Positions 1 to 64,000 of a DNA stretch of 64,000 bases are shown here, piece after piece (the first letter of the stretch is position 1; every line of letters starts with the position of its first letter). This stretch comes from Candidatus Doudnabacteria bacterium. GTDB taxonomy: Bacteria; Patescibacteriota; Doudnabacteria; UBA920; O2-02-FULL-48-8. The DNA lies in NCBI GenBank assembly GCA_016186915.1, contig JACPKU010000006.1, positions 173,739-237,738 on the forward strand, read 5' to 3'. A model generated the notes under the pieces. The model made no database searches, was not told the origin of the DNA, and was given only the letters and a program-made list of their open reading frames with translations. A program made the position numbers and the translations under genes.

Positions 1-438
1 AGCAAAAGCTCGGTCCAGTCTTGAGCATCTACCCCGCCAGCACCTGCGTGAATTGAGATAAATGCTGAGTTTTGGTCGTATTTTCCAGACAGGAAGGTGT
101 GGAATGCTATCTGATCGTATAACCTCTCCAAATCGCCAAATTTTGCTTTTAAATCCCGCTCCAGCGCCTGATTAGGCTCTCTTAAAGCCATTGCAGACAT
201 TTCTTCTAGATCAGCCAGTTCTTGGGTTAAAGCGGCCCAGTTGGAGAGCTCGGTTTTCAGGCTATCCAAGGTCTTGGCAATAGTTTGGGCATTTCCATAA
301 TCTGTCCAAAAACCAGGGCTGGCCATCCGTTCTTCGAGTTCTAGAATTTTCTGTTTTTTCTGATCCAGGTCAAAGATGCTCCTTCAGATCCGAAGTCCGA
401 TCTTTTAGCGCTTTAATTTGTTTTAGCAACTCTTCCAT
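1..438 (-). CDS. prfB: Peptide chain release factor 2, N-terminal portion (continues beyond the window start), with a programmed +1 frameshift
   Basis: A minus-strand ATG at about 436-438 gives 22 codons (MEELLKQIKALKDRTSDLKEHL). It is then followed by an in-frame TGA (reverse complement of about 370-372) in the context AAGGAG-CAT-CUU-UGA-C, the classic RF2 shift site with an upstream SD-like element. The +1 frame then reads DLDQKKQKILELEERMASPGFW...ISIHAGAGGVDAQDWTELL, which matches RF2. Confidence 0.8.
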
Positions 439-441
439 AGT

Positions 442-927
442 CTATATTCTATCATAAGTCGTCCAAGTAAACTCCTCGTGCCTCTCTTCGTCAAACTTTT
501 TCCACTTGGATAGGTCTAATTCAGGAAACATAATGTCGCCTTCGACTTTCTTGTGAACATGAGTCATATAGATCCTGTCAACTTGTCCTAAATCGACCAG
601 CTGTTTGTAAATCTGCGCTCCACCCGCGATCATTAATTCGTCCGTGTCTTTTTCCAGTTGCTTGAGAGCTTCCTCCAAAGAATGAAAAACTATCACTCCT
701 TCCTGGTGAAAATTCAGATCATGCGTAACCACCACGTTTTTTCTATTCGGCAACGGCTTGCCCAAGCGCTTCAGGATGGAATTGAAAGTGTTGCGTCCCA
801 TGAGCACGGTGCGGCCTTCGGTGAGTTTCTTGAAATGCCTTAAGTCTTCCGGAATATAAAAAGGCAAATCATTGTGACTGCCAATCACGCCGTTCTGCGC
901 CACCGCAACTACAAAGGAAATTATCAT
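442..927 (-). CDS. folA: Dihydrofolate reductase
   Basis: The N-terminus MIISFVVAVAQNGVIG...LPF, the motifs TVLMGRNTFNS and GGAQIY, and a length of 161 aa fit DHFR. Confidence 0.85.
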   Translation of the reverse strand: MIISFVVAVAQNGVIGSHNDLPFYIPEDLRHFKKLTEGRTVLMGRNTFNSILKRLGKPLPNRKNVVVTHDLNFHQEGVIVFHSLEEALKQLEKDTDELMIAGGAQIYKQLVDLGQVDRIYMTHVHKKVEGDIMFPELDLSKWKKFDEERHEEFTWTTYDRI

Positions 928-1310
928 ACTTTAAAATTTTTAATCGCAGTTATTACTTCGTCGACGGTCTGGTATCGTTGGAATTTATATTTCGGATGCG
1001 GGTTTCCCGTTATCATTCTGCTCACAGAGACATCCGACAACGCCACGGCAAGCACCGGCTTATTAATTGATAAGGCGTAGCCAATCTCGAAGCCAACGCC
1101 TAATGAAGGTTGACTGCATTCCGCTAATACCAAGTCAGCATTATGCATTTGCTGAATGTTATGCTGAAAAACTGCTTTAGCTTCGCCGGGGCCAAGACCA
1201 AAGAAATCAAGTAATTCAAACTCAGCTCTTACCTTTTCTTTTAATTCATCTATGACTGGTTTTAATGCTTTCGAGGCTTGCGTTATGGACGACGCCAAAT
1301 ATATTTTCAT
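924..1310 (-). CDS. Nucleoside 2-deoxyribosyltransferase-like protein
   Basis: The motif SLGVGFEIGYA...KPV resembles the catalytic-Glu region of the NDT / Rcl-DNPH1 family. It is 128 aa. Confidence 0.5.
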   Translation of the reverse strand: MKIYLASSITQASKALKPVIDELKEKVRAEFELLDFFGLGPGEAKAVFQHNIQQMHNADLVLAECSQPSLGVGFEIGYALSINKPVLAVALSDVSVSRMITGNPHPKYKFQRYQTVDEVITAIKNFKV

Positions 1311-1343
1311 TTATAACTCACGATTGATCTAACTTATAATACG

Positions 1344-2033
1344 TTAAAGTATTTTAACTTTTGGTTTATTAAGTTTAATAATAATTCGCTTAAGTTCGGT
1401 TAGGTTGTGGATCAAGAAATCTGGTCTCATGGCCTTAAGTCTCAAGGTGCTATTGTGTCCGCCTGTGATCGCGACAGAATGACAACCAAAGTTTTTTGCA
1501 ATCTCTATTTCTTCCACCGTATCCCCCACGATCACTATCTCTTTCATTGTAAGCTTTTTGGCCTTGATGTAATCGCGCAAAAACTGGTCTTTAAATTTTT
1601 TATGCTGGTGATCGCGGTTGTGCTGAGGTCTTGCCAATACTTTACTGAAATACTTTTTAATACCTAACCCTTCCAGGCGAGCCTCAATATGCGGAATGAT
1701 ATGATTACTAAAAATAAGGCACTCGATTTGTTGTCTCTTCAAATACTCCAAGATTTGTTTGGCGCCAGTTCTGGTTCGAACTCTTTTTTCTTCTGGTTCG
1801 AACTTACTTAGAAAAATTCTCTCTTGTTCTTTAGCGTGCTGGTCGAAAAAATTCGGGTCTAACCCTAAGCTTATCCAGTATTTTCTAATCGGCACATCAT
1901 AGTGTTTCCTATATTGACCCAGGCTTATGGGCTTGAAACCAAAGTGCTTCAAGACTTCGTTATTAGCTCTGAGTGTAACCTCAGTATCGGCCACAATCGT
2001 CCCATTCCAATCAAAAGCCACGAGTTTTATCAT
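1344..2033 (-). CDS. HAD-superfamily hydrolase (phosphatase)
   Basis: The N-terminal motif I reads VAFDWNGT, and a late motif reads VGDT. Confidence 0.6.
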   Translation of the reverse strand: MIKLVAFDWNGTIVADTEVTLRANNEVLKHFGFKPISLGQYRKHYDVPIRKYWISLGLDPNFFDQHAKEQERIFLSKFEPEEKRVRTRTGAKQILEYLKRQQIECLIFSNHIIPHIEARLEGLGIKKYFSKVLARPQHNRDHQHKKFKDQFLRDYIKAKKLTMKEIVIVGDTVEEIEIAKNFGCHSVAITGGHNSTLRLKAMRPDFLIHNLTELKRIIIKLNKPKVKIL

Positions 2034-3029
2034 TTAGAATCCCCCGATGTTGGCGATGGGCGCTTTGATTGCCGGATGCGGATTGTAGTTTTCCAATTTA
2101 AAATCTTCGAATTTGAAATCGTCGATGTTTTTTATCTTGGGATTAATACTAATGTTCGGCCAGGGTTTGGGATCTCGGGATAGTTGTTCCTTGACCGCGT
2201 CGAAATGATTGGAATAAATGTGAACGTCGCCGAAAAAATGGATAAATTCACCGGGTTCAATCCCAGTGACTTGTGCGACCATTAGAGTTAACAGCGAATA
2301 ACTGGCAATATTAAACGGCACTCCTAAAAACAAATCTCCGCTTCGCTGAAACATTCCACATCGCAATTTGTTATTTACCACAGCAAACTGAAAAGTAGTA
2401 TGACAAAACGGCGGCACTTCATTCGCATTCCCCTTCGATGCCATTTGATAAATAAAATCCGGATTCCAAGCAGATACTACGTAAGATTTGCGGTAGGGTT
2501 TGTTTTTCAGACCCTCAATCACCCAACCAAGCTGGTCAATCTCTCGTCCATCAGAAGCTGGCCATCGCCTCCACATCCGGCCGTAGACGGTAATCAAATC
2601 TCCCCAATTTTTGACGAACTCGCTATCTGTGGGCTCGGCTTTGAGCCTGGCAATAAATTCGTCCTGCGTCAGATCGGGATGCGCGCCGGCCAGGGCCAGT
2701 TTATGGTATCGCTTCCAGGCCCATTCATCCCAAATATGAACATCATTATCCACTAAATATTTAATATTGGAACTGCCGGAAAGAAACCAGAGAAGTTCGT
2801 GTATGATGCCGCGAGTAAAAATTTTTTTTGTAGTCAACAATGGAAAACTTTTCGACAAATCAAATTTCATCATTTGACCAAAAACCGAACGAATGAACGG
2901 CGGCTCCTCGCCTTTCTTTTTATACTCCGCCAGAACTTCCGGCGTAAAAAATAAAGGCTTATCCGAGCCGTGGTTCAAGATATCTTTCAGCAAATTCAAA
3001 TATTGATACTCGGGGTGTTGGAATGACAT
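2034..3029 (-). CDS. thyA: Thymidylate synthase (ThyA type) with lineage-specific insertions
   Basis: The sequence FPLLTTKKIFTRGIIHELLWFLSG plus downstream ThyA blocks identify it. At 331 aa it is longer than the roughly 264 aa typical form. Confidence 0.85.
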   Translation of the reverse strand: MSFQHPEYQYLNLLKDILNHGSDKPLFFTPEVLAEYKKKGEEPPFIRSVFGQMMKFDLSKSFPLLTTKKIFTRGIIHELLWFLSGSSNIKYLVDNDVHIWDEWAWKRYHKLALAGAHPDLTQDEFIARLKAEPTDSEFVKNWGDLITVYGRMWRRWPASDGREIDQLGWVIEGLKNKPYRKSYVVSAWNPDFIYQMASKGNANEVPPFCHTTFQFAVVNNKLRCGMFQRSGDLFLGVPFNIASYSLLTLMVAQVTGIEPGEFIHFFGDVHIYSNHFDAVKEQLSRDPKPWPNISINPKIKNIDDFKFEDFKLENYNPHPAIKAPIANIGGF

Positions 3030-3040
3030 CTATTTATTTT

Positions 3041-3066
3041 ACATTCATACAGTCGTGTATGAATGT
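3041..3066. repeat. Palindromic hairpin repeat ACATTCATAC-n6-GTATGAATGT, copy 1
   Basis: It has perfect 10 bp arms and lies 2 nt after the CYTH stop codon. Two further copies lie at 3177-3202 and 19753-19782. Confidence 0.7.
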
Positions 3067-3067
3067 A

Positions 3068-3742
3068 TCAGTCTATATTAAAAGTTTTCTCAGTTCCATA
3101 ATAATCTTGCCAGTTCTGGTTATAATATGCAAACATGCGTTCCAAGCGATCCTGCGGCAACTCTTGTAATCCAAGCACATTCATACAGTCGCGTATGAAT
3201 GTCTTTGTGTTTTCTGCCTTGTCAGGATCACTTATGATTTTTTCGAACTCTGCCAAATAACCATAACCGGCGTTTTTATCAATACTGACGTTCATGTCTT
3301 TGTATTTAAACTCTTGGCGTTCTCTTGACCACTTGGCCTGATAGTGGAAACCTGAATCGAGAATCAATTTATCCAGTTCCTCCAAAGAGAGATCTACTTC
3401 GGATTCTAACTCTATTCTCGCGGTGCCGTTGCTTGAGGTGGTGTCATCAATGGATGCTTTGATGATTAATAAAACCCGGCCGTCACGATTGGCTGTTCTG
3501 ATAGAATAATCTTTGGCCTGCTCGCATAAATTTTTTAGGTTTTCTTTCTTTTCTTTTTCAACGTGCTTCACTATATTACTGTACAGTAATACAGTGTTGC
3601 TTCCGCTGAAGTAATGGTTTTGCTGCTTGTGCGGACCTAATGATTGAAAATTGGGATCGTCAGCTTTCATCTTGGTAATCAAATTATCAGCGTTATTCTT
3701 CCCGCCTAGTAAGCTTTTAATTTCTATTTCGTAAGCTGCCAT
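3068..3742 (-). CDS. CYTH (triphosphate tunnel metalloenzyme) domain protein
   Basis: The N-terminus carries an ExExK motif (AAYEIEIKSLL). Downstream there are acidic beta-strand motifs (RIELESE, LAEFEKI). Confidence 0.45.
   Translation of the reverse strand: MAAYEIEIKSLLGGKNNADNLITKMKADDPNFQSLGPHKQQNHYFSGSNTVLLYSNIVKHVEKEKKENLKNLCEQAKDYSIRTANRDGRVLLIIKASIDDTTSSNGTARIELESEVDLSLEELDKLILDSGFHYQAKWSRERQEFKYKDMNVSIDKNAGYGYLAEFEKIISDPDKAENTKTFIRDCMNVLGLQELPQDRLERMFAYYNQNWQDYYGTEKTFNID
3177..3202. repeat. Palindromic hairpin repeat, copy 2 (inside the CYTH coding region, about 37 codons from its C-terminus)
   Basis: The sequence is ACATTCATAC-AGTCGC-GTATGAATGT. It is translated as FIRDCMNV. Confidence 0.65.
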
Positions 3743-4289
3743 ATTTTTTGACCTATTGCCTGCTTGGAAAGCAGTTTACCATTAACGACGCATTGAATTC
3801 TGTTCCAAGATTTATCTGACTGTAAAATTTTCAAAGCCCGTTTTCTAGCTCGTTTCTGATGATCCAGATCAGCCTCGTGTTTGTCCTTTTTTCTTGATCT
3901 CATGAGCTTGGCTGAAATCTCCACTGGCATGTCAAGAAGAATCGTGATCTTGGGTTGAGGCAGTTTCAGTAAACCAAATGGATCATGTTTGAACCGGTGT
4001 ACCGGTCGAGTATTACTACATTTCCTTGGTTTAAACTTTTTATCAACTGGTCGCGGTATTCGTACCTGTTTAAAGCGTATAAAAAAGCAATTAATTTCGC
4101 GCCGTCAAATTTGAGCTGTCCGTTTAAATATTTTGCTATCAGCTTGCCGGTTGGCGTATGGTATCGGGGGAAAGATACCACTGCAACCGGATAACCGTGG
4201 TTTTTGAAGTTCATCCTTAAAAGTTCCGCTTGTGTTCCTTTTCCCGACCCGTCAATCCCTTCAATTGCAATAAGCCTTCCCTTGGACAT
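3724..4289 (-). pseudogene. tmk: Thymidylate kinase split into two out-of-frame ORFs (3966-4289 N-terminal part, 3724-3930 C-terminal part)
   Basis: The N-terminal ORF has the P-loop EGIDGSGKGTQ and a DRY motif, then stops. The C-terminal ORF (RSRKKDKHEADLDHQKRARKRALKIL...WNRIQ) resembles the Tmk LID/C-terminal region. The two ORFs are in different frames, and about 35-40 central residues appear to be missing. Confidence 0.45.
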
Positions 4290-4294
4290 GTTGC

Positions 4295-4879
4295 TTATTT
4301 TTTTCTTTTTTTAAACTCTTCGAAAAGTTTGGACGCTGAAGCCACTTTGGCACCGGAGTACTTATTACTTTTCTTTTTATTATACGGGGTCAAGGCCGGG
4401 CTTGATAGTTCTTCAAACGTAAACGCGCATATCCTCATGCCTGGATAAAGTGCTACCGGCATTACGCCCAAATTCCCTAATTCCAAAGTAGGCTTACCGA
4501 TCCAGCCCGGATGAAACACTGAAGCCGTGCCGTGAACAATGATCCCCAATCGGCCAAGGCTGCTGCGCCCTTCCACGCGCCCCACCAGATCACTGGATAT
4601 TTGCAGAGTCTCTACTGTAGTCACTAGAGCAAAGTCACCAGGCTGCATGATGAAAGACTCTCCTTTCGGCACAACAATTTCTTTCATTAACTTGCTGGCG
4701 TCAATCTTACTTTTAAGATCAATGTACGGATGGCTGGAATGTTGAAAAACTCGAAACCGGTTGCCTAAATGCAAATCGATCATACAGGCATCGAGTTGTT
4801 CCTGATAGTTCGGTTTCGGGGTAATTTTTATTCGCCCGGCTTTTATCGCTTGTTTGATGTCTTGGTCTGAAAGAATCAT
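4295..4879 (-). CDS. dcd: dCTP deaminase
   Basis: The protein begins MILSDQDIKQAIKAGRIKITP...IDLHLG, which is the dCTP deaminase / dUTPase fold. It is 194 aa. Confidence 0.8.
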   Translation of the reverse strand: MILSDQDIKQAIKAGRIKITPKPNYQEQLDACMIDLHLGNRFRVFQHSSHPYIDLKSKIDASKLMKEIVVPKGESFIMQPGDFALVTTVETLQISSDLVGRVEGRSSLGRLGIIVHGTASVFHPGWIGKPTLELGNLGVMPVALYPGMRICAFTFEELSSPALTPYNKKKSNKYSGAKVASASKLFEEFKKRKK

Positions 4880-4909
4880 GTGCTTATTATTTGGCTACAA
4901 CTTATTCTA

Positions 4910-5635
4910 TCATACTTTTCGGCTTTTCATAAAACCTCGCAGGATCGGGTAGTAAAGGTCGTCTTTCAGAGGCATGACAGTTTTTCGATATGTGGCTTTG
5001 TTGGTGAACCGAGTTTTGAAGCCGCGGATAATCACAATTGGCGTTTGTTCAGATCCCTCGCCCATCAACAAAACCGCCATGGCTGCCAATGGCTCTACAA
5101 GATTAGCTACAGTAACCTTCAGTTTACGGCCAAAGATATCAGGAGTCTTTCGGTAATCCTTTAGAGGTTCAAAACCGAAAAACCCAATTGATATTCCGCT
5201 AATTCCCCTACGTAGAGGTGTAATATGACTATCAGTCGCGATTAGACCCAACTTCTTAAGGCCGTGTTTGCGCTTAAGATAAGACCAAAACTGTTTAAGA
5301 AGCTTATTTGTATCTTTAGGCCAGAGAATATAGTGGCCTTTGGCATTGCTCTCGTCGATCCCGGCAGAAGCTATGATCGTGTGATGCTTAATAGTGAACA
5401 CAAACTTGTGTTTACTATTTGTAGGATGCAAAGCCACGTACTCAGCCTCTGATTGAATCAGTTTATTCTTATCTACCTTCGTATCTATTTTAACAGTGCG
5501 GCCTTGGTGGATGGCCAGGATCTTGGACGTGATCACCGCGATATCCCCGTCTTTGAGCTTAAGTTTGTCTAAGATGTCGTAGATTTCGTCTTTTGGTGGC
5601 AGGACCTTACGAGTTTTAACTTTGATGAATTGCAT
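4910..5635 (-). CDS. CofE-like (F420-0:gamma-glutamyl ligase family) protein of unknown function
   Basis: It contains DGDIAVITSKILAIHQGR, ASAGIDESNA, LIATDSH and LLMGEGSEQTPIVIIRG, which are blocks typical of the CofE/FbiB N-terminal domain family. Confidence 0.55.
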   Translation of the reverse strand: MQFIKVKTRKVLPPKDEIYDILDKLKLKDGDIAVITSKILAIHQGRTVKIDTKVDKNKLIQSEAEYVALHPTNSKHKFVFTIKHHTIIASAGIDESNAKGHYILWPKDTNKLLKQFWSYLKRKHGLKKLGLIATDSHITPLRRGISGISIGFFGFEPLKDYRKTPDIFGRKLKVTVANLVEPLAAMAVLLMGEGSEQTPIVIIRGFKTRFTNKATYRKTVMPLKDDLYYPILRGFMKSRKV

Positions 5636-5752
5636 ATGTATTTAACAATCCTTTTTCACTGAACTTGCTTACAAGTTTTTTGAATATCACGTAATTAAAC
5701 GCGATCCCTACAGCAAACAATGAGCGCTCCAAAATTACAATCGGGATTAAGC

Positions 5753-6217
5753 TTAGCCAAACCGCACTTGGCAGAAAGTGGCTCCCAGACTTCGCGCCAG
5801 CAATGATTTATTATACAGCGGATACATCAACAATGGAATCAACCAGAACATGGCGTAGAACCAGACGGTTCTGCCGATGGGATGAGCAATAAATGCTAAG
5901 ATTGCCAAAACCGGAATAACTAAATTTATTTTAGATTGTCTTGCGAAGTAGATTACTGCGAACATTGTCGGGATCAAGCGAATGATTGAGCCGAAGTCAA
6001 GATTAAAGTTGCCGTGCAGAAATAAATTTACGACTTGCATCGCCACCACAGACAGAATTCCCCAAGCTGTGCCTAAGAAAGAACCAACAATTGGAGCGAA
6101 CGCATCAAACAGAGTGAAGTTGGCGGTTGAGCCCGCCAGGTTCGAAATTTTAACTTGCAGCGCCACGATTCCTAAAGTGGTGAAAAGGACTATAAATATT
6201 ATTTTTCTTGTGTTCAT
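5753..6217 (-). CDS. Small polytopic membrane protein, possibly an ECF-transporter S-component-like protein
   Basis: It is about 154 aa with 5 transmembrane segments, counted from an internal Met (MNTRKIIFIV). The upstream part of the track ORF overlaps a structured RNA region and is probably not coding. Confidence 0.35.
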   Translation of the reverse strand: MNTRKIIFIVLFTTLGIVALQVKISNLAGSTANFTLFDAFAPIVGSFLGTAWGILSVVAMQVVNLFLHGNFNLDFGSIIRLIPTMFAVIYFARQSKINLVIPVLAILAFIAHPIGRTVWFYAMFWLIPLLMYPLYNKSLLARSLGATFCQVRFG

Positions 6218-6429
6218 ATGTTTAAGATTGTCATTCCAGCGAAAGCTGGAATCCAGAAACTTTGGATCTGGATCCCAGATCAAGTCTGGGATGACAGATT
6301 AATTCTCAAATCAAAAACTCCCGGCATGGGAGCTTGTTAAATAATACGCTAACAACTCCCAAGTCTAAAAGACTTCGGAATTTTCCGCAAACGATGACCA
6401 GATTTGTTTGTTTCGAGTAATTAACATAA
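6218..6429 (-). promoter_or_regulatory. Structured leader between rplA and the membrane-protein gene: an intrinsic terminator plus several mutually exclusive hairpins, a candidate riboswitch or attenuator
   Basis: On the minus strand the leader contains AAGCUCCCAUGCCGGGAGUUUUUGAUUU (a terminator). The upstream segment UUGGGAGUUGUU can pair with its 5' arm. It is followed by repeated CCAGA/UCUGG hairpins (about 6230-6299), including UUCCAGC-UUUC-GCUGGAA. Confidence 0.35.
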
Positions 6430-7104
6430 CTATATTTTAACTTTTATTGCTGGTCCCATTGTAGCATGAAGTGTAATGCCTTGCACAAACTCCTTTTTCA
6501 CTCCTGCTGTTCTGGTTTGCATCAAAGCATTCAAAAAGGACCTGTAGTTCTCCAAAAGTTTAGCCGAGTCTAGATCGGACTTGCCAAGCAGCATATGCAC
6601 ATTGCCTGATTCGTCGTTTTTAAACTCCGTCTTGCCAGCGGCATATTCCTTGATCGCCGTGCCAATGTCTTGGGTAACAGTTCCGGCTTTGGGGTTGGGC
6701 ATCAATCCTTTGGGTCCCAGTATTTTGGCGATCTGGGCAAGTTTAGGCATCATGGCTGGTTCAGCAATTGCTACGTCAAATCCAATTGTTCCTTTTTCTT
6801 TGATTTGCTTAATCAGATCCTCTCCGCCAACCACCACGGCTCCTGCATCCTGCGCTTCTTTTTCTTTGCCTTCTGTCACGAAGGCTCCGACTTTTTTGGT
6901 TTTGCCTGTTGCGTGAGGCAGAGTGAGAGTTGACCGCACCACTTGGTCAGTTTTTTTCGGATCTATACCTAATCGGACGTGAACCTCAAGATTCCCCACA
7001 AACTTGGTGGTGGCAGTCTGTTTGGCAAGCTTAATTGCTTCTTCTGGAGTGTATAGTTTGGTGTTGTTAACTGCCTTTTTTGCATCCTCGAATCGTTTAC
7101 CCAT
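6430..7104 (-). CDS. rplA: 50S ribosomal protein L1
   Basis: The sequence MGKRFEDAKKAV...KFVGNLEVHVRLGIDPKK...TLPHATGK identifies L1. The track ORF is extended upstream by a TTG start. Confidence 0.85.
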   Translation of the reverse strand: MGKRFEDAKKAVNNTKLYTPEEAIKLAKQTATTKFVGNLEVHVRLGIDPKKTDQVVRSTLTLPHATGKTKKVGAFVTEGKEKEAQDAGAVVVGGEDLIKQIKEKGTIGFDVAIAEPAMMPKLAQIAKILGPKGLMPNPKAGTVTQDIGTAIKEYAAGKTEFKNDESGNVHMLLGKSDLDSAKLLENYRSFLNALMQTRTAGVKKEFVQGITLHATMGPAIKVKI

Positions 7105-7161
7105 AAAATCCTTTCGTGGTGTTAACGTCGCGCTCAACCGCGGACTCCCACAATTAATTGA

Positions 7162-7524
7162 TTAAACCTGTCCTTCTTTTTGAATTAATCGCCAATGATA
7201 AACGAACAACGGCAAGCCAACTATGAGTTGGGCAACCGCGTTTGAGGCCTGTCTTTGTCTGTCAGAGGTTCTCTGTTGTCTTTGCCTTTCCTCTTCTTTC
7301 GCTTCTTTGGCGGCAATTTCTTCCTCAGTCAACTCCTCTTGCGTCCCTTCCTTAGTCGGTGCGGCGAATCGGTCTACGTAAATAGGATAATTATCAGCCT
7401 GTTTAAACACAAAGGTTTTCAATCCCAGATCAATCAGGCTGACTGAACCGGTAATCATAAGCACCAAACCCACGACCGCGAACAGATAGAGATAGATTTT
7501 TCGCACCGTTAGATTTAAGGCCAT
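7162..7524 (-). CDS. Hypothetical two-transmembrane membrane protein inserted between rplK and rplA
   Basis: It has two hydrophobic helices flanking a charged linker rich in E, K, R and Q. Confidence 0.4.
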   Translation of the reverse strand: MALNLTVRKIYLYLFAVVGLVLMITGSVSLIDLGLKTFVFKQADNYPIYVDRFAAPTKEGTQEELTEEEIAAKEAKEEERQRQQRTSDRQRQASNAVAQLIVGLPLFVYHWRLIQKEGQV

Positions 7525-7539
7525 ATTTCTCCTTTTTAA

Positions 7540-7962
7540 TTATTTTATTTCTACGCCCATAGAACGAGCAGTGCCTTCCACAATTTTCATGGCTTGTCCA
7601 AGATCATTGGCATTCAGATCAGGCATCTTGGTTTCCGCAATTTCCTTAACTTGCGCCTTGCTAATACTGCCGACTTTGATCTTCAAAGGATTGCCTGAAC
7701 CCTTTTCGATCCCCGCGGCCTTGCGAATAAGCACGGCCGCTGGCGGAGTTTTGAGGATAAACTTAAAGGACCGATCCTCATAAATCGTGATTTCAGCCGG
7801 CACCACAGTGTCGCCCATTGCGGCAGTCTTTTCGTTGAACTCCTTGGTAAATTGCCCGATATTAATACCATGCGGTCCCAAGGCTGTGCCCACCGGAGGC
7901 GCGGGAGTGGCTTTGCCTGCAGGCAGTTGAATTTTTACGATTATTTTGACTTTCTTGGCCAT
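7540..7962 (-). CDS. rplK: 50S ribosomal protein L11
   Basis: The sequence [35 protein letters not shown] identifies L11. Confidence 0.9.
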
Positions 7963-7974
7963 ATTATTATTGGG

Positions 7975-8520
7975 TTATAATTTCTTGATCTGAAGAAAAT
8001 CTAACTCCAAAGGAGTCTCTCGACCAAAAATTGAAACTAATACTTTTATCTTTCCTTTTTCTGCGTCCACTTCAGAAACCTTGCCTTCGTAATCCTTAAA
8101 CGGCCCGTCCATGACTCTAACCAGATCTCCGATCACCACGTCAATCTTATACTTCGGCTCTTCTACTCCGGTGCGCTTCTGCAAAGACAAAATCTCTGGC
8201 GGCGAAATCGGGGTCGGTACAATGCCCGATCCTACAAACCCTGTGACGTTGGGCGTATTTCGCACCACGTACCATGAATCGTCAGTGACAATCATCTGCA
8301 CCAAAACATATCCTGGAAAAATCTTCTCTTCCACTGTCACGCGCTTACCGTCCTTAATCTTAATCTTTTTTTCCTTGGGCACCATGACGTTAAAAATTTT
8401 ATCCTCCATACCCATGGATTCGATGCGCTGTTGGAGATTAAAAGCCACGCTGTCCTCATAACCAGAATAAGTGTGGAGTACGTACCAATTTTTTTCACCT
8501 GTTACTTGTTGTCTAGACAT
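7975..8520 (-). CDS. nusG: Transcription termination/antitermination factor NusG
   Basis: It has WYVLHTYSGYE and a KOW-like C-terminus (GDLVRVMDGPFKDYEGKV). Confidence 0.85.
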   Translation of the reverse strand: MSRQQVTGEKNWYVLHTYSGYEDSVAFNLQQRIESMGMEDKIFNVMVPKEKKIKIKDGKRVTVEEKIFPGYVLVQMIVTDDSWYVVRNTPNVTGFVGSGIVPTPISPPEILSLQKRTGVEEPKYKIDVVIGDLVRVMDGPFKDYEGKVSEVDAEKGKIKVLVSIFGRETPLELDFLQIKKL

Positions 8521-8535
8521 AAAATCAGTGAGTAG

Positions 8536-9060
8536 TTAGTAGTTTGTAGTGAGTAATGTTAACAGCGCCAGGATGATTAAGATAACTTCTAGTTTAAAGG
8601 TAAATGTTTTAAAGTATTTTATTAAGAACTCCATCCAGTGGGCGAAGAACGGCTTGCTCTCGATTACGATCCTGTTGTCCGTATTAAAACTTAAAGGTTT
8701 TTTGGAAAACGGATAAAGCCAGATCACTCCTTCAGCAGAAAACGTATCCAGAAAAAAATGAGACCAGGTGCCTAAGATAAATGCATACGCGATCAAGCTT
8801 GATTCAGGGAACAGAATAATCCAGCCAAGAAAAACTAGTAAGTATGCAAGCGGTGCGTGAGTTATATACAACCTATGATCCTCATCTGCCCTGGAGGTAA
8901 AGCTTTTGATTCTGATAAAAGTGACAAACCTATCCAGATCCGGTACAAAAGCAAACAGAGCTGTAAGAGCAAAAAACGTGGAGTTAGCTAAGCTAGAGCT
9001 TGATAAGGCTGTCAATCTTGCTACTAGATATCCACCAACCACGTGACCCGGAGGAAGCAT
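8536..9060 (-). CDS. YdjM-like membrane-bound metal-dependent hydrolase (DUF457) inserted between secE and nusG
   Basis: It is a multi-transmembrane protein with conserved His and Asp residues in the contexts PDLD and SHFFLD. Confidence 0.45.
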   Translation of the reverse strand: MLPPGHVVGGYLVARLTALSSSSLANSTFFALTALFAFVPDLDRFVTFIRIKSFTSRADEDHRLYITHAPLAYLLVFLGWIILFPESSLIAYAFILGTWSHFFLDTFSAEGVIWLYPFSKKPLSFNTDNRIVIESKPFFAHWMEFLIKYFKTFTFKLEVILIILALLTLLTTNY

Positions 9061-9065
9061 ATTTA

Positions 9066-9248
9066 TTATACAGACAAAAATTTAAATAATTCATTCAAGC
9101 CAAAATCAACGGCACCCAAAAACAAGGCTACGGCCAAAGAAAGCAGGATCACCGCCACAGTAATACGAATGGTTTCGCGTCTGGTGGGCCACACTACTTT
9201 TCTCAGTTCGCCCCACGCTTCTTTTACGAATTGTATCGGATTTGCCAT
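9066..9248 (-). CDS. secE: Preprotein translocase subunit SecE
   Basis: It is 60 aa and reads KEAWGELRKVVWPTRRETIRITVAVILLSL. Confidence 0.8.
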   Translation of the reverse strand: MANPIQFVKEAWGELRKVVWPTRRETIRITVAVILLSLAVALFLGAVDFGLNELFKFLSV

Positions 9249-9254
9249 AAAAGC

Positions 9255-9285
9255 TCGTTTTTTAAAACCCCTTTCGGGGCTTTGT
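9255..9285 (-). terminator. Intrinsic terminator after gyrB
   Basis: The minus strand reads AAAGCCCCGAAAGGGGUUUUAAAAAA. Confidence 0.5.
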
Positions 9286-9339
9286 ATCCAGCATTATATA
9301 ACGTTTTATTATTTTACGCAAGTTCATGCGCAAACAAGC

Positions 9340-11403
<2,064 letters not shown>

Positions 11404-11439
11404 TCAGTCCGTCCCGGACCCCGATCCGGGATCTAAAAA

Positions 11440-12579
11440 CTACCTAATTTCCGCGTTAAATTGCTTCTTTGTTTCTTCAATCAGCTTGTTTTGCAGAGGC
11501 TCGATTTCTTCGGTTTTGAGCGTCCTCTCAATACTGCGGTAAACCACTCGATAAGTGTAGCTTAATTGGTCCTTGCCGAACTTTTCTTCGTTCTCATACT
11601 TATCCAAAAGCCTGACTTCTTCCACCAAATCGCCGCCAATATCTCGAATTAAATCGAAATATATATTCGGCTCAAAGCCTTTATCCACGATGAAAGAAAT
11701 ATCACGCGTGATCGGAGGAAACTTGCTGACTTCCTGAAACTTTTGCCGAAGTTTCAATTGTTTAACGACGCGCGGATCTTGCGACCAGAGTAACCTGATA
11801 TCTGGGAGATCCATACTGGCAATCGCCAGCCTTTCTAAGCCAAACCCAAACGCCCAGCCATTCCACTTGGAAGAATCCACTCCCAATTTTTCCAAAACCG
11901 TGGCCTTAACCACGCCACTTCCCAAAACTTCGATCCATTTACCTGCTTTTTCTACTTCCAACTCTAGACTAGGATCCGTGTAGGGAAAGGTATCGAGGTT
12001 AAAACGGCATTTTACATTCTCACCGAAAACAGCTTTCGCGATGTCAGTTTCCACTTGTTTTAAATCTTGGGTCCCAATAACTCTTTGCGCTTTGGGCGCC
12101 AGAAACCAGCCGTCAATCTGATGAAACACGTTCATATGATGCCGGTCGATTTCGTCTTTACGGTAAACTTTGCCGAAACAAAACGCGCCGACTGGCCGCC
12201 CCGCGGCCATTCTTTTTTTTACTCCTTCGTTCCGCATATGGTAAAACCACATTACCGTGGTGTGGGTCCGCAAAATGTTAGTTGCGTTGACGTAATACGT
12301 ATCGGATTTTGATCGCACCGGGTGATCTATTGGAAAATCAAAGAGATCAAAGCTGACGTCCGTGGGGACAATTTCCGGCACCTGAATAGTGTCGAAGTCG
12401 TGAAAGTCTGGCAAAGCCAGAAATCGTTGGACCATTTCATAGATCGGGCTGCCTTTAGTCCGCGACAAATCAGGCATATTTAAAAACCGCAGCATGCGTT
12501 TAGCGTCTGCGTCTGTTCTTTTTTCAAGCTGTTTTTTCAATTTTACCTCTTCAGGTGATTCAATAACTATATTACTCAT
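11440..12579 (-). CDS. pheS: Phenylalanine--tRNA ligase alpha-type catalytic subunit with a C-terminal FDX-ACB anticodon-binding domain (mitochondrial FARS2-like architecture)
   Basis: Class II motifs are present (FPYTDPSLELEV, GWAFGFGLERLAIA). The C-terminal roughly 95 aa (FPPITRDISFIV...IGGDLVEEVRLLDKY...YTYRVVYRSIERTL) closely matches the FDX-ACB domain of monomeric mitochondrial PheRS. There is no N-terminal coiled coil. Confidence 0.8.
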   Translation of the reverse strand: MSNIVIESPEEVKLKKQLEKRTDADAKRMLRFLNMPDLSRTKGSPIYEMVQRFLALPDFHDFDTIQVPEIVPTDVSFDLFDFPIDHPVRSKSDTYYVNATNILRTHTTVMWFYHMRNEGVKKRMAAGRPVGAFCFGKVYRKDEIDRHHMNVFHQIDGWFLAPKAQRVIGTQDLKQVETDIAKAVFGENVKCRFNLDTFPYTDPSLELEVEKAGKWIEVLGSGVVKATVLEKLGVDSSKWNGWAFGFGLERLAIASMDLPDIRLLWSQDPRVVKQLKLRQKFQEVSKFPPITRDISFIVDKGFEPNIYFDLIRDIGGDLVEEVRLLDKYENEEKFGKDQLSYTYRVVYRSIERTLKTEEIEPLQNKLIEETKKQFNAEIR

Positions 12580-12979
12580 GGTTTATCATATCCTTTGTGA
12601 ACTCGCTTCCTGGTTGAACGTCATCTTTTAACACTAAAATCTTTGGCTCTCTACTCTGGTCCAGCCCCAATTCAAATCCGGAAACTATCATGCCCCGACT
12701 TTCCACACCCCTGATCGTGGCTGTTTGCAAAATAAAAGGTTCGTGGGCTTCACTATGTACGTTCCTTGGTATACTGGCGCCGGGTAGAGCCAAGACTACT
12801 GTGTCGCCGACATCAAAATTGTAAGCTCCACATACCACAGGATAAATCGTCTCCCTGCCATCTGTCAATTCTACTATTCTTAATCTGTCCGCATTGGGAT
12901 GCTTTTCAATTCTAATTACCTTTGCTGAAATAATATTTGCTTGGTCGAATCCCAATAATTTTTTTAGCCAGTTGATCAT
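12572..12979 (-). CDS. Standalone tRNA-binding domain protein (PheT N-terminal / EMAP-Myf type)
   Basis: The motifs KHPNADRL, VCGAYN and TIRGVESRGMIVS identify the domain. It is 135 aa and overlaps the pheS start by 8 nt. Confidence 0.7.
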   Translation of the reverse strand: MINWLKKLLGFDQANIISAKVIRIEKHPNADRLRIVELTDGRETIYPVVCGAYNFDVGDTVVLALPGASIPRNVHSEAHEPFILQTATIRGVESRGMIVSGFELGLDQSREPKILVLKDDVQPGSEFTKDMINHE

Positions 12980-13734
12980 TTAGTTATGGCCTTAATCAAT
13001 AAAAACCTGGGCAACCTGGTGATATATTCAACCTCTGGATTGCGCTTGAGAAACCCTTCCGGCAATTCCCGTGGTTCCCACATCTGTTCTACAACAAAAC
13101 CAGCATCGCGCAGAGATTGGGAATAATCACTTAAAGTTCTGTGGTAATAAGGTACTTTGATCGGCGTGCGGTCCTCCTGCCTCATGCTGCGGCCGGTTTG
13201 AAAATAATCCCAAGCTAAGCCTTTTGGTTGCCGCAAAAAAATTTTGTCCCGCAATGTTTTATATAATCTCATGGTGGGGTAGTTGAATGCCGGATGCAGT
13301 ACTGCCGCGAAAAAAAAGCCGCTGGGCTTTAATACTCGCCTTGATTCGGCTAAAAACGTGTCGAGTGTTTTTAAACTCATCAAAACCATACTGGCCACGA
13401 TCGAATCAAAAGTGTTGCTGGGAAACTCTAACTTTTCCAATAAATCCGTTTGCTTAAAATCTATTTCAGGATAATTGCCTCTCGCCATCTCAATCATCCG
13501 TCCAGAGCCGTCTAGGCCGAGCACAGAGTGTCCCAGAGATTTAAGCTTTTGAGCGTACGTGCCGTCGCCGCAGCCGGCGACCAAAATTTTCATGCTGTCG
13601 CCGCCGGAAAAAATATCATCAAAGGCTTTGTAGAGCAGCAGCTCTTTAAAGTTCCGATGGTTTTGTCGATCGCGTTCAATCAAACTTGCCCACTCTTCTG
13701 CGCTGTCATCCCAGTACTGAATGTCTTCAGTCAT
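12976..13734 (-). CDS. Class I SAM-dependent methyltransferase
   Basis: Motif I reads ILVAGCGDGTY, and there is a post-I acidic residue (LGLDGS). Confidence 0.7.
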   Translation of the reverse strand: MTEDIQYWDDSAEEWASLIERDRQNHRNFKELLLYKAFDDIFSGGDSMKILVAGCGDGTYAQKLKSLGHSVLGLDGSGRMIEMARGNYPEIDFKQTDLLEKLEFPSNTFDSIVASMVLMSLKTLDTFLAESRRVLKPSGFFFAAVLHPAFNYPTMRLYKTLRDKIFLRQPKGLAWDYFQTGRSMRQEDRTPIKVPYYHRTLSDYSQSLRDAGFVVEQMWEPRELPEGFLKRNPEVEYITRLPRFLLIKAITK

Positions 13735-13741
13735 AATTTAT

Positions 13742-14716
13742 TTATCTCACTTCAATCACCCCGGTTATCTCCGGGCTCAATTCGTCAAAATAATTGTAAG
13801 TGCCGGCAACGTCAAAAGTGAAGCTAAAGGTTTGATCAAGGCCCAAAACCTGCGAGTCAAAGTTTGGCAGTTCGGAGGTCAAATTGTATTTCACTTTATG
13901 CTGATCCGAGTCTTTATTCAGCCAAACTACGGTGTCGCCGCGATTGATAAAGGAAGTCTCTGGCAAGAACTCTTTATTCTCAATAAAAACGGATATGGTC
14001 TTGGTTTGGTTTGAAGAAGACTGGTTGCCGTTGCTGACTCCCAAAGTCGTGATAGTTGGCTCATGCAGGCCAAATGTCGTGGCGTCGGCAGTAATTTGAC
14101 TGATTCTGGTTTCGGTCAACAAAATTCCGGGAGTGAGCGGGTCATAGTTATTTTTTAAAGAATGCCCGTCGTTGTAATCTGCTTGGACTGCTATGGTTCT
14201 GCGGTCAGTGTATTTAAGAACCGGGTCGGTTTTGTATACATTGACTTCATCCCCGTCTGCCAGTCCGTCCTCATCAGTATCCGGGCTGACAGGCGAAGTG
14301 CCTGCTTTAAACTCATCAAGATTGCTGAGTCCGTCGCTTTCCGGATCTGCTTCATCACCGCAAACAACCGGGTCCTGGCAGGCTTCAGTGTTAAAATACT
14401 GCATTAACCAAACCTTGGGCAGCCGGCTTACGACAGTGTCTGGTTGCCGCGACTGATCCCTGTTGGCGTACCAAAGATATCCGAGAGTCCCTACGATAAT
14501 AACCAAAAAAGTAATCAGTGAAACAAAAAAGCCTTTGCTCTTAAAAAAACTGGGACGAGCGGGAGCACCCAGAGAGGCTGTAACCTCGGGCTCTGGTTTA
14601 ACCACCTGTTGCGGGGCTGACTGCTTCTCGCTCAGGTGGGGCATTACTTGGTAACTCACGTCTTCTGGCTTGCGCTCTGGAATTGGCAGATTTTTGTTGT
14701 CTCTGATTGGTTCCAT
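13742..14716 (-). CDS. Membrane-anchored surface protein with Ca-binding TSP3-like DxDxDG repeats and a C-terminal cupredoxin-like domain that lacks copper ligands
   Basis: It has one transmembrane segment (FFVSLITFLVIIVGTLGYLW), the repeats DPESDGLSNLDE and DTDEDGLADGDE, and a C-terminus reading RGDTVVWLNKDSDQHKV...AGTYNYFDEL. Confidence 0.35.
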   Translation of the reverse strand: MEPIRDNKNLPIPERKPEDVSYQVMPHLSEKQSAPQQVVKPEPEVTASLGAPARPSFFKSKGFFVSLITFLVIIVGTLGYLWYANRDQSRQPDTVVSRLPKVWLMQYFNTEACQDPVVCGDEADPESDGLSNLDEFKAGTSPVSPDTDEDGLADGDEVNVYKTDPVLKYTDRRTIAVQADYNDGHSLKNNYDPLTPGILLTETRISQITADATTFGLHEPTITTLGVSNGNQSSSNQTKTISVFIENKEFLPETSFINRGDTVVWLNKDSDQHKVKYNLTSELPNFDSQVLGLDQTFSFTFDVAGTYNYFDELSPEITGVIEVR

Positions 14717-14742
14717 ATGTTATAGATATATGTTAATTTTAA

Positions 14743-15129
14743 CTATTCAATATTTTTTTGCCTGGCGATAAAAAATGACTCCAGAAAGATTAAGGCCAAA
14801 ACAAGGAGAATCGAATTGACCAGACTAAACAAGTCGTGGCTTAGAAGATACAGGGAAGCGGTTAGTAAGATCATAAACCAGACTGCCTGCCTTGCCGACA
14901 CCGCGAAATGTTTGGTTCTAAACTCTCTCTGTCCCCACCGCTGTCGCAAATAAAAGCCGGCGAGGCAGGCCACCATATAGCTCAGAATTGCAAAGTCCGT
15001 GTAAAACAGAAACCTGTTCAGCGCGCTGGACTCGGGATCGAGAATGTAAAGGATCATGATCAGGCTGGCAGCGGATAGCCCTGCAAACAGAAAAATAAAA
15101 AATATGTAAATTTGGATTGATTTTTGCAA
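14743..15129 (-). CDS. Hypothetical four-transmembrane membrane protein
   Basis: Hydrophobicity pattern only. Confidence 0.35.
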   Translation of the reverse strand: MQKSIQIYIFFIFLFAGLSAASLIMILYILDPESSALNRFLFYTDFAILSYMVACLAGFYLRQRWGQREFRTKHFAVSARQAVWFMILLTASLYLLSHDLFSLVNSILLVLALIFLESFFIARQKNIE

Positions 15130-15165
15130 TTTTCCAGCTTTTAAAGCGAAATAATTATATCATAT

Positions 15166-18129
15166 TTATCTCTCTAAGTCACGAAATTTTTGCTTACCCA
15201 GCTTATTCTTATCAAGTTCGGCAAAGGAATCATGCTTGATCGCCTCTACGATCTGCTCGATTACGCTAAGGATCTTGGCTTTGACTTTTTCGATGTCAGA
15301 TTCTGATCCAACAAATGATTCCGTGTCCCGCAAACTTGCCAAATACCAATATTTCAACGAGTCCACCTTTTCTTTAAATTCTTCCTGGGCCGCCCATTGG
15401 TAAATTAGTAATTGAGTCTTGTCATCGCTCGACAGCTTCTCTTTGACCTGTCCGGTCTTGTAGTCAACAATGCTGATGCTGCCGTTGTTGTTCAAATCCG
15501 CGCGGTCGATTTTGCCGGTGAATTTATAATCGCCCAGCTTCAGCTTAAATTTTTTCTCTAAAAATTTTATAGGCTTTGGGTCTTCCTTGTACCGTTCATA
15601 GAAATTATCCAGCATTTTAGCACCAAGCTTGCGATAGTTTTCTTTTTGAATCGAGTCCTCAAACCAATCATCAACCCAGGAATCCTCATAAAGCTTGAAT
15701 AAAACTTTCTTGTCAGGAATAATTATTTTCCCTGGGCTTTTGCCGAATAAATCCGACTGTTCGGTCTGGTTCGCTTGTTGCGTGGCCAGAAGAAACTTTT
15801 CCAAGGTTTTATGAATAGTAATTCCAAAAGACAGTTGCGCTTCGCCGGGCATCGGCAGATGATAAAGATACTTATATTTATATTCCAGCGGAGAGAACAA
15901 AAAAGAGGCGATTTGAGAGTAAGAAAATGTGTCGGGGACTGGAAGGTTAAAGGCTATAGGTTTTAGGTTATCGGTTGCTTTGCTTTTGTCAGAGAAAAAC
16001 ACTTTGCCCACGGGAGCTGGCTTGGCTGGTGTTTGCTCTAATTTTGCCTCAACTAAAAATTGAGACGGCTTTTTTGTGCTCACTCCTCCATAGTCATTCG
16101 CCCAAGTCAGGTACAAATGCCTTTTGGCGCGCGTGATCGCCACATAAAACAGCCGGCGCTCTTCCATTAAATGCGCGTCGCCTTCTGGCAAAATTTCTCT
16201 AATCAGTGTTTCAGGAATTTCAATCGCGTCTCTTCTTTCCCGGGTGGGAAACCTTTGATCCACCATATTCACTAGGAAAACCGTGTCGAACTCCAGCCCT
16301 TTGGCGGAATGAACAGTCATCACCTTGACCGCCTCCGGCCCCAATTCAGGATTGAAACTAAGCATTCCTTGCTCCCCCGCCTCTTGTTCCAAATCAATTT
16401 GGTTCAAAAAGCTTTTGACTGTCTTTGATTTACTTTCGCTTTCAAATTCCAAAGTCTTCTTATATATTTGCTCAAGCAGGTTCCTGTTTTCCTGGTTCGC
16501 CGCAGAATCCTGCTTTAAACTGTCAACCAAGCCCAGGTCAGTCACCACCCTCACAAAAAATTCCGAAACTGGCGCCGCCAGGCTCAAACGAGAATGTTTT
16601 TCGAGCCGAGCTAGCAATTCGGATATCTTTTTTCGGCTTTCCTGGCTGACCGCAACAAGAGCCGGATCTTTAAGGACCTCTATGATATTATGCGCTTTTC
16701 TCTTCGCTGTTTGTGTCACTTGCACCAGGTCATTGTGCTCCAATTGAAACTTCGGCATAGTCAAAACTCGATAAACATCGGCGTTTTCAAAATGATTGTC
16801 GACTATTCGCAAATACGACAAGACATCCAGAATAAACGGCTTGCGATACAGCCCCCGATTGGCCACGTAAATGTAAGGAATATTCAGACGGTTCAACTCT
16901 ACCAAAAACGGCTCGGCGTGGTCATTGGCCCGAACCAGGATGGCAAAATCATTGTAGGTCACGTCCTGTTTTGATTTAAGTTCCTCAATCTTATTCGCCA
17001 CGAGGCTCGCCTCCTCCGGCAAATTTTGGGCGTGCAGAACTTTGATCTCGCCGGCGACGCGTTCTTTATTTGCGACTAACTTCTTACTTATCTTCAATTT
17101 CGATTCCAGGCGCTCTGGGTTATTCAGCTGAATAAAATTATACGCCAGATCAAGAATTTCCTGACTGGAGCGATAATTTTCTGTGAGCGCGACTTCTGCG
17201 GAAGACGGATAATCTTCTTTGAACTTCAAAATGTTAGACACGGAGGCGCCGCGGAATTTATAAATGGATTGGTCATCGTCCCCCACCACTGTGATGTTGT
17301 TTTCCGGTTTTGCCAAAAGCTTCACCAACTCGTATTGGGAAAGATCGGTGTCTTGAAACTCATCGACCAAAATGTATCTGTATTTTTTCTGATAGTGCGT
17401 GAGAATCTTTGGCCGCGTGCGAAAAAGTTTCAGCGCGTAATTAATCAAATCGCCAAAATCCAGATAGCTATTGTCTAAAAGCAACTTTTGGTATTTATAA
17501 TAAGCATTGGCCACTTCGTTAATCCTAGCGGCCTCATTCTCGTCTTCTTCACTGGCCGCTGTTTTCTTCTTTTTTGATTTTGCTTTCTTCTTAATTTCTG
17601 CTGAATCGAATTTTAGCCTCAAATTTTCCGCATATTTCAAATAATCTTCCGGACTGATCTCTTCCCCTTTAGCTTTGTTAAAATGTTTCAACAAAGTATG
17701 GATAAACTTGTTCGGATTGCCGATAGGCTTATAATAATCCAGATCAAACTCGTGAAGGTGTTTTTTCACTAAGATCCAAGCCTCGGTCTCGGTGATCACT
17801 TTGAAATCTCCGGGCAGCCCAATGTCTAAAGGGTGTTGCTGCAAAATGCGTTGCGCGAACGAATGAAAAGTCGAAATATTAATGTCCACATAACCTAAAG
17901 GCGTGAGTAAATCCACCCTTTCTTCCATTTCAGTCGCCGCTTTTTCGGTAAATGTTAAAGCCAAAATTTCATCTGGCTTGGCAAGCTTCTGTTCAAGCAA
18001 GTAAGCAATACGCCTGGTAATTACCGTGGTTTTTCCCGTTCCAGCGCCGGCAATAATTAAAAGCGGCCCATTACCAAAAGTGACGGCTTCTTCTTGCTCT
18101 TTATTTATTCCCTTAAGTATCTGCGCCAT
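15166..18129 (-). CDS. UvrD/PcrA-family helicase fused to a C-terminal RecB/Cas4-type PD-(D/E)xK nuclease (AddA-like)
   Basis: It has a Walker A (AGAGTGKTTV), UvrD motifs, and a C-terminal GKIDRADLNN...IVDYKTG. The start is taken at MAQILKGINKEQ, since the further-upstream part of the track ORF looks non-coding. Confidence 0.75.
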   Translation of the reverse strand: MAQILKGINKEQEEAVTFGNGPLLIIAGAGTGKTTVITRRIAYLLEQKLAKPDEILALTFTEKAATEMEERVDLLTPLGYVDINISTFHSFAQRILQQHPLDIGLPGDFKVITETEAWILVKKHLHEFDLDYYKPIGNPNKFIHTLLKHFNKAKGEEISPEDYLKYAENLRLKFDSAEIKKKAKSKKKKTAASEEDENEAARINEVANAYYKYQKLLLDNSYLDFGDLINYALKLFRTRPKILTHYQKKYRYILVDEFQDTDLSQYELVKLLAKPENNITVVGDDDQSIYKFRGASVSNILKFKEDYPSSAEVALTENYRSSQEILDLAYNFIQLNNPERLESKLKISKKLVANKERVAGEIKVLHAQNLPEEASLVANKIEELKSKQDVTYNDFAILVRANDHAEPFLVELNRLNIPYIYVANRGLYRKPFILDVLSYLRIVDNHFENADVYRVLTMPKFQLEHNDLVQVTQTAKRKAHNIIEVLKDPALVAVSQESRKKISELLARLEKHSRLSLAAPVSEFFVRVVTDLGLVDSLKQDSAANQENRNLLEQIYKKTLEFESESKSKTVKSFLNQIDLEQEAGEQGMLSFNPELGPEAVKVMTVHSAKGLEFDTVFLVNMVDQRFPTRERRDAIEIPETLIREILPEGDAHLMEERRLFYVAITRAKRHLYLTWANDYGGVSTKKPSQFLVEAKLEQTPAKPAPVGKVFFSDKSKATDNLKPIAFNLPVPDTFSYSQIASFLFSPLEYKYKYLYHLPMPGEAQLSFGITIHKTLEKFLLATQQANQTEQSDLFGKSPGKIIIPDKKVLFKLYEDSWVDDWFEDSIQKENYRKLGAKMLDNFYERYKEDPKPIKFLEKKFKLKLGDYKFTGKIDRADLNNNGSISIVDYKTGQVKEKLSSDDKTQLLIYQWAAQEEFKEKVDSLKYWYLASLRDTESFVGSESDIEKVKAKILSVIEQIVEAIKHDSFAELDKNKLGKQKFRDLER

Positions 18130-18420
18130 ACAGGCATTATAGCATTGCGCATGGTCCTGATGAAATATAAATAAAAAAATATAAATAAAATATAAAAAGC
18201 GTACGTTGACCATTTTCAGCGATCGCTTTTTTTACTCAACGACAACGGAAATAAAATAAACAGCCTTTGGGCATAAACTTAATTAAGCGCCAAAAATATT
18301 ATCCCGGTTAAAACTGTGACCATCGTCACAACAAGCAATACCTCGAAAAAGGTATATCCCCGATAAATTTTGTTTTTTGGTTTCTGTTTGTTCACAAACG
18401 TGTGTATAAATATTATATAA

Positions 18421-18455
18421 AAAAAGAGGCGGTGAAGCAAGTGCTTGCCATCGCC
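18421..18455 (-). terminator. Intrinsic terminator closing the GC-rich islet
   Basis: The minus strand reads GGCGAUGGCAAGCACUUGCUUCACCGCCUCUUUUU. Confidence 0.6.
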
Positions 18456-18473
18456 TCGGGTGCTGACACGCAG

Positions 18474-19563
18474 TCAAGGAGCCTTCACGGTTTTAGGTCC
18501 TTGATCGCGCCGGTCGGCGAAAGGACCCGAAGGCCCCTCGTAGCCCACGTTCCAGCCGTTGCCAGACGGATTTGGCACCCTGGTAGGTGCCTCATCCGGA
18601 ACTTGATGCTCCGGACCACGTCGGTACAAGACACCGCCGCGCCCAGTAAGGTGGGCAAAATACACGTCGTCGCTCTCGTCGCTCATGCTTCCTCCAGTAA
18701 GAATTAAGGTGCCTCGCGCAGGTAGGATCAACGCGCATGATCGCTCACTGGCGGTCTGTGCGCGTAATGCAGCAGGAGGGCGAACTGCATCCTCTAAGGC
18801 GCGGCTCGCAGGGCCAGCAACCGTGAGAGGGCGACCGGAAGGTCGACTTTGACAGATCCTTATTCACCACGCGAGACACCCACCCAAACTATACGCCCAA
18901 ACAGCCAGCCGGTCAAAGCACTCCGGTGCGCTGTAGCGAACGCCGAACCTCTCCGTTCTTGACCCAAGCCCCGACGAACTGCGTCCAAATCAGTCGATCG
19001 GTGTTCGAGGTAAGGTCAAAAACCTTTCTCGCGAGATAGATCCTGAAGTCGAGACTGGGCCCTTCTGACTGTCCCAGTTCCATCAGCAGCAAGCCGTAGT
19101 CCTTCGGGTCGCACACGACGAGCACGTCACGCCAGTTTTTGGCTGCAGCCCGGAGCAGACTCGGTCCGCCGATGTCGATTTCCTCCACCAGATCGTCGAA
19201 ACCAATGGCTTCCCTCGCGGACTGCTCGAACTGATAGAGGTTAACCACGACGATGTCGTACGGATGGAGGCCATGTTGCTCGAGCGAGTGCATATCCGAC
19301 GCGTTCGCTCTCCGAGCGAGAATTCCGGCGAACACGGCCGGATGGAGCGTCTTTACACGTCCATCCATCATCTCGGGGAAACCCGTGACGTCGCTGATAT
19401 GCACGACTGGCACGCCGCCGGCTTCGATAACACGCGCCGTGCCGCCGGTAGACACCAGCTCATAGCCACGGCCCAGAAGGGCACGCGCCAACTCCACGAT
19501 TCCGGTCTTGTCCGTCACACTGATCAAAGCACTGGGCATCACTCCTCCTTTGGAAAAAGCCAA
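18474..19563 (-). pseudogene. purH: GC-rich (about 60%) remnant of purH: an intact IMP cyclohydrolase (MGS-like) N-terminal domain, with the AICAR transformylase part mostly deleted or frameshifted
   Basis: ORF 18913-19563 reads ALISVTDKTGIVELA...STGGTAR...GFPEMMDGRVKTLHP...VVVNLYQFE...IDIGGPSLLRAAAKN and then stops after the linker. A downstream frame (18474-18731 and its extension) weakly resembles the PurH C-terminus. The GC content is far above the genome background. Confidence 0.6.
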
Positions 19564-19640
19564 ACCTTGGCGGTCGGGCCTTTGTGTTGTGTCTTCAGTT
19601 TACTGCTTCCGTGATAAATTGACAAGCTTGAAAGATAGTC

Positions 19641-19656
19641 CCGCGTCCTAGGACGC
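19641..19656. repeat. Perfect 16 bp palindrome CGCGTCCTAGGACGCG between the tRNA-Arg gene and the purH remnant
   Basis: It is directly visible in the sequence. It may be a terminator or processing hairpin after the tRNA. Confidence 0.5.
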
Positions 19657-19673
19657 GAAACTATTTGCCTAGT

Positions 19674-19750
19674 TGGCGTCCCCAGAAGGACTCGAACCTT
19701 CGACCTTCTCCTCCGGAGGGAGACGCTCTAATCCACTGAGCTATGGGGAC
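19674..19750 (-). tRNA. tRNA-Arg (anticodon CCG), CCA encoded
   Basis: The reverse complement is GTCCCCATAGCTCAGTGGATTAGAGCGTCTCCCTCCGGAGGAGAAGGTCGAAGGTTCGAGTCCTTCTGGGGACGCCA, which folds as a cloverleaf. Confidence 0.85.
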
Positions 19751-19752
19751 TC

Positions 19753-19782
19753 ATACATTCATACACGACTGTATGAATGTAT
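19753..19782. repeat. Palindromic hairpin repeat, copy 3 (12 bp arms, ATACATTCATAC-ACGACT-GTATGAATGTAT)
   Basis: It overlaps the stop codon of the NYN gene and abuts the tRNA-Arg 5' end. Its loop is inverted relative to copy 1. Confidence 0.7.
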
Positions 19783-31003: not shown

Positions 31004-31119
31004 ATTAATTATTTCCTTTCTCCGACGCTTCGGTCGGAGTCCGACTGCAACGTCGAACTTGTTTCACTTACTCGACCATATTAATCTTGTAGTTTATTTG
31101 GTCGGTGTTGAAACCTTAA

Positions 31120-31923
31120 TTAATGAGCACTTTCTGTCACCGGCACAGTCGCTACAGCCAGATACGTCAAAGCCAGCATTGCAAATACAATTGCTTGAAT
31201 CAAGCCAATCAATAATTCCAAAAATATAAACGGCAGTGGGATGAAGTATGCAATCAATCCGGCAATCACGGTTAAGAGCACCTCGCCGGCGAAGATGTTG
31301 CCGAACAACCTCAACGACAACGAGACCATCTTTGCAACTTCGGAGAAAATCTCGATTATCCCCACCCCGAATTCAATCACTGCCACCATAATGCTAATCC
31401 CGCCACGGCGCAGAGAACGATAAATGTCTCCTAGTTTGATGAACCTGTTTGCGTATTTGAAAACCCCGATCGTCACAATGCCGAAAATATGGGAAGCAAT
31501 CACGGCTAAAACCGCCATCGCCAGCGTTAGGTTCAAATCGGAAGTGGCGGGGCGAAAAACCGGCACCAACTCCAGGTGTCCGCCCTGGATTAACCAGCGG
31601 CCGATTGAACCAGTGCCCGGAATCAACCCCATCCAATTGGAGAGCAAAATAAACAAAAAGATCCCGCCGACAATCGGCAAGAACTTCAAAGATTTTTTAC
31701 GATCCTGGGTGACGCGGTCTACATAGCCCAGCATATATTCCAAAGTCGCTTCGGCGAAATTCTGTACCCCGTGCGGAATCAAAGCGGTCTTGGTCCGCAA
31801 AATCAAGCCTGTAATCACAAAAAACAAAAGGGCCAACGTAGAATTGATATACGCGTTGGTCACAGGAAAACTTCCGAGTTGGAATATTGGTTCTGCGACT
31901 AATGATGGGAGCGCTAAAATCAT
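31120..31923 (-). CDS. atpB: F1Fo ATP synthase subunit a
   Basis: It has LSLRLFGNIFAGEVLL and the conserved Arg region. Confidence 0.85.
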   Translation of the reverse strand: MILALPSLVAEPIFQLGSFPVTNAYINSTLALLFFVITGLILRTKTALIPHGVQNFAEATLEYMLGYVDRVTQDRKKSLKFLPIVGGIFLFILLSNWMGLIPGTGSIGRWLIQGGHLELVPVFRPATSDLNLTLAMAVLAVIASHIFGIVTIGVFKYANRFIKLGDIYRSLRRGGISIMVAVIEFGVGIIEIFSEVAKMVSLSLRLFGNIFAGEVLLTVIAGLIAYFIPLPFIFLELLIGLIQAIVFAMLALTYLAVATVPVTESAH

Positions 31924-32153
31924 TTAATTAGTTCTTTAATTCTTTTGGTCAGCCAAATGGTGGTGCTGATAATGGCGATCAAGATGGCAATCAGCGTTAG
32001 CCAAGGATCAGTGTCGAATTTCTCATCTAACCATTTGCCGATGAGCCCAAATCCGACTAAAGGGAGAGCAATTATAAACCCAAGTTCGAACGCGAGATTA
32101 ACAAGGCGCCATTTGCTCAAGGACTGGTCTGGTTTTTGTTCGGAATTTTGCAT
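31920..32153 (-). CDS. atpI: AtpI/AtpZ-like small membrane protein preceding atpB
   Basis: It is a 77 aa two-transmembrane protein in the position of atpI. Confidence 0.5.
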   Translation of the reverse strand: MQNSEQKPDQSLSKWRLVNLAFELGFIIALPLVGFGLIGKWLDEKFDTDPWLTLIAILIAIISTTIWLTKRIKELIK

Positions 32154-32244
32154 ACCTTTTTAATTTAGCGCGTCAAGTTTAGCAGAAAAAACCAAATCTA
32201 GCAAGACTGCCAAATTTTGTGGGGGTTGACATTTAAGAAAAATA

Positions 32245-32290
32245 CGTGGTGGGTGGTTAACTCAAAGGTAAACCAACCCACCAGTCGTGC
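32245..32290 (-). terminator. Intrinsic terminator after the GC-rich islet ORFs
   Basis: The minus strand reads GGUGGGUUGG...CCACCCACC followed by ACGUAUUUUUCUU. Confidence 0.5.
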
Positions 32291-32292
32291 GC

Positions 32293-32565
32293 CTAGCGGA
32301 GACGGATCACCATCGCCGTCGTGAAGGACTGCTGTCCTGCGTCAAAAAACTCCTGCAAGGAGCACCCCGCCTGTTGCATCGCAAGTTGAGCCATCGTGCC
32401 GTCCAGTTCAGTTGATGTCACTTCAGCAACCGGCTTCTCATAGCAAGCCGCGATTGTTCGCCTCACACGGCCCAGCTCCCGACCACCTGGTTTGTCCACG
32501 GCAACGAGGTCCACATCTGAACCGACCCAGTTTCCGAGTCCTCCGAGTTGGTGCCAGAATTCCAT
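32293..32565 (-). CDS. Hypothetical 90 aa protein in the GC-rich (about 55%) islet
   Basis: It begins MEFWHQLGGLGNWVGSDVDLVAVDKPGG. It is probably the frameshifted continuation of the adjacent 45 aa ORF. Confidence 0.35.
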   Translation of the reverse strand: MEFWHQLGGLGNWVGSDVDLVAVDKPGGRELGRVRRTIAACYEKPVAEVTSTELDGTMAQLAMQQAGCSLQEFFDAGQQSFTTAMVIRLR

Positions 32566-32577
32566 CGGGTCAGATCT

Positions 32578-32715
32578 TCAGACGCAGCCCTTGATCCCTC
32601 GAAGTTCCACGAGACTAATTCCGTAGTGAAAGATCTTGGCTGGGATGTCTGTCTCTTCTTTCACCAGCGTGCTGGAGCTGGAGATCACCGTAATGGGGCG
32701 AAAACCCTTCTTCAT
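32578..32715 (-). CDS. Hypothetical 45 aa ORF with a strong SD (AGGAGG-5 nt-ATG) in the GC-rich islet
   Basis: It reads MKKGFRPITVISSSSTLVKEETDIPAKIFHYGISLVELRGIKGCV. Its stop codon lies 15 nt upstream of the start of the next ORF. Confidence 0.3.
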   Translation of the reverse strand: MKKGFRPITVISSSSTLVKEETDIPAKIFHYGISLVELRGIKGCV

Positions 32716-32766
32716 GTAATCCTCCTAGGTTTTGACCATTGCACAGAAGAATTATCGCTCTTCTCT

Positions 32767-32790
32767 ACAATCGTCTTGGAGCCGACCGTC
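32767..32790 (-). pseudogene. Isolated tRNA 3'-end fragment (…GTTCAAGTCCGACGGTCGGCTCCA), about 80% identical to the tRNA-Thr 3' end
   Basis: Its acceptor 3' strand (GGTCGGC-T-CCA) is perfectly complementary to the 5' acceptor strand of the partial tRNA at 32935-32990. No T-stem can form. Confidence 0.5.
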
Positions 32791-32859
32791 GGACTTGAAC
32801 CCCGGTAGTAGAACACTTCGTGTTCACTACGGGGCAGGCCTCCAACTTTACCCCGTACC
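32791..32859 (-). other. Long imperfect hairpin (CCCCGTAGTGAACAC-GAAG-TGTTCTACTACCGGGG) plus spacer within the rearranged tRNA-Thr locus
   Basis: It is directly visible. It shares the CCCCGTA start with the inverted repeats that flank tRNA-Thr. Confidence 0.4.
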
Positions 32860-32934
32860 GAATGCTTGATGGAGCCGGCTGTCAGATTTGAACTGACGAC
32901 CTACCGCTTACGAAGCGGTTGCTCTACCCCTGAG
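32860..32934 (-). tRNA. tRNA-Thr (anticodon CGT), flanked by a 14 nt inverted repeat (CCCCGTACCAGAATG ... CATTCGGTACGGGG)
   Basis: The reverse complement is GCCGGCTTAGCTCAGGGGTAGAGCAACCGCTTCGTAAGCGGTAGGTCGTCAGTTCAAATCTGACAGCCGGCTCCA. Confidence 0.85.
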
Positions 32935-32990
32935 CTAAGCCGGCATTCTGGTACGGGGCTACGGTTTACGATACCGTTGCTCTACCATTG
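32935..32990 (-). pseudogene. 5' half of a second tRNA-Thr(CGT)-like gene (acceptor GCCGACC, D-arm, anticodon arm ACGGT-ATCGTAA-ACCGT) lacking a T-arm
   Basis: The reverse complement is GCGCCGACCTAGCTCAATGGTAGAGCAACGGTATCGTAAACCGTAGCCCCGTACC. Its matching 3' acceptor strand lies 145 nt downstream, beyond the intact tRNA-Thr. Confidence 0.5.
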
Positions 32991-32994
32991 AGCT

Positions 32995-33045
32995 AGGTCG
33001 GCGCGTTGGTGCAGGCTGCTGTTATGATACTGCTGCTCTACCATT
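32995..33045 (-). pseudogene. Second, more degenerate copy of the same tRNA 5' half
   Basis: AATAGCTCAATGGTAGAGCAGCAGTATCATAACAGCAGCC aligns with CTAGCTCAATGGTAGAGCAACGGTATCGTAAACCGTAGCC. Confidence 0.45.
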
Positions 33046-33097
33046 GAGCTATTTTGGTGTATTCAATTACAATTATACCACATATATCACAAAAAAC

Positions 33098-33136
33098 AGC
33101 CCAAACCCTATGTTTATATTTTCCGCGATCGTTGTA
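33098..33136. repeat. 39 bp perfect direct repeat, copy 1 (CTATGTTTATATTTTCCGCGATCGTTGTAATTATAAACA)
   Basis: It is identical to the sequence at 33737-33775. The two copies bracket the PaaX-like gene. Confidence 0.8.
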
Positions 33137-33168
33137 ATTATAAACATCGGACCCCTTCTCAAATAAAA

Positions 33169-33720
33169 TTAAAATAAGCTAAAAATACGTCTTAGTTTTT
33201 TAGCAATGTCTATCTCTCTTGCAGTTACTAAGGTCACAAAGGGTCTGATCTCATATACTTCTTTCAAAAAAGTAATCACGTCCTCACAAGGATAAGGATG
33301 TACCCAAGCGCTCTTCTGTAACTGGTGAAACCCAAGTTCCTTAAGTTTCAAACGAAAATGGTCTCTAGCTAACCTAAATTTTTCGGGAATGTCGAATATC
33401 ACCAGCCGCCATTGCTTATCCCACCTCAAAGGTTTTTTTAATTCCAGGTTATCCAAATTATACCTCAATACTTTTTCCTCTCCCTTTTTTGTCAACGTGA
33501 CGACGACTTCGTCTCCCTCATATCCAATCCCAACCATACCCTGTCGTTTCAAATATCCCAGTGTTTGGCTAACTTTCCTCTTATTATATTTATTTTCCAG
33601 TTGTAATTCCTCAGCGATTGCCATAAATACTAAGGGGCCGGCAACTGGGACAGCTAATAACCCCGCCGCCGCTAGCATCAGCAAAATATCTTTTACGATT
33701 TTGGTGTTCTTAACTCTCAT
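33169..33720 (-). CDS. PaaX-family-like regulator: an N-terminal transmembrane segment, a winged-helix region and a PaaX-C / Cas2-VapD-like C-terminal domain
   Basis: It contains LGYLKRQGMVGIGYEGDEVVVTLTKKG and, in the C-terminus, WRLVIFDIPEKFRLARDHFRLKLKELGFHQLQKSAWVHP. Confidence 0.4.
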   Translation of the reverse strand: MRVKNTKIVKDILLMLAAAGLLAVPVAGPLVFMAIAEELQLENKYNKRKVSQTLGYLKRQGMVGIGYEGDEVVVTLTKKGEEKVLRYNLDNLELKKPLRWDKQWRLVIFDIPEKFRLARDHFRLKLKELGFHQLQKSAWVHPYPCEDVITFLKEVYEIRPFVTLVTAREIDIAKKLRRIFSLF

Positions 33721-33736
33721 TATTTATGTTTCTCAG

Positions 33737-33775
33737 CTATGTTTATATTTTCCGCGATCGTTGTAATTATAAACA
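33737..33775. repeat. 39 bp perfect direct repeat, copy 2
   Basis: It lies 17 nt upstream of the PaaX-like start codon and overlaps the Nudix stop codon. Confidence 0.8.
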
Positions 33776-34168
33776 ACAAGTCTTATAATTTATCAACACC
33801 GGCTCAAGCCAATCCGGAACCTCTATCTCAAAATTGCTTAAATCTTCCCACTTATATTCCTGATGCTCGTGGGAAAGCAGGATGCTATCGGACTTTTTCT
33901 CGCACAGGAAAAACAAAAGCGTGATGATCTGTCCATCCTGCCTGGTGAAGTGCTGGACATCCAGAGGTAGAAGTAATTTAATGTCCAAATTGGTTTCTGC
34001 CTTGGTTTCGCGGACTAAACCGGTTCGTGGATCTTCTCCAAGATCCACTCTCCCTCCCGGCAAATCCCACTGATTGGCATTGTGCGGATCGTCTTTGCGC
34101 CTGCGGATCATCAACAACTTTCCATCCTCAACTATAAATGCTTTTACCCCAATCCGAAAATTGATCAT
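33767..34168 (-). CDS. Nudix hydrolase
   Basis: The Nudix box reads GGRVDLGEDPRTGLVRETKAETNL. Confidence 0.8.
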   Translation of the reverse strand: MINFRIGVKAFIVEDGKLLMIRRRKDDPHNANQWDLPGGRVDLGEDPRTGLVRETKAETNLDIKLLLPLDVQHFTRQDGQIITLLFFLCEKKSDSILLSHEHQEYKWEDLSNFEIEVPDWLEPVLINYKTCCL

Positions 34169-34169
34169 A

Positions 34170-34808
34170 TCACTTTTTGCCAGCCCTTTTTAAAACATCA
34201 ATGGAACTTTTATCCTTGCTTATTTCTTTAAGCCAATAGTCTGTCAGTTCTTTGATTACTTTTTTGGTGTGTTTGTTTCGAATTTTACTTATCATTTTCG
34301 GTAATGCCTTGCCCAAAATATCATCGTCGTCATTTTTATAATGGCCGGAGTATCTCAAAAAGTGCCCACATTCCATATAGTCGGCCATTTTGAAAATCCA
34401 AGCTTCATCAGTTTTCGGATCAAGCATCTCTTTTGCCAGTTTCCTAAAATATTTTTCATCCTCTCCAAAAAACTTGCCTATAAATTTATGGTTTTCCTCT
34501 TCAAATGCTTTTGCCTTCACTCTGGCACGCTTATTAAGCTCAACATAAATCCTGGAAATATCACCGCCGAACAACTCTCCCAAATCGTGAATCAGCGCAT
34601 ACTCCAAAACTTTCTGGATATCAATTACTCCGCCCTGGTTTTTAATATGTCTAGCCAACTGCCAGGCGATCATTGTTACTAAATAATGGTGCTCGGCGAG
34701 ATTGCTCAACTCATAACTTTTTACATCACTAAGAGCATATCCGTATTGCGGTTGGGTTCTGGTTAATTCGAGTAGTCGAAATAAATCGGGTAAGTTTTTC
34801 ATAATCAT
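34170..34808 (-). CDS. HD-domain phosphohydrolase (YfbR-like 5'-deoxynucleotidase family)
   Basis: The H...HD motif reads HHYLVTMIAW...ALIHDLGELFGGDI. The start is taken at an internal Met, because the track N-terminus overlaps tRNA-Gly. Confidence 0.6.
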   Translation of the reverse strand: MIMKNLPDLFRLLELTRTQPQYGYALSDVKSYELSNLAEHHYLVTMIAWQLARHIKNQGGVIDIQKVLEYALIHDLGELFGGDISRIYVELNKRARVKAKAFEEENHKFIGKFFGEDEKYFRKLAKEMLDPKTDEAWIFKMADYMECGHFLRYSGHYKNDDDDILGKALPKMISKIRNKHTKKVIKELTDYWLKEISKDKSSIDVLKRAGKK

Positions 34809-34862
34809 CTCTTTTTTGGAGCACGATACGGGAATTTCACCCCGCACCAAATTAATTAATCT

Positions 34863-34936
34863 TGGAGCGAGCGACGGGAATCGAACCCGCGTCTCAACCT
34901 TGGGAAGGTCGTATACTGCCATTGTACTACGCTCGC
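34863..34936 (-). tRNA. tRNA-Gly (anticodon CCC)
   Basis: The reverse complement is GCGAGCGTAGTACAATGGCAGTATACGACCTTCCCAAGGTTGAGACGCGGGTTCGATTCCCGTCGCTCGCTCCA. Confidence 0.8.
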
Positions 34937-34957
34937 AAAAATTTTGGTGCGGAGCAG

Positions 34958-35000
34958 GCCCATGCCTAAACCTTGGGAAGGTCTCGTACTGCCATTATAC
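34958..35000 (-). pseudogene. Degenerate partial duplicate of the tRNA-Gly 5' half, about 20 nt upstream of the intact gene
   Basis: taaaccttgggaaggtctcgtactgccattatactaatcccgc aligns with tcaaccttgggaaggtcgtatactgccattgtactacgctcgc. Confidence 0.5.
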
Positions 35001-35008
35001 TAATCCCG

Positions 35009-35851
35009 CTATTTTACGATTTTCCAAACCGGCAAGTTTTGGGTTTGGTGCTCAAACCATTGATCAAACCCGCTGGTTTCCACCAAAATATGCTTAACCT
35101 GCCAAACTTTCGCTTCGCCTTGACCATTGGATTCAACTGGGTAAAGCAGATGATAGCCAAACCTGCTCACCACGATCTGGTCCAACACCGCGCCAATTTG
35201 GGCTTGGTCAATTTTATTAAACAATTCCGGGATAATTTCATGTTCCTGGACAAATCCCAAATCTCCGCCAAATTGCCCAGTCAGTTTATCATCGCTTTTC
35301 TCCCGCGCCAAGTCTTCAAAACTTCGTCCTTCATTCAGCTGCCTTTGAATATCCTTGATTCGATTAAATGCGTTACTGTTCATCTCAAAGTTTGAGTTGA
35401 AACGAATCTTTAGTGCCGCAGACAAAGCTTCGGGCTCAACCACGAATTTTTCAAACAATTTTTCCTGTCCGGAAAAATGATCCTTGACCAATTTAATATA
35501 TTCATCATTGTTGTTGGTCTTGAAAAACAAAAACTCATCGGTTATCTTTCCACTGTCATAATCCACCCTTAGTTTCCTCACCAGGCTTTCCATTTTTTTC
35601 GCGCTGATCAGTTGATCAATCACAGTTTTTTTGGAAACGGTACTGTCTAAGCTTCTGGCAATTTCAAACGCTTTATCTAACTCATATATTGATATCAGGC
35701 GCTCCCGGACCACCACGGCTGGATAGATTTTTTTGAAGGTTAAACTCAGCGGGTCATGAAAATCAGCAGCGTAGGCGATAAACGCAGTCAAAGCAAAAAG
35801 CACGAGCACTCCCAAAATAATTACGATGGTCAAATAAATCTTGTGCGCCAT
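35009..35851 (-). CDS. Membrane-anchored PpiC/parvulin-type peptidyl-prolyl isomerase (PrsA/SurA-like)
   Basis: It has an N-terminal transmembrane segment and the parvulin block GGDLGFVQEHEIIPELF...GYHLL. Confidence 0.7.
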   Translation of the reverse strand: MAHKIYLTIVIILGVLVLFALTAFIAYAADFHDPLSLTFKKIYPAVVVRERLISIYELDKAFEIARSLDSTVSKKTVIDQLISAKKMESLVRKLRVDYDSGKITDEFLFFKTNNNDEYIKLVKDHFSGQEKLFEKFVVEPEALSAALKIRFNSNFEMNSNAFNRIKDIQRQLNEGRSFEDLAREKSDDKLTGQFGGDLGFVQEHEIIPELFNKIDQAQIGAVLDQIVVSRFGYHLLYPVESNGQGEAKVWQVKHILVETSGFDQWFEHQTQNLPVWKIVK

Positions 35852-35859
35852 GCTGATGA

Positions 35860-36225
35860 TTAGGAACTAAAAAAATAATCAAACCACTTGCGAGGGTTGG
35901 AAACCGTTTGCGGCTCCGCTGGCTCGTTTGCCTCATCCGCCCTGCCAACTGGCAGGGCAACCACAAACTCTCCTTCTTTCTTTAAGTTTAACTGTTCTCT
36001 GGCCTGTCTTTCTTTATACTCCGGCGTGTCGAGGTATTTAATCAACTCAGACAATTCCAAATTTTTTTGGTTAATTTTTTCGGCTTCCTTTTCCAACTTT
36101 TTAATTTCGCTGTCGACCTGATACTTTTGGATAAAAATCCTGGCACTGCCAACCATCACCAAAACCAAGGTCAGTCCCAAGACAAAAGTCGCTAATCTGG
36201 ATTTAAGAAATTTGACAAAATCCAT
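35860..36225 (-). CDS. FtsB/DivIC-like septum formation initiator
   Basis: It has a single transmembrane segment plus a coiled coil (IKKLEKEAEKINQKNLELSELIKYLDTPEY). Confidence 0.5.
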   Translation of the reverse strand: MDFVKFLKSRLATFVLGLTLVLVMVGSARIFIQKYQVDSEIKKLEKEAEKINQKNLELSELIKYLDTPEYKERQAREQLNLKKEGEFVVALPVGRADEANEPAEPQTVSNPRKWFDYFFSS

Positions 36226-36339
36226 ATGCGTATCAAAAACTTGATGAGATGAAGAGCGGGAACAGGGTAAACAAAAGCATGCCCACAATCATAATCAGAG
36301 CAAATATGATCCAAATTTTTTTTAATAGTTTTCTATTTC

Positions 36340-38565
36340 TCATTTTTTTAATATTGCCAAGAATGCTTCCTGCGGTATATCCACTGAACCGACCCGCTTC
36401 AGCCGCTTTTTGCCTTTCTTCTGTTTTTCCAGAAGTTTCATTTTTCTGGTCACATCGCCGCCATAGAGTTTGGCTGTCACGTCTTTGCGCATGGCGGGTA
36501 TGGTTTCGCGAGCGACTATTTTGGATCCGATCGCGGCCTGCAGCGCCACTTCAAACTGCTGTCGGGGAATCACAGTCTTAAGCTTTTCTACCAGCGACCG
36601 CCCTTCTGATTCAGCCACTTCCTTATGGACGATCAACGACAGCGCGTCCACTTTTTCTTGTGCCACCAGAATGTCCAGTTTAACCAGCTCCGCCTCCCTT
36701 AGATCCAAAAGTTCGTAATTCAGAGAAGCGTAGCCAGAGCTGATACTTTTAAGTTTATCATAAAAATCAATAATGATGTTGGCCAGCGGAATTTCAGCGG
36801 TTATCATCACTCGATCCTCTCTGACGTAGTCAGTATTTTTATAAATCCCACGGCGCGCGGTAATCAGTTCCATCACTCCCCCAATGTATTTTTGTGGAAT
36901 CAAAATTTCCACCAGCACCCATGGTTCCTCCACGCTTTCTATGTGTGACGGATCAGGCAATTCGGCCGGGGTGTGGACGATTTTCGAATCCCCATTTTTT
37001 AAATTCACCTTGTATTCCACGGAAGGAGCGGTCAGAATTAAATCGAGATCGTACTCGCGCGACAGCCGTTCCTGCACAATGTCCATATGCAAAAGCCCCA
37101 AAAATCCCGCTCGGAATCCAAACCCGAGAGCGGGTAAATTTTCTGCCTCAAACTCGAGTGCCGCGTCATTGAGCTTGAGTTTGTCCATTGCGTCTCGAAG
37201 CAGCGGGTAGTCGTCGCCGCTGGTCGGAAAGATGCTCGCATAAACCATGGGTTTGACCTGTTTATACCCGGGCAGTGCTTTCGCTGTATTGCTTGATTGG
37301 AGCGTGGTTACTGTATCTCCTACCCGCGCTTTGCGCACTTCTCGCAAGCCGGTCACAATATAGCCGACCTCTCCTGTTGCCAGCTCAATCGCTGGAAACA
37401 ATTTTGGTTTAAAGAAACCAACTTCCAGAGCCTGCGACTGCGTTTTGGTGCCCAACATTTGGATTTTTTCATTTTTTTTCAACTGTCCGTCAACAATTCT
37501 GACAAATATCACCACCCCGCGGTGTTGATCGTACTTTGAATCAAAAATCAAAGCCCGTAGCGGCTGATCCTCTTTTCCGTTCGGTGAGGGAATCCGAGCC
37601 ACTATCTGCTGTAAGATCTCCTCTACGCCCTCGCCGGTTTTGCCGGAAGCAAACAATATGTCCTCTTTCTTAAACCCAAAAACATTAACGATTTCTGCTG
37701 CCGTCTTTTCGCGCTCGGCATTTGGCAGGTCGATTTTATTAACCACGGGAATAATCTTTAATTTATGCTGCTGGGCCAAATGCACGTTGGCAATTGTCTG
37801 CGCTTCTATGCCTTGCGTGGAGTCAACGACCAAAATCGCTCCTTCACAAGCGGCAAGCGAACGGGAAACTTCGTAAGTAAAATCTACGTGTCCGGGGGTA
37901 TCTATTAAATTCAATACGTACACAGACTCAGGCGGACTGGACGCGGACTGGTCGGAATTTATTAGCCTTTTAATTTCAGCTCCATCAGGTCCAAAATTTA
38001 CAAGTAATGCCAGTTTATGCGGGGTTCCCTTTAAATAATTCCATAATTGTGCTTCTTCTTTTCTACCAATAAGCGGCAATGCTTTGATCTCTAAAATTAT
38101 TTTATTATCAACTAGAAAATCTGGACGGTAAACGCCAACCTTCGCGCCCTTATAAGAAACCGTAATCTCTTTTTCCTGAACAAAGGGTATACTTCTCTGT
38201 TTAAGCTCCAGAGCCAATGCTTTTTGATAGACGTTTTCCTTATGACCGCTTCCAAGCTGTTTCCTAACCTCAAAAATCGCACCTCTAACACTATAACTCA
38301 GGTCTTCATAGAGCAGTCCTTTGTCTGCATTAGTCTGTTTGCTGTCAGCGTTAGTCTGCGGCGGTGTCCACTCCATCCGAACTGGCTGCAGCTTAATAGT
38401 AATCCCCCGCTCGCGCTCCAAATCCATGGTGTCCAAAAGCTGGTCCTTCATCTCCCGTTTGGCCAAAGTGTGCGTCACTTCCAAAAGCCGATCCGCCAGC
38501 GTGGACTTGCCGTGATCAATGTGGGCAATGATGCAAAAATTACGGATTTTTTCTGCTGCAGACAT
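36340..38565 (-). CDS. lepA: Elongation factor 4 (LepA) carrying an in-frame, roughly 140 aa GxxExxY (PD-(D/E)xK superfamily) domain insertion in the G domain
   Basis: LepA blocks are present (IIAHIDHGKSTLADRLL, DTPGHVDFTYEVSRS, the C-terminal LepA_C KMKLLEKQKKGKKRLK). Between GITIKLQPVRMEW and LNLIDTPGH lies an insert reading GAIFEVRKQLGSGHKENVYQKALALEL...YRPDFLVDNKIILEIKA...AQLWNYLK. The start is taken at MSAAEKIRNF, with the RBS GAGGG. Confidence 0.8.
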   Translation of the reverse strand: MSAAEKIRNFCIIAHIDHGKSTLADRLLEVTHTLAKREMKDQLLDTMDLERERGITIKLQPVRMEWTPPQTNADSKQTNADKGLLYEDLSYSVRGAIFEVRKQLGSGHKENVYQKALALELKQRSIPFVQEKEITVSYKGAKVGVYRPDFLVDNKIILEIKALPLIGRKEEAQLWNYLKGTPHKLALLVNFGPDGAEIKRLINSDQSASSPPESVYVLNLIDTPGHVDFTYEVSRSLAACEGAILVVDSTQGIEAQTIANVHLAQQHKLKIIPVVNKIDLPNAEREKTAAEIVNVFGFKKEDILFASGKTGEGVEEILQQIVARIPSPNGKEDQPLRALIFDSKYDQHRGVVIFVRIVDGQLKKNEKIQMLGTKTQSQALEVGFFKPKLFPAIELATGEVGYIVTGLREVRKARVGDTVTTLQSSNTAKALPGYKQVKPMVYASIFPTSGDDYPLLRDAMDKLKLNDAALEFEAENLPALGFGFRAGFLGLLHMDIVQERLSREYDLDLILTAPSVEYKVNLKNGDSKIVHTPAELPDPSHIESVEEPWVLVEILIPQKYIGGVMELITARRGIYKNTDYVREDRVMITAEIPLANIIIDFYDKLKSISSGYASLNYELLDLREAELVKLDILVAQEKVDALSLIVHKEVAESEGRSLVEKLKTVIPRQQFEVALQAAIGSKIVARETIPAMRKDVTAKLYGGDVTRKMKLLEKQKKGKKRLKRVGSVDIPQEAFLAILKK
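37915..38367 (-). other. Inserted GxxExxY nuclease-fold domain within lepA
   Basis: It shows the signature G-H-K-E-N-V-Y and the downstream D...E.K-like blocks of the PDDEXK_3/GxxExxY family. The LepA reading frame continues uninterrupted. Confidence 0.7.
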
Positions 38566-38567
38566 GG

Positions 38568-40187
38568 TTATTCCCTCGTATACCAAGCACTATTAATATT
38601 ACGAGAAAATTTGATGAGCATTGATTTAAGAAGGTTAACCAGACCATGCGTTTCCGCCAGCCCGCTAAACCAGGTTATTCCCAAATAAATCACAAGACCG
38701 ACGAGTGACGCTCCAGCGGCTTGGGTAAACACCCCGACATAGGTCTGCATGTTAACCAGCGGAGCAATCAAATACAAAGATACATAAGCGCCAGCAGCAG
38801 ACAGAGCCGATCCAATCACAATCTTTAAACTATTGATGATCAAGTATTCGTCATGGATGTGACCGATTTTTTTATGCAACTCCATAACTAGCATAACTAA
38901 GTGAATAATACTGGTCAGGGAAAACGCGATCGCCATGCCAGGAATGCCGAATCTTCTGACAAAGAAATAAGTGGCGAAAACATTTACTACGATAACAATA
39001 AGACCAATGATTACCGGGATAGCGGTATTGTGCCGGGCATAAAACGCTCGAGTGAACAAAGGGGCCAGCGCCTGGGCAAACAGGGAGACCACAAATAATC
39101 CGAGTGTTAAAGACACCACGCGCGTATCCGCAAAAGTAAAGCTGGTATTTTCTCCAATTCCCAACACCAACCTGACTATCTGGGCACGCAGAATAAGCAT
39201 CAATACGGACAGCGGAATGATAAAATATAAAATCTGAATCGTGGTTCTGGCGAGAACATCCTTAAATTTTTGATCGTCGCGCTGGTTGAAGTATTCCGAC
39301 AAGGTTGGAAAAACCGCAATGGCGGCCGAGATGGCAAAAATGCTTAAAAACACCGCCTGCAAATTGTTAGCGTAATAAAAGACCGACAACGAGCCGGTGC
39401 CTAAGAACGATCCAAAAATCGTGGCCACCAAAAGGGTCACCTGGCTGGTGCCCATGGAAAAAATCCTTGGCCAATACAATTTCCAAAATTGGATGAATCC
39501 GGAGTCACGCAGCGCCAGCACCAAGGAATAACGGAAGCCCATAAAAAACACTTGCGGTAGTTGAATGAGAAAATGCAGGAGAGCTCCGATAACCACGCCG
39601 ATGGGCAAACCTATTGGTCCCATGATCGGATACAACACCAGCACGCCAAATATAATGGACAAGTTATAAACCAAAGGCGCCGCGGCAACCACTGCAAATT
39701 TTTTATAGGTATGGAGAATGCTGGAAGTGATCGAGGAAAGGGACAGAAACAGAGGAGAAAAAAGCAAAATCTTGGTAAAACTTCTGGTCAGTTCATAAGC
39801 TTCACCAGTAAATCCCGGGGCAATAACCCTAACCAGCGGATCGATAAATAAAAGCGCGAACAAGGATATGCCAATCACTCCAAAAATCGTGCTGTTCGCA
39901 ATACCTGACGCGATCCGAAAAGCCCGGTCTCGATCTTTAAACAAGTAGTCGGAAAATACCGGAATAAATGCCACTGACACGGTGCCCAAAAAAAGCAGAT
40001 TAAAAATAAAGTCCGGAATCCGGAAAGCCGCGAAATAGGCGTCGATCAAAACACTGGTCCCGAACCGGTTGGAAAACACCGCGTCCCGAATAAGCCCCGA
40101 GAATTTGGCCAAGAGCGAAAAAACCGCGATGATCACGGTTGCTTTGGTAAGCGAATCAGATTTAGTATTCAACAACCTGGCAATCAT
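38568..40187 (-). CDS. murJ: Lipid II flippase MurJ (MviN)
   Basis: It is a 539 aa protein with 14 transmembrane segments. Its N-terminus reads ...ATVIIAVFSLLAKFSGLIRDAVFSNRFGTS. Confidence 0.8.
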   Translation of the reverse strand: MIARLLNTKSDSLTKATVIIAVFSLLAKFSGLIRDAVFSNRFGTSVLIDAYFAAFRIPDFIFNLLFLGTVSVAFIPVFSDYLFKDRDRAFRIASGIANSTIFGVIGISLFALLFIDPLVRVIAPGFTGEAYELTRSFTKILLFSPLFLSLSSITSSILHTYKKFAVVAAAPLVYNLSIIFGVLVLYPIMGPIGLPIGVVIGALLHFLIQLPQVFFMGFRYSLVLALRDSGFIQFWKLYWPRIFSMGTSQVTLLVATIFGSFLGTGSLSVFYYANNLQAVFLSIFAISAAIAVFPTLSEYFNQRDDQKFKDVLARTTIQILYFIIPLSVLMLILRAQIVRLVLGIGENTSFTFADTRVVSLTLGLFVVSLFAQALAPLFTRAFYARHNTAIPVIIGLIVIVVNVFATYFFVRRFGIPGMAIAFSLTSIIHLVMLVMELHKKIGHIHDEYLIINSLKIVIGSALSAAGAYVSLYLIAPLVNMQTYVGVFTQAAGASLVGLVIYLGITWFSGLAETHGLVNLLKSMLIKFSRNINSAWYTRE

Positions 40188-42278
40188 TTAATTGTCCTGA
40201 GAAAGCAATATGGCCCAGTACCCATCCTTATCGCTTTGATAACTAAAATTGGCTTGCTGGCCTTGGGGTGCAACATTGGTCGTAGACCAGATTGTCTTCA
40301 ATCCTTCAAATACCAGCGTGTGATCAAATGGCCAGCCTCGACTACCCAGCTGTTTTTGAAAAAGCATGCTGTAAACCGCCGTCCTATCCAACAATTTTGG
40401 ATTGACTTTAAACGGCAAACTATAAGTTAGCTCCACTTGAGAAATTTCTTTTGAGTCCGTATTCACCCACCCCGCGAATTCAGTTTTTCCCGCTTCTTCT
40501 CTGACAAACACTCGATCAAACTTCAGTTCCCCGATATCCCACGCAGCCAAGTCTGGGTCGGTTTTTAATCCTCTGAAAACCGAAGCCAGGTGAGGATCAG
40601 AATCCAAGCCGGTTGCTGAGATCAGCTCACTGCCTTTGGGCACCAAGACGCGCAAATAATCTCGATTCGGCTCGTTCGCAGCGTTCTCGCGCTTAATCCG
40701 TAAATTGTTGATTACCGTGCCATCAGTCAAAATCTGCGACTTAAGCGTCAATTTTTGAACAATTTCCAAATCGGTTTTAGTCCCTCCCTGGTTGCTGTTG
40801 ACCACTAAGAGATAATCGCCGTCAGTGGGCAAGACCTGTCCGCCGAAGCCCAAAGATTCAATCTGGGTTTGCGTGTCAGACTGCTTGCTGAACAGCAAGA
40901 GGTGTTTTTCCAGCAGGTTGGTTTGCAAGATTTGGAAGAAAGAAAACCATTGCTCTTTTTTTAAATTATTCAGCCGATTAAGCAAGATCAAGGCAAAGTC
41001 AGCCAGAAACTTTTTTGGCTGGTTTTGCTCCAGGTCATAATCCACTGAAGTTTTGTATTGAACAACCTCCTGAAAATTGCTTGCGGTCAAAATCACGCCG
41101 TATTGATCCATATGAATTGGGCCGACAATTTCCAAAAGCCCTTCAAATATTTTCGGCGTAAAGGCAACCACGCCGTCCGCGGTTTCTTTGCCCTTTTCAA
41201 AAAATTCTAAAAGCTTCGCGCTCGACTGACGAAAATCCACAAACCAGTTGGCGTCTCGCAGTCCCCATTTTTTAATTTCCGGTTGAAACGGCCCCGGTGC
41301 TGCGACATCCTCATAAAAACTGCCGTCGAAATCATATATACTCTGGATATCCAACTTCTCAATCAATCCTTGATTGATCTTTACCACCCCATAGGTGCCG
41401 ATAAATCCACCGGTTGCCCTGGCCTCATCATAATTTTGAAAAATTAAAAGATAGGTTTTTGGCGACCCGTCAAAAAACGTCAAATACAGATCCTCCAAAT
41501 TGATTAATCCTTCCAAGACACCGCTTAATTCTTGGACTTGCCTTTTGGCTTCGTCTAGGGTCGAGATATAGTCCGCTGGCAAGTTACTGACTTTGTCAAA
41601 GTGTTCCGAGGATTCATTGAGCAAAGCAAGACTTTCCTTCAACAGCAGCCGGTTTTGCCTTAATTTTTTGTTGAAGTCTTGAGTCTCAATCCCCTGGTCG
41701 GAAACCGTAACCATATCGAACAGCTGCAACGATTCCGTAAGTTTAGAGCCGGCTTGCGATAAAAGATACGCGCCAGAAAGAATGTTATCCGCGCCCTTGG
41801 CTTGCGAGTTGACCAAGGTTAGCGCTTTATACTGAGCAAGCTTATCCTGAGCAATTTCCAGATTATTCTGCGCCGAGCTGAACAGCTGCAGTGCTGATTC
41901 AAAATTTTGATCGCTTAAACTTGCCTGGGCGCCGGACAAATCGGTATAAGCGCTGGTGGCCGCGCCCAAGATTTCACCCGAAGCGTCTTTCACCGAAGCA
42001 AGATAAGCCAGTCCTTGCAGGCTCAAAGCCAGAACCAAAACCGCCGCGGCAAACGCAGCAACCTTCGAAGGCCGCCACTGATAAGTATATACACGCTTGG
42101 TTTTTTTTATTGCCTTGGCCGGCTGAAATAAACTCTTATCAATCGAGACGATTCGATCATAACTGCGCCTGACTATAAAACCAATATCAAATTTAGACGG
42201 TTTGTAATACCTCAAACCGGTCTGGATGCGGATTATCTTCCTGTTCACCTCTTTTGGTTTTTTCTTAAGCTTTTTCAT
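40188..42278 (-). CDS. Large membrane-anchored extracytoplasmic protein, DUF4012-like
   Basis: It has an N-terminal transmembrane segment and the block YLLIFQNYDEARATGGFIGTYGVV, which resembles the DUF4012 signature. It is 696 aa and lies next to murJ. Confidence 0.35.
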   Translation of the reverse strand: MKKLKKKPKEVNRKIIRIQTGLRYYKPSKFDIGFIVRRSYDRIVSIDKSLFQPAKAIKKTKRVYTYQWRPSKVAAFAAAVLVLALSLQGLAYLASVKDASGEILGAATSAYTDLSGAQASLSDQNFESALQLFSSAQNNLEIAQDKLAQYKALTLVNSQAKGADNILSGAYLLSQAGSKLTESLQLFDMVTVSDQGIETQDFNKKLRQNRLLLKESLALLNESSEHFDKVSNLPADYISTLDEAKRQVQELSGVLEGLINLEDLYLTFFDGSPKTYLLIFQNYDEARATGGFIGTYGVVKINQGLIEKLDIQSIYDFDGSFYEDVAAPGPFQPEIKKWGLRDANWFVDFRQSSAKLLEFFEKGKETADGVVAFTPKIFEGLLEIVGPIHMDQYGVILTASNFQEVVQYKTSVDYDLEQNQPKKFLADFALILLNRLNNLKKEQWFSFFQILQTNLLEKHLLLFSKQSDTQTQIESLGFGGQVLPTDGDYLLVVNSNQGGTKTDLEIVQKLTLKSQILTDGTVINNLRIKRENAANEPNRDYLRVLVPKGSELISATGLDSDPHLASVFRGLKTDPDLAAWDIGELKFDRVFVREEAGKTEFAGWVNTDSKEISQVELTYSLPFKVNPKLLDRTAVYSMLFQKQLGSRGWPFDHTLVFEGLKTIWSTTNVAPQGQQANFSYQSDKDGYWAILLSQDN

Positions 42279-42299
42279 ATAGTGGCTGGTCTTATAATA

Positions 42300-43406
42300 C
42301 TACTCGGAAAAACGAGAAATGTTAAGCAGCACCCCAATGCTGGCAAGGCTGATAGCCAAAGCAGAAGAGCCGTATGAGATAAACGGCAGCGGAATGCCGG
42401 CCAGGGGGATGATGGCCGTGATGCCGCCGATATTCATCAAAGATTGAAATACCAGCCAGGAAGTAATTCCAGCGGCCACCAATTTTCCAAACACATCCGG
42501 GGCGTTCTTTGCGATCTTATAACCGCGGAAAGCAAAGAACAATAAAATCAAAAGCAGAATTGTCATTCTCACAAACCCTAATTCTTCGGACATAATAGCG
42601 AAAATCGAATCACCGATGGTCTCCGGCAAATAGTTGAATTTTTGACGGGATTGGCCGAACCCCGTTCCCCACAAGCCGCCGGAACCAATGGCCAACAGAG
42701 CCTGGTTGATTTGATAAGAGATTCCCTGCTGGTCCACTTGCGGATTAAAATATGCCACGATCCGCTCCAGCCGATAGGGAGCGGCCTTGATCAAAAGCCA
42801 CAGCACGAGCAGTGACGCCAGGGCGGTTGAAAATAAATGTTTTATTTTCGCGCCGCCGACAAAAAACATGGTGGCGGCAATCAGAGCCAATCCTACCATC
42901 GTGCCCAAATCCGGCTCGAGGATAATCAAGCCGGAAATTATGCCGACGATAAATAATGTGGGCAGGAATCCATAATACAAATCATTAGCATTAAGCTTCC
43001 GCTTGTCATACCAACTGGCCAAATAAAAAATTATGGCCAATTTCACGAACTCGGCCGGCTGAAATAAGAAATAGCCAAAATCTATCCAACGCCTCGCCCC
43101 TCCCACCGCGAAGCCAATTCCCGGAATCAGCACCAAAACCAGGAGCACCATCCCGATCAGCACCAAAAGCGGGGCAAATTTCTGCCAGACGTGATAATTA
43201 ATCCTGGAAAAAAAATATAGCAGAATAAGTCCTGGAATAGCCCCAAAGGTAATTTGGCGCAGGACATAAAAATGATTGTTGCCGAAGCGCTCAAAGGACA
43301 AAACCGAGGATGCGGAAGAGAGCGCCAGCAATCCAAAAGCAAGGAGCGTCAAAACTAACCCCAACAAAACGTAATCCATTTTTGGCAGATCAAGCTTTTT
43401 GGGCAT
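42300..43406 (-). CDS. ftsW: SEDS-family peptidoglycan polymerase (FtsW/RodA)
   Basis: The sequence RWIDFGYFLFQPAEFVKL and the transmembrane topology fit the family. Confidence 0.8.
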   Translation of the reverse strand: MPKKLDLPKMDYVLLGLVLTLLAFGLLALSSASSVLSFERFGNNHFYVLRQITFGAIPGLILLYFFSRINYHVWQKFAPLLVLIGMVLLVLVLIPGIGFAVGGARRWIDFGYFLFQPAEFVKLAIIFYLASWYDKRKLNANDLYYGFLPTLFIVGIISGLIILEPDLGTMVGLALIAATMFFVGGAKIKHLFSTALASLLVLWLLIKAAPYRLERIVAYFNPQVDQQGISYQINQALLAIGSGGLWGTGFGQSRQKFNYLPETIGDSIFAIMSEELGFVRMTILLLILLFFAFRGYKIAKNAPDVFGKLVAAGITSWLVFQSLMNIGGITAIIPLAGIPLPFISYGSSALAISLASIGVLLNISRFSE

Positions 43407-44658
43407 ATTTTTTTACTGCTTTAGTGAACTTTTCAGACCGGTCTTTTTCATTTTTAAACATATCAAAACTGGCAGTCCCCGGAGAGAACACGGTTGTGTC
43501 CCCTTTTTTAGACAAGCTGAAAGCCTGCTCAACTATTTTATCCATGCTTTGGGCCCCGCTTTTGACCTTACCTTTAAATCCTGCGAGTTGCTTCAAAATT
43601 TTAGGCGTTTCTTCACCGACCACGACCGCGCCTTTTATATTTTTGGACTGCTTAATCAGCGCGCCAAGATTTTCAAAGTCGAATCCCTTATTCGAGCCTC
43701 CGATAATTATAATCAGCGGGGCAGTGAAAGATTTAATGGCGGCCATGGTCGCTTCCGGATTAGTGCTGAATCCATCATTAATCACCCTAATTCCTTTTTT
43801 TATCCCCAGATCCTGCAAGCGGAAGGGCAATCCTCGAAATTCTTTTACCCCCAGTTTGATCACATCATCCTCAATTTTTAACAGCCTTGCCACTTCTACC
43901 GCTGCTGCGATGTTGGCCAAATTATGCCTGCCCAAAAGCTGGGTTTCAAAACCGTTTACACTGTCTGTCTTGGCCAGAATTTTTTTGGCATTGCCTAGTG
44001 TCTGATAACTCTGGGGCACTTCTTCTCCTAACACCGCATAGTCTTGCGCGGACTGATGAATAAGAATTTGTGCCTTGGCATCCCGATACTCTGAAACAGA
44101 ATAATGCGCGGCATAAATTTTCGTCTTGGTTTCATCAATGTGGTCACGCCCGACATTTAGCACCACCGCGATATGCGGGCTCTTGTGAAGGTCCTGAAGC
44201 TGAAAACTGGAGAGTTCCAGCACTACCAGGTGATCGGGTTTTATGCGCTCAATGAATTCAAACGGATCTTGGCCGATGTTTCCGGCAAGCCAAACTTTCA
44301 TTTTCCTGGATCTCTGCAGGATTTGATAAATCAAACTGCTGGTCGTGCCCTTGCCTTTGGTGCCGGTTACGCCAATAATTGGACAGGGACAAAGATCAAA
44401 AAACAATTTGGTTTGACTGCTGACTGTAACCCCGGCTTTTGTCGCTTTTTGGATGGGAGCCGAGAGATAAGGCAGGCCCGGGGTTCGAAAAATCACGTCA
44501 AAGCCGCGGAGCCTGTCCCAAAGTTCATCCAGCGAGGTCCAGTTTTCTATCACTTCAAAAAAAATCCCCTGGTTTTTCAAATAAGCCGCGAGGTGCTGAT
44601 TATTTACTCCCAGTCCAGCAATTATAATTTTCTGATCCTTTAACGCATCTATGGTCAT
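43390..44658 (-). CDS. murD: UDP-N-acetylmuramoylalanine--D-glutamate ligase
   Basis: It has an N-terminal Rossmann fold (KIIIAGLGVNN) and a P-loop (GVTGTKGKGTTSS). Confidence 0.8.
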   Translation of the reverse strand: MTIDALKDQKIIIAGLGVNNQHLAAYLKNQGIFFEVIENWTSLDELWDRLRGFDVIFRTPGLPYLSAPIQKATKAGVTVSSQTKLFFDLCPCPIIGVTGTKGKGTTSSLIYQILQRSRKMKVWLAGNIGQDPFEFIERIKPDHLVVLELSSFQLQDLHKSPHIAVVLNVGRDHIDETKTKIYAAHYSVSEYRDAKAQILIHQSAQDYAVLGEEVPQSYQTLGNAKKILAKTDSVNGFETQLLGRHNLANIAAAVEVARLLKIEDDVIKLGVKEFRGLPFRLQDLGIKKGIRVINDGFSTNPEATMAAIKSFTAPLIIIIGGSNKGFDFENLGALIKQSKNIKGAVVVGEETPKILKQLAGFKGKVKSGAQSMDKIVEQAFSLSKKGDTTVFSPGTASFDMFKNEKDRSEKFTKAVKKYAQKA

Positions 44659-46217
44659 CTCGAAATTACTTTTCCGCTTAAAGTCAAAACTTCTTTATCT
44701 TGAAGCGATATTTTGCCGTTGACAATCACGGTCTCAATTCCATCGGATAACTGGTGAGGATGTTCATAGTTCGCGCGGTCGGTCACGACTTTCGGATCAA
44801 AAATCACCAGATCGGCTTTTAATCCTTTGGCAATCATGCCGCGGTCTGTCAGACCCAAAATTCTTGCCGGCTCCGCGGTAATCTTTTTGATCGCATATTC
44901 CCAGGGCAAAATTTTCTTCTCTCCAACCAGTCGCAAAAATCTTGGCATCGTGCCGAAGCATCGAGGATGCACCAGATTTTCAAACTGGCTTATAGAATAT
45001 CCGGCGCCGTCTGTGGCAATCAGAGACAAAGGAGAGCTCATAAACATTTCCACCTGCTCCTGACTAAGATTATGATCAAACACTATCGCCTGCCCCGAGT
45101 TGGCTGTGATGACATTCAGTATAGCTTCTTCATTCGAAGTGCCTTGATTCTCGGCTACTTTCGTAATACTCTTGCCCACGAACCCGAGATTGCTTTCAGA
45201 GTTGGCAACGATAATTTTGTCATACTCGTATTCTTGATCTTTCAAATAATCAATGATTTTTCGTCGCTCAATGCCTGATTTAATTCTTCTTAGAGTCTGA
45301 TTCCTGCCGCCTTCATAAGCCCATTTGGGTAAATAAGTATAAAGTACTGACCAAGAGGAGTCATAAGGGTACACATCAAAGCTTATGTCTAGTCCCTGAT
45401 GATAGGCATTTTCCAGCTTGTTGATTATCTCATCAAACAAATGCCAGTTAATCCGCCCGCGAAGTTTGAGATGGGAAATTTTTAAGCCGACCTCGGCCTT
45501 GCGCGCCAAAGCGAGTGCTTCGTCCAGCGCATCCAGAATTTTGCCGGTTTCAGAGCGCAAATGCACGCTTAAATATTTTTTTGGGGTTTTCAGGGTCTTG
45601 GCTAAGGCCACCAGCTCATCAAAACTTGAATCAACTTCGTGGGCGTAAATTAACCCCAAAGACAGTCCCAGAGCGCCTTGCCTTAAGGCTTCGGACAACA
45701 GTTGATTCATAACTTTCTCTTCTTCAGAAGACACCGCTCGCACCTGATCGCCGATTAACCCTCTGCGTAAGTTGGCGTGCCCTACTAAACTTCCCACGTT
45801 GACACCAAGCTTGATGTTTTTCAGACTAGTCAAGAATTCTTCGAACGAAGCCCAATTGATGTTTAAGCCGGCAAGATTGTGCCACTTCTGAATTGTCTTA
45901 ATTGAATCAGCGGTGGGCAGAGGGGCCAAGGACGAGCCGCAATTTCCAATGATGATAGACGTAATGCCTTGAGACAAAAGGCTCAATTGCTCCGGCTGAT
46001 CAAACAAGGTCCAATAGGAATCCGAATGATTCTGGATATCAATAAAACCCGGGGAGACATATTTGTCCTGCGCGTCCAAAACCCGCGTTCCTTTGCCAGG
46101 GTCGAGTCTACTTTCTATGGCCTCTATTTTCCCATCTTTAAGGCCGAGGTCTTTTTTGACCATCGGCTTTCCTGACCCGTCTAAAACAAAAGCATTTTTT
46201 ATTAATACATCAAACAT
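44655..46217 (-). CDS. Amidohydrolase of the D-aminoacylase (N-acyl-D-amino-acid deacylase) family
   Basis: It has PGFIDIQNHSD and further amidohydrolase metal-binding blocks. It is 520 aa. Confidence 0.6.
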   Translation of the reverse strand: MFDVLIKNAFVLDGSGKPMVKKDLGLKDGKIEAIESRLDPGKGTRVLDAQDKYVSPGFIDIQNHSDSYWTLFDQPEQLSLLSQGITSIIIGNCGSSLAPLPTADSIKTIQKWHNLAGLNINWASFEEFLTSLKNIKLGVNVGSLVGHANLRRGLIGDQVRAVSSEEEKVMNQLLSEALRQGALGLSLGLIYAHEVDSSFDELVALAKTLKTPKKYLSVHLRSETGKILDALDEALALARKAEVGLKISHLKLRGRINWHLFDEIINKLENAYHQGLDISFDVYPYDSSWSVLYTYLPKWAYEGGRNQTLRRIKSGIERRKIIDYLKDQEYEYDKIIVANSESNLGFVGKSITKVAENQGTSNEEAILNVITANSGQAIVFDHNLSQEQVEMFMSSPLSLIATDGAGYSISQFENLVHPRCFGTMPRFLRLVGEKKILPWEYAIKKITAEPARILGLTDRGMIAKGLKADLVIFDPKVVTDRANYEHPHQLSDGIETVIVNGKISLQDKEVLTLSGKVISR

Positions 46218-46234
46218 AAAAAGTTAAACTCCAA

Positions 46235-46335
46235 ATTACAAGCATCAAATAACAAATAAATTACAAATGCCGATCACTAAATCAGAGTTTGGAATTTGAT
46301 ATTTGTAGCTTATTTGTATTTTGTTATTTGTCATT
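46235..46335. repeat. Intergenic inverted repeat (about 35 bp AT-rich arms, ATCAAATAACAAATAAATTACAAAT and its complement) upstream of mraY
   Basis: It is directly visible and could form a long hairpin. Confidence 0.4.
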
Positions 46336-46344
46336 TGATATTTT

Positions 46345-47388
46345 TTATCGTCCGATAAGATTTATGGCCACGCCGATAGCCGCAAACACGGCTGCCACCA
46401 CCCAAAACCTCATCGTGACTTTTGTTTCCGGCCAGCCTAAAGCTTCGAAATGATGATGGAGGGGGCTTGTTAAAAAAAGTTTTTTGCCGAATAATTTGCG
46501 GCTGACTGTTTGCAAAATCACAGAGCCCGATTCCAGTACCAGGACAAATCCGATAATTGGCAAAACAACTACCGAGTTGGTCAAAAACGCAATCACGGCC
46601 AGCACGGTCCCTAAGGACATCGAACCCGTATCGCCCAAAAAAAAGCGCGCGGGATATATATTGAACCACAAAAAAGCCAACAAAGCTCCGGCTAACACGC
46701 CGCTCAACACAGCCAGTTCGGCCCGGCCCTGTAGAAAAGCTATCAAACCATAGGCAAAAAACGCTACGGCCAATACACCGCCGGCCAAACCATCTAACCC
46801 ATCAGTTTCGTTGACTGAAAAACTCGTGGCCACAACCACGAAAATAAACAGTGGCACGTACCACCAACCAATAGGAAAAACTCCAAAGCCGGGAACGCGC
46901 AGAATGTCAAATTCCAACTTGTAATAAAACCAGTAAGCCCCCACCACCGCAACCAAAGTATAAAGTAAAAGGCGGTGTCTAATTCGGAGCCCCCCGCCGC
47001 CAGAAACCAGTCCGCGAACATCCACGTAGTCGTCAATCAGCCCAAGTACCGCGGTTGCCGCTAACACACCAAGCGGCAGGAGAGTTTGGGCGCGCGTCAA
47101 AAAATTCAGGTTATGAAATAATTCTATATTTAAAACTCTATCCAAAAACCAAAACAGCGAAGCCAGAAAAATTGCGGTAAACCAAACCAAAATCCCGCCC
47201 ATGGTCGGCGTCCCTCGTTTTTTTTTATGGAGCTCGCTGTACACCGGCGTTGTACCGTCGTCACGGATCTTCTTTGTCACTTTGTATTTATAAAGAAAAT
47301 GGGTCAAGATGGGCGTTAAAATAATGGCCACAACAAAAGAAATTGCGGCCAAACTAAAAATTTTGATAAGCACTGCCGAATCAGGCAT
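46345..47388 (-). CDS. mraY: Phospho-N-acetylmuramoyl-pentapeptide transferase
   Basis: Blocks typical of MraY (GLIDDYV, GDTGSMSLG). Confidence 0.85.
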   Translation of the reverse strand: MPDSAVLIKIFSLAAISFVVAIILTPILTHFLYKYKVTKKIRDDGTTPVYSELHKKKRGTPTMGGILVWFTAIFLASLFWFLDRVLNIELFHNLNFLTRAQTLLPLGVLAATAVLGLIDDYVDVRGLVSGGGGLRIRHRLLLYTLVAVVGAYWFYYKLEFDILRVPGFGVFPIGWWYVPLFIFVVVATSFSVNETDGLDGLAGGVLAVAFFAYGLIAFLQGRAELAVLSGVLAGALLAFLWFNIYPARFFLGDTGSMSLGTVLAVIAFLTNSVVVLPIIGFVLVLESGSVILQTVSRKLFGKKLFLTSPLHHHFEALGWPETKVTMRFWVVAAVFAAIGVAINLIGR

Positions 47389-47453
47389 TTTATTGTCCTT
47401 GTATACTAATTAAGTCACTAAATTATACCATATTTCTCGTGTTTAACCAATCA

Positions 47454-48443
47454 TCACCACCGATAAGAACCAAACACCCAGGCCAGCAGTTTTCTTGTGT
47501 CTTCTTCCCTGTCATCGCTTCCTAAAATAATCGTGACAACATCGGCCTCCCCTTGTTTTTTGCGAATAACTAAATTTCCTTTGGCTTCATCAGTGTAGCC
47601 AGTCTTGATTCCCATAATGCTTGCATCTTCGATTAATAATTCATTGGTTGAAGTAAGCACGTGCCTAAACTTATCATCCACTGATGCGACTTCCAGCTGT
47701 CTGAGTTGCACTACTCTCGCTAACTCCGGTTTGCTTACAAACTCACCCACGATTCTTCCTAAATCAAAAGTGGTGGAGTAATTATCAGCACTGTCCAGTC
47801 CCACTGGATTTGAAAAATGGGAGGAACTCAACCCTAAAGCTGTAATTTTTTGATTCATTAAAACCACAAACTCTTCAGCCGAACCAGCCACCTGTCTGGA
47901 CAAGGCCATCGCTGCGTCATTGCTGGAAGAAATAAGCATGCCATGTAAAAGATCAATCACTTTTATTCTCTCGCCGGGAACCAAGCCCATGTTTGAGCCA
48001 ACAACCAAAGTGTCTGCCCGCTCCACTACCACCTCGTCATTAAACGAAAGCTTGTCCACCACCACCAAAGCAGTAACCAACTTGGTCAAACTGGCAACCG
48101 GCAGTTCCTGATCAAAATTTTTGGTGTATAAAATAGCGCCCGAATTCAGATCAAAGGACAAGGCCGCTCTGGCCGATAACTGGGGGGTCTCCAAATTGCC
48201 AGCCAACTCGGGCGCGGGCTTGATGAATAAATCAATTTGTTCTAGTTCGGTGTTTTCTACTTTGGTTCCCAGCACCTGCGGGGTGCCAGAAACATTTTTT
48301 TCTTTTGTTGCTTGCGGGACCAGAACCAGGATTAAAACCAACCCTGTGGCTCCCAGAATAATTTTGTTTAACATTATTATTAGGATACTAAAATATAACT
48401 CCTTTGACAATTTTGGCAAATCCGGATTATAATACGTGAGCAA
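47454..48443 (-). CDS. D-alanyl-D-alanine carboxypeptidase (S11, PBP5/6-like)
   Basis: It has SxxK (ASLTKLVT), SxN (SSSNDAA) and KTG motifs. Confidence 0.75.
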   Translation of the reverse strand: MLTYYNPDLPKLSKELYFSILIIMLNKIILGATGLVLILVLVPQATKEKNVSGTPQVLGTKVENTELEQIDLFIKPAPELAGNLETPQLSARAALSFDLNSGAILYTKNFDQELPVASLTKLVTALVVVDKLSFNDEVVVERADTLVVGSNMGLVPGERIKVIDLLHGMLISSSNDAAMALSRQVAGSAEEFVVLMNQKITALGLSSSHFSNPVGLDSADNYSTTFDLGRIVGEFVSKPELARVVQLRQLEVASVDDKFRHVLTSTNELLIEDASIMGIKTGYTDEAKGNLVIRKKQGEADVVTIILGSDDREEDTRKLLAWVFGSYRW

Positions 48444-48467
48444 TTAAGCGGCAGAGAGGAAATAAAA

Positions 48468-48785
48468 ATGGAAGTAACTTTGACCGATCAAAACTTTGAT
48501 CAGGAGGTGATTCATTCAGATAAGCCGGTGTTGGTTGATTTTTGGGCAGAATGGTGCGGACCGTGCAAAATGGTCTCGCCAGTGGTCACTCAAATCGCTG
48601 AGGAAATGAAAGACAAACTCAAAGTGGGCAAACTGAACGTGGACGAACACTCGCGAACTGCTCAAAAATACAATGTCTCCAGCATCCCGACGCTAAAAAT
48701 CTTTAAGAACGGCAAGATTATCAATGAAATCATTGGCGCCGCCCCCAAAGGCGCAATTGAACAAAAAATCAAAGCTTCAATATAA
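48468..48785 (+). CDS. trxA: Thioredoxin
   Basis: It has the motif WAEWCGPCK and is 105 aa. Confidence 0.9.
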   Translation: MEVTLTDQNFDQEVIHSDKPVLVDFWAEWCGPCKMVSPVVTQIAEEMKDKLKVGKLNVDEHSRTAQKYNVSSIPTLKIFKNGKIINEIIGAAPKGAIEQKIKASI

Positions 48786-48790
48786 TCACA

Positions 48791-48845
48791 AAGGTCACCT
48801 TTGCAGTATGCAAAGGTGACCTTTGTATTCTTGTATTTTGTAGCG
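48791..48845. terminator. Bidirectional terminator: a 17 bp perfect stem (CAAAGGTCACCTTTGCA-GTA-TGCAAAGGTGACCTTTG) plus a T-rich tail, shared by the convergent trxA and the DUF458 gene
   Basis: Directly visible. Confidence 0.7.
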
Positions 48846-48848
48846 GTG

Positions 48849-49373
48849 CTAGGTATGCCTATCAGCCACAGATGACGCGCCATAGGAATCCGGCTTGGTT
48901 TTAACCACAAACCCGTTGCCTCGCACCATCCCTACAATCTCCTGCAGCATTTGTTTGGTCTGACCATTGGGCCCAATGTCCACGTGGATAGTTAAACTAA
49001 ACTCTGTAATATCTCGCAATTTTAGCTCAGTAATCAACTGTTCAGCCAACTTGATCGAGTGTAATGCCTCCTGATAGATTCTTTGCCTAAGCGTGTAGAC
49101 TTTGGTCTCGTGCTGCTTGGTCCAAAAATAAATGCCGCCGCATTTTTTGCGGTGGACCACGATGGCAGACACAAACTCGGCACTGCTGCCGTTTTCAGGC
49201 ATGGAGTCTGTGCCCACAATTAATTCATACTCAAATCCCGGTTCATTGCCCAGATATTCCAAAAGCTTGTCCAAAACCGCGGTAAAATTCAAAGGCCCGT
49301 GTGTGGGACTTACAAATTTATTAAAAAACAGAAGCTTATCCCCCTGTTGTTGTTCAACTTCTTGCCTTAGCAT
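48849..49373 (-). CDS. DUF458 / YkuK-like RNase H-fold protein
   Basis: The sequence LIVGTDSMPE...AEFVSAIVVHRKKCGGIYF identifies the family. Confidence 0.5.
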   Translation of the reverse strand: MLRQEVEQQQGDKLLFFNKFVSPTHGPLNFTAVLDKLLEYLGNEPGFEYELIVGTDSMPENGSSAEFVSAIVVHRKKCGGIYFWTKQHETKVYTLRQRIYQEALHSIKLAEQLITELKLRDITEFSLTIHVDIGPNGQTKQMLQEIVGMVRGNGFVVKTKPDSYGASSVADRHT

Positions 49374-49399
49374 GGCTTAATATTAATACTTCTCTCAAA

Positions 49400-49432
49400 T
49401 TTTGGCAAAAAAAAATCCCGTAAAACCGTGTC
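49400..49432 (-). terminator. Intrinsic terminator after the dksA/traR-like gene
   Basis: The minus strand reads AUCCCGUAAGACACGGUUUUACGGGAU followed by UUUUUUUUU. Confidence 0.6.
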
Positions 49433-49915
49433 TTACGGGATGACCAAGCCAAGCATCTGGGCCAAGGGCGAAGATCCTCGAGCCTTCATTGCCCGCTTTT
49501 CCGCCAGCCGTTCTCGTTCCTCACGCATCTCTCTTTGATCCTCGCATGTCTTGCAACGGATCGCGAAAGGCAACGAGCGCAGGCGAGCTTCGGCAATCTC
49601 ATCACCACAGGACTTGCACTCGCCATAGTCGCCTTTTTGGAGACGGCTCAGGGCAGTGTTTATCAGGCGGAGTGTTCTACACCTCATGGCGGTGAGCTCA
49701 GCGTCGAGGTCATGCTGGGTTTGTCCAGCCGAACATTCTGCCTGGTCGCCTGGTTGGGTATCCCAGGCTTCGCGCCCAGGCTTCAGAGCAGCCATAACTT
49801 CCCGCTGCCGACTCAGCAGAATTTCACCAAGTACACGATTCCGCAAGGTCTCTCTCTCAAACGGCAGGCTCTGCTGCCGACTATCCTTCTTCTTGGCCAT
49901 GATTCCTCCAGTCAT
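49433..49915 (-). CDS. DksA/TraR-family C4 zinc-finger protein, encoded by a GC-rich (about 56%) cassette
   Basis: The zinc-finger block reads CKSCGDEIAEARL...PFAIRCKTCE. The probable start is the second Met, with GGAGG 4 nt upstream. Confidence 0.65.
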   Translation of the reverse strand: MTGGIMAKKKDSRQQSLPFERETLRNRVLGEILLSRQREVMAALKPGREAWDTQPGDQAECSAGQTQHDLDAELTAMRCRTLRLINTALSRLQKGDYGECKSCGDEIAEARLRSLPFAIRCKTCEDQREMREERERLAEKRAMKARGSSPLAQMLGLVIP

Positions 49916-49936
49916 GTTTGGAATATATTATATTAT

Positions 49937-50506
49937 TTACAAAAATTGCGCAATGCTCACGACCACGAAAATTCCTACAGTGTTAAGAGCATATGAAATA
50001 AACAAAAACTGCCAGTGTTTCAATTTGGAAATGCCCAAAAGTCCGATCCCCAATTCATCGGGAAAAGGCGAACTAATAATAATCGCGCCCAACACGGGAG
50101 ACAGCCAAGCGAAGAAAGGTGTGTGAAAAATATGCCTTAGTTTCGAACCAACAGTTTTTAAGAATATGGGGGTCAGTTCTTCGAACACCCGGTCTTGCAA
50201 AAAACGAAAAATAAGATAATCGCCCGCCACAGCGCCCAGTCCGCCGATCAGTGCAATCTGCAAAGGATTGAATGTAGACGCTAATTCTGACAGTACCACG
50301 ATCGCAGGCGCAACTGTAAAAGTAGAAACAAAAAACATCCCAGCTAGAAAAAGGCCGAAATAATCCAGTGCTGCCACCTGCTCGACCACTCCCTGCAGCA
50401 TCCCGTTTCTGCTCAAATCAAAAAGGATCATGAAACTGACCAGAAGAAAGAAAGTATTTTTTAACTGCCAGTGTTTGTATTTGTTTCTATTTAGCGGCTT
50501 GGTCAT
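49937..50506 (-). CDS. Hypothetical polytopic membrane protein
   Basis: Hydrophobicity pattern only. Confidence 0.35.
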   Translation of the reverse strand: MTKPLNRNKYKHWQLKNTFFLLVSFMILFDLSRNGMLQGVVEQVAALDYFGLFLAGMFFVSTFTVAPAIVVLSELASTFNPLQIALIGGLGAVAGDYLIFRFLQDRVFEELTPIFLKTVGSKLRHIFHTPFFAWLSPVLGAIIISSPFPDELGIGLLGISKLKHWQFLFISYALNTVGIFVVVSIAQFL

Positions 50507-50526
50507 ATGTTGATGTTTGTGTTGGG

Positions 50527-51444
50527 TTATCCTCCTGCTTTGCCGGCGGTGTGTATGGTGCGTTGGGGGAACGGGATCTCGATTCCTTCTTTATCAAACG
50601 CGATTTTCAGCCGCTTGCGCAGCTCTCCGGTGACGTCCCATTGCTTGATCGGCTGCGTGTCGCCCAAAATTTTTATCATAATCGCCGAGTCGGCAAAGTC
50701 ATCCACCCGCAAAAACTGCGGTGGCTTGATAATCTTGTCTTTCCAGGCGGGATCTTTGGCCAATTCATGACCCACCCGGTTAACCACTTTGATCACGTGT
50801 TCTAAATCGGAAGCATAGCTGACCCCGATATTTAAATTAACCCGAGCGTAATCTTTGGTCAGGTTCGAGACTTTGTTAATCGCGCCATTGGGAATATGAT
50901 GCACGGTACCATCCAAATCTCTCAAGGTGGTCATCCGCAGGCTGATGCCTTCCACCAAGCCGCAGGTGCCGTCAAAGCACACGACGTCTCCAACCCGATA
51001 CTGGTTTTCCAAAATCATAAACAATCCAGCAATCAGATCGCGAATCAAGTACTGTCCACCAAAGCCGAAAGCTAAACCAGCCACGCCAGCGGCTGCGAGA
51101 ATCGGTCCAATCTCTATTTCCAATTCTTGCAAAATCATTAACGAGGCAATCACCCAAACCAATGTACCGACAGCGCCTCTGGAAATCGCAATCAAAGTAT
51201 CCTCTCGCTTCTTTTCTGACTCTTTGTTCAAAAACTGATCAGGCACTATTAGCCGCCTGATTGCTCGTTCTATTACATTGCCGGCTGTGGCATGCAGAAT
51301 CCAAGCAACAACTATCACTATCAAAATCACTACCCCGTGGTCCAAAAGCCATGGAGTTATGTTTTGTACAAATTCAATCATTGTTTTTTGGTTGATTGTG
51401 TGACCAGCAATCAGGACACTTGTGCGCGTCCTCTGGCCACTCAC
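50527..51444 (-). CDS. mscS: Mechanosensitive channel of small conductance (MscS family)
   Basis: It has the MscS beta-domain blocks VGDVVCFDGTCGLVEGISLRMTTLRDLDGT...IPNGAI. The true start is probably the internal MIEFVQN at about 51381. Confidence 0.75.
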   Translation of the reverse strand: MSGQRTRTSVLIAGHTINQKTMIEFVQNITPWLLDHGVVILIVIVVAWILHATAGNVIERAIRRLIVPDQFLNKESEKKREDTLIAISRGAVGTLVWVIASLMILQELEIEIGPILAAAGVAGLAFGFGGQYLIRDLIAGLFMILENQYRVGDVVCFDGTCGLVEGISLRMTTLRDLDGTVHHIPNGAINKVSNLTKDYARVNLNIGVSYASDLEHVIKVVNRVGHELAKDPAWKDKIIKPPQFLRVDDFADSAIMIKILGDTQPIKQWDVTGELRKRLKIAFDKEGIEIPFPQRTIHTAGKAGG

Positions 51445-51465
51445 AACCGCAATCAGGACATTTTT
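51405..51465 (-). promoter_or_regulatory. 12 bp direct repeat TGTCCTGATTGC (two copies, 45 nt apart) upstream of mscS
   Basis: On the minus strand it reads AAAAAATGTCCTGATTGCGG...AAGTGTCCTGATTGCTGG. It is a possible operator pair. Confidence 0.3.
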
Positions 51466-51585
51466 TCGCTTTTTCTTCTGGCATATGTTAACAATTTTTA
51501 TCTACTTAAATTATAACACATTCTTACTTTTACAACGCAGCTAATGTTGAAAAAAGTCCAAATTTTTGCTATATTTAAGACGATT

Positions 51586-51660
51586 TGGGGAGTAGCCAAG
51601 CGGTAAGGCAGGGGCCTTTGAAGCCCCCATTCGTAGGTTCGATCCCTACCTCCCCAGCCA
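51586..51660 (+). tRNA. tRNA-Gln (anticodon TTG)
   Basis: The sequence is TGGGGAGTAGCCAAGCGGTAAGGCAGGGGCCTTTGAAGCCCCCATTCGTAGGTTCGATCCCTACCTCCCCAGCCA. It has a U1-A72 pair, as in bacterial tRNA-Gln. Confidence 0.85.
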
Positions 51661-51666
51661 AATACA

Positions 51667-51690
51667 AAGCCCGGCAAGGCTTTTTTAATT
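51667..51690 (+). terminator. Intrinsic terminator after tRNA-Gln
   Basis: The sequence is AAGCC-CGGCA-AGGCTT followed by TTTTTT. Confidence 0.6.
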
Positions 51691-51720
51691 AACGTCATTG
51701 ACAAAAAGTCAGGAGGACCA

Positions 51721-52257
51721 ATGACAGGCAAATTCGATCGCATCTTCCGCGGGGTGGCTGATCAAGGCAACCTCTCAGGGGTGCTTGAGGCCCTGCGGCT
51801 TCACGACCGCACAGATCTCGAACTAGAGCGGTTTCTCGATGTCGTCACAACCCAAAGCACCCGCTGCGTGGCAGAGGGTTGTACGGCAGACATGAATCGA
51901 GCGCAAGCGTTTGCCATGCTCGCTTCATCGGACGAGCTGATTGTCGGGTGCCGCGACGACATCTCTCTGTTCGCCGGATTTGACGCAGATCGCCCGTTCG
52001 TCCATGCCCCAGCGCTCTTCCTCGAGATCGGCAAGGTCATGGACGCCCGGAAGAAGGCGAGAAACGAAGCGCGTGACAAGCTCTTTGCCAGATACCGGGA
52101 CTACCTGGTCAAGATCCGCGGGGTCCCAAAGCCCGAGATCACCAACGACCTGATCGAGAAAGAGCTGAAGGAAAAAGGCTATCTCGACGAAGCCGGCAAC
52201 CCGCGAGAGAAGGTGTCTCGAACCACGACGGTTACAGCGACCACGCTTCGGCGTTGA
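51721..52257 (+). CDS. Hypothetical 178 aa protein in a GC-rich (about 58%) single-gene cassette with its own TTGACA box, strong SD and terminator
   Basis: Upstream sequence reads TTGACAaaaagtcAGGAGGaccaATG. The protein shows no family recognisable by eye. Confidence 0.5.
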   Translation: MTGKFDRIFRGVADQGNLSGVLEALRLHDRTDLELERFLDVVTTQSTRCVAEGCTADMNRAQAFAMLASSDELIVGCRDDISLFAGFDADRPFVHAPALFLEIGKVMDARKKARNEARDKLFARYRDYLVKIRGVPKPEITNDLIEKELKEKGYLDEAGNPREKVSRTTTVTATTLRR

Positions 52258-52284
52258 CTCGAGTTAGATCCGATGAATACAAAG

Positions 52285-52325
52285 CACGGTTACAGCTGCG
52301 GGCTGAACCGTGCCTTTTTTTAGTT
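52285..52325 (+). terminator. Intrinsic terminator after the GC-rich ORF
   Basis: The sequence is GCACGGTT-(14 nt loop)-AACCGTGC followed by CTTTTTTT. Confidence 0.6.
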
Positions 52326-52377
52326 TTCTTATCAGGAAACCCCTGAGCAAAACTTCGGGGTTGTTTTTTTATTCCAG

Positions 52378-53853
52378 CTACTCCACTTCCCCGCCCATGA
52401 TTTTCAGGGCAGATTCAACCAGTTCTTCCTCATTGTTGTTATCATCTTCCTGTTCATTCTTCAAAATTGGTTTAACCATTAACTTAGCGCCGATCACTTC
52501 CTCTATCGCTTGATCAACCACGATTCTGTTCTTTCGCGCCTCAATCGCATCTTTATGAAATCGGTATGGAAAGACCAAGACCAGTTCAGAGCCAACAACT
52601 GCGACTGGCTCTGCCAGCTTTAGGCTTGAGATGAGAGAGTGGTTATAATCTTTAACTTTTTCCAAAATTTGCTTCCAATGAGTTTGTACAAGACTAAGAG
52701 TGTCACTATTACTTCTTGCGTTTACAGCTGGCGCTGGCTCTTGTTTTGATTCTAAAACTGGTAACGCATTGGGCGACGGCGCTGTCGCTTCCACAACTGC
52801 AACCTCCAAAGGAAGCGCCGGAATGCTCGCCCATTTCAATTCACTCTCTGCTTTTTGAAAAATCTTGATAATGCTCGTGATTTCGTCCAGACTTTGAGCA
52901 TCTGCTTGAGCTTGCAGTTTTTCCCTCGTCTCTGCGGTAAGCGAATGCCCCTCCAAACTGCCTATTTTAGTAAGCAGTACTTTTCTCAAATATTCCAGCA
53001 GATCCTTCTGAAACTGATACAAATCAGCGCCGGAGTAAGTTAGGTTGGAGATAAAATTGACTGCTTCTTTGGTTTGTCTCTGGATTAACAGATCCAAAAA
53101 TTTGGCTATGACACTACTACCGGTCAGCCCCAAGATGTTCTGAACAGTTCCTTCAGAAATGGGGCCTTCTTCGTAATTTAGCAACTGGTCCAGCAGGGAA
53201 AGACCGTCTCGGAAGCTTCCGTCTGCGGCCTCGGCCAGCTCAACCAAGGCTTCTTGAGTGATTTCGCGCTTACTGTCTTCGGTCACGTATTTTAGAAGCT
53301 TGACCAAATCCGCGATAGAGATTTTTCGAAAATCAAACCGCTGCGTCCTGGAAACAATGGTCGCGGGCACTTTATGAATCTCTGTGGTGGCCAAAACAAA
53401 AATCGCGTGCGCTGGCGGCTCTTCCAAACTTTTCAAAAGCGCGTTGAACGCGCCTTTGGACAGCATGTGCACCTCGTCAATAATGATCACTTTATATCGA
53501 GACCGGCTTGGGGCAAATTTCAGATGCTCAATAATTTCTCGAATGTTATCAACGCCGGTGTGCGAGGCGGCGTCAATCTCTAAAATATCCAGCGAAGTCC
53601 CATTTAACAATTGGGTGCAGACCTCGCAATTGTTGCAAGGCTCTCCCCTGTCAGGCCGCAGACAATTTACTGAACGCGAAAAAATTCTGGCGATGGTGGT
53701 TTTGCCCACTCCTCTGGGGCCTGTAAAAAGATAGGCGTGGCCAATCCGCTCATTTTTTACGGCATTAACCAGCGTGGATTTGATATGCTCTTGATTAATC
53801 ACCTGAGCAAAATTCAGCGGCCGGTATTTTCGATATAAGACTAAATTAGGCAT
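52378..53853 (-). CDS. dnaX: DNA polymerase III subunit gamma/tau
   Basis: It has an AAA+ clamp-loader N-terminus (GPRGVGKTTIARIF, Walker B IIDEVHMLS, sensor SRTQRF). Confidence 0.85.
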   Translation of the reverse strand: MPNLVLYRKYRPLNFAQVINQEHIKSTLVNAVKNERIGHAYLFTGPRGVGKTTIARIFSRSVNCLRPDRGEPCNNCEVCTQLLNGTSLDILEIDAASHTGVDNIREIIEHLKFAPSRSRYKVIIIDEVHMLSKGAFNALLKSLEEPPAHAIFVLATTEIHKVPATIVSRTQRFDFRKISIADLVKLLKYVTEDSKREITQEALVELAEAADGSFRDGLSLLDQLLNYEEGPISEGTVQNILGLTGSSVIAKFLDLLIQRQTKEAVNFISNLTYSGADLYQFQKDLLEYLRKVLLTKIGSLEGHSLTAETREKLQAQADAQSLDEITSIIKIFQKAESELKWASIPALPLEVAVVEATAPSPNALPVLESKQEPAPAVNARSNSDTLSLVQTHWKQILEKVKDYNHSLISSLKLAEPVAVVGSELVLVFPYRFHKDAIEARKNRIVVDQAIEEVIGAKLMVKPILKNEQEDDNNNEEELVESALKIMGGEVE

Positions 53854-53859
53854 GCCTTT

Positions 53860-53915
53860 CTAAATACTAAATACTAAATACTAAATACTATATACTATAT
53901 ACTAAATAACAATCG
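53860..53915. repeat. Tandem heptamer repeat (AATACTA / TATACTA, about 7 units) upstream of dnaX
   Basis: The sequence reads aaatactaaatactaaatactaaatactatatactatatactaaat. Confidence 0.6.
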
Positions 53916-53924
53916 AGCTTTATT

Positions 53925-53960
53925 CTAGCACAAACAAAAAAGGGCTGACAGCCCTTAATT
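53925..53960 (-). terminator. Intrinsic terminator after the 201 aa ORF
   Basis: The minus strand reads AAGGGCUGUCAGCCCUUUUUUGUUUG. Confidence 0.55.
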
Positions 53961-53971
53961 TTGATTATGAA

Positions 53972-54577
53972 CTATGTCTCTTCCAATTCTTTCTCCTCGC
54001 CGTCATCATCGTCAGAGTCGTCATCACTATAGCTCTCGTCTCCGCCGCTGCCGCTTTTGATGACATTTTCCACCGCGCCCCAATCGGCGTCCTTGTCTTT
54101 CGGTAGCACTATGGTCACCTGATCTCCCGGTTCTGCCTTAAAATAAGTCAAGCTTGCCAGTAAAACTTTATAAGTCTTGCCCTCGGCCACCACTTGATAT
54201 TCGCCCTTCTCGTCCTGAGACAGCATCCCCAAAACTTTCTTTCGCTCGATCGGCCCGATTTGTTTGTAGATAAATGACCCGTCATCAGCTATGGTCAATT
54301 TCAAAACATCACCTTCCACCAGCTTGCTTTTGGAGGCGTAATTGGCCGGCACCGGATACTGCTTGCCGTCTGGGCCGATCATGTTTTGCCCGTCAAACAC
54401 GCCCTCAATGATTTTACCGCCCGGCATAACCGAAAGATCTTGGGCCTTTTTTGCAAGTTCTTTAGTATCAAGTTTGCCGCCCAAAATTTCGCGCAAAAGC
54501 TGTTTGGCTGATTGAATATTTTTCTCAGCCGAATCAATCATCTGCGCAATTAGGGCAAGATTGGTCAAGTTATTCAT
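53972..54577 (-). CDS. Hypothetical protein with a conserved GxFDGxNMxGPDGKxYxVPANYASKSKLV block and a poly-acidic C-terminal tail
   Basis: It is 201 aa. I do not recognise the family. Confidence 0.4.
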   Translation of the reverse strand: MNNLTNLALIAQMIDSAEKNIQSAKQLLREILGGKLDTKELAKKAQDLSVMPGGKIIEGVFDGQNMIGPDGKQYPVPANYASKSKLVEGDVLKLTIADDGSFIYKQIGPIERKKVLGMLSQDEKGEYQVVAEGKTYKVLLASLTYFKAEPGDQVTIVLPKDKDADWGAVENVIKSGSGGDESYSDDDSDDDDGEEKELEET

Positions 54578-54677
54578 ATTGTTTTATCCACACCTTTTAT
54601 TTTCGTTTCTATTGGAGTAAGCCTATATTTGAAGTAAAAACATTATAGCAAACTTATGCCTGACTTCGCAAGTCTGA

Positions 54678-54896
54678 TCATAGAATCTGATCTGCCAGCC
54701 AGGCCGCAAACGACTTCAAAGTCTGGACAAACGTGCGCTTCCCATCACTGTTCTCCAGATATTGGGCGGCTTTTGCTCTGAGCTCTGGTGTTTCCTTTGT
54801 TTCTCGTTTTTCCGAAACAGCTTGCTCGGTTTCAGCAGTAGATTCCGGAGTTTCTGCCCGCTGTTCAATTGGATCTAATGGATCTGCGTTTTGCAT
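54678..54896 (-). CDS. Hypothetical acidic 72 aa protein
   Basis: The ORF overlaps the next gene by 32 nt. There is no homology evidence. Confidence 0.3.
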   Translation of the reverse strand: MQNADPLDPIEQRAETPESTAETEQAVSEKRETKETPELRAKAAQYLENSDGKRTFVQTLKSFAAWLADQIL

Positions 54897-55311
54897 CTTT
54901 GTTTAAGACAAATTGTCTAAACTCTGGGAATTGTCCCATAAGCTTTTCTACATCCGCCCCGTCCTTAGTTGCCGCCTCGGTAATTTCTGCGGCCAGCATC
55001 GGATTCTGAGGCAGAAACTCAACCGTGAATTCTCTGACCAAATCAGTTAATCGTTCGTCTTCGGCAGCCACAGCATTCATATATACCCGCGGCTCAAGTC
55101 CGGCCATATATTCCTGATCGCGGGCAAGTTCTTTGATTAATTTTAAAGCATCCTGCTCGGTTTCCACAAGCCTCAAATTGCTGGCAACAGTTTCTGTGAG
55201 TTCACGCGCCTGATTTAAATTCATTCTATCCTCTCTTAATTCTTCCGCGGCAAATAAACAAACTTCTCTGGCTAAATTTTCTTGGCTTGTTTCTATTTTG
55301 GTCTCTGACAT
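54865..55311 (-). CDS. Hypothetical 148 aa protein
   Basis: ORF only. Confidence 0.35.
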   Translation of the reverse strand: MSETKIETSQENLAREVCLFAAEELREDRMNLNQARELTETVASNLRLVETEQDALKLIKELARDQEYMAGLEPRVYMNAVAAEDERLTDLVREFTVEFLPQNPMLAAEITEAATKDGADVEKLMGQFPEFRQFVLNKDAKRRSIRSN

Positions 55312-55331
55312 AGATTATGTTCAATCTTATT

Positions 55332-57863
55332 TTATCCTGTCCTTTCAGTGGATGCAATACCGCTTTTTACAGGCGAGCCGAGTCGAGTACGCCTTAAAAT
55401 TTCTTCTTCTACCTCGGACTTGGGACGTCCGTATTTTAACTTGGAAAGATTCTTGATTGTTTGAGCCACTCGCGGATCGCCTTGAGTCGGTTTCGGATAA
55501 GTTTCCATGCTGAAAGGGCGGGACGCGGTGCCGTCAATCATAAGTTTGACGTAAGCATTGTATCTGTCAATATTGACAACATCAAATTCGTTAAACACCG
55601 GAGCAAACTCCTTGCCCATAATTTCCGCATCCTCTACCCCGATGCGAAAAGTAATCATAGTGCCGGCATTGCCAAACACCGCGTCTCGCATCCGGCTGTC
55701 CAAAGTATTGCTTCCTTCTTTTTCTGTGGTGAGCTGGGAAATAAACTGATGGGCCATAATCAAATCCAGCCGATATTTTCTGGCCTCAGACAAAATCGTG
55801 GCAAAGCTGTCTGTGACAAAATTTTGAAACTCATCCACATACAGATAGAAGTCCCGTCTTTGATCTTCCGGCTGATCAGCGCGCGACATCGCCGCCATCT
55901 GGAGCTTAGAAACGACAATCAACCCCAAAAGTTTGGCGTTGACCTCGCCGGTCTTGCCTTTGGAAAGGTTGATCAGCAATATCTTGCCTTCATCCATGAC
56001 CTTGCGGAAATCAAACGAGCTGGTGGGCTGGCCGATGATGTTGCGCATCATTTCGTTTTCCACAAATCTGCCGACTTTGGAAATCAAATACCCCAACATT
56101 TCGGACTTGTGAAAGTCCGAAGTTTTCGCCATTTCTTTTTCCCAAAACGCCCGCACCACTGGATCTTGAACTTTCGAAAGCTTGTAGCGCTGAAAAGCGG
56201 TGTCTGTAAACATCCTAGGGATATCCGCGATGGTTCCCGGATTTTGTTTGTCTTCCAAAAGCGTGAGCATGACGTTGCGCATATTATGCTCAAACATCGG
56301 CCCAATCATTTCCGGCGGGAACAGCTTATAAAAAATCGAGATCATTTCCTGAATTACGAAATCTTTTTGCTCCGCTCCTTTGGCTTCCAGCATATTAAGC
56401 CCCACCGGCCGATCAAGATCAAACGGTTCAAACAAAATCACGTCGTCCGCGCGCTCTTTGGGGATGTATGAAAGCAGGTCGTCCACCAGATCGCCGTGCG
56501 GATCCACCACGCACAACCCTTCGCCTTGGCGAATGTCCTGAATCGCCAGGTTTTTCATCAGTTCGGTTTTGCCCGTCCCAGTGCGGCCAATAATATACAT
56601 GTGTCTTCTACGGTCATCGTGTTTGATGTACACTTTTGTCTCCACTCCGCGGTAAAGGCTTTTGCCCAAAAGCAATCCTTCCTCCGGCAGATTATGAGGC
56701 GGCACGCCCTTTTTTGAACCCAGCCACTTGATATGCGGCGTTTCCGTGAATCGGGTTGGCAAATGCCAGATGCTGGCCAGTTCTTCGGTGTTCAGGATTT
56801 CCCTGCTTCCCCGAAAAATCCGAAAAATAAAATCAGTCACCACCCGCTTAACTGGTTTATGTTTGACCTTAAATCCGTTAAACGGCGGCATGGAATATTG
56901 CATAAACGAGGAGAGAATGTTTTTCAGATGCGCCTGCGCCGCTCCCTCACTGCTCGAAGAGGCGACTAATCTTAAATTATACGTAAACCCGGCTCGCGAG
57001 GCTTTTTCCTCAAAACGTTTGACAATCTCCTGCTGCATCGGGGTGAGCGTCAGAGGTTTTTGCCTTGAGTTTTGTGGCAAAAGGTCTGTTTGGCTTTTCT
57101 TTTTTCCGGACAGCAATTCGTTAAACGCGTTTCCTAAAACATCAAAAGTATTTAAAACAAATTTTTGGCTGCCGCTGGCTGTAACTCTGCCCGGATCCTT
57201 GCCCTGTTGTATCTGCGAAGCCAAGCGCCTGGGTTTTGCCTGCCAGTTGCTGCCCGCGGGGCTGATAATCAGTTGAATTGCCGCCCCTTCATCCTCGGTC
57301 AACTTGGAGAGGCTGTTGGTTAAAGAATTGAGCGGGTCGGTTTCTGTCTCTTTGTAAGTGCGGATAGGAAAAATGTAGTTTTTCTGCAGTCCCAGCTCCA
57401 CGGCCGCCACTGCAGAGTCCGGTTTAAAAAGTTTGTATGGTTTGATCGTTTCTATCTGGGCAGTTGGATATTGCGCGTGCAGTTGTTTTTCAATCAATGC
57501 TTGAAGTTTCTTTGGTACATTCAAATAAAACGAAATTTTCTTGCCAACTGCCGCAATCTCCAAGCTGATATTCTCATTAATGCCCAAAAGACGGTTGAGG
57601 TCTCCTTTTTCCCTGACATCCGCAATGGTTGTAAAAAATTGCTCAGCAATGCTGATTACGTCCTTCTCTTCTTTTTTAGGATCATTGTCCTTTGCCTCGC
57701 TTTCTTTGGGAACCTGCACCTCCAAAAACACAGAATTTTTTATTCGGGGCACCCAGCCTTTTTTGCGCGTAGATTCCTCAATTAAAAAATACAAAAGCAG
57801 GCCGACCAAAATAAGTATGGCGACTAATAACAACCAGAAAAAAACAATGGCGGCACTAGACAT
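55332..57863 (-). CDS. Membrane-anchored TraD/TraG/VirD4-family (type IV coupling-protein-like, FtsK/HerA-class) P-loop ATPase
   Basis: It has an N-terminal transmembrane segment, a Walker A (HMYIIGRTGTGKTELMKN), a Walker B (FYLYVDEFQNF) and a TraD-like C-terminus. It is 843 aa. Confidence 0.6.
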   Translation of the reverse strand: MSSAAIVFFWLLLVAILILVGLLLYFLIEESTRKKGWVPRIKNSVFLEVQVPKESEAKDNDPKKEEKDVISIAEQFFTTIADVREKGDLNRLLGINENISLEIAAVGKKISFYLNVPKKLQALIEKQLHAQYPTAQIETIKPYKLFKPDSAVAAVELGLQKNYIFPIRTYKETETDPLNSLTNSLSKLTEDEGAAIQLIISPAGSNWQAKPRRLASQIQQGKDPGRVTASGSQKFVLNTFDVLGNAFNELLSGKKKSQTDLLPQNSRQKPLTLTPMQQEIVKRFEEKASRAGFTYNLRLVASSSSEGAAQAHLKNILSSFMQYSMPPFNGFKVKHKPVKRVVTDFIFRIFRGSREILNTEELASIWHLPTRFTETPHIKWLGSKKGVPPHNLPEEGLLLGKSLYRGVETKVYIKHDDRRRHMYIIGRTGTGKTELMKNLAIQDIRQGEGLCVVDPHGDLVDDLLSYIPKERADDVILFEPFDLDRPVGLNMLEAKGAEQKDFVIQEMISIFYKLFPPEMIGPMFEHNMRNVMLTLLEDKQNPGTIADIPRMFTDTAFQRYKLSKVQDPVVRAFWEKEMAKTSDFHKSEMLGYLISKVGRFVENEMMRNIIGQPTSSFDFRKVMDEGKILLINLSKGKTGEVNAKLLGLIVVSKLQMAAMSRADQPEDQRRDFYLYVDEFQNFVTDSFATILSEARKYRLDLIMAHQFISQLTTEKEGSNTLDSRMRDAVFGNAGTMITFRIGVEDAEIMGKEFAPVFNEFDVVNIDRYNAYVKLMIDGTASRPFSMETYPKPTQGDPRVAQTIKNLSKLKYGRPKSEVEEEILRRTRLGSPVKSGIASTERTG

Positions 57864-57888
57864 TATTTATTTTAATTGTGTTGATTTC

Positions 57889-58257
57889 TTAAGCTTCGGG
57901 TCTCTCTTCTGCTGGTGTTTCATCTCCTTCTTGCGTTACTTGAACCATTAGATCTTCTAATTTAGAAGGATTAAATTCTCCATTCTGTAACCGGGCATTG
58001 CCAATTATCTCGTTCAATTTATCTTTATCAAGCTTTGGCTGCTGTAAACCACGCTCGGCTTCTCTGCTTGTCTGTGACTGAGGCAACTCATAGGGCTCCA
58101 CAGGCGCGGGCTTAAATTCAGGTACTGCAACCGTAGAGCCAGTTTCCATTGGGTTGTACTCTTCTGGACGGACGCCATGAAATTCGACCTCTGGTTTGGG
58201 GCCTTTTATAAATCCTGGTTCTCCCTCTGCTGGTTGTTTTCTCATTGGTTTTAACAT
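57889..58257 (-). CDS. Hypothetical Pro/Glu-rich 122 aa protein
   Basis: ORF only. Confidence 0.3.
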   Translation of the reverse strand: MLKPMRKQPAEGEPGFIKGPKPEVEFHGVRPEEYNPMETGSTVAVPEFKPAPVEPYELPQSQTSREAERGLQQPKLDKDKLNEIIGNARLQNGEFNPSKLEDLMVQVTQEGDETPAEERPEA

Positions 58258-58415
58258 AACGAGCTATTATATCCTGGTTTTGTGTTTGTGTCAAAGCCTA
58301 TAATGTACCCCAAAATTATACCACGTTTACCCTCACTTTGACAAATCGGCCAAAAAATTGTTAAACTATGATTAAGTTATTTACAACTTGAAACAAAATT
58401 CATTCACAAGAATAA

Positions 58416-60080
58416 ATGCTAACAGGAATTACTGAACTAGCAATTGCCATAACCTTGGCCGCTGTTTTAAGTTTTGTGGCCCGATGGCTTAGACAGCCTT
58501 TGATTTTAGCATACCTTGCCGCAGGTGCTATCATTAGCTACTTTGGATTCTTTGATCCGCTGGGACAGGAGACGTTCAATATTTTTGCGGACCTGGGCAT
58601 TATGTTCTTGCTATTTTTGGTCGGCTTGGAAATCAACTACAATTCTCTGCGCCTAGTAGGAAAAACTTCCATAATAATCGGCTTGGGACAGATTATTTTT
58701 ACTTCCTTGGTCGGTTTTTTTATTGCCCAGGGCTTTGGATTTTCCCAAATTGAATCCGCTTACATAGCGATTGCGCTCACCTTCTCCAGCACCATTATCA
58801 TCGTCAAGCTTTTATCGGATAAAAAAGATCTGAATAGTTTGTATGGCAAGATTAGCATTGGTTTTATGCTAGTGCAGGATGCGGTGGCCATATTTTTAAT
58901 GATTATTCTCACCGGTATAGAAACTGGCACTGACGCTTTTACCAATCTGTACGTTACCGCGATTAAAGGGTTGGTTTTGTTTTTGATTATTCTTTGGCTG
59001 GGGAAACATGTTTTGCCCGCCTTGTTTGATAAAATCGCCCACTCCCAGGAACTGTTATTTTTGGCAAGTACGGCTTGGGTGTTTGTGCTGGCCGCAATAG
59101 TCAGCAAAATTGGCTTCTCTATTGAGATTGCCGGGTTCCTCGCCGGAGTGGCGCTGGCTAATTCTTTGGAAAGCTATCAAATCGCCTACAAAATCCGGCC
59201 GCTGCGAGATTTCTTTATCCTGATCTTCTTTGTGATTTTAGGGGCGTCGTTCGTGTTCGGCGACTTTACCGGGCTGACCAAACCAATCATCACTTTCTCA
59301 CTGTTCGTGTTGATCGGCAACCCGCTGATAGTTTTAATTCTTATGGGCCTTATGGGCTACAGGAAACACACTAGTTTTCTGGCTGGTATAACGGTCGCGC
59401 AGATCTCGGAGTTTAGCTTGATTCTGGCCGCCCTCGGCCTCAAGCTCGGCCAGATAAACGAGCAGGTGGTTGCGCTGATAACTGCTGTTGGAATCATTAC
59501 CATTACTCTTTCCACCTATCTTATTATCTATGGCAACACTATCTATCACTGGCTGCGAAACCCCTTGTCAATTTTTGAGCGCAAGAATACCGCGGAAAAT
59601 CATTTGTTTGATCCTAGCGCCAAAAAATCAATTGTGCTGGTCGGGTTCCATCGAACCGGACGCAGCTTTGTCCAAAACTTTCCTAAAAAAGATCTTTTGG
59701 TAATTGACCAGGATCCGGATGCCATACAAGAACTCAAAAAGCAAGGCTACGATCATCTGTTCGGCGACATCATTGATCAAGAAATTTTTGACAAGATCCG
59801 TTCCACCAAACTGGACCTGATCGTCTCCACTTCCCCGGATTTGGAAGACAATCTGATCCTCATCAAAAAAGTCCGCGGACTTTCTCGTAGACCAAAAGTA
59901 GTAGTAAGAGCTGAGTCTGACAAAGAAGCTCGAATGCTTTATCAAAAAGGCGCTGACTACGTGATTCTTCCACACTTTACTTCGGGGCATTACTTGGGCG
60001 CGGCCATTGCTTCGGATGCGTCATTAAAAGTCTTTCGCCGGCTCAAACAGCGCGACTCCAAAATCCTGAACAAAATCTAA
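58416..60080 (+). CDS. Kef-type (CPA2) cation:proton antiporter with a C-terminal RCK/TrkA-N domain
   Basis: It has a transmembrane Na_H_Exchanger core and the Rossmann block IVLVGFHRTGRSFVQNF. Confidence 0.75.
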   Translation: MLTGITELAIAITLAAVLSFVARWLRQPLILAYLAAGAIISYFGFFDPLGQETFNIFADLGIMFLLFLVGLEINYNSLRLVGKTSIIIGLGQIIFTSLVGFFIAQGFGFSQIESAYIAIALTFSSTIIIVKLLSDKKDLNSLYGKISIGFMLVQDAVAIFLMIILTGIETGTDAFTNLYVTAIKGLVLFLIILWLGKHVLPALFDKIAHSQELLFLASTAWVFVLAAIVSKIGFSIEIAGFLAGVALANSLESYQIAYKIRPLRDFFILIFFVILGASFVFGDFTGLTKPIITFSLFVLIGNPLIVLILMGLMGYRKHTSFLAGITVAQISEFSLILAALGLKLGQINEQVVALITAVGIITITLSTYLIIYGNTIYHWLRNPLSIFERKNTAENHLFDPSAKKSIVLVGFHRTGRSFVQNFPKKDLLVIDQDPDAIQELKKQGYDHLFGDIIDQEIFDKIRSTKLDLIVSTSPDLEDNLILIKKVRGLSRRPKVVVRAESDKEARMLYQKGADYVILPHFTSGHYLGAAIASDASLKVFRRLKQRDSKILNKI

Positions 60081-60137
60081 CCCAAGTCACTTTTTTGTCT
60101 AATTGTGGAATCGGCTTTTGGTTGTTATAATCAGTTT

Positions 60138-61526
60138 ATGCTTAAACTATACAATTCTCTAACACGGAAACTGGAAGAATTCCAACCCACCAAAAAAAAC
60201 CAAGTCGGCCTTTATACGTGCGGTCCGACGGTTTATAACTACCAACATATTGGAAACTTAAGAAGCAGTATCTTTGCGGATCTGCTTTTTCGTACGCTAA
60301 ATTACAATGGACTGAAGGTCAAATGGGTCATGAATATTACCGATATTGATGACAAAACCATAAAAAACACCACGATTGAGTATGGCCCTCAGGCAAACGT
60401 TGCCAATTTAAGAACATTTACCGATCGATACCTGAATGCGTTTAAAGAAGATATTAAAAAAATTAATCTTTCAATCAAAAGCGTAAAATTTATCAGAGTC
60501 TTAGATGTAGTCGATGAAATTAAACATTTCATAAAAAGCCTGATCAAAAAAGGTTATGCTTACAAGACGGCAGATGGCGTTTATTTTAATATAGAAAAAT
60601 ATCAACAAAATTTTGGTGATTATGGAAAACTGGTCGGTGAAAATTTTCTAAAAGGCCAGAAGCTTGGTGTGAGAGTCAGGGTAGACGAATACGATAAAGA
60701 AAATTTAAGCGATTTTGCCTTATGGAAAGCCAAAGAAGAAGACGACGCAAATATTTTTTGGGAGAATGCAGAGCTTGGCCGAGGACGACCGGGCTGGCAC
60801 ATCGAATGTTCAGTAATCAACTACATCGCATTTAAATCATCCACTACAGACATTCATACTGGCGGTGTGGATCTAATTTTTCCTCATCACACAAACGAAA
60901 TCGCACAAACCCAGCCCATCTATAAACCCTTTGTAAACTACTGGCTCCACGGCGAACATCTTTTAGTAGCAGGCGAAAAGATGGCAAAATCAAAAGGCAA
61001 TGTTTATGTTTTAGATGATCTCATAAAGAAACTAAACATCAACCCCCTCGCTTTCCGGTATTTGATCTTAACCTCTCACTACCGTTCCAAGCTGAATTTC
61101 ACTTGGGAAAGCTTGCAAGCCGCGCAAAATGCCTTAAACAATCTCTACACCGAGATCTCGGCTTACGAAAAACCAAAAATTGGCTGTGCGGAATATGAAC
61201 AAAATTTCTTGGAAGCAATCAATAATGATTTGGATACACCCAAGGCTTTGGCCGTGGTCTGGGATTTGATCCGGTCAGATTACCCTGGACATGCTAAATT
61301 ACAAAGCTTGCTCAAATTCGACAAAGTGCTGGGGCTGAAACTGAGAGAGACTTGGAAAGCTTCTCAAAAAATTCCAGCCACGCTTAAAAAATTGCTGACC
61401 GCCCGCGAACAAGCAAGGGCCGCCAAAGACTTTCAAAAATCCGACGACTTAAGACATCAAATCGAATCTCAAGGGTTCATCATCGAAGATCTTTCTCATG
61501 GCTACCGACTCAAAAAGAAATTTTAA
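60138..61526 (+). CDS. cysS: Cysteine--tRNA ligase
   Basis: It has the HIGH-type motif (HIGNLRS), zinc-site blocks and KMSKS (KMAKSKGN). The start is taken at MLKLYNSLTRK. Confidence 0.85.
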   Translation: MLKLYNSLTRKLEEFQPTKKNQVGLYTCGPTVYNYQHIGNLRSSIFADLLFRTLNYNGLKVKWVMNITDIDDKTIKNTTIEYGPQANVANLRTFTDRYLNAFKEDIKKINLSIKSVKFIRVLDVVDEIKHFIKSLIKKGYAYKTADGVYFNIEKYQQNFGDYGKLVGENFLKGQKLGVRVRVDEYDKENLSDFALWKAKEEDDANIFWENAELGRGRPGWHIECSVINYIAFKSSTTDIHTGGVDLIFPHHTNEIAQTQPIYKPFVNYWLHGEHLLVAGEKMAKSKGNVYVLDDLIKKLNINPLAFRYLILTSHYRSKLNFTWESLQAAQNALNNLYTEISAYEKPKIGCAEYEQNFLEAINNDLDTPKALAVVWDLIRSDYPGHAKLQSLLKFDKVLGLKLRETWKASQKIPATLKKLLTAREQARAAKDFQKSDDLRHQIESQGFIIEDLSHGYRLKKKF

Positions 61527-61541
61527 TCTTAAAATTGCTCT

Positions 61542-61730
61542 ATGTCAAATATGCCGCCAACGATTAAAGCCATCATTCGTACTGTCCGCGGCATTCAATA
61601 TGCCAACCGACACGGCCACCCAAGTATATGGATACAACAGGGCAAATTCGCCCACGAATTGCCCGACAGCGAAACTGGCCAGCCCACCTACACCATTACA
61701 GACTTGCGAGAACTGAAACAAATACTTTAA
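61542..61730 (+). CDS. Possible 62 aa small ORF between cysS and the terminator
   Basis: It ends about 20 nt before the terminator at 61751-61771. It has no recognisable SD and no homology visible by eye. Confidence 0.2.
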   Translation: MSNMPPTIKAIIRTVRGIQYANRHGHPSIWIQQGKFAHELPDSETGQPTYTITDLRELKQIL

Positions 61731-61750
61731 AATATCAACATTAGAGTATT

Positions 61751-61771
61751 GGCGGCACAAAGCCGCTTTTT
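61751..61771 (+). terminator. Intrinsic terminator
   Basis: The sequence is GGCGGC-ACAAA-GCCGC followed by TTTTT. Confidence 0.55.
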
Positions 61772-61790
61772 CCATACTAATTTCAGAGGC

Positions 61791-61893
61791 GAGAGTTTGC
61801 TGCAAAATTAGCCTTCGCAGGCCGACGGGCCGAGAAAGCAGGCCGCAAAATCAGCAGATTTTGACGGCCGGTAATTTTGCAGCAAACTTGAGC
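61791..61893. repeat. About 100 bp structured repeat element, copy b
   Basis: It has a 16 bp perfect outer inverted repeat (GTTTGCTGCAAAATTA and TAATTTTGCAGCAAAC) and the core CAAAATCAGCAGATTTTG at 61846-61863. It is homologous to copies a and c. Confidence 0.7.
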
Positions 61894-61963
61894 TATCCCC
61901 TTTTCCACATATTGCACAAAGTTATGCCTTCTATTTATAATAAGATACCAGTCAAACAAACGT

Positions 61964-63376
61964 ATGTCTGAAAATCCTAACGAAACCAAGCAAATCAACA
62001 GCTTTTTAAACCGGATGCCGCCGCAAAACATTGAAGCGGAGCAGTCAGTGTTGGGCTCTCTTTTGCTGGACAAAGATGCAGTGATTAAAATTGCTGACAC
62101 CTGTACGGCTGATGATTTTTACGACGATAAACACGCCGTCATCTACCGGACCATCCTCAAACTGTTCGATGAACGCGCTTCCATCGATATCCTCACGGTT
62201 TCGAACAAGCTCGACGAAGGCGGCCACTTAGACAGAATTGGAGGCATGAGCTACCTCACCACTCTCGTCAACGCTGTGCCTTCTTCCGCCCACGTGGTGC
62301 ATTATGCGAACATCGTCAAGCGCAAAGGCACGCTTAGAAGATTGATCTCGCAAGCTTCGGAAATTGTGAGCCTTGGCTACCAAGAAGGAATTGATCTGGA
62401 GACCATCTTGGACGAGGCGGAGCAAAAATTGTTCGCAGTGTCGCAAAAGTCGCTCAAACAAAACTTTGTGCCGATCAGCGAAATTCTTCACGAAACTTTT
62501 GACCGCTTAGACGAATTGCACCGCGACAAAGGTAAACTACGGGGACTCCCCACCGGTTTTAATGATTTAGACAACAAACTCGGCGGCTTGCAGAAATCCG
62601 ATCTTGTAATTCTGGCCGCCCGCCCGTCTATGGGTAAAACCTCTCTCGCCTTGGACATGGTGCGCAACGCGGCTATCACCAGCAAGCATCCAGTGGCTGT
62701 CTTTTCTTTAGAAATGAGCAAGGATCAGTTGGTGGATCGTCTGCTGGCGGCTGAAGCTGACGTGGATCTTTGGAAAATGCGCACCGGCCGGCTTTCTGAT
62801 ATCGGACCAGACAATGACTTTGAGCGGATTGGACACGCCTTGGGCCGCATCTCGGAAGCGCCAATTTATATTGACGACTCCGGTACGCTCAACATTATGG
62901 AATTGCGCACTAAAGCCAGAAGACTTCAAGCCGAGCATGATCTGGATTTGATAATTGTGGACTATCTGCAGTTGATGCAAGGCCGCTCTTCAGAAAACCG
63001 CGTGCAGGAAGTCTCGGAAATTTCCCGTTCTCTCAAAGCTTTGGCCCGCGAACTCAATGTCCCGGTCCTTGCCCTCTCCCAGCTTTCCCGCGCCGTAGAA
63101 CAGCGAGGCGGCGACAAAAAACCCCAGCTCTCTGACCTAAGAGAATCCGGATCAATTGAACAAGACGCGGATGTGGTAATGTTTATTTACCGCGACGAGA
63201 TGTACACAGGCGCGGACAGCCGCAAGCCGCACATTGCCGACATCTTAATTCGCAAACACCGCAACGGCCCGACTGGCGAAGTGGAACTGTTCTTTGACGC
63301 GGAAAAAACCAGCTTTAAAAACCTAGCCAAAACCCCAACACCGGATGAGGTTATGATGGATCAAATAATGGAGTGA
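61964..63376 (+). CDS. dnaB: Replicative DNA helicase DnaB
   Basis: It has a Walker A (ARPSMGKTSLAL), a Walker B (LIIVDYLQLM) and the DnaB N-terminal domain. Confidence 0.9.
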   Translation: MSENPNETKQINSFLNRMPPQNIEAEQSVLGSLLLDKDAVIKIADTCTADDFYDDKHAVIYRTILKLFDERASIDILTVSNKLDEGGHLDRIGGMSYLTTLVNAVPSSAHVVHYANIVKRKGTLRRLISQASEIVSLGYQEGIDLETILDEAEQKLFAVSQKSLKQNFVPISEILHETFDRLDELHRDKGKLRGLPTGFNDLDNKLGGLQKSDLVILAARPSMGKTSLALDMVRNAAITSKHPVAVFSLEMSKDQLVDRLLAAEADVDLWKMRTGRLSDIGPDNDFERIGHALGRISEAPIYIDDSGTLNIMELRTKARRLQAEHDLDLIIVDYLQLMQGRSSENRVQEVSEISRSLKALARELNVPVLALSQLSRAVEQRGGDKKPQLSDLRESGSIEQDADVVMFIYRDEMYTGADSRKPHIADILIRKHRNGPTGEVELFFDAEKTSFKNLAKTPTPDEVMMDQIME

Positions 63377-63390
63377 AAGCACTCAGGATT

Positions 63391-63486
63391 GGGTTGCAAA
63401 ACTACCGACTGTCAAAATCTGCTGATTTTGCAGTCTACTCGCTCGCACCGTCGTGCTGCGCGGGTTAGTTTTGCAACAATCCCTCG
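63391..63486. repeat. About 100 bp structured repeat element, copy c (reverse orientation)
   Basis: Its terminal inverted repeats are GGTTGCAAAACTACC and GGTTAGTTTTGCAACAATCC. The core CAAAATCTGCTGATTTTG lies at about 63413-63430. Confidence 0.7.
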
Positions 63487-63507
63487 TTAAAGATAAAATG
63501 ATAAAAA

Positions 63508-64000
63508 ATGTCCTTACTCCCCAAATCAATCCAAAATTTAATCAATGAATTTTCGAAACTCCCTGGTATTGGGCCCAAGTCTGCCTCCAGGCTGGTTTTT
63601 TATTTGCTCAAACAGCCTGACATTGATTTGGGCAGTTTTTCCAAGGCCGTGGAGGACCTCAAAAAAGGCATTATCTTTTGCGACACTTGCCATAATATGA
63701 CTGAAAAAAATCCGTGCGTGATCTGCGCTGACAACAGACGCAATCGAAATCTGATCTGCGTGGTGGAAGATCCCTTGGATGTGCTGGCTATGGATCAAAT
63801 TGATGGGTTTGAAGGGTTATTCCATGTGCTGGGCGGTGTGATTTCGCCGATTGATGGCGTGGGGCCTGAGGATTTAAAGATCAATGAGCTTTTGCAACGA
63901 CTGGAATCCAAAGAGCCAATGGAAGTAGTGTTTGCCACCAATCCTTCGCTGGAAGGCGAAGCCACGGCTTTATACATTGCCAAACTTTTGAAACAGCCAA
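63508..64000 (+). CDS. recR: Recombination protein RecR (N-terminal about 164 aa; runs off the window end)
   Basis: It reads MSLLPKSIQNLINEFSKLPGIGPKSASRLVFYLL (an HhH motif), then a C4 zinc finger (CDTCHNM...CVIC) and a Toprim block (ICVVEDPLDVLAMD). It is absent from the ORF track because it is truncated. Confidence 0.8.
   Translation, partial: MSLLPKSIQNLINEFSKLPGIGPKSASRLVFYLLKQPDIDLGSFSKAVEDLKKGIIFCDTCHNMTEKNPCVICADNRRNRNLICVVEDPLDVLAMDQIDGFEGLFHVLGGVISPIDGVGPEDLKINELLQRLESKEPMEVVFATNPSLEGEATALYIAKLLKQP

What the first reader, a model, noticed from the sequence alone, without database searches (positions are those of the whole stretch)
36340..38565. LepA (EF4) with an in-frame GxxExxY / PD-(D/E)xK nuclease-fold domain inserted into its GTPase domain
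Between the switch I region (GITIK) and the G3 motif (DTPGH), where other LepA proteins have an 11-residue hairpin, this protein carries about 140 aa. The insert has the hallmark G-x-x-E-x-x-Y motif and downstream blocks of the GxxExxY family (PDDEXK_3). The reading frame is continuous, so this is a domain insertion, not a frameshift or an intein, since no intein splice motifs are seen. I am not aware of a translation GTPase that hosts a nuclease-fold domain. The insert could be a domesticated selfish element or a new regulatory module.
Basis: partly seen in the sequence, partly recalled or inferred. Interest (0 to 1): 0.8.

Follow-up and report, generated by a model that had tools for sequence, protein, structure and literature searches.

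The report
In-frame nuclease element inside LepA
A small nuclease gene flanked by inverted repeats sits in frame inside the GTPase domain of the translation factor LepA of a Doudnabacteria (CPR) bacterium. It belongs to a family I could not find described, whose members also occupy RecG, SecA, leucyl-tRNA synthetase and a glycosyltransferase across CPR genomes, distributed like inteins but with no splicing domain.

Summary
The lepA ORF (36340-38565, minus strand, 741 aa) is continuous. It carries a 149-aa insert (T67-V215, nt 37921-38367) at the tip of the beta2-beta3 hairpin, between GITIK and DTPGH. The insert matches the whole PDDEXK_3/GxxExxY profile (E about 1e-33) and keeps the E/D/ExK residues. 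AlphaFold2 folds it as an autonomous PD-(D/E)xK domain on two disordered linkers. It is not an intein, an intron or an assembly artefact.

It is also not unique. The same insert sits at the same LepA site in many CPR lineages, while most close relatives lack it cleanly. Of 80 related loci in species-representative genomes, 69 are in-frame inserts: 40 RecG, 22 LepA, 4 class-I aaRS, and one each in SecA, a GT2 glycosyltransferase and an unknown ORF. All carry the same flanks, which are inverted repeats at DNA level.

The inserted copies are under purifying selection (dN/dS 0.04-0.26). Some are far more similar to each other than their host genes are (dS 0.075 against 1.5).

My best reading is a selfish, nuclease-encoding, inverted-repeat-flanked element that lives in permissive loops of conserved genes and is translated as part of the host protein. 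The window copy looks like an old resident with decayed repeats. I found no description of this in the literature.

The parts
36340..38565 (-). lepA (EF4) coding sequence, 741 aa plus stop, interrupted in frame by the element
   Evidence: ORF. TIGR01393 scores 899 bits. Pfam finds GTP_EFTU (2 stretches), GTP_EFTU_D2, EFG_C and LepA_C. It is 100% identical to P0001, 'elongation factor 4 [Candidatus Doudnabacteria bacterium]'.
38368..38565 (-). LepA residues 1-66: G1 P-loop (AHIDHGKS, 14-21), switch I/G2 (RGITIK, 53-58) and strand beta2 (59-66)
   Evidence: Motif positions. The AF2 model has strand E62-66. The stretch aligns to solved EF4 residues 7-68.
37921..38367 (-). The whole inserted element: 447 nt, 149 codons (T67-V215), stop-free in the lepA frame
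   Evidence: Boundaries come from alignment with insert-free orthologues (RMEW-HG/KG-YILNL), and numbering.
38317..38367 (-). Left flank and linker, TPPQTNADSKQTNADKG. It is a tandem 21-nt repeat carrying the CAGACTAA(C/T)GC(T/A)GAC motif, a decayed copy of the family's left inverted repeat
   Evidence: Direct repeat D1 at 38322-38358 and inverted-repeat arm 38332-38358. AF2 pLDDT is below 50 for residues 71-85. The same (Q)T(N/D)(A/T)D repeats occur in all inserted and many free-standing copies.
37957..38316 (-). GxxExxY / PD-(D/E)xK nuclease core, L84-N203, with E110, D149, E159 and K161
37921..37956 (-). Right flank and linker, SDQSASSPPESV. It is a tandem 11-nt repeat (GCGGACTGGAC/GCGGACTGGTC on the plus strand), a decayed copy of the right inverted repeat
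   Evidence: Direct repeat D7 at 37932-37953 and inverted-repeat arm 37923-37949, which is 27 nt and 70% complementary to 38332-38358. In this copy the duplex energy is no better than shuffles (z=-1.1). In relatives it is strong, with z from -5.8 to -7.3. AF2 pLDDT is below 50 for residues 205-212.
36343..37920 (-). Rest of LepA, residues 216-741: beta3 plus G3 (YVLNLIDTPGH), G4 NKID, G5 SGKTG, and domains II, III, V and the LepA C-terminal domain
   Evidence: It aligns end to end with solved EF4 chains (5imq, 4w2e, 3cb4) at E about 1e-200.

Best explanation
The insert is a complete copy of a small genetic element. Its layout is a left inverted repeat, a roughly 120-aa GxxExxY PD-(D/E)xK nuclease ORF, and a right inverted repeat. 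It has been inserted in frame at the tip of the beta2-beta3 hairpin of the LepA G domain.

What is shown:
- The element has no stop codon and no start of its own, so it is translated as an internal domain of LepA.
- The translated repeats form two disordered linkers, and the nuclease folds on its own away from an otherwise intact G domain.
- The same element family occupies one fixed site each in lepA, recG and leuS, plus sites in secA, a GT2 gene and a Val/Ile-type synthetase, across Patescibacteria.
- It is present or cleanly absent among close relatives.
- It is under purifying selection with every catalytic residue kept.
- In some pairs of genomes it is far less diverged than the gene that hosts it.

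What is inferred: it is a selfish element that persists the way an intein does, by sitting in conserved essential genes, but it solves the 'do no harm' problem by occupying permissive surface loops rather than by splicing. The most likely means of spread is nuclease-dependent copying into the empty allele (homing or gene conversion after DNA exchange), with occasional jumps to new genes. The repeats would serve as element ends or as a DNA/RNA stem.

The copy in this window is probably an old, vertically inherited resident of the Doudnabacteria lepA lineage. Its repeats are largely decayed, but its nuclease is intact.
For: Identity and anatomy:
- The AF2 models show a confident core and linkers with pLDDT below 50.

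The flanks belong to the element:
- Free-standing GxxExxY proteins carry the same N-terminal xINAD/xTNAD repeats and C-terminal PRKSA/RESA repeats.
- In 68 inserted loci the two flanks are complementary: median z=-4.2, and 91% are below -2.
- The motif co-varies between the two sides, CGCGGA(C/T/A) on the left and (G/A/T)TCCGCG on the right.
- Free-standing copies have the same repeats, with the stop codon lying before the right repeat.

Same site, patchy distribution:
- All insert-bearing LepAs share the exact site.
- On a host-only tree they are scattered among insert-free LepAs, which have a clean 6-aa hairpin. This needs at least 6 gains or at least 9 precise losses.
- Only 7 of 1.84e9 cluster representatives combine the G domain with the insert.

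Host range:
- 69 of 80 genome loci are in-frame inserts: 40 RecG (always between motif II DEQHRFG and motif III TATPIPRT), 22 LepA, 4 class-I aaRS, and one each in SecA, GT2 and an unknown ORF.
- Copies from different host genes are intermixed on the core tree.

Selection:
- E, D, ExK and Q are conserved in 87 of 87 inserted copies.
- Core dN/dS is 0.04-0.26.

Horizontal movement:
- In the recG pair L018/L019, core dS is 0.075 against host dS 1.51. Nucleotide identity is 0.92-1.00 over the insert plus flanks and 0.65-0.88 for most of the host gene, apart from two short conserved stretches that reach 0.90-0.98.
- In L038/L039, core dS is 0.029 against 0.335.
- In the lepA pair L014/L024, the core is 86% identical against 58% for the host.
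- Across 21 LepA loci, mean core identity (0.62) exceeds mean host identity (0.50), and the two barely correlate (rho=0.13).

Permissive site: other CPR LepAs carry unrelated 26-58-aa repeat-derived peptides at the same hairpin.
Against: - No nuclease activity, target or mobility has been demonstrated, for this copy or for any GxxExxY protein. The only published classification I found lists the family as function unknown.
- Classical homing endonuclease genes do not need inverted repeats, so the mechanism may be transposition-like instead.
- I found no empty allele with near-identical flanks for the window's lepA or for P0002's lepA. There is therefore no direct presence/absence polymorphism.
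- For the window copy itself the signal looks vertical. Within Doudnabacteria the insert tree mirrors the host tree. Insert and host divergence are similar (73% against 77% identity). Its repeats are decayed (z=-1.1).
- Complete conservation of catalytic residues is unusual for a purely selfish endonuclease and could mean a benefit to the host.
- The 80 loci are the best of 206 hits to one conserved peptide pattern, so decayed copies and the true spread of core identities are under-sampled.
- The trees are neighbour-joining trees without support values.
- Low dS between MAGs could partly reflect cross-assembly of a shared repeat.
Confidence: 0.6

Rival explanations
1. Exapted module. The nuclease-fold domain once arrived as a mobile element but now serves the host. 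It might cut or bind RNA or DNA at the ribosome through LepA, dimerise or regulate its host proteins, or act in nucleic-acid scavenging in these nucleotide-auxotrophic bacteria.
For: All 87 inserted copies keep the catalytic residues. dN/dS is as low as in the host genes. Within Doudnabacteria the insert tree follows the LepA tree, and the window copy has lost most of its repeat complementarity while keeping the nuclease. The insert sits in the interswitch hairpin of a GTPase, a place that could couple to the nucleotide state (inference).
Against: Most close relatives do without it: about 110 of the 120 best LepA hits are insert-free, including the nearest ones at 84-85% identity. The same element sits in functionally unrelated proteins (RecG, LeuRS, SecA, GT2), which argues against any LepA-specific role. 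The linkers are disordered and variable in length, not a designed interface. The horizontal-transfer signatures fit an element better than a host module.
Confidence: 0.2
2. Passenger in a transposon-like or MITE-like palindromic element. The inverted repeats are the mobile part and are moved by some other enzyme or by replication or recombination. The GxxExxY ORF is cargo whose own function is unrelated to mobility, and only in-frame, loop-located insertions survive.
For: Conserved, co-varying inverted repeats with tandem sub-motifs flank every copy, inserted or free-standing. ORF-less repeat peptides occupy the same LepA sites in other CPR genomes, and some copies have extra solo repeat sets (P0242, L022). 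Copies from different host genes are intermixed on the core tree, implying jumps between genes. In-frame palindromic elements in protein genes have precedent in Rickettsia (PMC10969869).
Against: Random insertion does not explain why 40 RecG, 22 LepA and 3 LeuRS copies each use one exact site. It also does not explain why the nuclease is so strongly conserved. No target-site duplication could be recognised. Only one copy occurs in this 64-kb window.
Confidence: 0.15
3. A spliced element: an intein, a group I/II intron or another RNA-level excision, so that mature LepA lacks the insert.
For: The intein-like choice of conserved sites in essential genes, and the patchy distribution. The repeats could form an RNA stem that brings the junctions together.
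Against: There is no Hint or intein domain hit, and only 17 and 12 residues lie outside the nuclease core. There is no terminal His-Asn, and the +1 residue is Tyr or Val. No Rfam intron family is found in the window. The roughly 90 nt outside the ORF core cannot hold a ribozyme. All 69 inserted loci, despite variable flank lengths, keep the host frame open on both sides. RNA splicing would not require that.
Confidence: 0.03
4. Sequencing or assembly artefact, or a pseudogene.
For: The source is a metagenome-assembled genome.
Against: Independent assemblies reproduce the architecture: 24 contigs were read for P0002, and there are dozens of species. The frame is intact, all GTPase motifs and domains are kept, synteny is conserved, and selection is purifying.
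Confidence: 0.01

Closest known systems
Inteins carrying a homing endonuclease domain
   Same: Both are in-frame inserts translated with the host protein. Both sit next to the most conserved motifs of essential proteins; here that is just before DTPGH in LepA and between helicase motifs II and III in RecG. Each host gene has one fixed site. Distribution among relatives is sporadic, with clean empty sites and signs of horizontal transfer.
   Different: There is no Hint splicing domain and no splice-junction residues, so the insert must stay in the mature protein. The nuclease is a minimal PD-(D/E)xK domain rather than LAGLIDADG or HNH. The element has inverted-repeat ends, which inteins lack.
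Rickettsia palindromic elements (RPEs) and other intragenic MITEs
   Same: Both are palindromic, inverted-repeat elements inserted in frame into unrelated housekeeping genes. They are read through as extra peptide segments at positions compatible with the protein fold (PMC10969869). Here the translated repeats form disordered linkers in a surface hairpin.
   Different: RPEs are about 150 bp and encode only a short conserved peptide. This element is about 450 bp and encodes a folded, selected nuclease domain. Here each host gene has one exact recurrent site across phylum-level distances.
[quoted passage not shown]
   Same: Both are insertions with intein-like evolutionary behaviour and no detectable splicing domain or intron. 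Both are stop-free in the host frame and predicted to loop out of the host protein (PMC11855218).
   Different: In ShiLan the endonuclease is encoded out of frame and needs separate translation. Here the nuclease is in the host frame and can only be made as a domain of LepA. The nuclease family differs, and the setting is cellular CPR genes rather than a phage gene.
Free-standing GxxExxY proteins (TIGR04256 / Pfam PF13366 PDDEXK_3)
   Same: The domain is the same, at 50-60% identity. The N-terminal xINAD/xTNAD and C-terminal PRKSA-type repeats are the same, and so are the flanking DNA inverted repeats.
   Different: Free-standing genes have their own start, and a stop 27-45 nt after the core in most copies (63-84 nt in two), before the right repeat. 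The inserted clade lacks both and reads into the host on each side. The family has no known function (PMC3424549) and no solved structure detectable by sequence.
rRNA insertion sequences and introns with LAGLIDADG homing endonucleases in CPR bacteria
   Same: They occur in the same organisms and have the same habit of mobile nuclease-encoding insertions in highly conserved genes, with mixed vertical and horizontal spread (PMC11270868).
   Different: Those lie in rRNA or tRNA genes, are mostly self-splicing introns, and encode LAGLIDADG or GIY-YIG enzymes. PDDEXK_3 is not mentioned in that paper's text, and protein-coding hosts were not its subject.

Membership tests
LepA / elongation factor 4 (TIGR01393) | Whole-protein score above the curated equivalog cut-off | tested here: met
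   899 bits against a cut-off of 533.9; the match is split at the insert.
LepA / elongation factor 4 (TIGR01393) | GTPase motifs G1-G5 and the LepA-specific C-terminal domain | tested here: met
   AHIDHGKS, RGITIK, DTPGH, NKID and SGKTG are present. LepA_C E=2.5e-48 and EFG_C E=3e-21. End-to-end alignment with solved EF4 chains.
LepA / elongation factor 4 (TIGR01393) | Ribosome-dependent GTPase activity with the insert in place | not testable with these tools
   This needs biochemistry, or docking of the model on EF4-70S structures (3jce, 5j8b, 4w2e).
GxxExxY / PDDEXK_3 (TIGR04256, PF13366) | Profile match above cut-off over the full domain length | tested here: met
   PF13366 scores 115.7 bits against a cut-off of 22, covering profile 2-116 of 117. 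TIGR04256 scores 118.7 bits against a cut-off of 35, covering profile 2-116 of 116.
GxxExxY / PDDEXK_3 (TIGR04256, PF13366) | G-x-x-E-x-x-Y motif and the PD...(D/E)xK catalytic residues | tested here: met
   G107-HK-E110-NV-Y113, P148-D149 and E159-I-K161. These residues are conserved in 87 of 87 inserted copies and 11 of 11 free-standing copies.
GxxExxY / PDDEXK_3 (TIGR04256, PF13366) | Restriction-endonuclease-like alpha/beta fold | tested here: met
GxxExxY / PDDEXK_3 (TIGR04256, PF13366) | Nuclease activity | not testable with these tools
   I found no biochemical data for any family member; it is listed as function unknown (PMC3424549).
Intein | Hint splicing domain (blocks A, B, F, G) flanking the endonuclease | tested here: not met
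   There is no intein or Hint Pfam hit at E<=0.01. Only 17 and 12 residues lie outside the nuclease core.
Intein | Nucleophile at the first intein residue and at +1 of the C-extein, with a terminal His-Asn | tested here: not met
   The insert ends ...PPESV followed by Tyr216. The junction residues vary among the 8 aligned orthologues, and none has His-Asn.
Group I / II intron | Ribozyme structure; no requirement to keep the frame | tested here: not met
   Rfam gathering-threshold scan of the window finds only 7 tRNAs. All 69 inserted loci keep the host frame despite variable flank lengths.
Homing endonuclease element (functional class) | Same site in a conserved gene, sporadic presence, clean empty alleles | tested here: met
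   Among the insert-free LepAs in the set of 109, 92 have exactly the 6-aa hairpin.
Homing endonuclease element (functional class) | Element phylogeny decoupled from the host, or element less diverged than the host gene | tested here: inconclusive
   Met for relatives: L018/L019 dS 0.075 against 1.51, L038/L039, L014/L024, and weak core-host correlation. Not met for the window copy, whose divergence tracks its host.
Homing endonuclease element (functional class) | The encoded enzyme cleaves the empty target site | not testable with these tools
   Requires an in vitro cleavage assay.
MITE / RPE-like palindromic insertion element | Terminal inverted repeats | tested here: met
   At family level the median z is -4.2 in 68 loci and -5.8 to -7.3 in three LepA orthologues. 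The signal is weak in the window copy (z=-1.1; 27-nt arms, 70% complementary).
MITE / RPE-like palindromic insertion element | Target-site duplication | tested here: inconclusive
   The junctions fall between two Tyr codons of the hairpin, and the ends are themselves palindromic (TATAC / GTGTAC). A duplication cannot be told from host sequence.
MITE / RPE-like palindromic insertion element | Non-autonomous: no enzyme-coding ORF | tested here: not met
   The element is filled by a conserved nuclease ORF.

The most novel reading that the evidence does not exclude
GxxExxY elements are a distinct class of selfish DNA, in effect 'splicing-free inteins'. They are inverted-repeat-flanked PD-(D/E)xK nuclease genes without their own start or stop. 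They colonise permissive loops next to the most conserved motifs of essential CPR genes (lepA, recG, leuS, secA and others). They are expressed only as an internal domain of the host protein, and they spread by cutting empty alleles and being copied in. This would also give the large, uncharacterised GxxExxY/PDDEXK_3 family its first function.
Probability: 0.45. Interest if true: 0.85.

Novelty: new variant of a known kind. Interest (0 to 1): 0.8.

Why it matters
If the reading is right, there is a third way, besides protein splicing and RNA splicing, for a nuclease-encoding selfish element to live inside essential genes. It stays in the protein but sits on flexible linkers in a tolerant loop.

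That has several consequences:
- It would assign a role to the GxxExxY/PDDEXK_3 family, which is widespread and has no known function.
- It would add protein-coding genes to the known invasion of CPR rRNA and tRNA genes by mobile nucleases.
- It would flag a systematic source of oversized 'housekeeping' proteins and misannotations in CPR genomes. Several LepA fragments are named 'GxxExxY protein, partial'.
- It maps naturally permissive insertion sites in LepA, RecG, SecA and LeuRS that protein engineers could use.
- The putative site-specific nucleases could themselves be useful reagents.

For LepA biology, these proteins are natural variants with a 15-kDa domain on the interswitch hairpin. 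That is a test of how much that face of the G domain matters on the ribosome.

Tried and rejected
- **Intein, intron, frameshift and artefact.** All rejected; see the rival explanations.
- **Other copies in the window.** tblastn of the insert against the window finds only the lepA copy.
- **Defence-system link.** PADLOC gives no hit, and PHROGs gives only a weak 'endonuclease' match at E=0.003.
- **Solved relatives by sequence.** None found, so I used fold searches instead.
- **Empty-site polymorphism.** A degenerate junction pattern for an insert-free allele of the window's lepA found nothing in JGI metagenome contigs. An exact downstream tag of P0002's lepA found one contig, and it carries the insert.
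- **Host-range census by protein search.** A search with a profile of inserted copies returned mostly short free-standing proteins and LepA fragments. Long hosts did not surface, so it added nothing.
- **rRNA intervening sequences.** My initial idea that the free-standing relatives sit in 23S rRNA intervening sequences was not followed up. The CPR rRNA-insertion paper's text does not mention PDDEXK_3.
- **Target-site duplication.** Searched by eye at several junctions, without a clear result.
- **Literature.** Searches for GxxExxY, PDDEXK_3, PF13366 and TIGR04256, and for combinations of LepA, RecG, Patescibacteria, intein and in-frame, found no description of these inserts.
Full report
**1. 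The observation**

The region holds one uninterrupted ORF on the minus strand, 36340-38565. Its ATG lies just after the stop of the upstream murJ gene, and it encodes 741 aa. It scores 899 bits on the NCBIfam lepA equivalog model against a cut-off of 534. It contains GTP_EFTU (in two pieces), GTP_EFTU_D2, EFG_C and LepA_C. Between the two G-domain pieces, Pfam PDDEXK_3 matches residues 88-200 over virtually its whole length (E=1.9e-33), and TIGR04256 'GxxExxY protein' matches residues 89-202 (E=1.7e-34).

Alignment with orthologues places the insert between W66 and Y216. That is T67-V215, 149 aa, nt 37921-38367, at the turn of the beta2-beta3 hairpin between GITIK and DTPGH. The nearest insert-free Doudnabacteria LepAs have 6. 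G1-G5 are intact.

The protein is identical to a database entry for Candidatus Doudnabacteria elongation factor 4. The gene neighbourhood (DUF4012, MurJ, LepA, DivIC, rotamase) is the conserved chromosomal one.

**2. What the insert is**

Modelled alone, with 117 relatives as the alignment, the insert gives an AlphaFold2 model with core pLDDT above 96 and disordered ends. Modelled inside full-length LepA, the nuclease core stays confident at about 80-87. Strands beta2 (62-66) and beta3 (216-221) are kept, and the two connecting segments (71-85 and 205-212) fall below pLDDT 50.

E110, D149, E159 and K161 form the expected catalytic set. There is no intein domain and no room for one. The junction residues are not intein-like. 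Rfam finds no intron.

**3. The short flanks are part of the element**

The peptide flanks, TPPQTNADSKQTNADKG on the N side and SDQSASSPPESV on the C side, are not LepA sequence. Free-standing GxxExxY proteins 50-60% identical to the insert begin with the same xINAD/xTNAD tandem repeats. They end with PRKSA/RESA-type repeats.

At DNA level the two flanks are inverted repeats built from tandem copies of a short motif, CGCGGA(C/T/A) on the left and its complement on the right.
- In LepA orthologues the flank-flank duplex energy beats shuffles by z=-5.8 to -7.3.
- In 68 inserted loci the median z is -4.2.
- The motif variant co-varies between the two sides, which points to selection on the nucleotides rather than on the peptide.
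- Free-standing copies have equivalent repeats, but their stop codon lies before the right repeat.

In the window copy the repeats are recognisable: a 21-nt and an 11-nt tandem duplication, and 27-nt arms that are 70% complementary. They are no better than chance energetically (z=-1.1), so they have decayed.

**4. Distribution in LepA**

A search of 1.84 billion cluster representatives with LepA residues 1-300 found only seven that combine the G domain with the insert. All are LepA and all use the same site, and there is a sharp score drop to insert-free proteins.

Among the 120 best full-length hits, 8 carry the insert. The rest, including the closest at 84-85% identity, do not. On a tree built from host residues only, insert-bearing LepAs are scattered among insert-free ones with a clean 6-residue hairpin. 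That needs at least six gains or at least nine precise losses at one position (neighbour-joining, no support values).

Within Doudnabacteria the insert tree roughly mirrors the host tree, and the window insert is about as diverged from its relatives as LepA itself. So this particular copy looks vertically inherited.

**5. The wider family**

A scan of one genome per species (GTDB) with a profile of the insert returned 80 loci, mostly from records titled Patescibacteria/CPR. In 69 of them the domain is embedded in frame in a long ORF. Pfam and motif checks identify the hosts:
- 40 RecG helicases, always between motif II (DEQHRFGV.QR) and motif III (PH.L.MTATPIPRT)
- 22 LepAs, always at the hairpin site
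- three LeuRS, just before VFTTRPDT
- one Val/Ile-type synthetase
- one SecA
- one GT2 glycosyltransferase
- one unknown ORF with two copies

Every inserted copy has the same repeat-derived flanks. Inserted copies form a clade apart from most free-standing ones. Within that clade, copies from different host genes are intermixed.

Other CPR LepAs carry unrelated 26-58-aa repeat-derived peptides at the same hairpin, and some carry them at the G-domain/domain II linker. These are therefore permissive sites.

**6. Selection and mobility**

All 87 inserted copies examined keep E, D, ExK and the conserved Q. Where synonymous divergence is measurable, core dN/dS is 0.04-0.26, similar to the host genes.

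Several pairs show the insert far less diverged than its host:
- recG L018/L019 has core dS 0.075 against host dS 1.51. Nucleotide identity is 0.92-1.00 over the insert plus flanks. It is 0.65-0.88 across most of the host gene, apart from two short conserved stretches at 0.90-0.98.
- L038/L039 has core dS 0.029 against 0.335.
- lepA L014/L024 has 86% core identity against 58% host identity.

Over 21 LepA loci, mean core identity (0.62) exceeds mean LepA identity (0.50), and the two are almost uncorrelated. The nearest neighbours by core and by host agree in only 8 of 21 cases, and in 13 of 39 for RecG.

There are caveats. The loci are the best 80 of 206 hits to one conserved pattern. MAG assemblies can cross-assemble shared repeats. 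I found no empty allele with near-identical flanks.

**7. Interpretation**

The most economical reading is a selfish element that behaves like an intein in where it lives and how it is distributed. It avoids harming its host by occupying tolerant loops on flexible linkers rather than by splicing. Because it has no start or stop of its own, its nuclease is made only as part of the host protein.

Spread by nuclease-dependent copying into empty alleles is inferred, not shown. The conserved inverted repeats are not explained by classical homing. They leave room for a transposon-like mechanism, or for a role in precise loss.

A host-beneficial, exapted role is the main rival. The perfect catalytic conservation supports it. 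The patchy distribution and the unrelated host proteins speak against it.

**8. Comparison with what is known**

The closest known kinds are the following:
- inteins, which share the lifestyle but have a splicing domain and no repeats
- Rickettsia palindromic elements, which are in-frame palindromic inserts without an enzyme (PMC10969869)
- the ShiLan insertion in a phage methylase, which is in-frame and non-splicing with a hidden out-of-frame HNH (PMC11855218)
- the LAGLIDADG-bearing rRNA insertions of CPR bacteria (PMC11270868)

The GxxExxY/PDDEXK_3 family appears in the searchable literature only as 'function unknown' (PMC3424549). A recent survey of ribosome-biogenesis factors notes that LepA is retained in CPR, but its main text does not mention the insert (PMC12641178). 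Further searches found no description of these inserts.

I therefore rate it a new variant of a known kind, namely selfish in-frame insertion or homing elements. I score interest high because it extends to a whole family and to several essential genes.

Noticed in passing
P0250, P0253, P0255, P0256, P0259, P0283, P0354, P0356, P0116 (other CPR LepAs; equivalent to window residues 66/216): The same LepA hairpin tip holds unrelated 26-58-aa low-complexity peptides that look like translated palindromic repeat elements (for example 'IPNSKSQIPNKFQ...FGASNLEL'). P0250 has a second one between the G domain and domain II. Both places seem to be hot spots for in-frame repeat insertions.
   Followed up: partly
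P0242 (778-aa LepA), between the G domain and domain II: Besides the full element at the hairpin, this protein has a short 'SQTNADVKTRTYADN' stretch before RALIFD that resembles a solo left-flank repeat. It may be a footprint or an ORF-less derivative.
   Followed up: no
P0249 (289-aa LepA fragment) compared with P0002: From ILLVDATQG onward, about 185 residues are identical to insert-bearing P0002. The N-terminal 65 residues are only 78% identical, and the hairpin is insert-free (15 aa). This is either a natural recombinant that replaced the insert-bearing segment or a chimeric contig.
   Followed up: partly
L031:1918-4503 (MAG 'bacterium isolate clean1841'): An 862-aa open frame contains two GxxExxY domains (one divergent, one typical with full flanks) and no other Pfam domain. 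The host protein is unknown.
   Followed up: no
L022 and L014 (flanks of the inserts): In L022 the right flank contains an extra left-type repeat (TNADETQNHTE) followed by right-type repeats, as if a second ORF-less repeat pair were nested there. L014 has four tandem 'SPQLSAS' units, so repeat copy number is unstable.
   Followed up: no
P0002-P0004 LepA, alignment A1 columns about 560-572: This LepA subclade has a second, 10-12-aa insertion ('KNARLAEDGESRRG' / '[13 protein letters not shown]') in the domain III/V region. The window protein and the other relatives lack it.
   Followed up: no
L075, L080, L083, L087 (free-standing copies; Thermodesulfovibrionia and related records): The free-standing element sits directly upstream of the same downstream gene start (GGAGG...ATGAACGATAC, 'MNDTF...') in several genomes. 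That is a conserved intergenic position rather than a random one.
   Followed up: no
L012, L016, L026, L036, L037, L068, L032, L042, L029 (record titles): These records are titled 'uncultured Bdellovibrionales', 'Gammaproteobacteria' or 'Nanoarchaeota'. For several of them (for example L012, L016, L026, L029) the host RecG/LepA sequence and the insert cluster with Patescibacteria loci. The taxonomic labels of these MAGs look unreliable and were not verified.
   Followed up: no
P0391, P0400 and similar: Several N-terminal LepA fragments that contain the insert are named 'GxxExxY protein, partial' in NCBI. The element causes misannotation of lepA on short contigs.
   Followed up: no
window 15166-18213 (-), 55332-57863 (-), 21331-21692 (-): The rest of the window is ordinary CPR chromosome: an AddA/UvrD-type helicase with a C-terminal PDDEXK_1 nuclease, a TrwB/VirD4-like type IV coupling protein, gyrB, an ATP synthase alpha/beta-family subunit, dnaX, and a cluster of three tRNA genes. 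None carries a GxxExxY insert.
   Followed up: partly

Follow-up and report, generated by a model that had tools for sequence, protein, structure and literature searches.

Introduction

The Asn tDNAs of Klebsiella are reportedly hot spots at which genomic islets and islands integrate. Free-standing GIY-YIG homing endonuclease genes are also found beside tRNA genes, as is segB of phage T4, which lies in the phage tRNA cluster. Flexible islands seeded at tRNA genes can be built by transient integrative elements; the tycheposon-associated islands of Prochlorococcus are an example, and most of the material in them is cargo that was left behind and not the element itself (bioRxiv 10.1101/2020.12.28.424599).

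The locus described here comes from a MAG of Candidatus Doudnabacteria (CPR/Patescibacteria), within a stretch of 64,000 nucleotides (hereafter the window) that is ~45% GC. A sequence-only reading of the window had singled out a GC-rich ORF next to a tRNA-Gln gene, interpreted it as a moron-like cassette, and proposed that it shares a foreign source with other GC-rich islets. We compared the locus with the same region in related genomes, searched for homologues of the encoded protein, and looked for traces of insertion. The feature is an ordinary tRNA-adjacent flexible islet, with no proven delivery vehicle; literature searches yielded no description of GC-rich islets, or of islets led by Shine-Dalgarno (SD) sequences, in CPR genomes.

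Results

A GC-rich gene between tRNA-Gln and dnaX

The tRNA-Gln gene (anticodon UUG, CCA encoded) occupies positions 51586-51660 of the forward strand, as identified by ARAGORN and Rfam RF00005. It scores 64.8 bits against the RF00005 model, for which the gathering score is 29, and in L090, the closest relative, tRNA-Gln has a single base difference. The ATG of a 178-aa ORF (51721-52257, forward strand, taken from the ORF list) lies 60 nt beyond the end of the tRNA gene. This ORF is a near-orphan whose homology is confined to the annotated frame, and the sole database entry identical to it is HYW51_02620, on a 420-kb contig. Convergent to the ORF is dnaX (DNA polymerase III gamma/tau; 52378-53853, reverse strand), the stop codon of which is at 52378 and which forms the conserved right-hand anchor of a variable slot. 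A Pfam scan of the neighboring genes identified MscS, DksA, an RNaseH-like protein, thioredoxin, DnaX and a T4SS-coupling-like protein, along with 189-aa, 201-aa and 148-aa proteins that have no Pfam match.

At 58.8% GC, the ORF agrees with the ~58% given by the sequence-only reading and is flanked on either side by 1 kb of DNA that is 44.9% GC. Its GC content corresponds to z = +3.4 against all 537-nt windows of the 64-kb stretch, only one of whose regions, the islet at tRNA-Arg described below, is as GC-rich. The GC contents of codon positions one, two and three are 0.64, 0.42 and 0.70, respectively, and the host GC3 is ~0.49; these values support the conclusion that the composition of the ORF is foreign relative to host genes. 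The AGGAGG SD sequence that had been pointed out is present at 51711-51716 (forward strand, read from the sequence), separated from the ATG by a 4-nt spacer. Two shadow ORFs, at 51801-52079 on the reverse strand and 51941-52153 on the forward strand, lie within the 178-aa ORF, which, judging from its sequence features and frame-specific homology, is a real, protein-coding gene.

Transcription signals

A consensus scan called a single promoter candidate in the region, composed of TTGAAA, a 17-nt spacer and TG-TATATT (51547-51575, forward strand; 10 of 12 matches plus the TG extension) and located 10 nt upstream of tRNA-Gln. A similar GTTGAAA...TATATT precedes tRNA-Gln in L090. This site is a candidate promoter for the tRNA and, via read-through, for the ORF. 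The TTGACA hexamer that had been read as a promoter box does exist (51698-51703, forward strand, read from the sequence), but the promoter scan did not call it and its placement makes it unusable by the ORF. The hexamer found 17 nt downstream is ATGACA, at 51721-51726; because this would-be -10 element coincides with the start codon, a transcript driven by TTGACA would miss both the SD and the ATG, and by this geometry TTGACA cannot be a functional -35 element for the 178-aa ORF. The scan found no usable promoter between tRNA-Gln and the ORF.

The interval between the tRNA and the ORF contains a weak hairpin followed by six T residues (51666-51689, forward strand, detected by scanning). With its stem at 51666-51683, it has a folding energy of -6.3 kcal/mol, which does not stand out from that of shuffled sequence (z = -0.9), and it is probably a leaky terminator. 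Scanning and folding also identified a strong intrinsic terminator downstream of the ORF, in which a 13-bp interrupted stem precedes a T7 tail (52284-52321, forward strand); its hairpin (52284-52313) folds at -19.9 kcal/mol (z = -3.2), bearing out the earlier claim that a terminator follows the ORF. Another hairpin, with T and A runs (52341-52370, no strand assigned; hairpin at 52341-52360; -11.2 kcal/mol by folding), is located between the cassette and the dnaX stop codon. It probably serves to terminate the convergent dnaX gene, and comparable hairpins are present 3' of dnaX in L006, L010 and L090. Because the hairpin before the ORF is weak and the one after it is strong, the most economical view is that the ORF is transcribed together with tRNA-Gln, after which the tRNA is processed, and we infer that co-transcription is probable. 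L090 provides a parallel, since its slot gene begins 5 nt after the tRNA CCA, without any hairpin.

The slot in related genomes

Comparative genomics of the locus drew on 12 relatives with DnaX proteins 56-65% identical to that of the window, gathered by a DnaX-seeded scan of GTDB species genomes and three look-ups. The backbone of the region (T4SS-coupling-like protein, 200-aa protein, dnaX, variable region, RNaseH-like protein, thioredoxin, peptidase S11, MraY) is conserved across the clade. A tRNA-Gln(UUG) gene lies beside dnaX in all 13 genomes, 51-1445 bp from the dnaX stop codon, and its orientation varies, being convergent with dnaX in 6 genomes and co-directional in 7.

What occupies the gap varies far more. 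Five of the 13 genomes (L005, L006, L009, L013 and L088) have no ORF there, and each of the other 8 has a different gene. The occupants are a GC-rich 130-aa protein without known function in L007 (GC3 0.67), a GC-rich NUDIX protein in L010 (GC3 0.72), a GC-rich 195-aa protein in L089 (61% GC, GC3 0.84, preceded by GGAGG), an AT-rich (35% GC) 318-aa ORF matching the PADLOC SIR2 and LmuA models in L090, a RibD_C-like protein in L011, a methyladenine glycosylase in L012, and, in L004, an NYN protein with an rve remnant. Four of the 8 cargoes are GC-rich and SD-led. No clear homologue of the 178-aa protein was found in the slots of the 12 relatives; hence, the ORF is not conserved in this position across the lineage, as the islet interpretation would have it, and among the genomes compared only this one has the 178-aa gene at this site. 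The slot beside tRNA-Gln is hypervariable and turns over across the clade, and the locus combines atypical composition with presence/absence variation at a conserved anchor in the 13 genomes compared. No empty site was recovered in a close relative, the nearest DnaX sampled being only 65% identical.

A family of two proteins

A word-indexed search of 5.8 billion proteins with the ORF product returned only the protein itself. An exhaustive HMMER search over 1.84 billion cluster representatives added one, P0002 (161 aa, E = 8e-8), which BLASTP aligns to the ORF product with 32% identity across 129 residues. Both proteins keep L.VGCRDD, Cys54 and Cys77, and RYR[DN]YL.K..GVP..EIT. In a six-frame comparison of the two DNA sequences, the annotated frame pair gave E = 1e-13 and every other pair gave 0.01 or higher, with essentially no similarity at the nucleotide level. 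Restriction of the similarity to the annotated frames indicates selection on the protein. Scanning the family alignment against IMG/VR and JGI metagenomes brought no further members.

The context of P0002 resembles that of the cassette. P0002 is encoded on a 1-kb Logan contig, L003, by a gene that is 56% GC (GC3 0.62) between flanks of 45% and 31% GC, and the ribosome-binding site TCAGGAGGA is common to this gene and the ORF. On the opposite strand, 180 nt upstream of the P0002 gene, L003 contains TTGGGGAGTAGCCCTGCTT, a pseudo-5' tRNA-Gln fragment with a hairpin interruption that adjoins intact tRNA-Gln genes in L005 and L007. The P0002 context thus repeats the pattern, such that both secure family members are GC-rich genes in AT-rich DNA beside tRNA-Gln sequences. 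Beyond the coding sequence, aligning the cassette and L003 at the nucleotide level gave no useful information. The 195-aa protein in the L089 slot was considered as a third family member because of weak collinear similarity to the ORF product that includes the VGC.D motif, but the evidence was too weak (BLASTP E = 0.025; hhalign E = 0.0033, probability 9.7%) and phmmer did not connect the protein to the family. The family has two members, possibly three.

The statement that the 178-aa protein has no recognizable features was borne out by searches of Pfam, NCBIfam, PADLOC and PDB sequences, none of which produced a match. Its sole match among the PHROGs, phrog_25187 (E = 0.0056), was treated as noise, since P0002 lacks it. 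AlphaFold2, run with the ORF product alone and with the two-sequence alignment, predicted an all-helical protein at a pLDDT of 55-57, confident only in a long C-terminal helix and a short helix (approximately residues 100-160), and the best Foldseek match of the model in the PDB was meaningless (E = 2.7). Structure prediction, which had been suggested as a way to characterize the protein, therefore identified no function. PADLOC likewise had no match for the 178-aa protein, P0002 or the L089 and L007 cassette proteins, and among the proteins submitted assigned only the L090 slot gene, to SIR2 and LmuA. As this defense gene occupies the same slot in the closest relative, our guess, by analogy, is that the 178-aa protein may have an accessory, conflict-related role.

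Traces of insertion

A 14-nt direct repeat (family D7), with consensus AATACAAAGC[C/A]CGG, flanks the ORF. The left copy, AATACAAAGCCCGG (51661-51674, forward strand), starts at the first base after the tRNA CCA, and the right copy, AATACAAAGCACGG (52276-52289, forward strand), lies 19 nt after the ORF stop codon. The copies are identical at 13 of 14 positions with a spacing of 615, and only 1 of 5000 shufflings of the two junction regions gave as good a match (p ~2e-4). The repeat is not tRNA sequence and could reflect microhomology or duplication of a terminator. An empty-site junction would read ...CCAGCCA-AATACAAAGCACGGTT; exact searches of JGI metagenomes for the tRNA-end and repeat junction, filled or empty, returned nothing.

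Hallmarks of an integrase-type island were not found. No second copy of the 25-nt tRNA-Gln 3' end, the att-like repeat for which the sequence-only reading had proposed a search, is present in the 64-kb window with up to 3 mismatches, and no repeat of a tRNA 3' segment (attL/attR) within the window bounds the insert. The insert contains only the 178-aa ORF and no recombinase gene. A scan of ORFs of at least 100 aa, four of which have no Pfam match, revealed no integrase, transposase or homing endonuclease within ~6 kb. Since neither an enzyme nor a tRNA-derived repeat came to light in these searches, the most apt description of the cassette is cargo deposited in a slot beside the tRNA. It could have been brought by a transient integrative element, as the island-accretion model of the tycheposon study would have it, or by repair following endonuclease cleavage, and the data favor neither route. 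Among viral contigs, the tRNA-Gln 3' end was found only in jumbo-phage tRNA arrays, which are irrelevant here.

Several relatives have more explicit scars. In L007, 20 nt of the tRNA-Gln 3' end recur as two exact copies, each behind a short filler, and in L006 an intact tRNA-Gln has a 50-nt copy of its 5' portion upstream and a copy of its 3' portion downstream, with an inverted repeat on either side. In L004, a 31-nt 5' fragment of tRNA-Gln is followed by a GIY-YIG gene at 9020-9295 and then by the intact tRNA-Gln; the GIY-YIG block is bracketed by TTTTCCGCCACAATA repeats, and its leader is the same as one of the fillers in L007. The tRNA-Gln gene is a recombination target in these relatives. 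The earlier proposal that cargo is deposited beside tRNA genes therefore stands in part, being supported by the hypervariable slot and the scars in relatives, with the 14-nt repeat as a possible boundary mark; the att copy and the recombinase that would complete it were not found. Separately, the window contains a GIY-YIG homologue, at 21777-22082, beside a tRNA-Met cluster.

Other GC-rich islets in the window

Across the 64 kb, exactly five real ORFs are opened by the combination of GGAGG, a 4- or 5-nt spacer and ATG, at 18686, 19539, 32715, 49900 and 51721, and the combination is found at none of ~50 host gene starts. All five ORFs are GC-rich. The association of strong SD sequences with GC-rich ORFs, noticed before, is thus exclusive, although the ORFs fall into four islets and not five. 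Three islets lie directly 3' of a tRNA gene (Arg-CCG, Thr-CGT and Gln-TTG), so the description of the tRNA-Gln case as the third of its kind was correct.

A common foreign source for the islets, by contrast, was not sustained where the data allowed a test. No boundary motifs or 11-mers are common to the ten islet and cassette sequences that we compared, and two islets are syntenic in relatives. The gene after tRNA-Arg encodes a stand-alone PurH N-domain (purH-N). Its orthologue in a relative, whose contig also encodes a 62%-identical DnaX, has the same length and 58% identity and lies in the order RmuC-NYN-PurH-N-...-UvrD, and a gap of the same size stands in place of the tRNA; a copy in a sister sample is 79% identical and has the same leader. 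The DksA-like gene adjoins the same RNaseH-like gene in L088, where its GC3 is 0.55, already host-like. The synteny of these two islets means that they are older than this species and are not fresh deposits at tRNA genes, and also that GC-richness and an SD sequence cannot by themselves date or prove recent transfer.

Tracing a donor through purH-N was unsuccessful. The top match, to 'Actinomycetes', was rejected as an artefact of a duplicated domain, and many of the 200-aa PurH-N matches that we checked are split genes on non-CPR contigs. Phage purH matches were also set aside, because they look like bacterial DNA in phage records or like cyanophage auxiliary genes. Among the islet proteins, the DksA-like and PurH-N-like ones have matches in PHROG families. 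For the cassette itself, no donor was identified, and the search of PurH-N homologues gave none.

Discussion

Taken together, the data favor, with rather more than even confidence, the view that the 615-bp unit at 51661-52275 is lineage-specific cargo, acquired horizontally, in a flexible slot between tRNA-Gln and dnaX. The unit consists of a short AT-rich leader, a strong SD and the 178-aa gene, with the terminator (52284-52321) after it. It would have entered by recombination at or just beyond the tRNA 3' end, through an enzyme that was supplied in trans or has since disappeared; the candidates are a site-specific recombinase and repair stimulated by a homing endonuclease. Transcription would begin at the tRNA-Gln promoter, continue through the weak post-tRNA hairpin and stop at the unit's own strong terminator, and translation would proceed via the canonical SD.

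Alternatively, the 178-aa gene could be an old, fast-evolving resident of the slot that has been inherited vertically and lost in most lineages. It would then belong to a class of Doudnabacteria genes that are kept GC-rich and SD-led for functional reasons, and nothing would have been inserted recently. P0002, the sole clear homologue, is also beside a tRNA-Gln fragment, and the L089 protein, with its weak collinear similarity and VGC.D motif, is in the same slot. P0002 is on the other side of the tRNA locus with a different neighbor, however, phmmer fails to tie the L089 protein to the family, and 10 or 11 of the 12 related genomes have no homologue in the slot; moreover, a GC3 of 0.70 versus 0.49 would be expected to ameliorate at this divergence. 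We consider long residence unlikely but retain it, because some GC-rich, SD-led genes (purH-N and DksA, both syntenic in relatives) are old in this lineage. A broader scheme, which we regard as quite improbable, is that Doudnabacteria swap GC-rich, SD-led cassettes, each with one orphan gene, at slots linked to tRNA genes and without an element-borne integrase, via breakage and replacement of tRNA genes. Free-standing GIY-YIG endonuclease/tRNA cassettes would drive the exchange, leaving nested or split tRNA genes and co-converting cargo, and the exchanged genes would originate in a pool of partners that are richer in GC and use SD sequences, possibly the hosts of these bacteria if they are episymbionts. 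If this were true, the 178-aa family, as yet seen nowhere but next to tRNA-Gln sequences, would mark that traffic.

Our preferred reading of horizontally acquired cargo in the slot must also be set against a phage origin and against artefact. The position of the cassette next to a tRNA, its single gene with a terminator, the PHROG matches of the DksA-like and PurH-N-like proteins and the weak phrog_25187 match of the ORF might suggest a phage moron, or else what remains of a prophage or satellite integrated at a tRNA attachment site. Yet tblastn against 50,697 phage records gave no match and neither did IMG/VR, P0002 does not share the PHROG, the cassette lacks its own promoter, and we found no phage genes, integrase or attR. 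This origin is therefore very unlikely, and the moron-like designation of the sequence-only reading was not supported, for want of a usable promoter and of any phage context or homologue; the unusable TTGACA by itself means that the cassette is not a self-contained moron. An artefact, whether a chimeric assembly or binning error or a chance ORF in GC-rich non-coding DNA, is highly improbable. The genome is a MAG, GC-rich DNA yields long chance ORFs and shadow ORFs are indeed present, and both Logan contigs start at 51633, position 48 of the tRNA, marking a graph branch inside the tRNA gene. In independent Logan per-run assemblies from at least five runs, however, the tRNA gene (its final 28 nt), the ORF and dnaX are contiguous and 100% identical to the window, the protein-level homology is frame-specific, and the GC1>GC2<GC3 pattern, the optimally spaced SD and the terminator all fit a coding unit.

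These results indicate that a flexible slot for accessory genes beside tRNA-Gln persists even in a CPR genome that is very small and streamlined, and that this slot has been refilled variously across lineages, in one case with a recognizable defense-type gene. The difference between SD-less host genes and GC-rich, SD-led cargo offers an inexpensive way to flag acquired genes throughout the genomes of these uncultured bacteria, and donor composition, if it can be traced, might point to their partners. This SD contrast, the nested and split tRNA genes and the GIY-YIG/tRNA blocks are the more unusual of our side observations.

Comparison with described systems places the locus among tRNA-associated flexible regions. 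The cassette has in common with phage morons its one accessory gene, a terminator and an atypical composition, but it has no phage homologues and lies outside any prophage, flanked by tRNA-Gln and dnaX on a backbone that is conserved across the clade, and it has a terminator without a usable promoter of its own. It does not resemble an integron cassette, as no attC-like site is shared among the ten sequences compared and no intI was found in the slot. The locus is like tDNA hot spots in that strain-specific, atypical DNA lies 3' of a tRNA between conserved anchors; islands of the Klebsiella type, however, range from kilobases to tens of kilobases and have integrases, with the 3' end of the tRNA repeated directly at their boundaries, and these features were not found here. 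With respect to GIY-YIG genes, such an ORF lies between the tRNA-Gln 5' fragment and the intact tRNA-Gln in L004, and its leader recurs among the L007 fragments; double-strand break repair could co-convert neighboring cargo. This is a candidate mechanism only, and the tRNA-Gln of the window, unlike that of L004, has no GIY-YIG gene.

The tycheposon-associated islands share several features with this slot. In both, cargo lies directly beside a full-length tRNA gene, its content varies among relatives, and heterogeneity peaks directly beside the tRNA; the partial tRNA copies that mark repeated integrations in the islands are seen here in the relatives L006 and L007. Unlike those islands, this slot is in a CPR host and contains a single 0.6-kb gene, no tyrosine or serine recombinase or hallmark gene of an element was found in the window or the compared slots, and the bracketing repeat is not tRNA sequence. 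It also differs from them in that half of its cargoes (4 of 8) are GC-rich and SD-led in a host without SD sequences.

The tRNA-Gln locus beside dnaX

The 3' end of dnaX adjoins tRNA-Gln(UUG) in all 13 genomes compared (the window and the related Doudnabacteria genomes L004-L007, L009-L013 and L088-L090), and the orientation of the tRNA gene relative to dnaX flips among them, being convergent in six and co-directional in seven. These flips imply that tRNA-Gln has been repeatedly inverted, by small inversions, or replaced at this site. The content of the gap between the two genes also varies. In the window it holds the GC-rich 178-aa ORF (51721-52257, plus strand), and in L090, the closest relative, the same slot is occupied with the same geometry by an AT-rich (35% GC) ORF of 318 aa (9575-10531) that starts 5 nt past the tRNA-Gln CCA. 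The L090 ORF matches the PADLOC defence models SIR2 (8e-7) and LmuA (1.7e-5) and has no match in Pfam.

The 178-aa ORF is found on two independent Logan contigs, and both begin exactly at window position 51633, which is position 48 of tRNA-Gln. This common start implies that the assembly graph of those samples branches inside the tRNA gene, in its T-arm and acceptor portion. The branch could stem from a different organism, a different allele, or an element whose sequence includes the same tRNA 3' end.

Near dnaX, the window also contains an 843-aa TrwB/TraG-like gene (T4SS coupling protein, HerA-type ATPase; 55332-57863, minus strand). It belongs to the conserved Doudnabacteria backbone, and its orthologues in L088-L090 contain DUF8128.

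GC-rich islets and Shine-Dalgarno sequences

The upstream regions of about 50 host genes in the window are AT-rich and lack a Shine-Dalgarno (SD) motif; across the whole window, only five GC-rich ORFs have a GGAGG correctly spaced for an SD ahead of their true start codon. A GGAGG SD may be useful for flagging genes of this lineage that are acquired or atypical.

One GC-rich islet (18399-19617, minus strand) lies 3' of tRNA-Arg(CCG) (19674-19750). It encodes a stand-alone 208-aa PurH N-terminal protein, which comprises an MGS-like IMP cyclohydrolase domain and the beginning of an AICARFT domain, together with an SD-led orphan ORF of 70 aa. Its promoter-like leader (TTGTCA, 17 nt, TAAACT) is well conserved and also present in L084. 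In a relative, the PurH-N gene is syntenic, equal in length, and followed by a separate 332-aa AICARFT gene that is absent from the window. The SD-led, GC-rich (57%) DksA/TraR zinc-finger gene (49433-49915, minus strand) has its own terminator and no adjoining tRNA, and its RNaseH-like neighbour is the same as that of a 36%-identical DksA in L088.

Nested and fragmented tRNA genes

Within 32777-33054 (minus strand), an intact tRNA-Thr(CGT) (32870-32944) is nested between two partial copies: a 46-nt 5' copy with acceptor GCCGACC (33002-32957) and a 28-nt 3' copy ending in GGTCGGCTCCA (32804-32777). An additional 5' half is present at about 33054-33015. The acceptor halves of the 46-nt and 28-nt copies match one another, and neither pairs with the intact gene. 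The arrangement looks like an older copy invaded or replaced by a whole tRNA gene. A GC-rich cassette containing an SD-led 45-aa ORF and a 90-aa ORF follows the array. The same architecture is seen for tRNA-Gln in L006 (7282-7501, minus strand), where the order is 50-nt 5' copy, 38 nt, intact tRNA, 41 nt and 3' copy, and the intact gene is flanked by the inverted repeat CCCCGCACCAATTT / AAATTGGTGCGGGG.

A conserved pseudo-5' tRNA-Gln fragment, TGGGGAGTAGCC, into which a GC-rich hairpin breaks ahead of CAAGCGGTAAGGCA, is present in three different genomes: L005 (7594-7652), L007 (7933-8010), and L003 (1-63, minus strand), the Logan contig encoding a distant homologue of the 178-aa protein. Neither ARAGORN nor Rfam calls it as a tRNA.

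In L004 (8890-9360), a tRNA-Gln 5' fragment is followed by a GIY-YIG nuclease ORF and then an intact tRNA-Gln, with TTTTCCGCCACAATA repeats bracketing the ORF block. The 45-nt leader of this ORF also forms the filler between tRNA-Gln 3' fragments in L007 (8334-8406), and a GIY-YIG homologue (phmmer E 9e-8) lies directly 5' of the tRNA-Met/Asp cluster in the window (21777-22082, minus strand). Together, the GIY-YIG ORFs at two tRNA loci and the leader in L007 suggest that homing-type elements are tied to tRNA genes in the Doudnabacteria clade.
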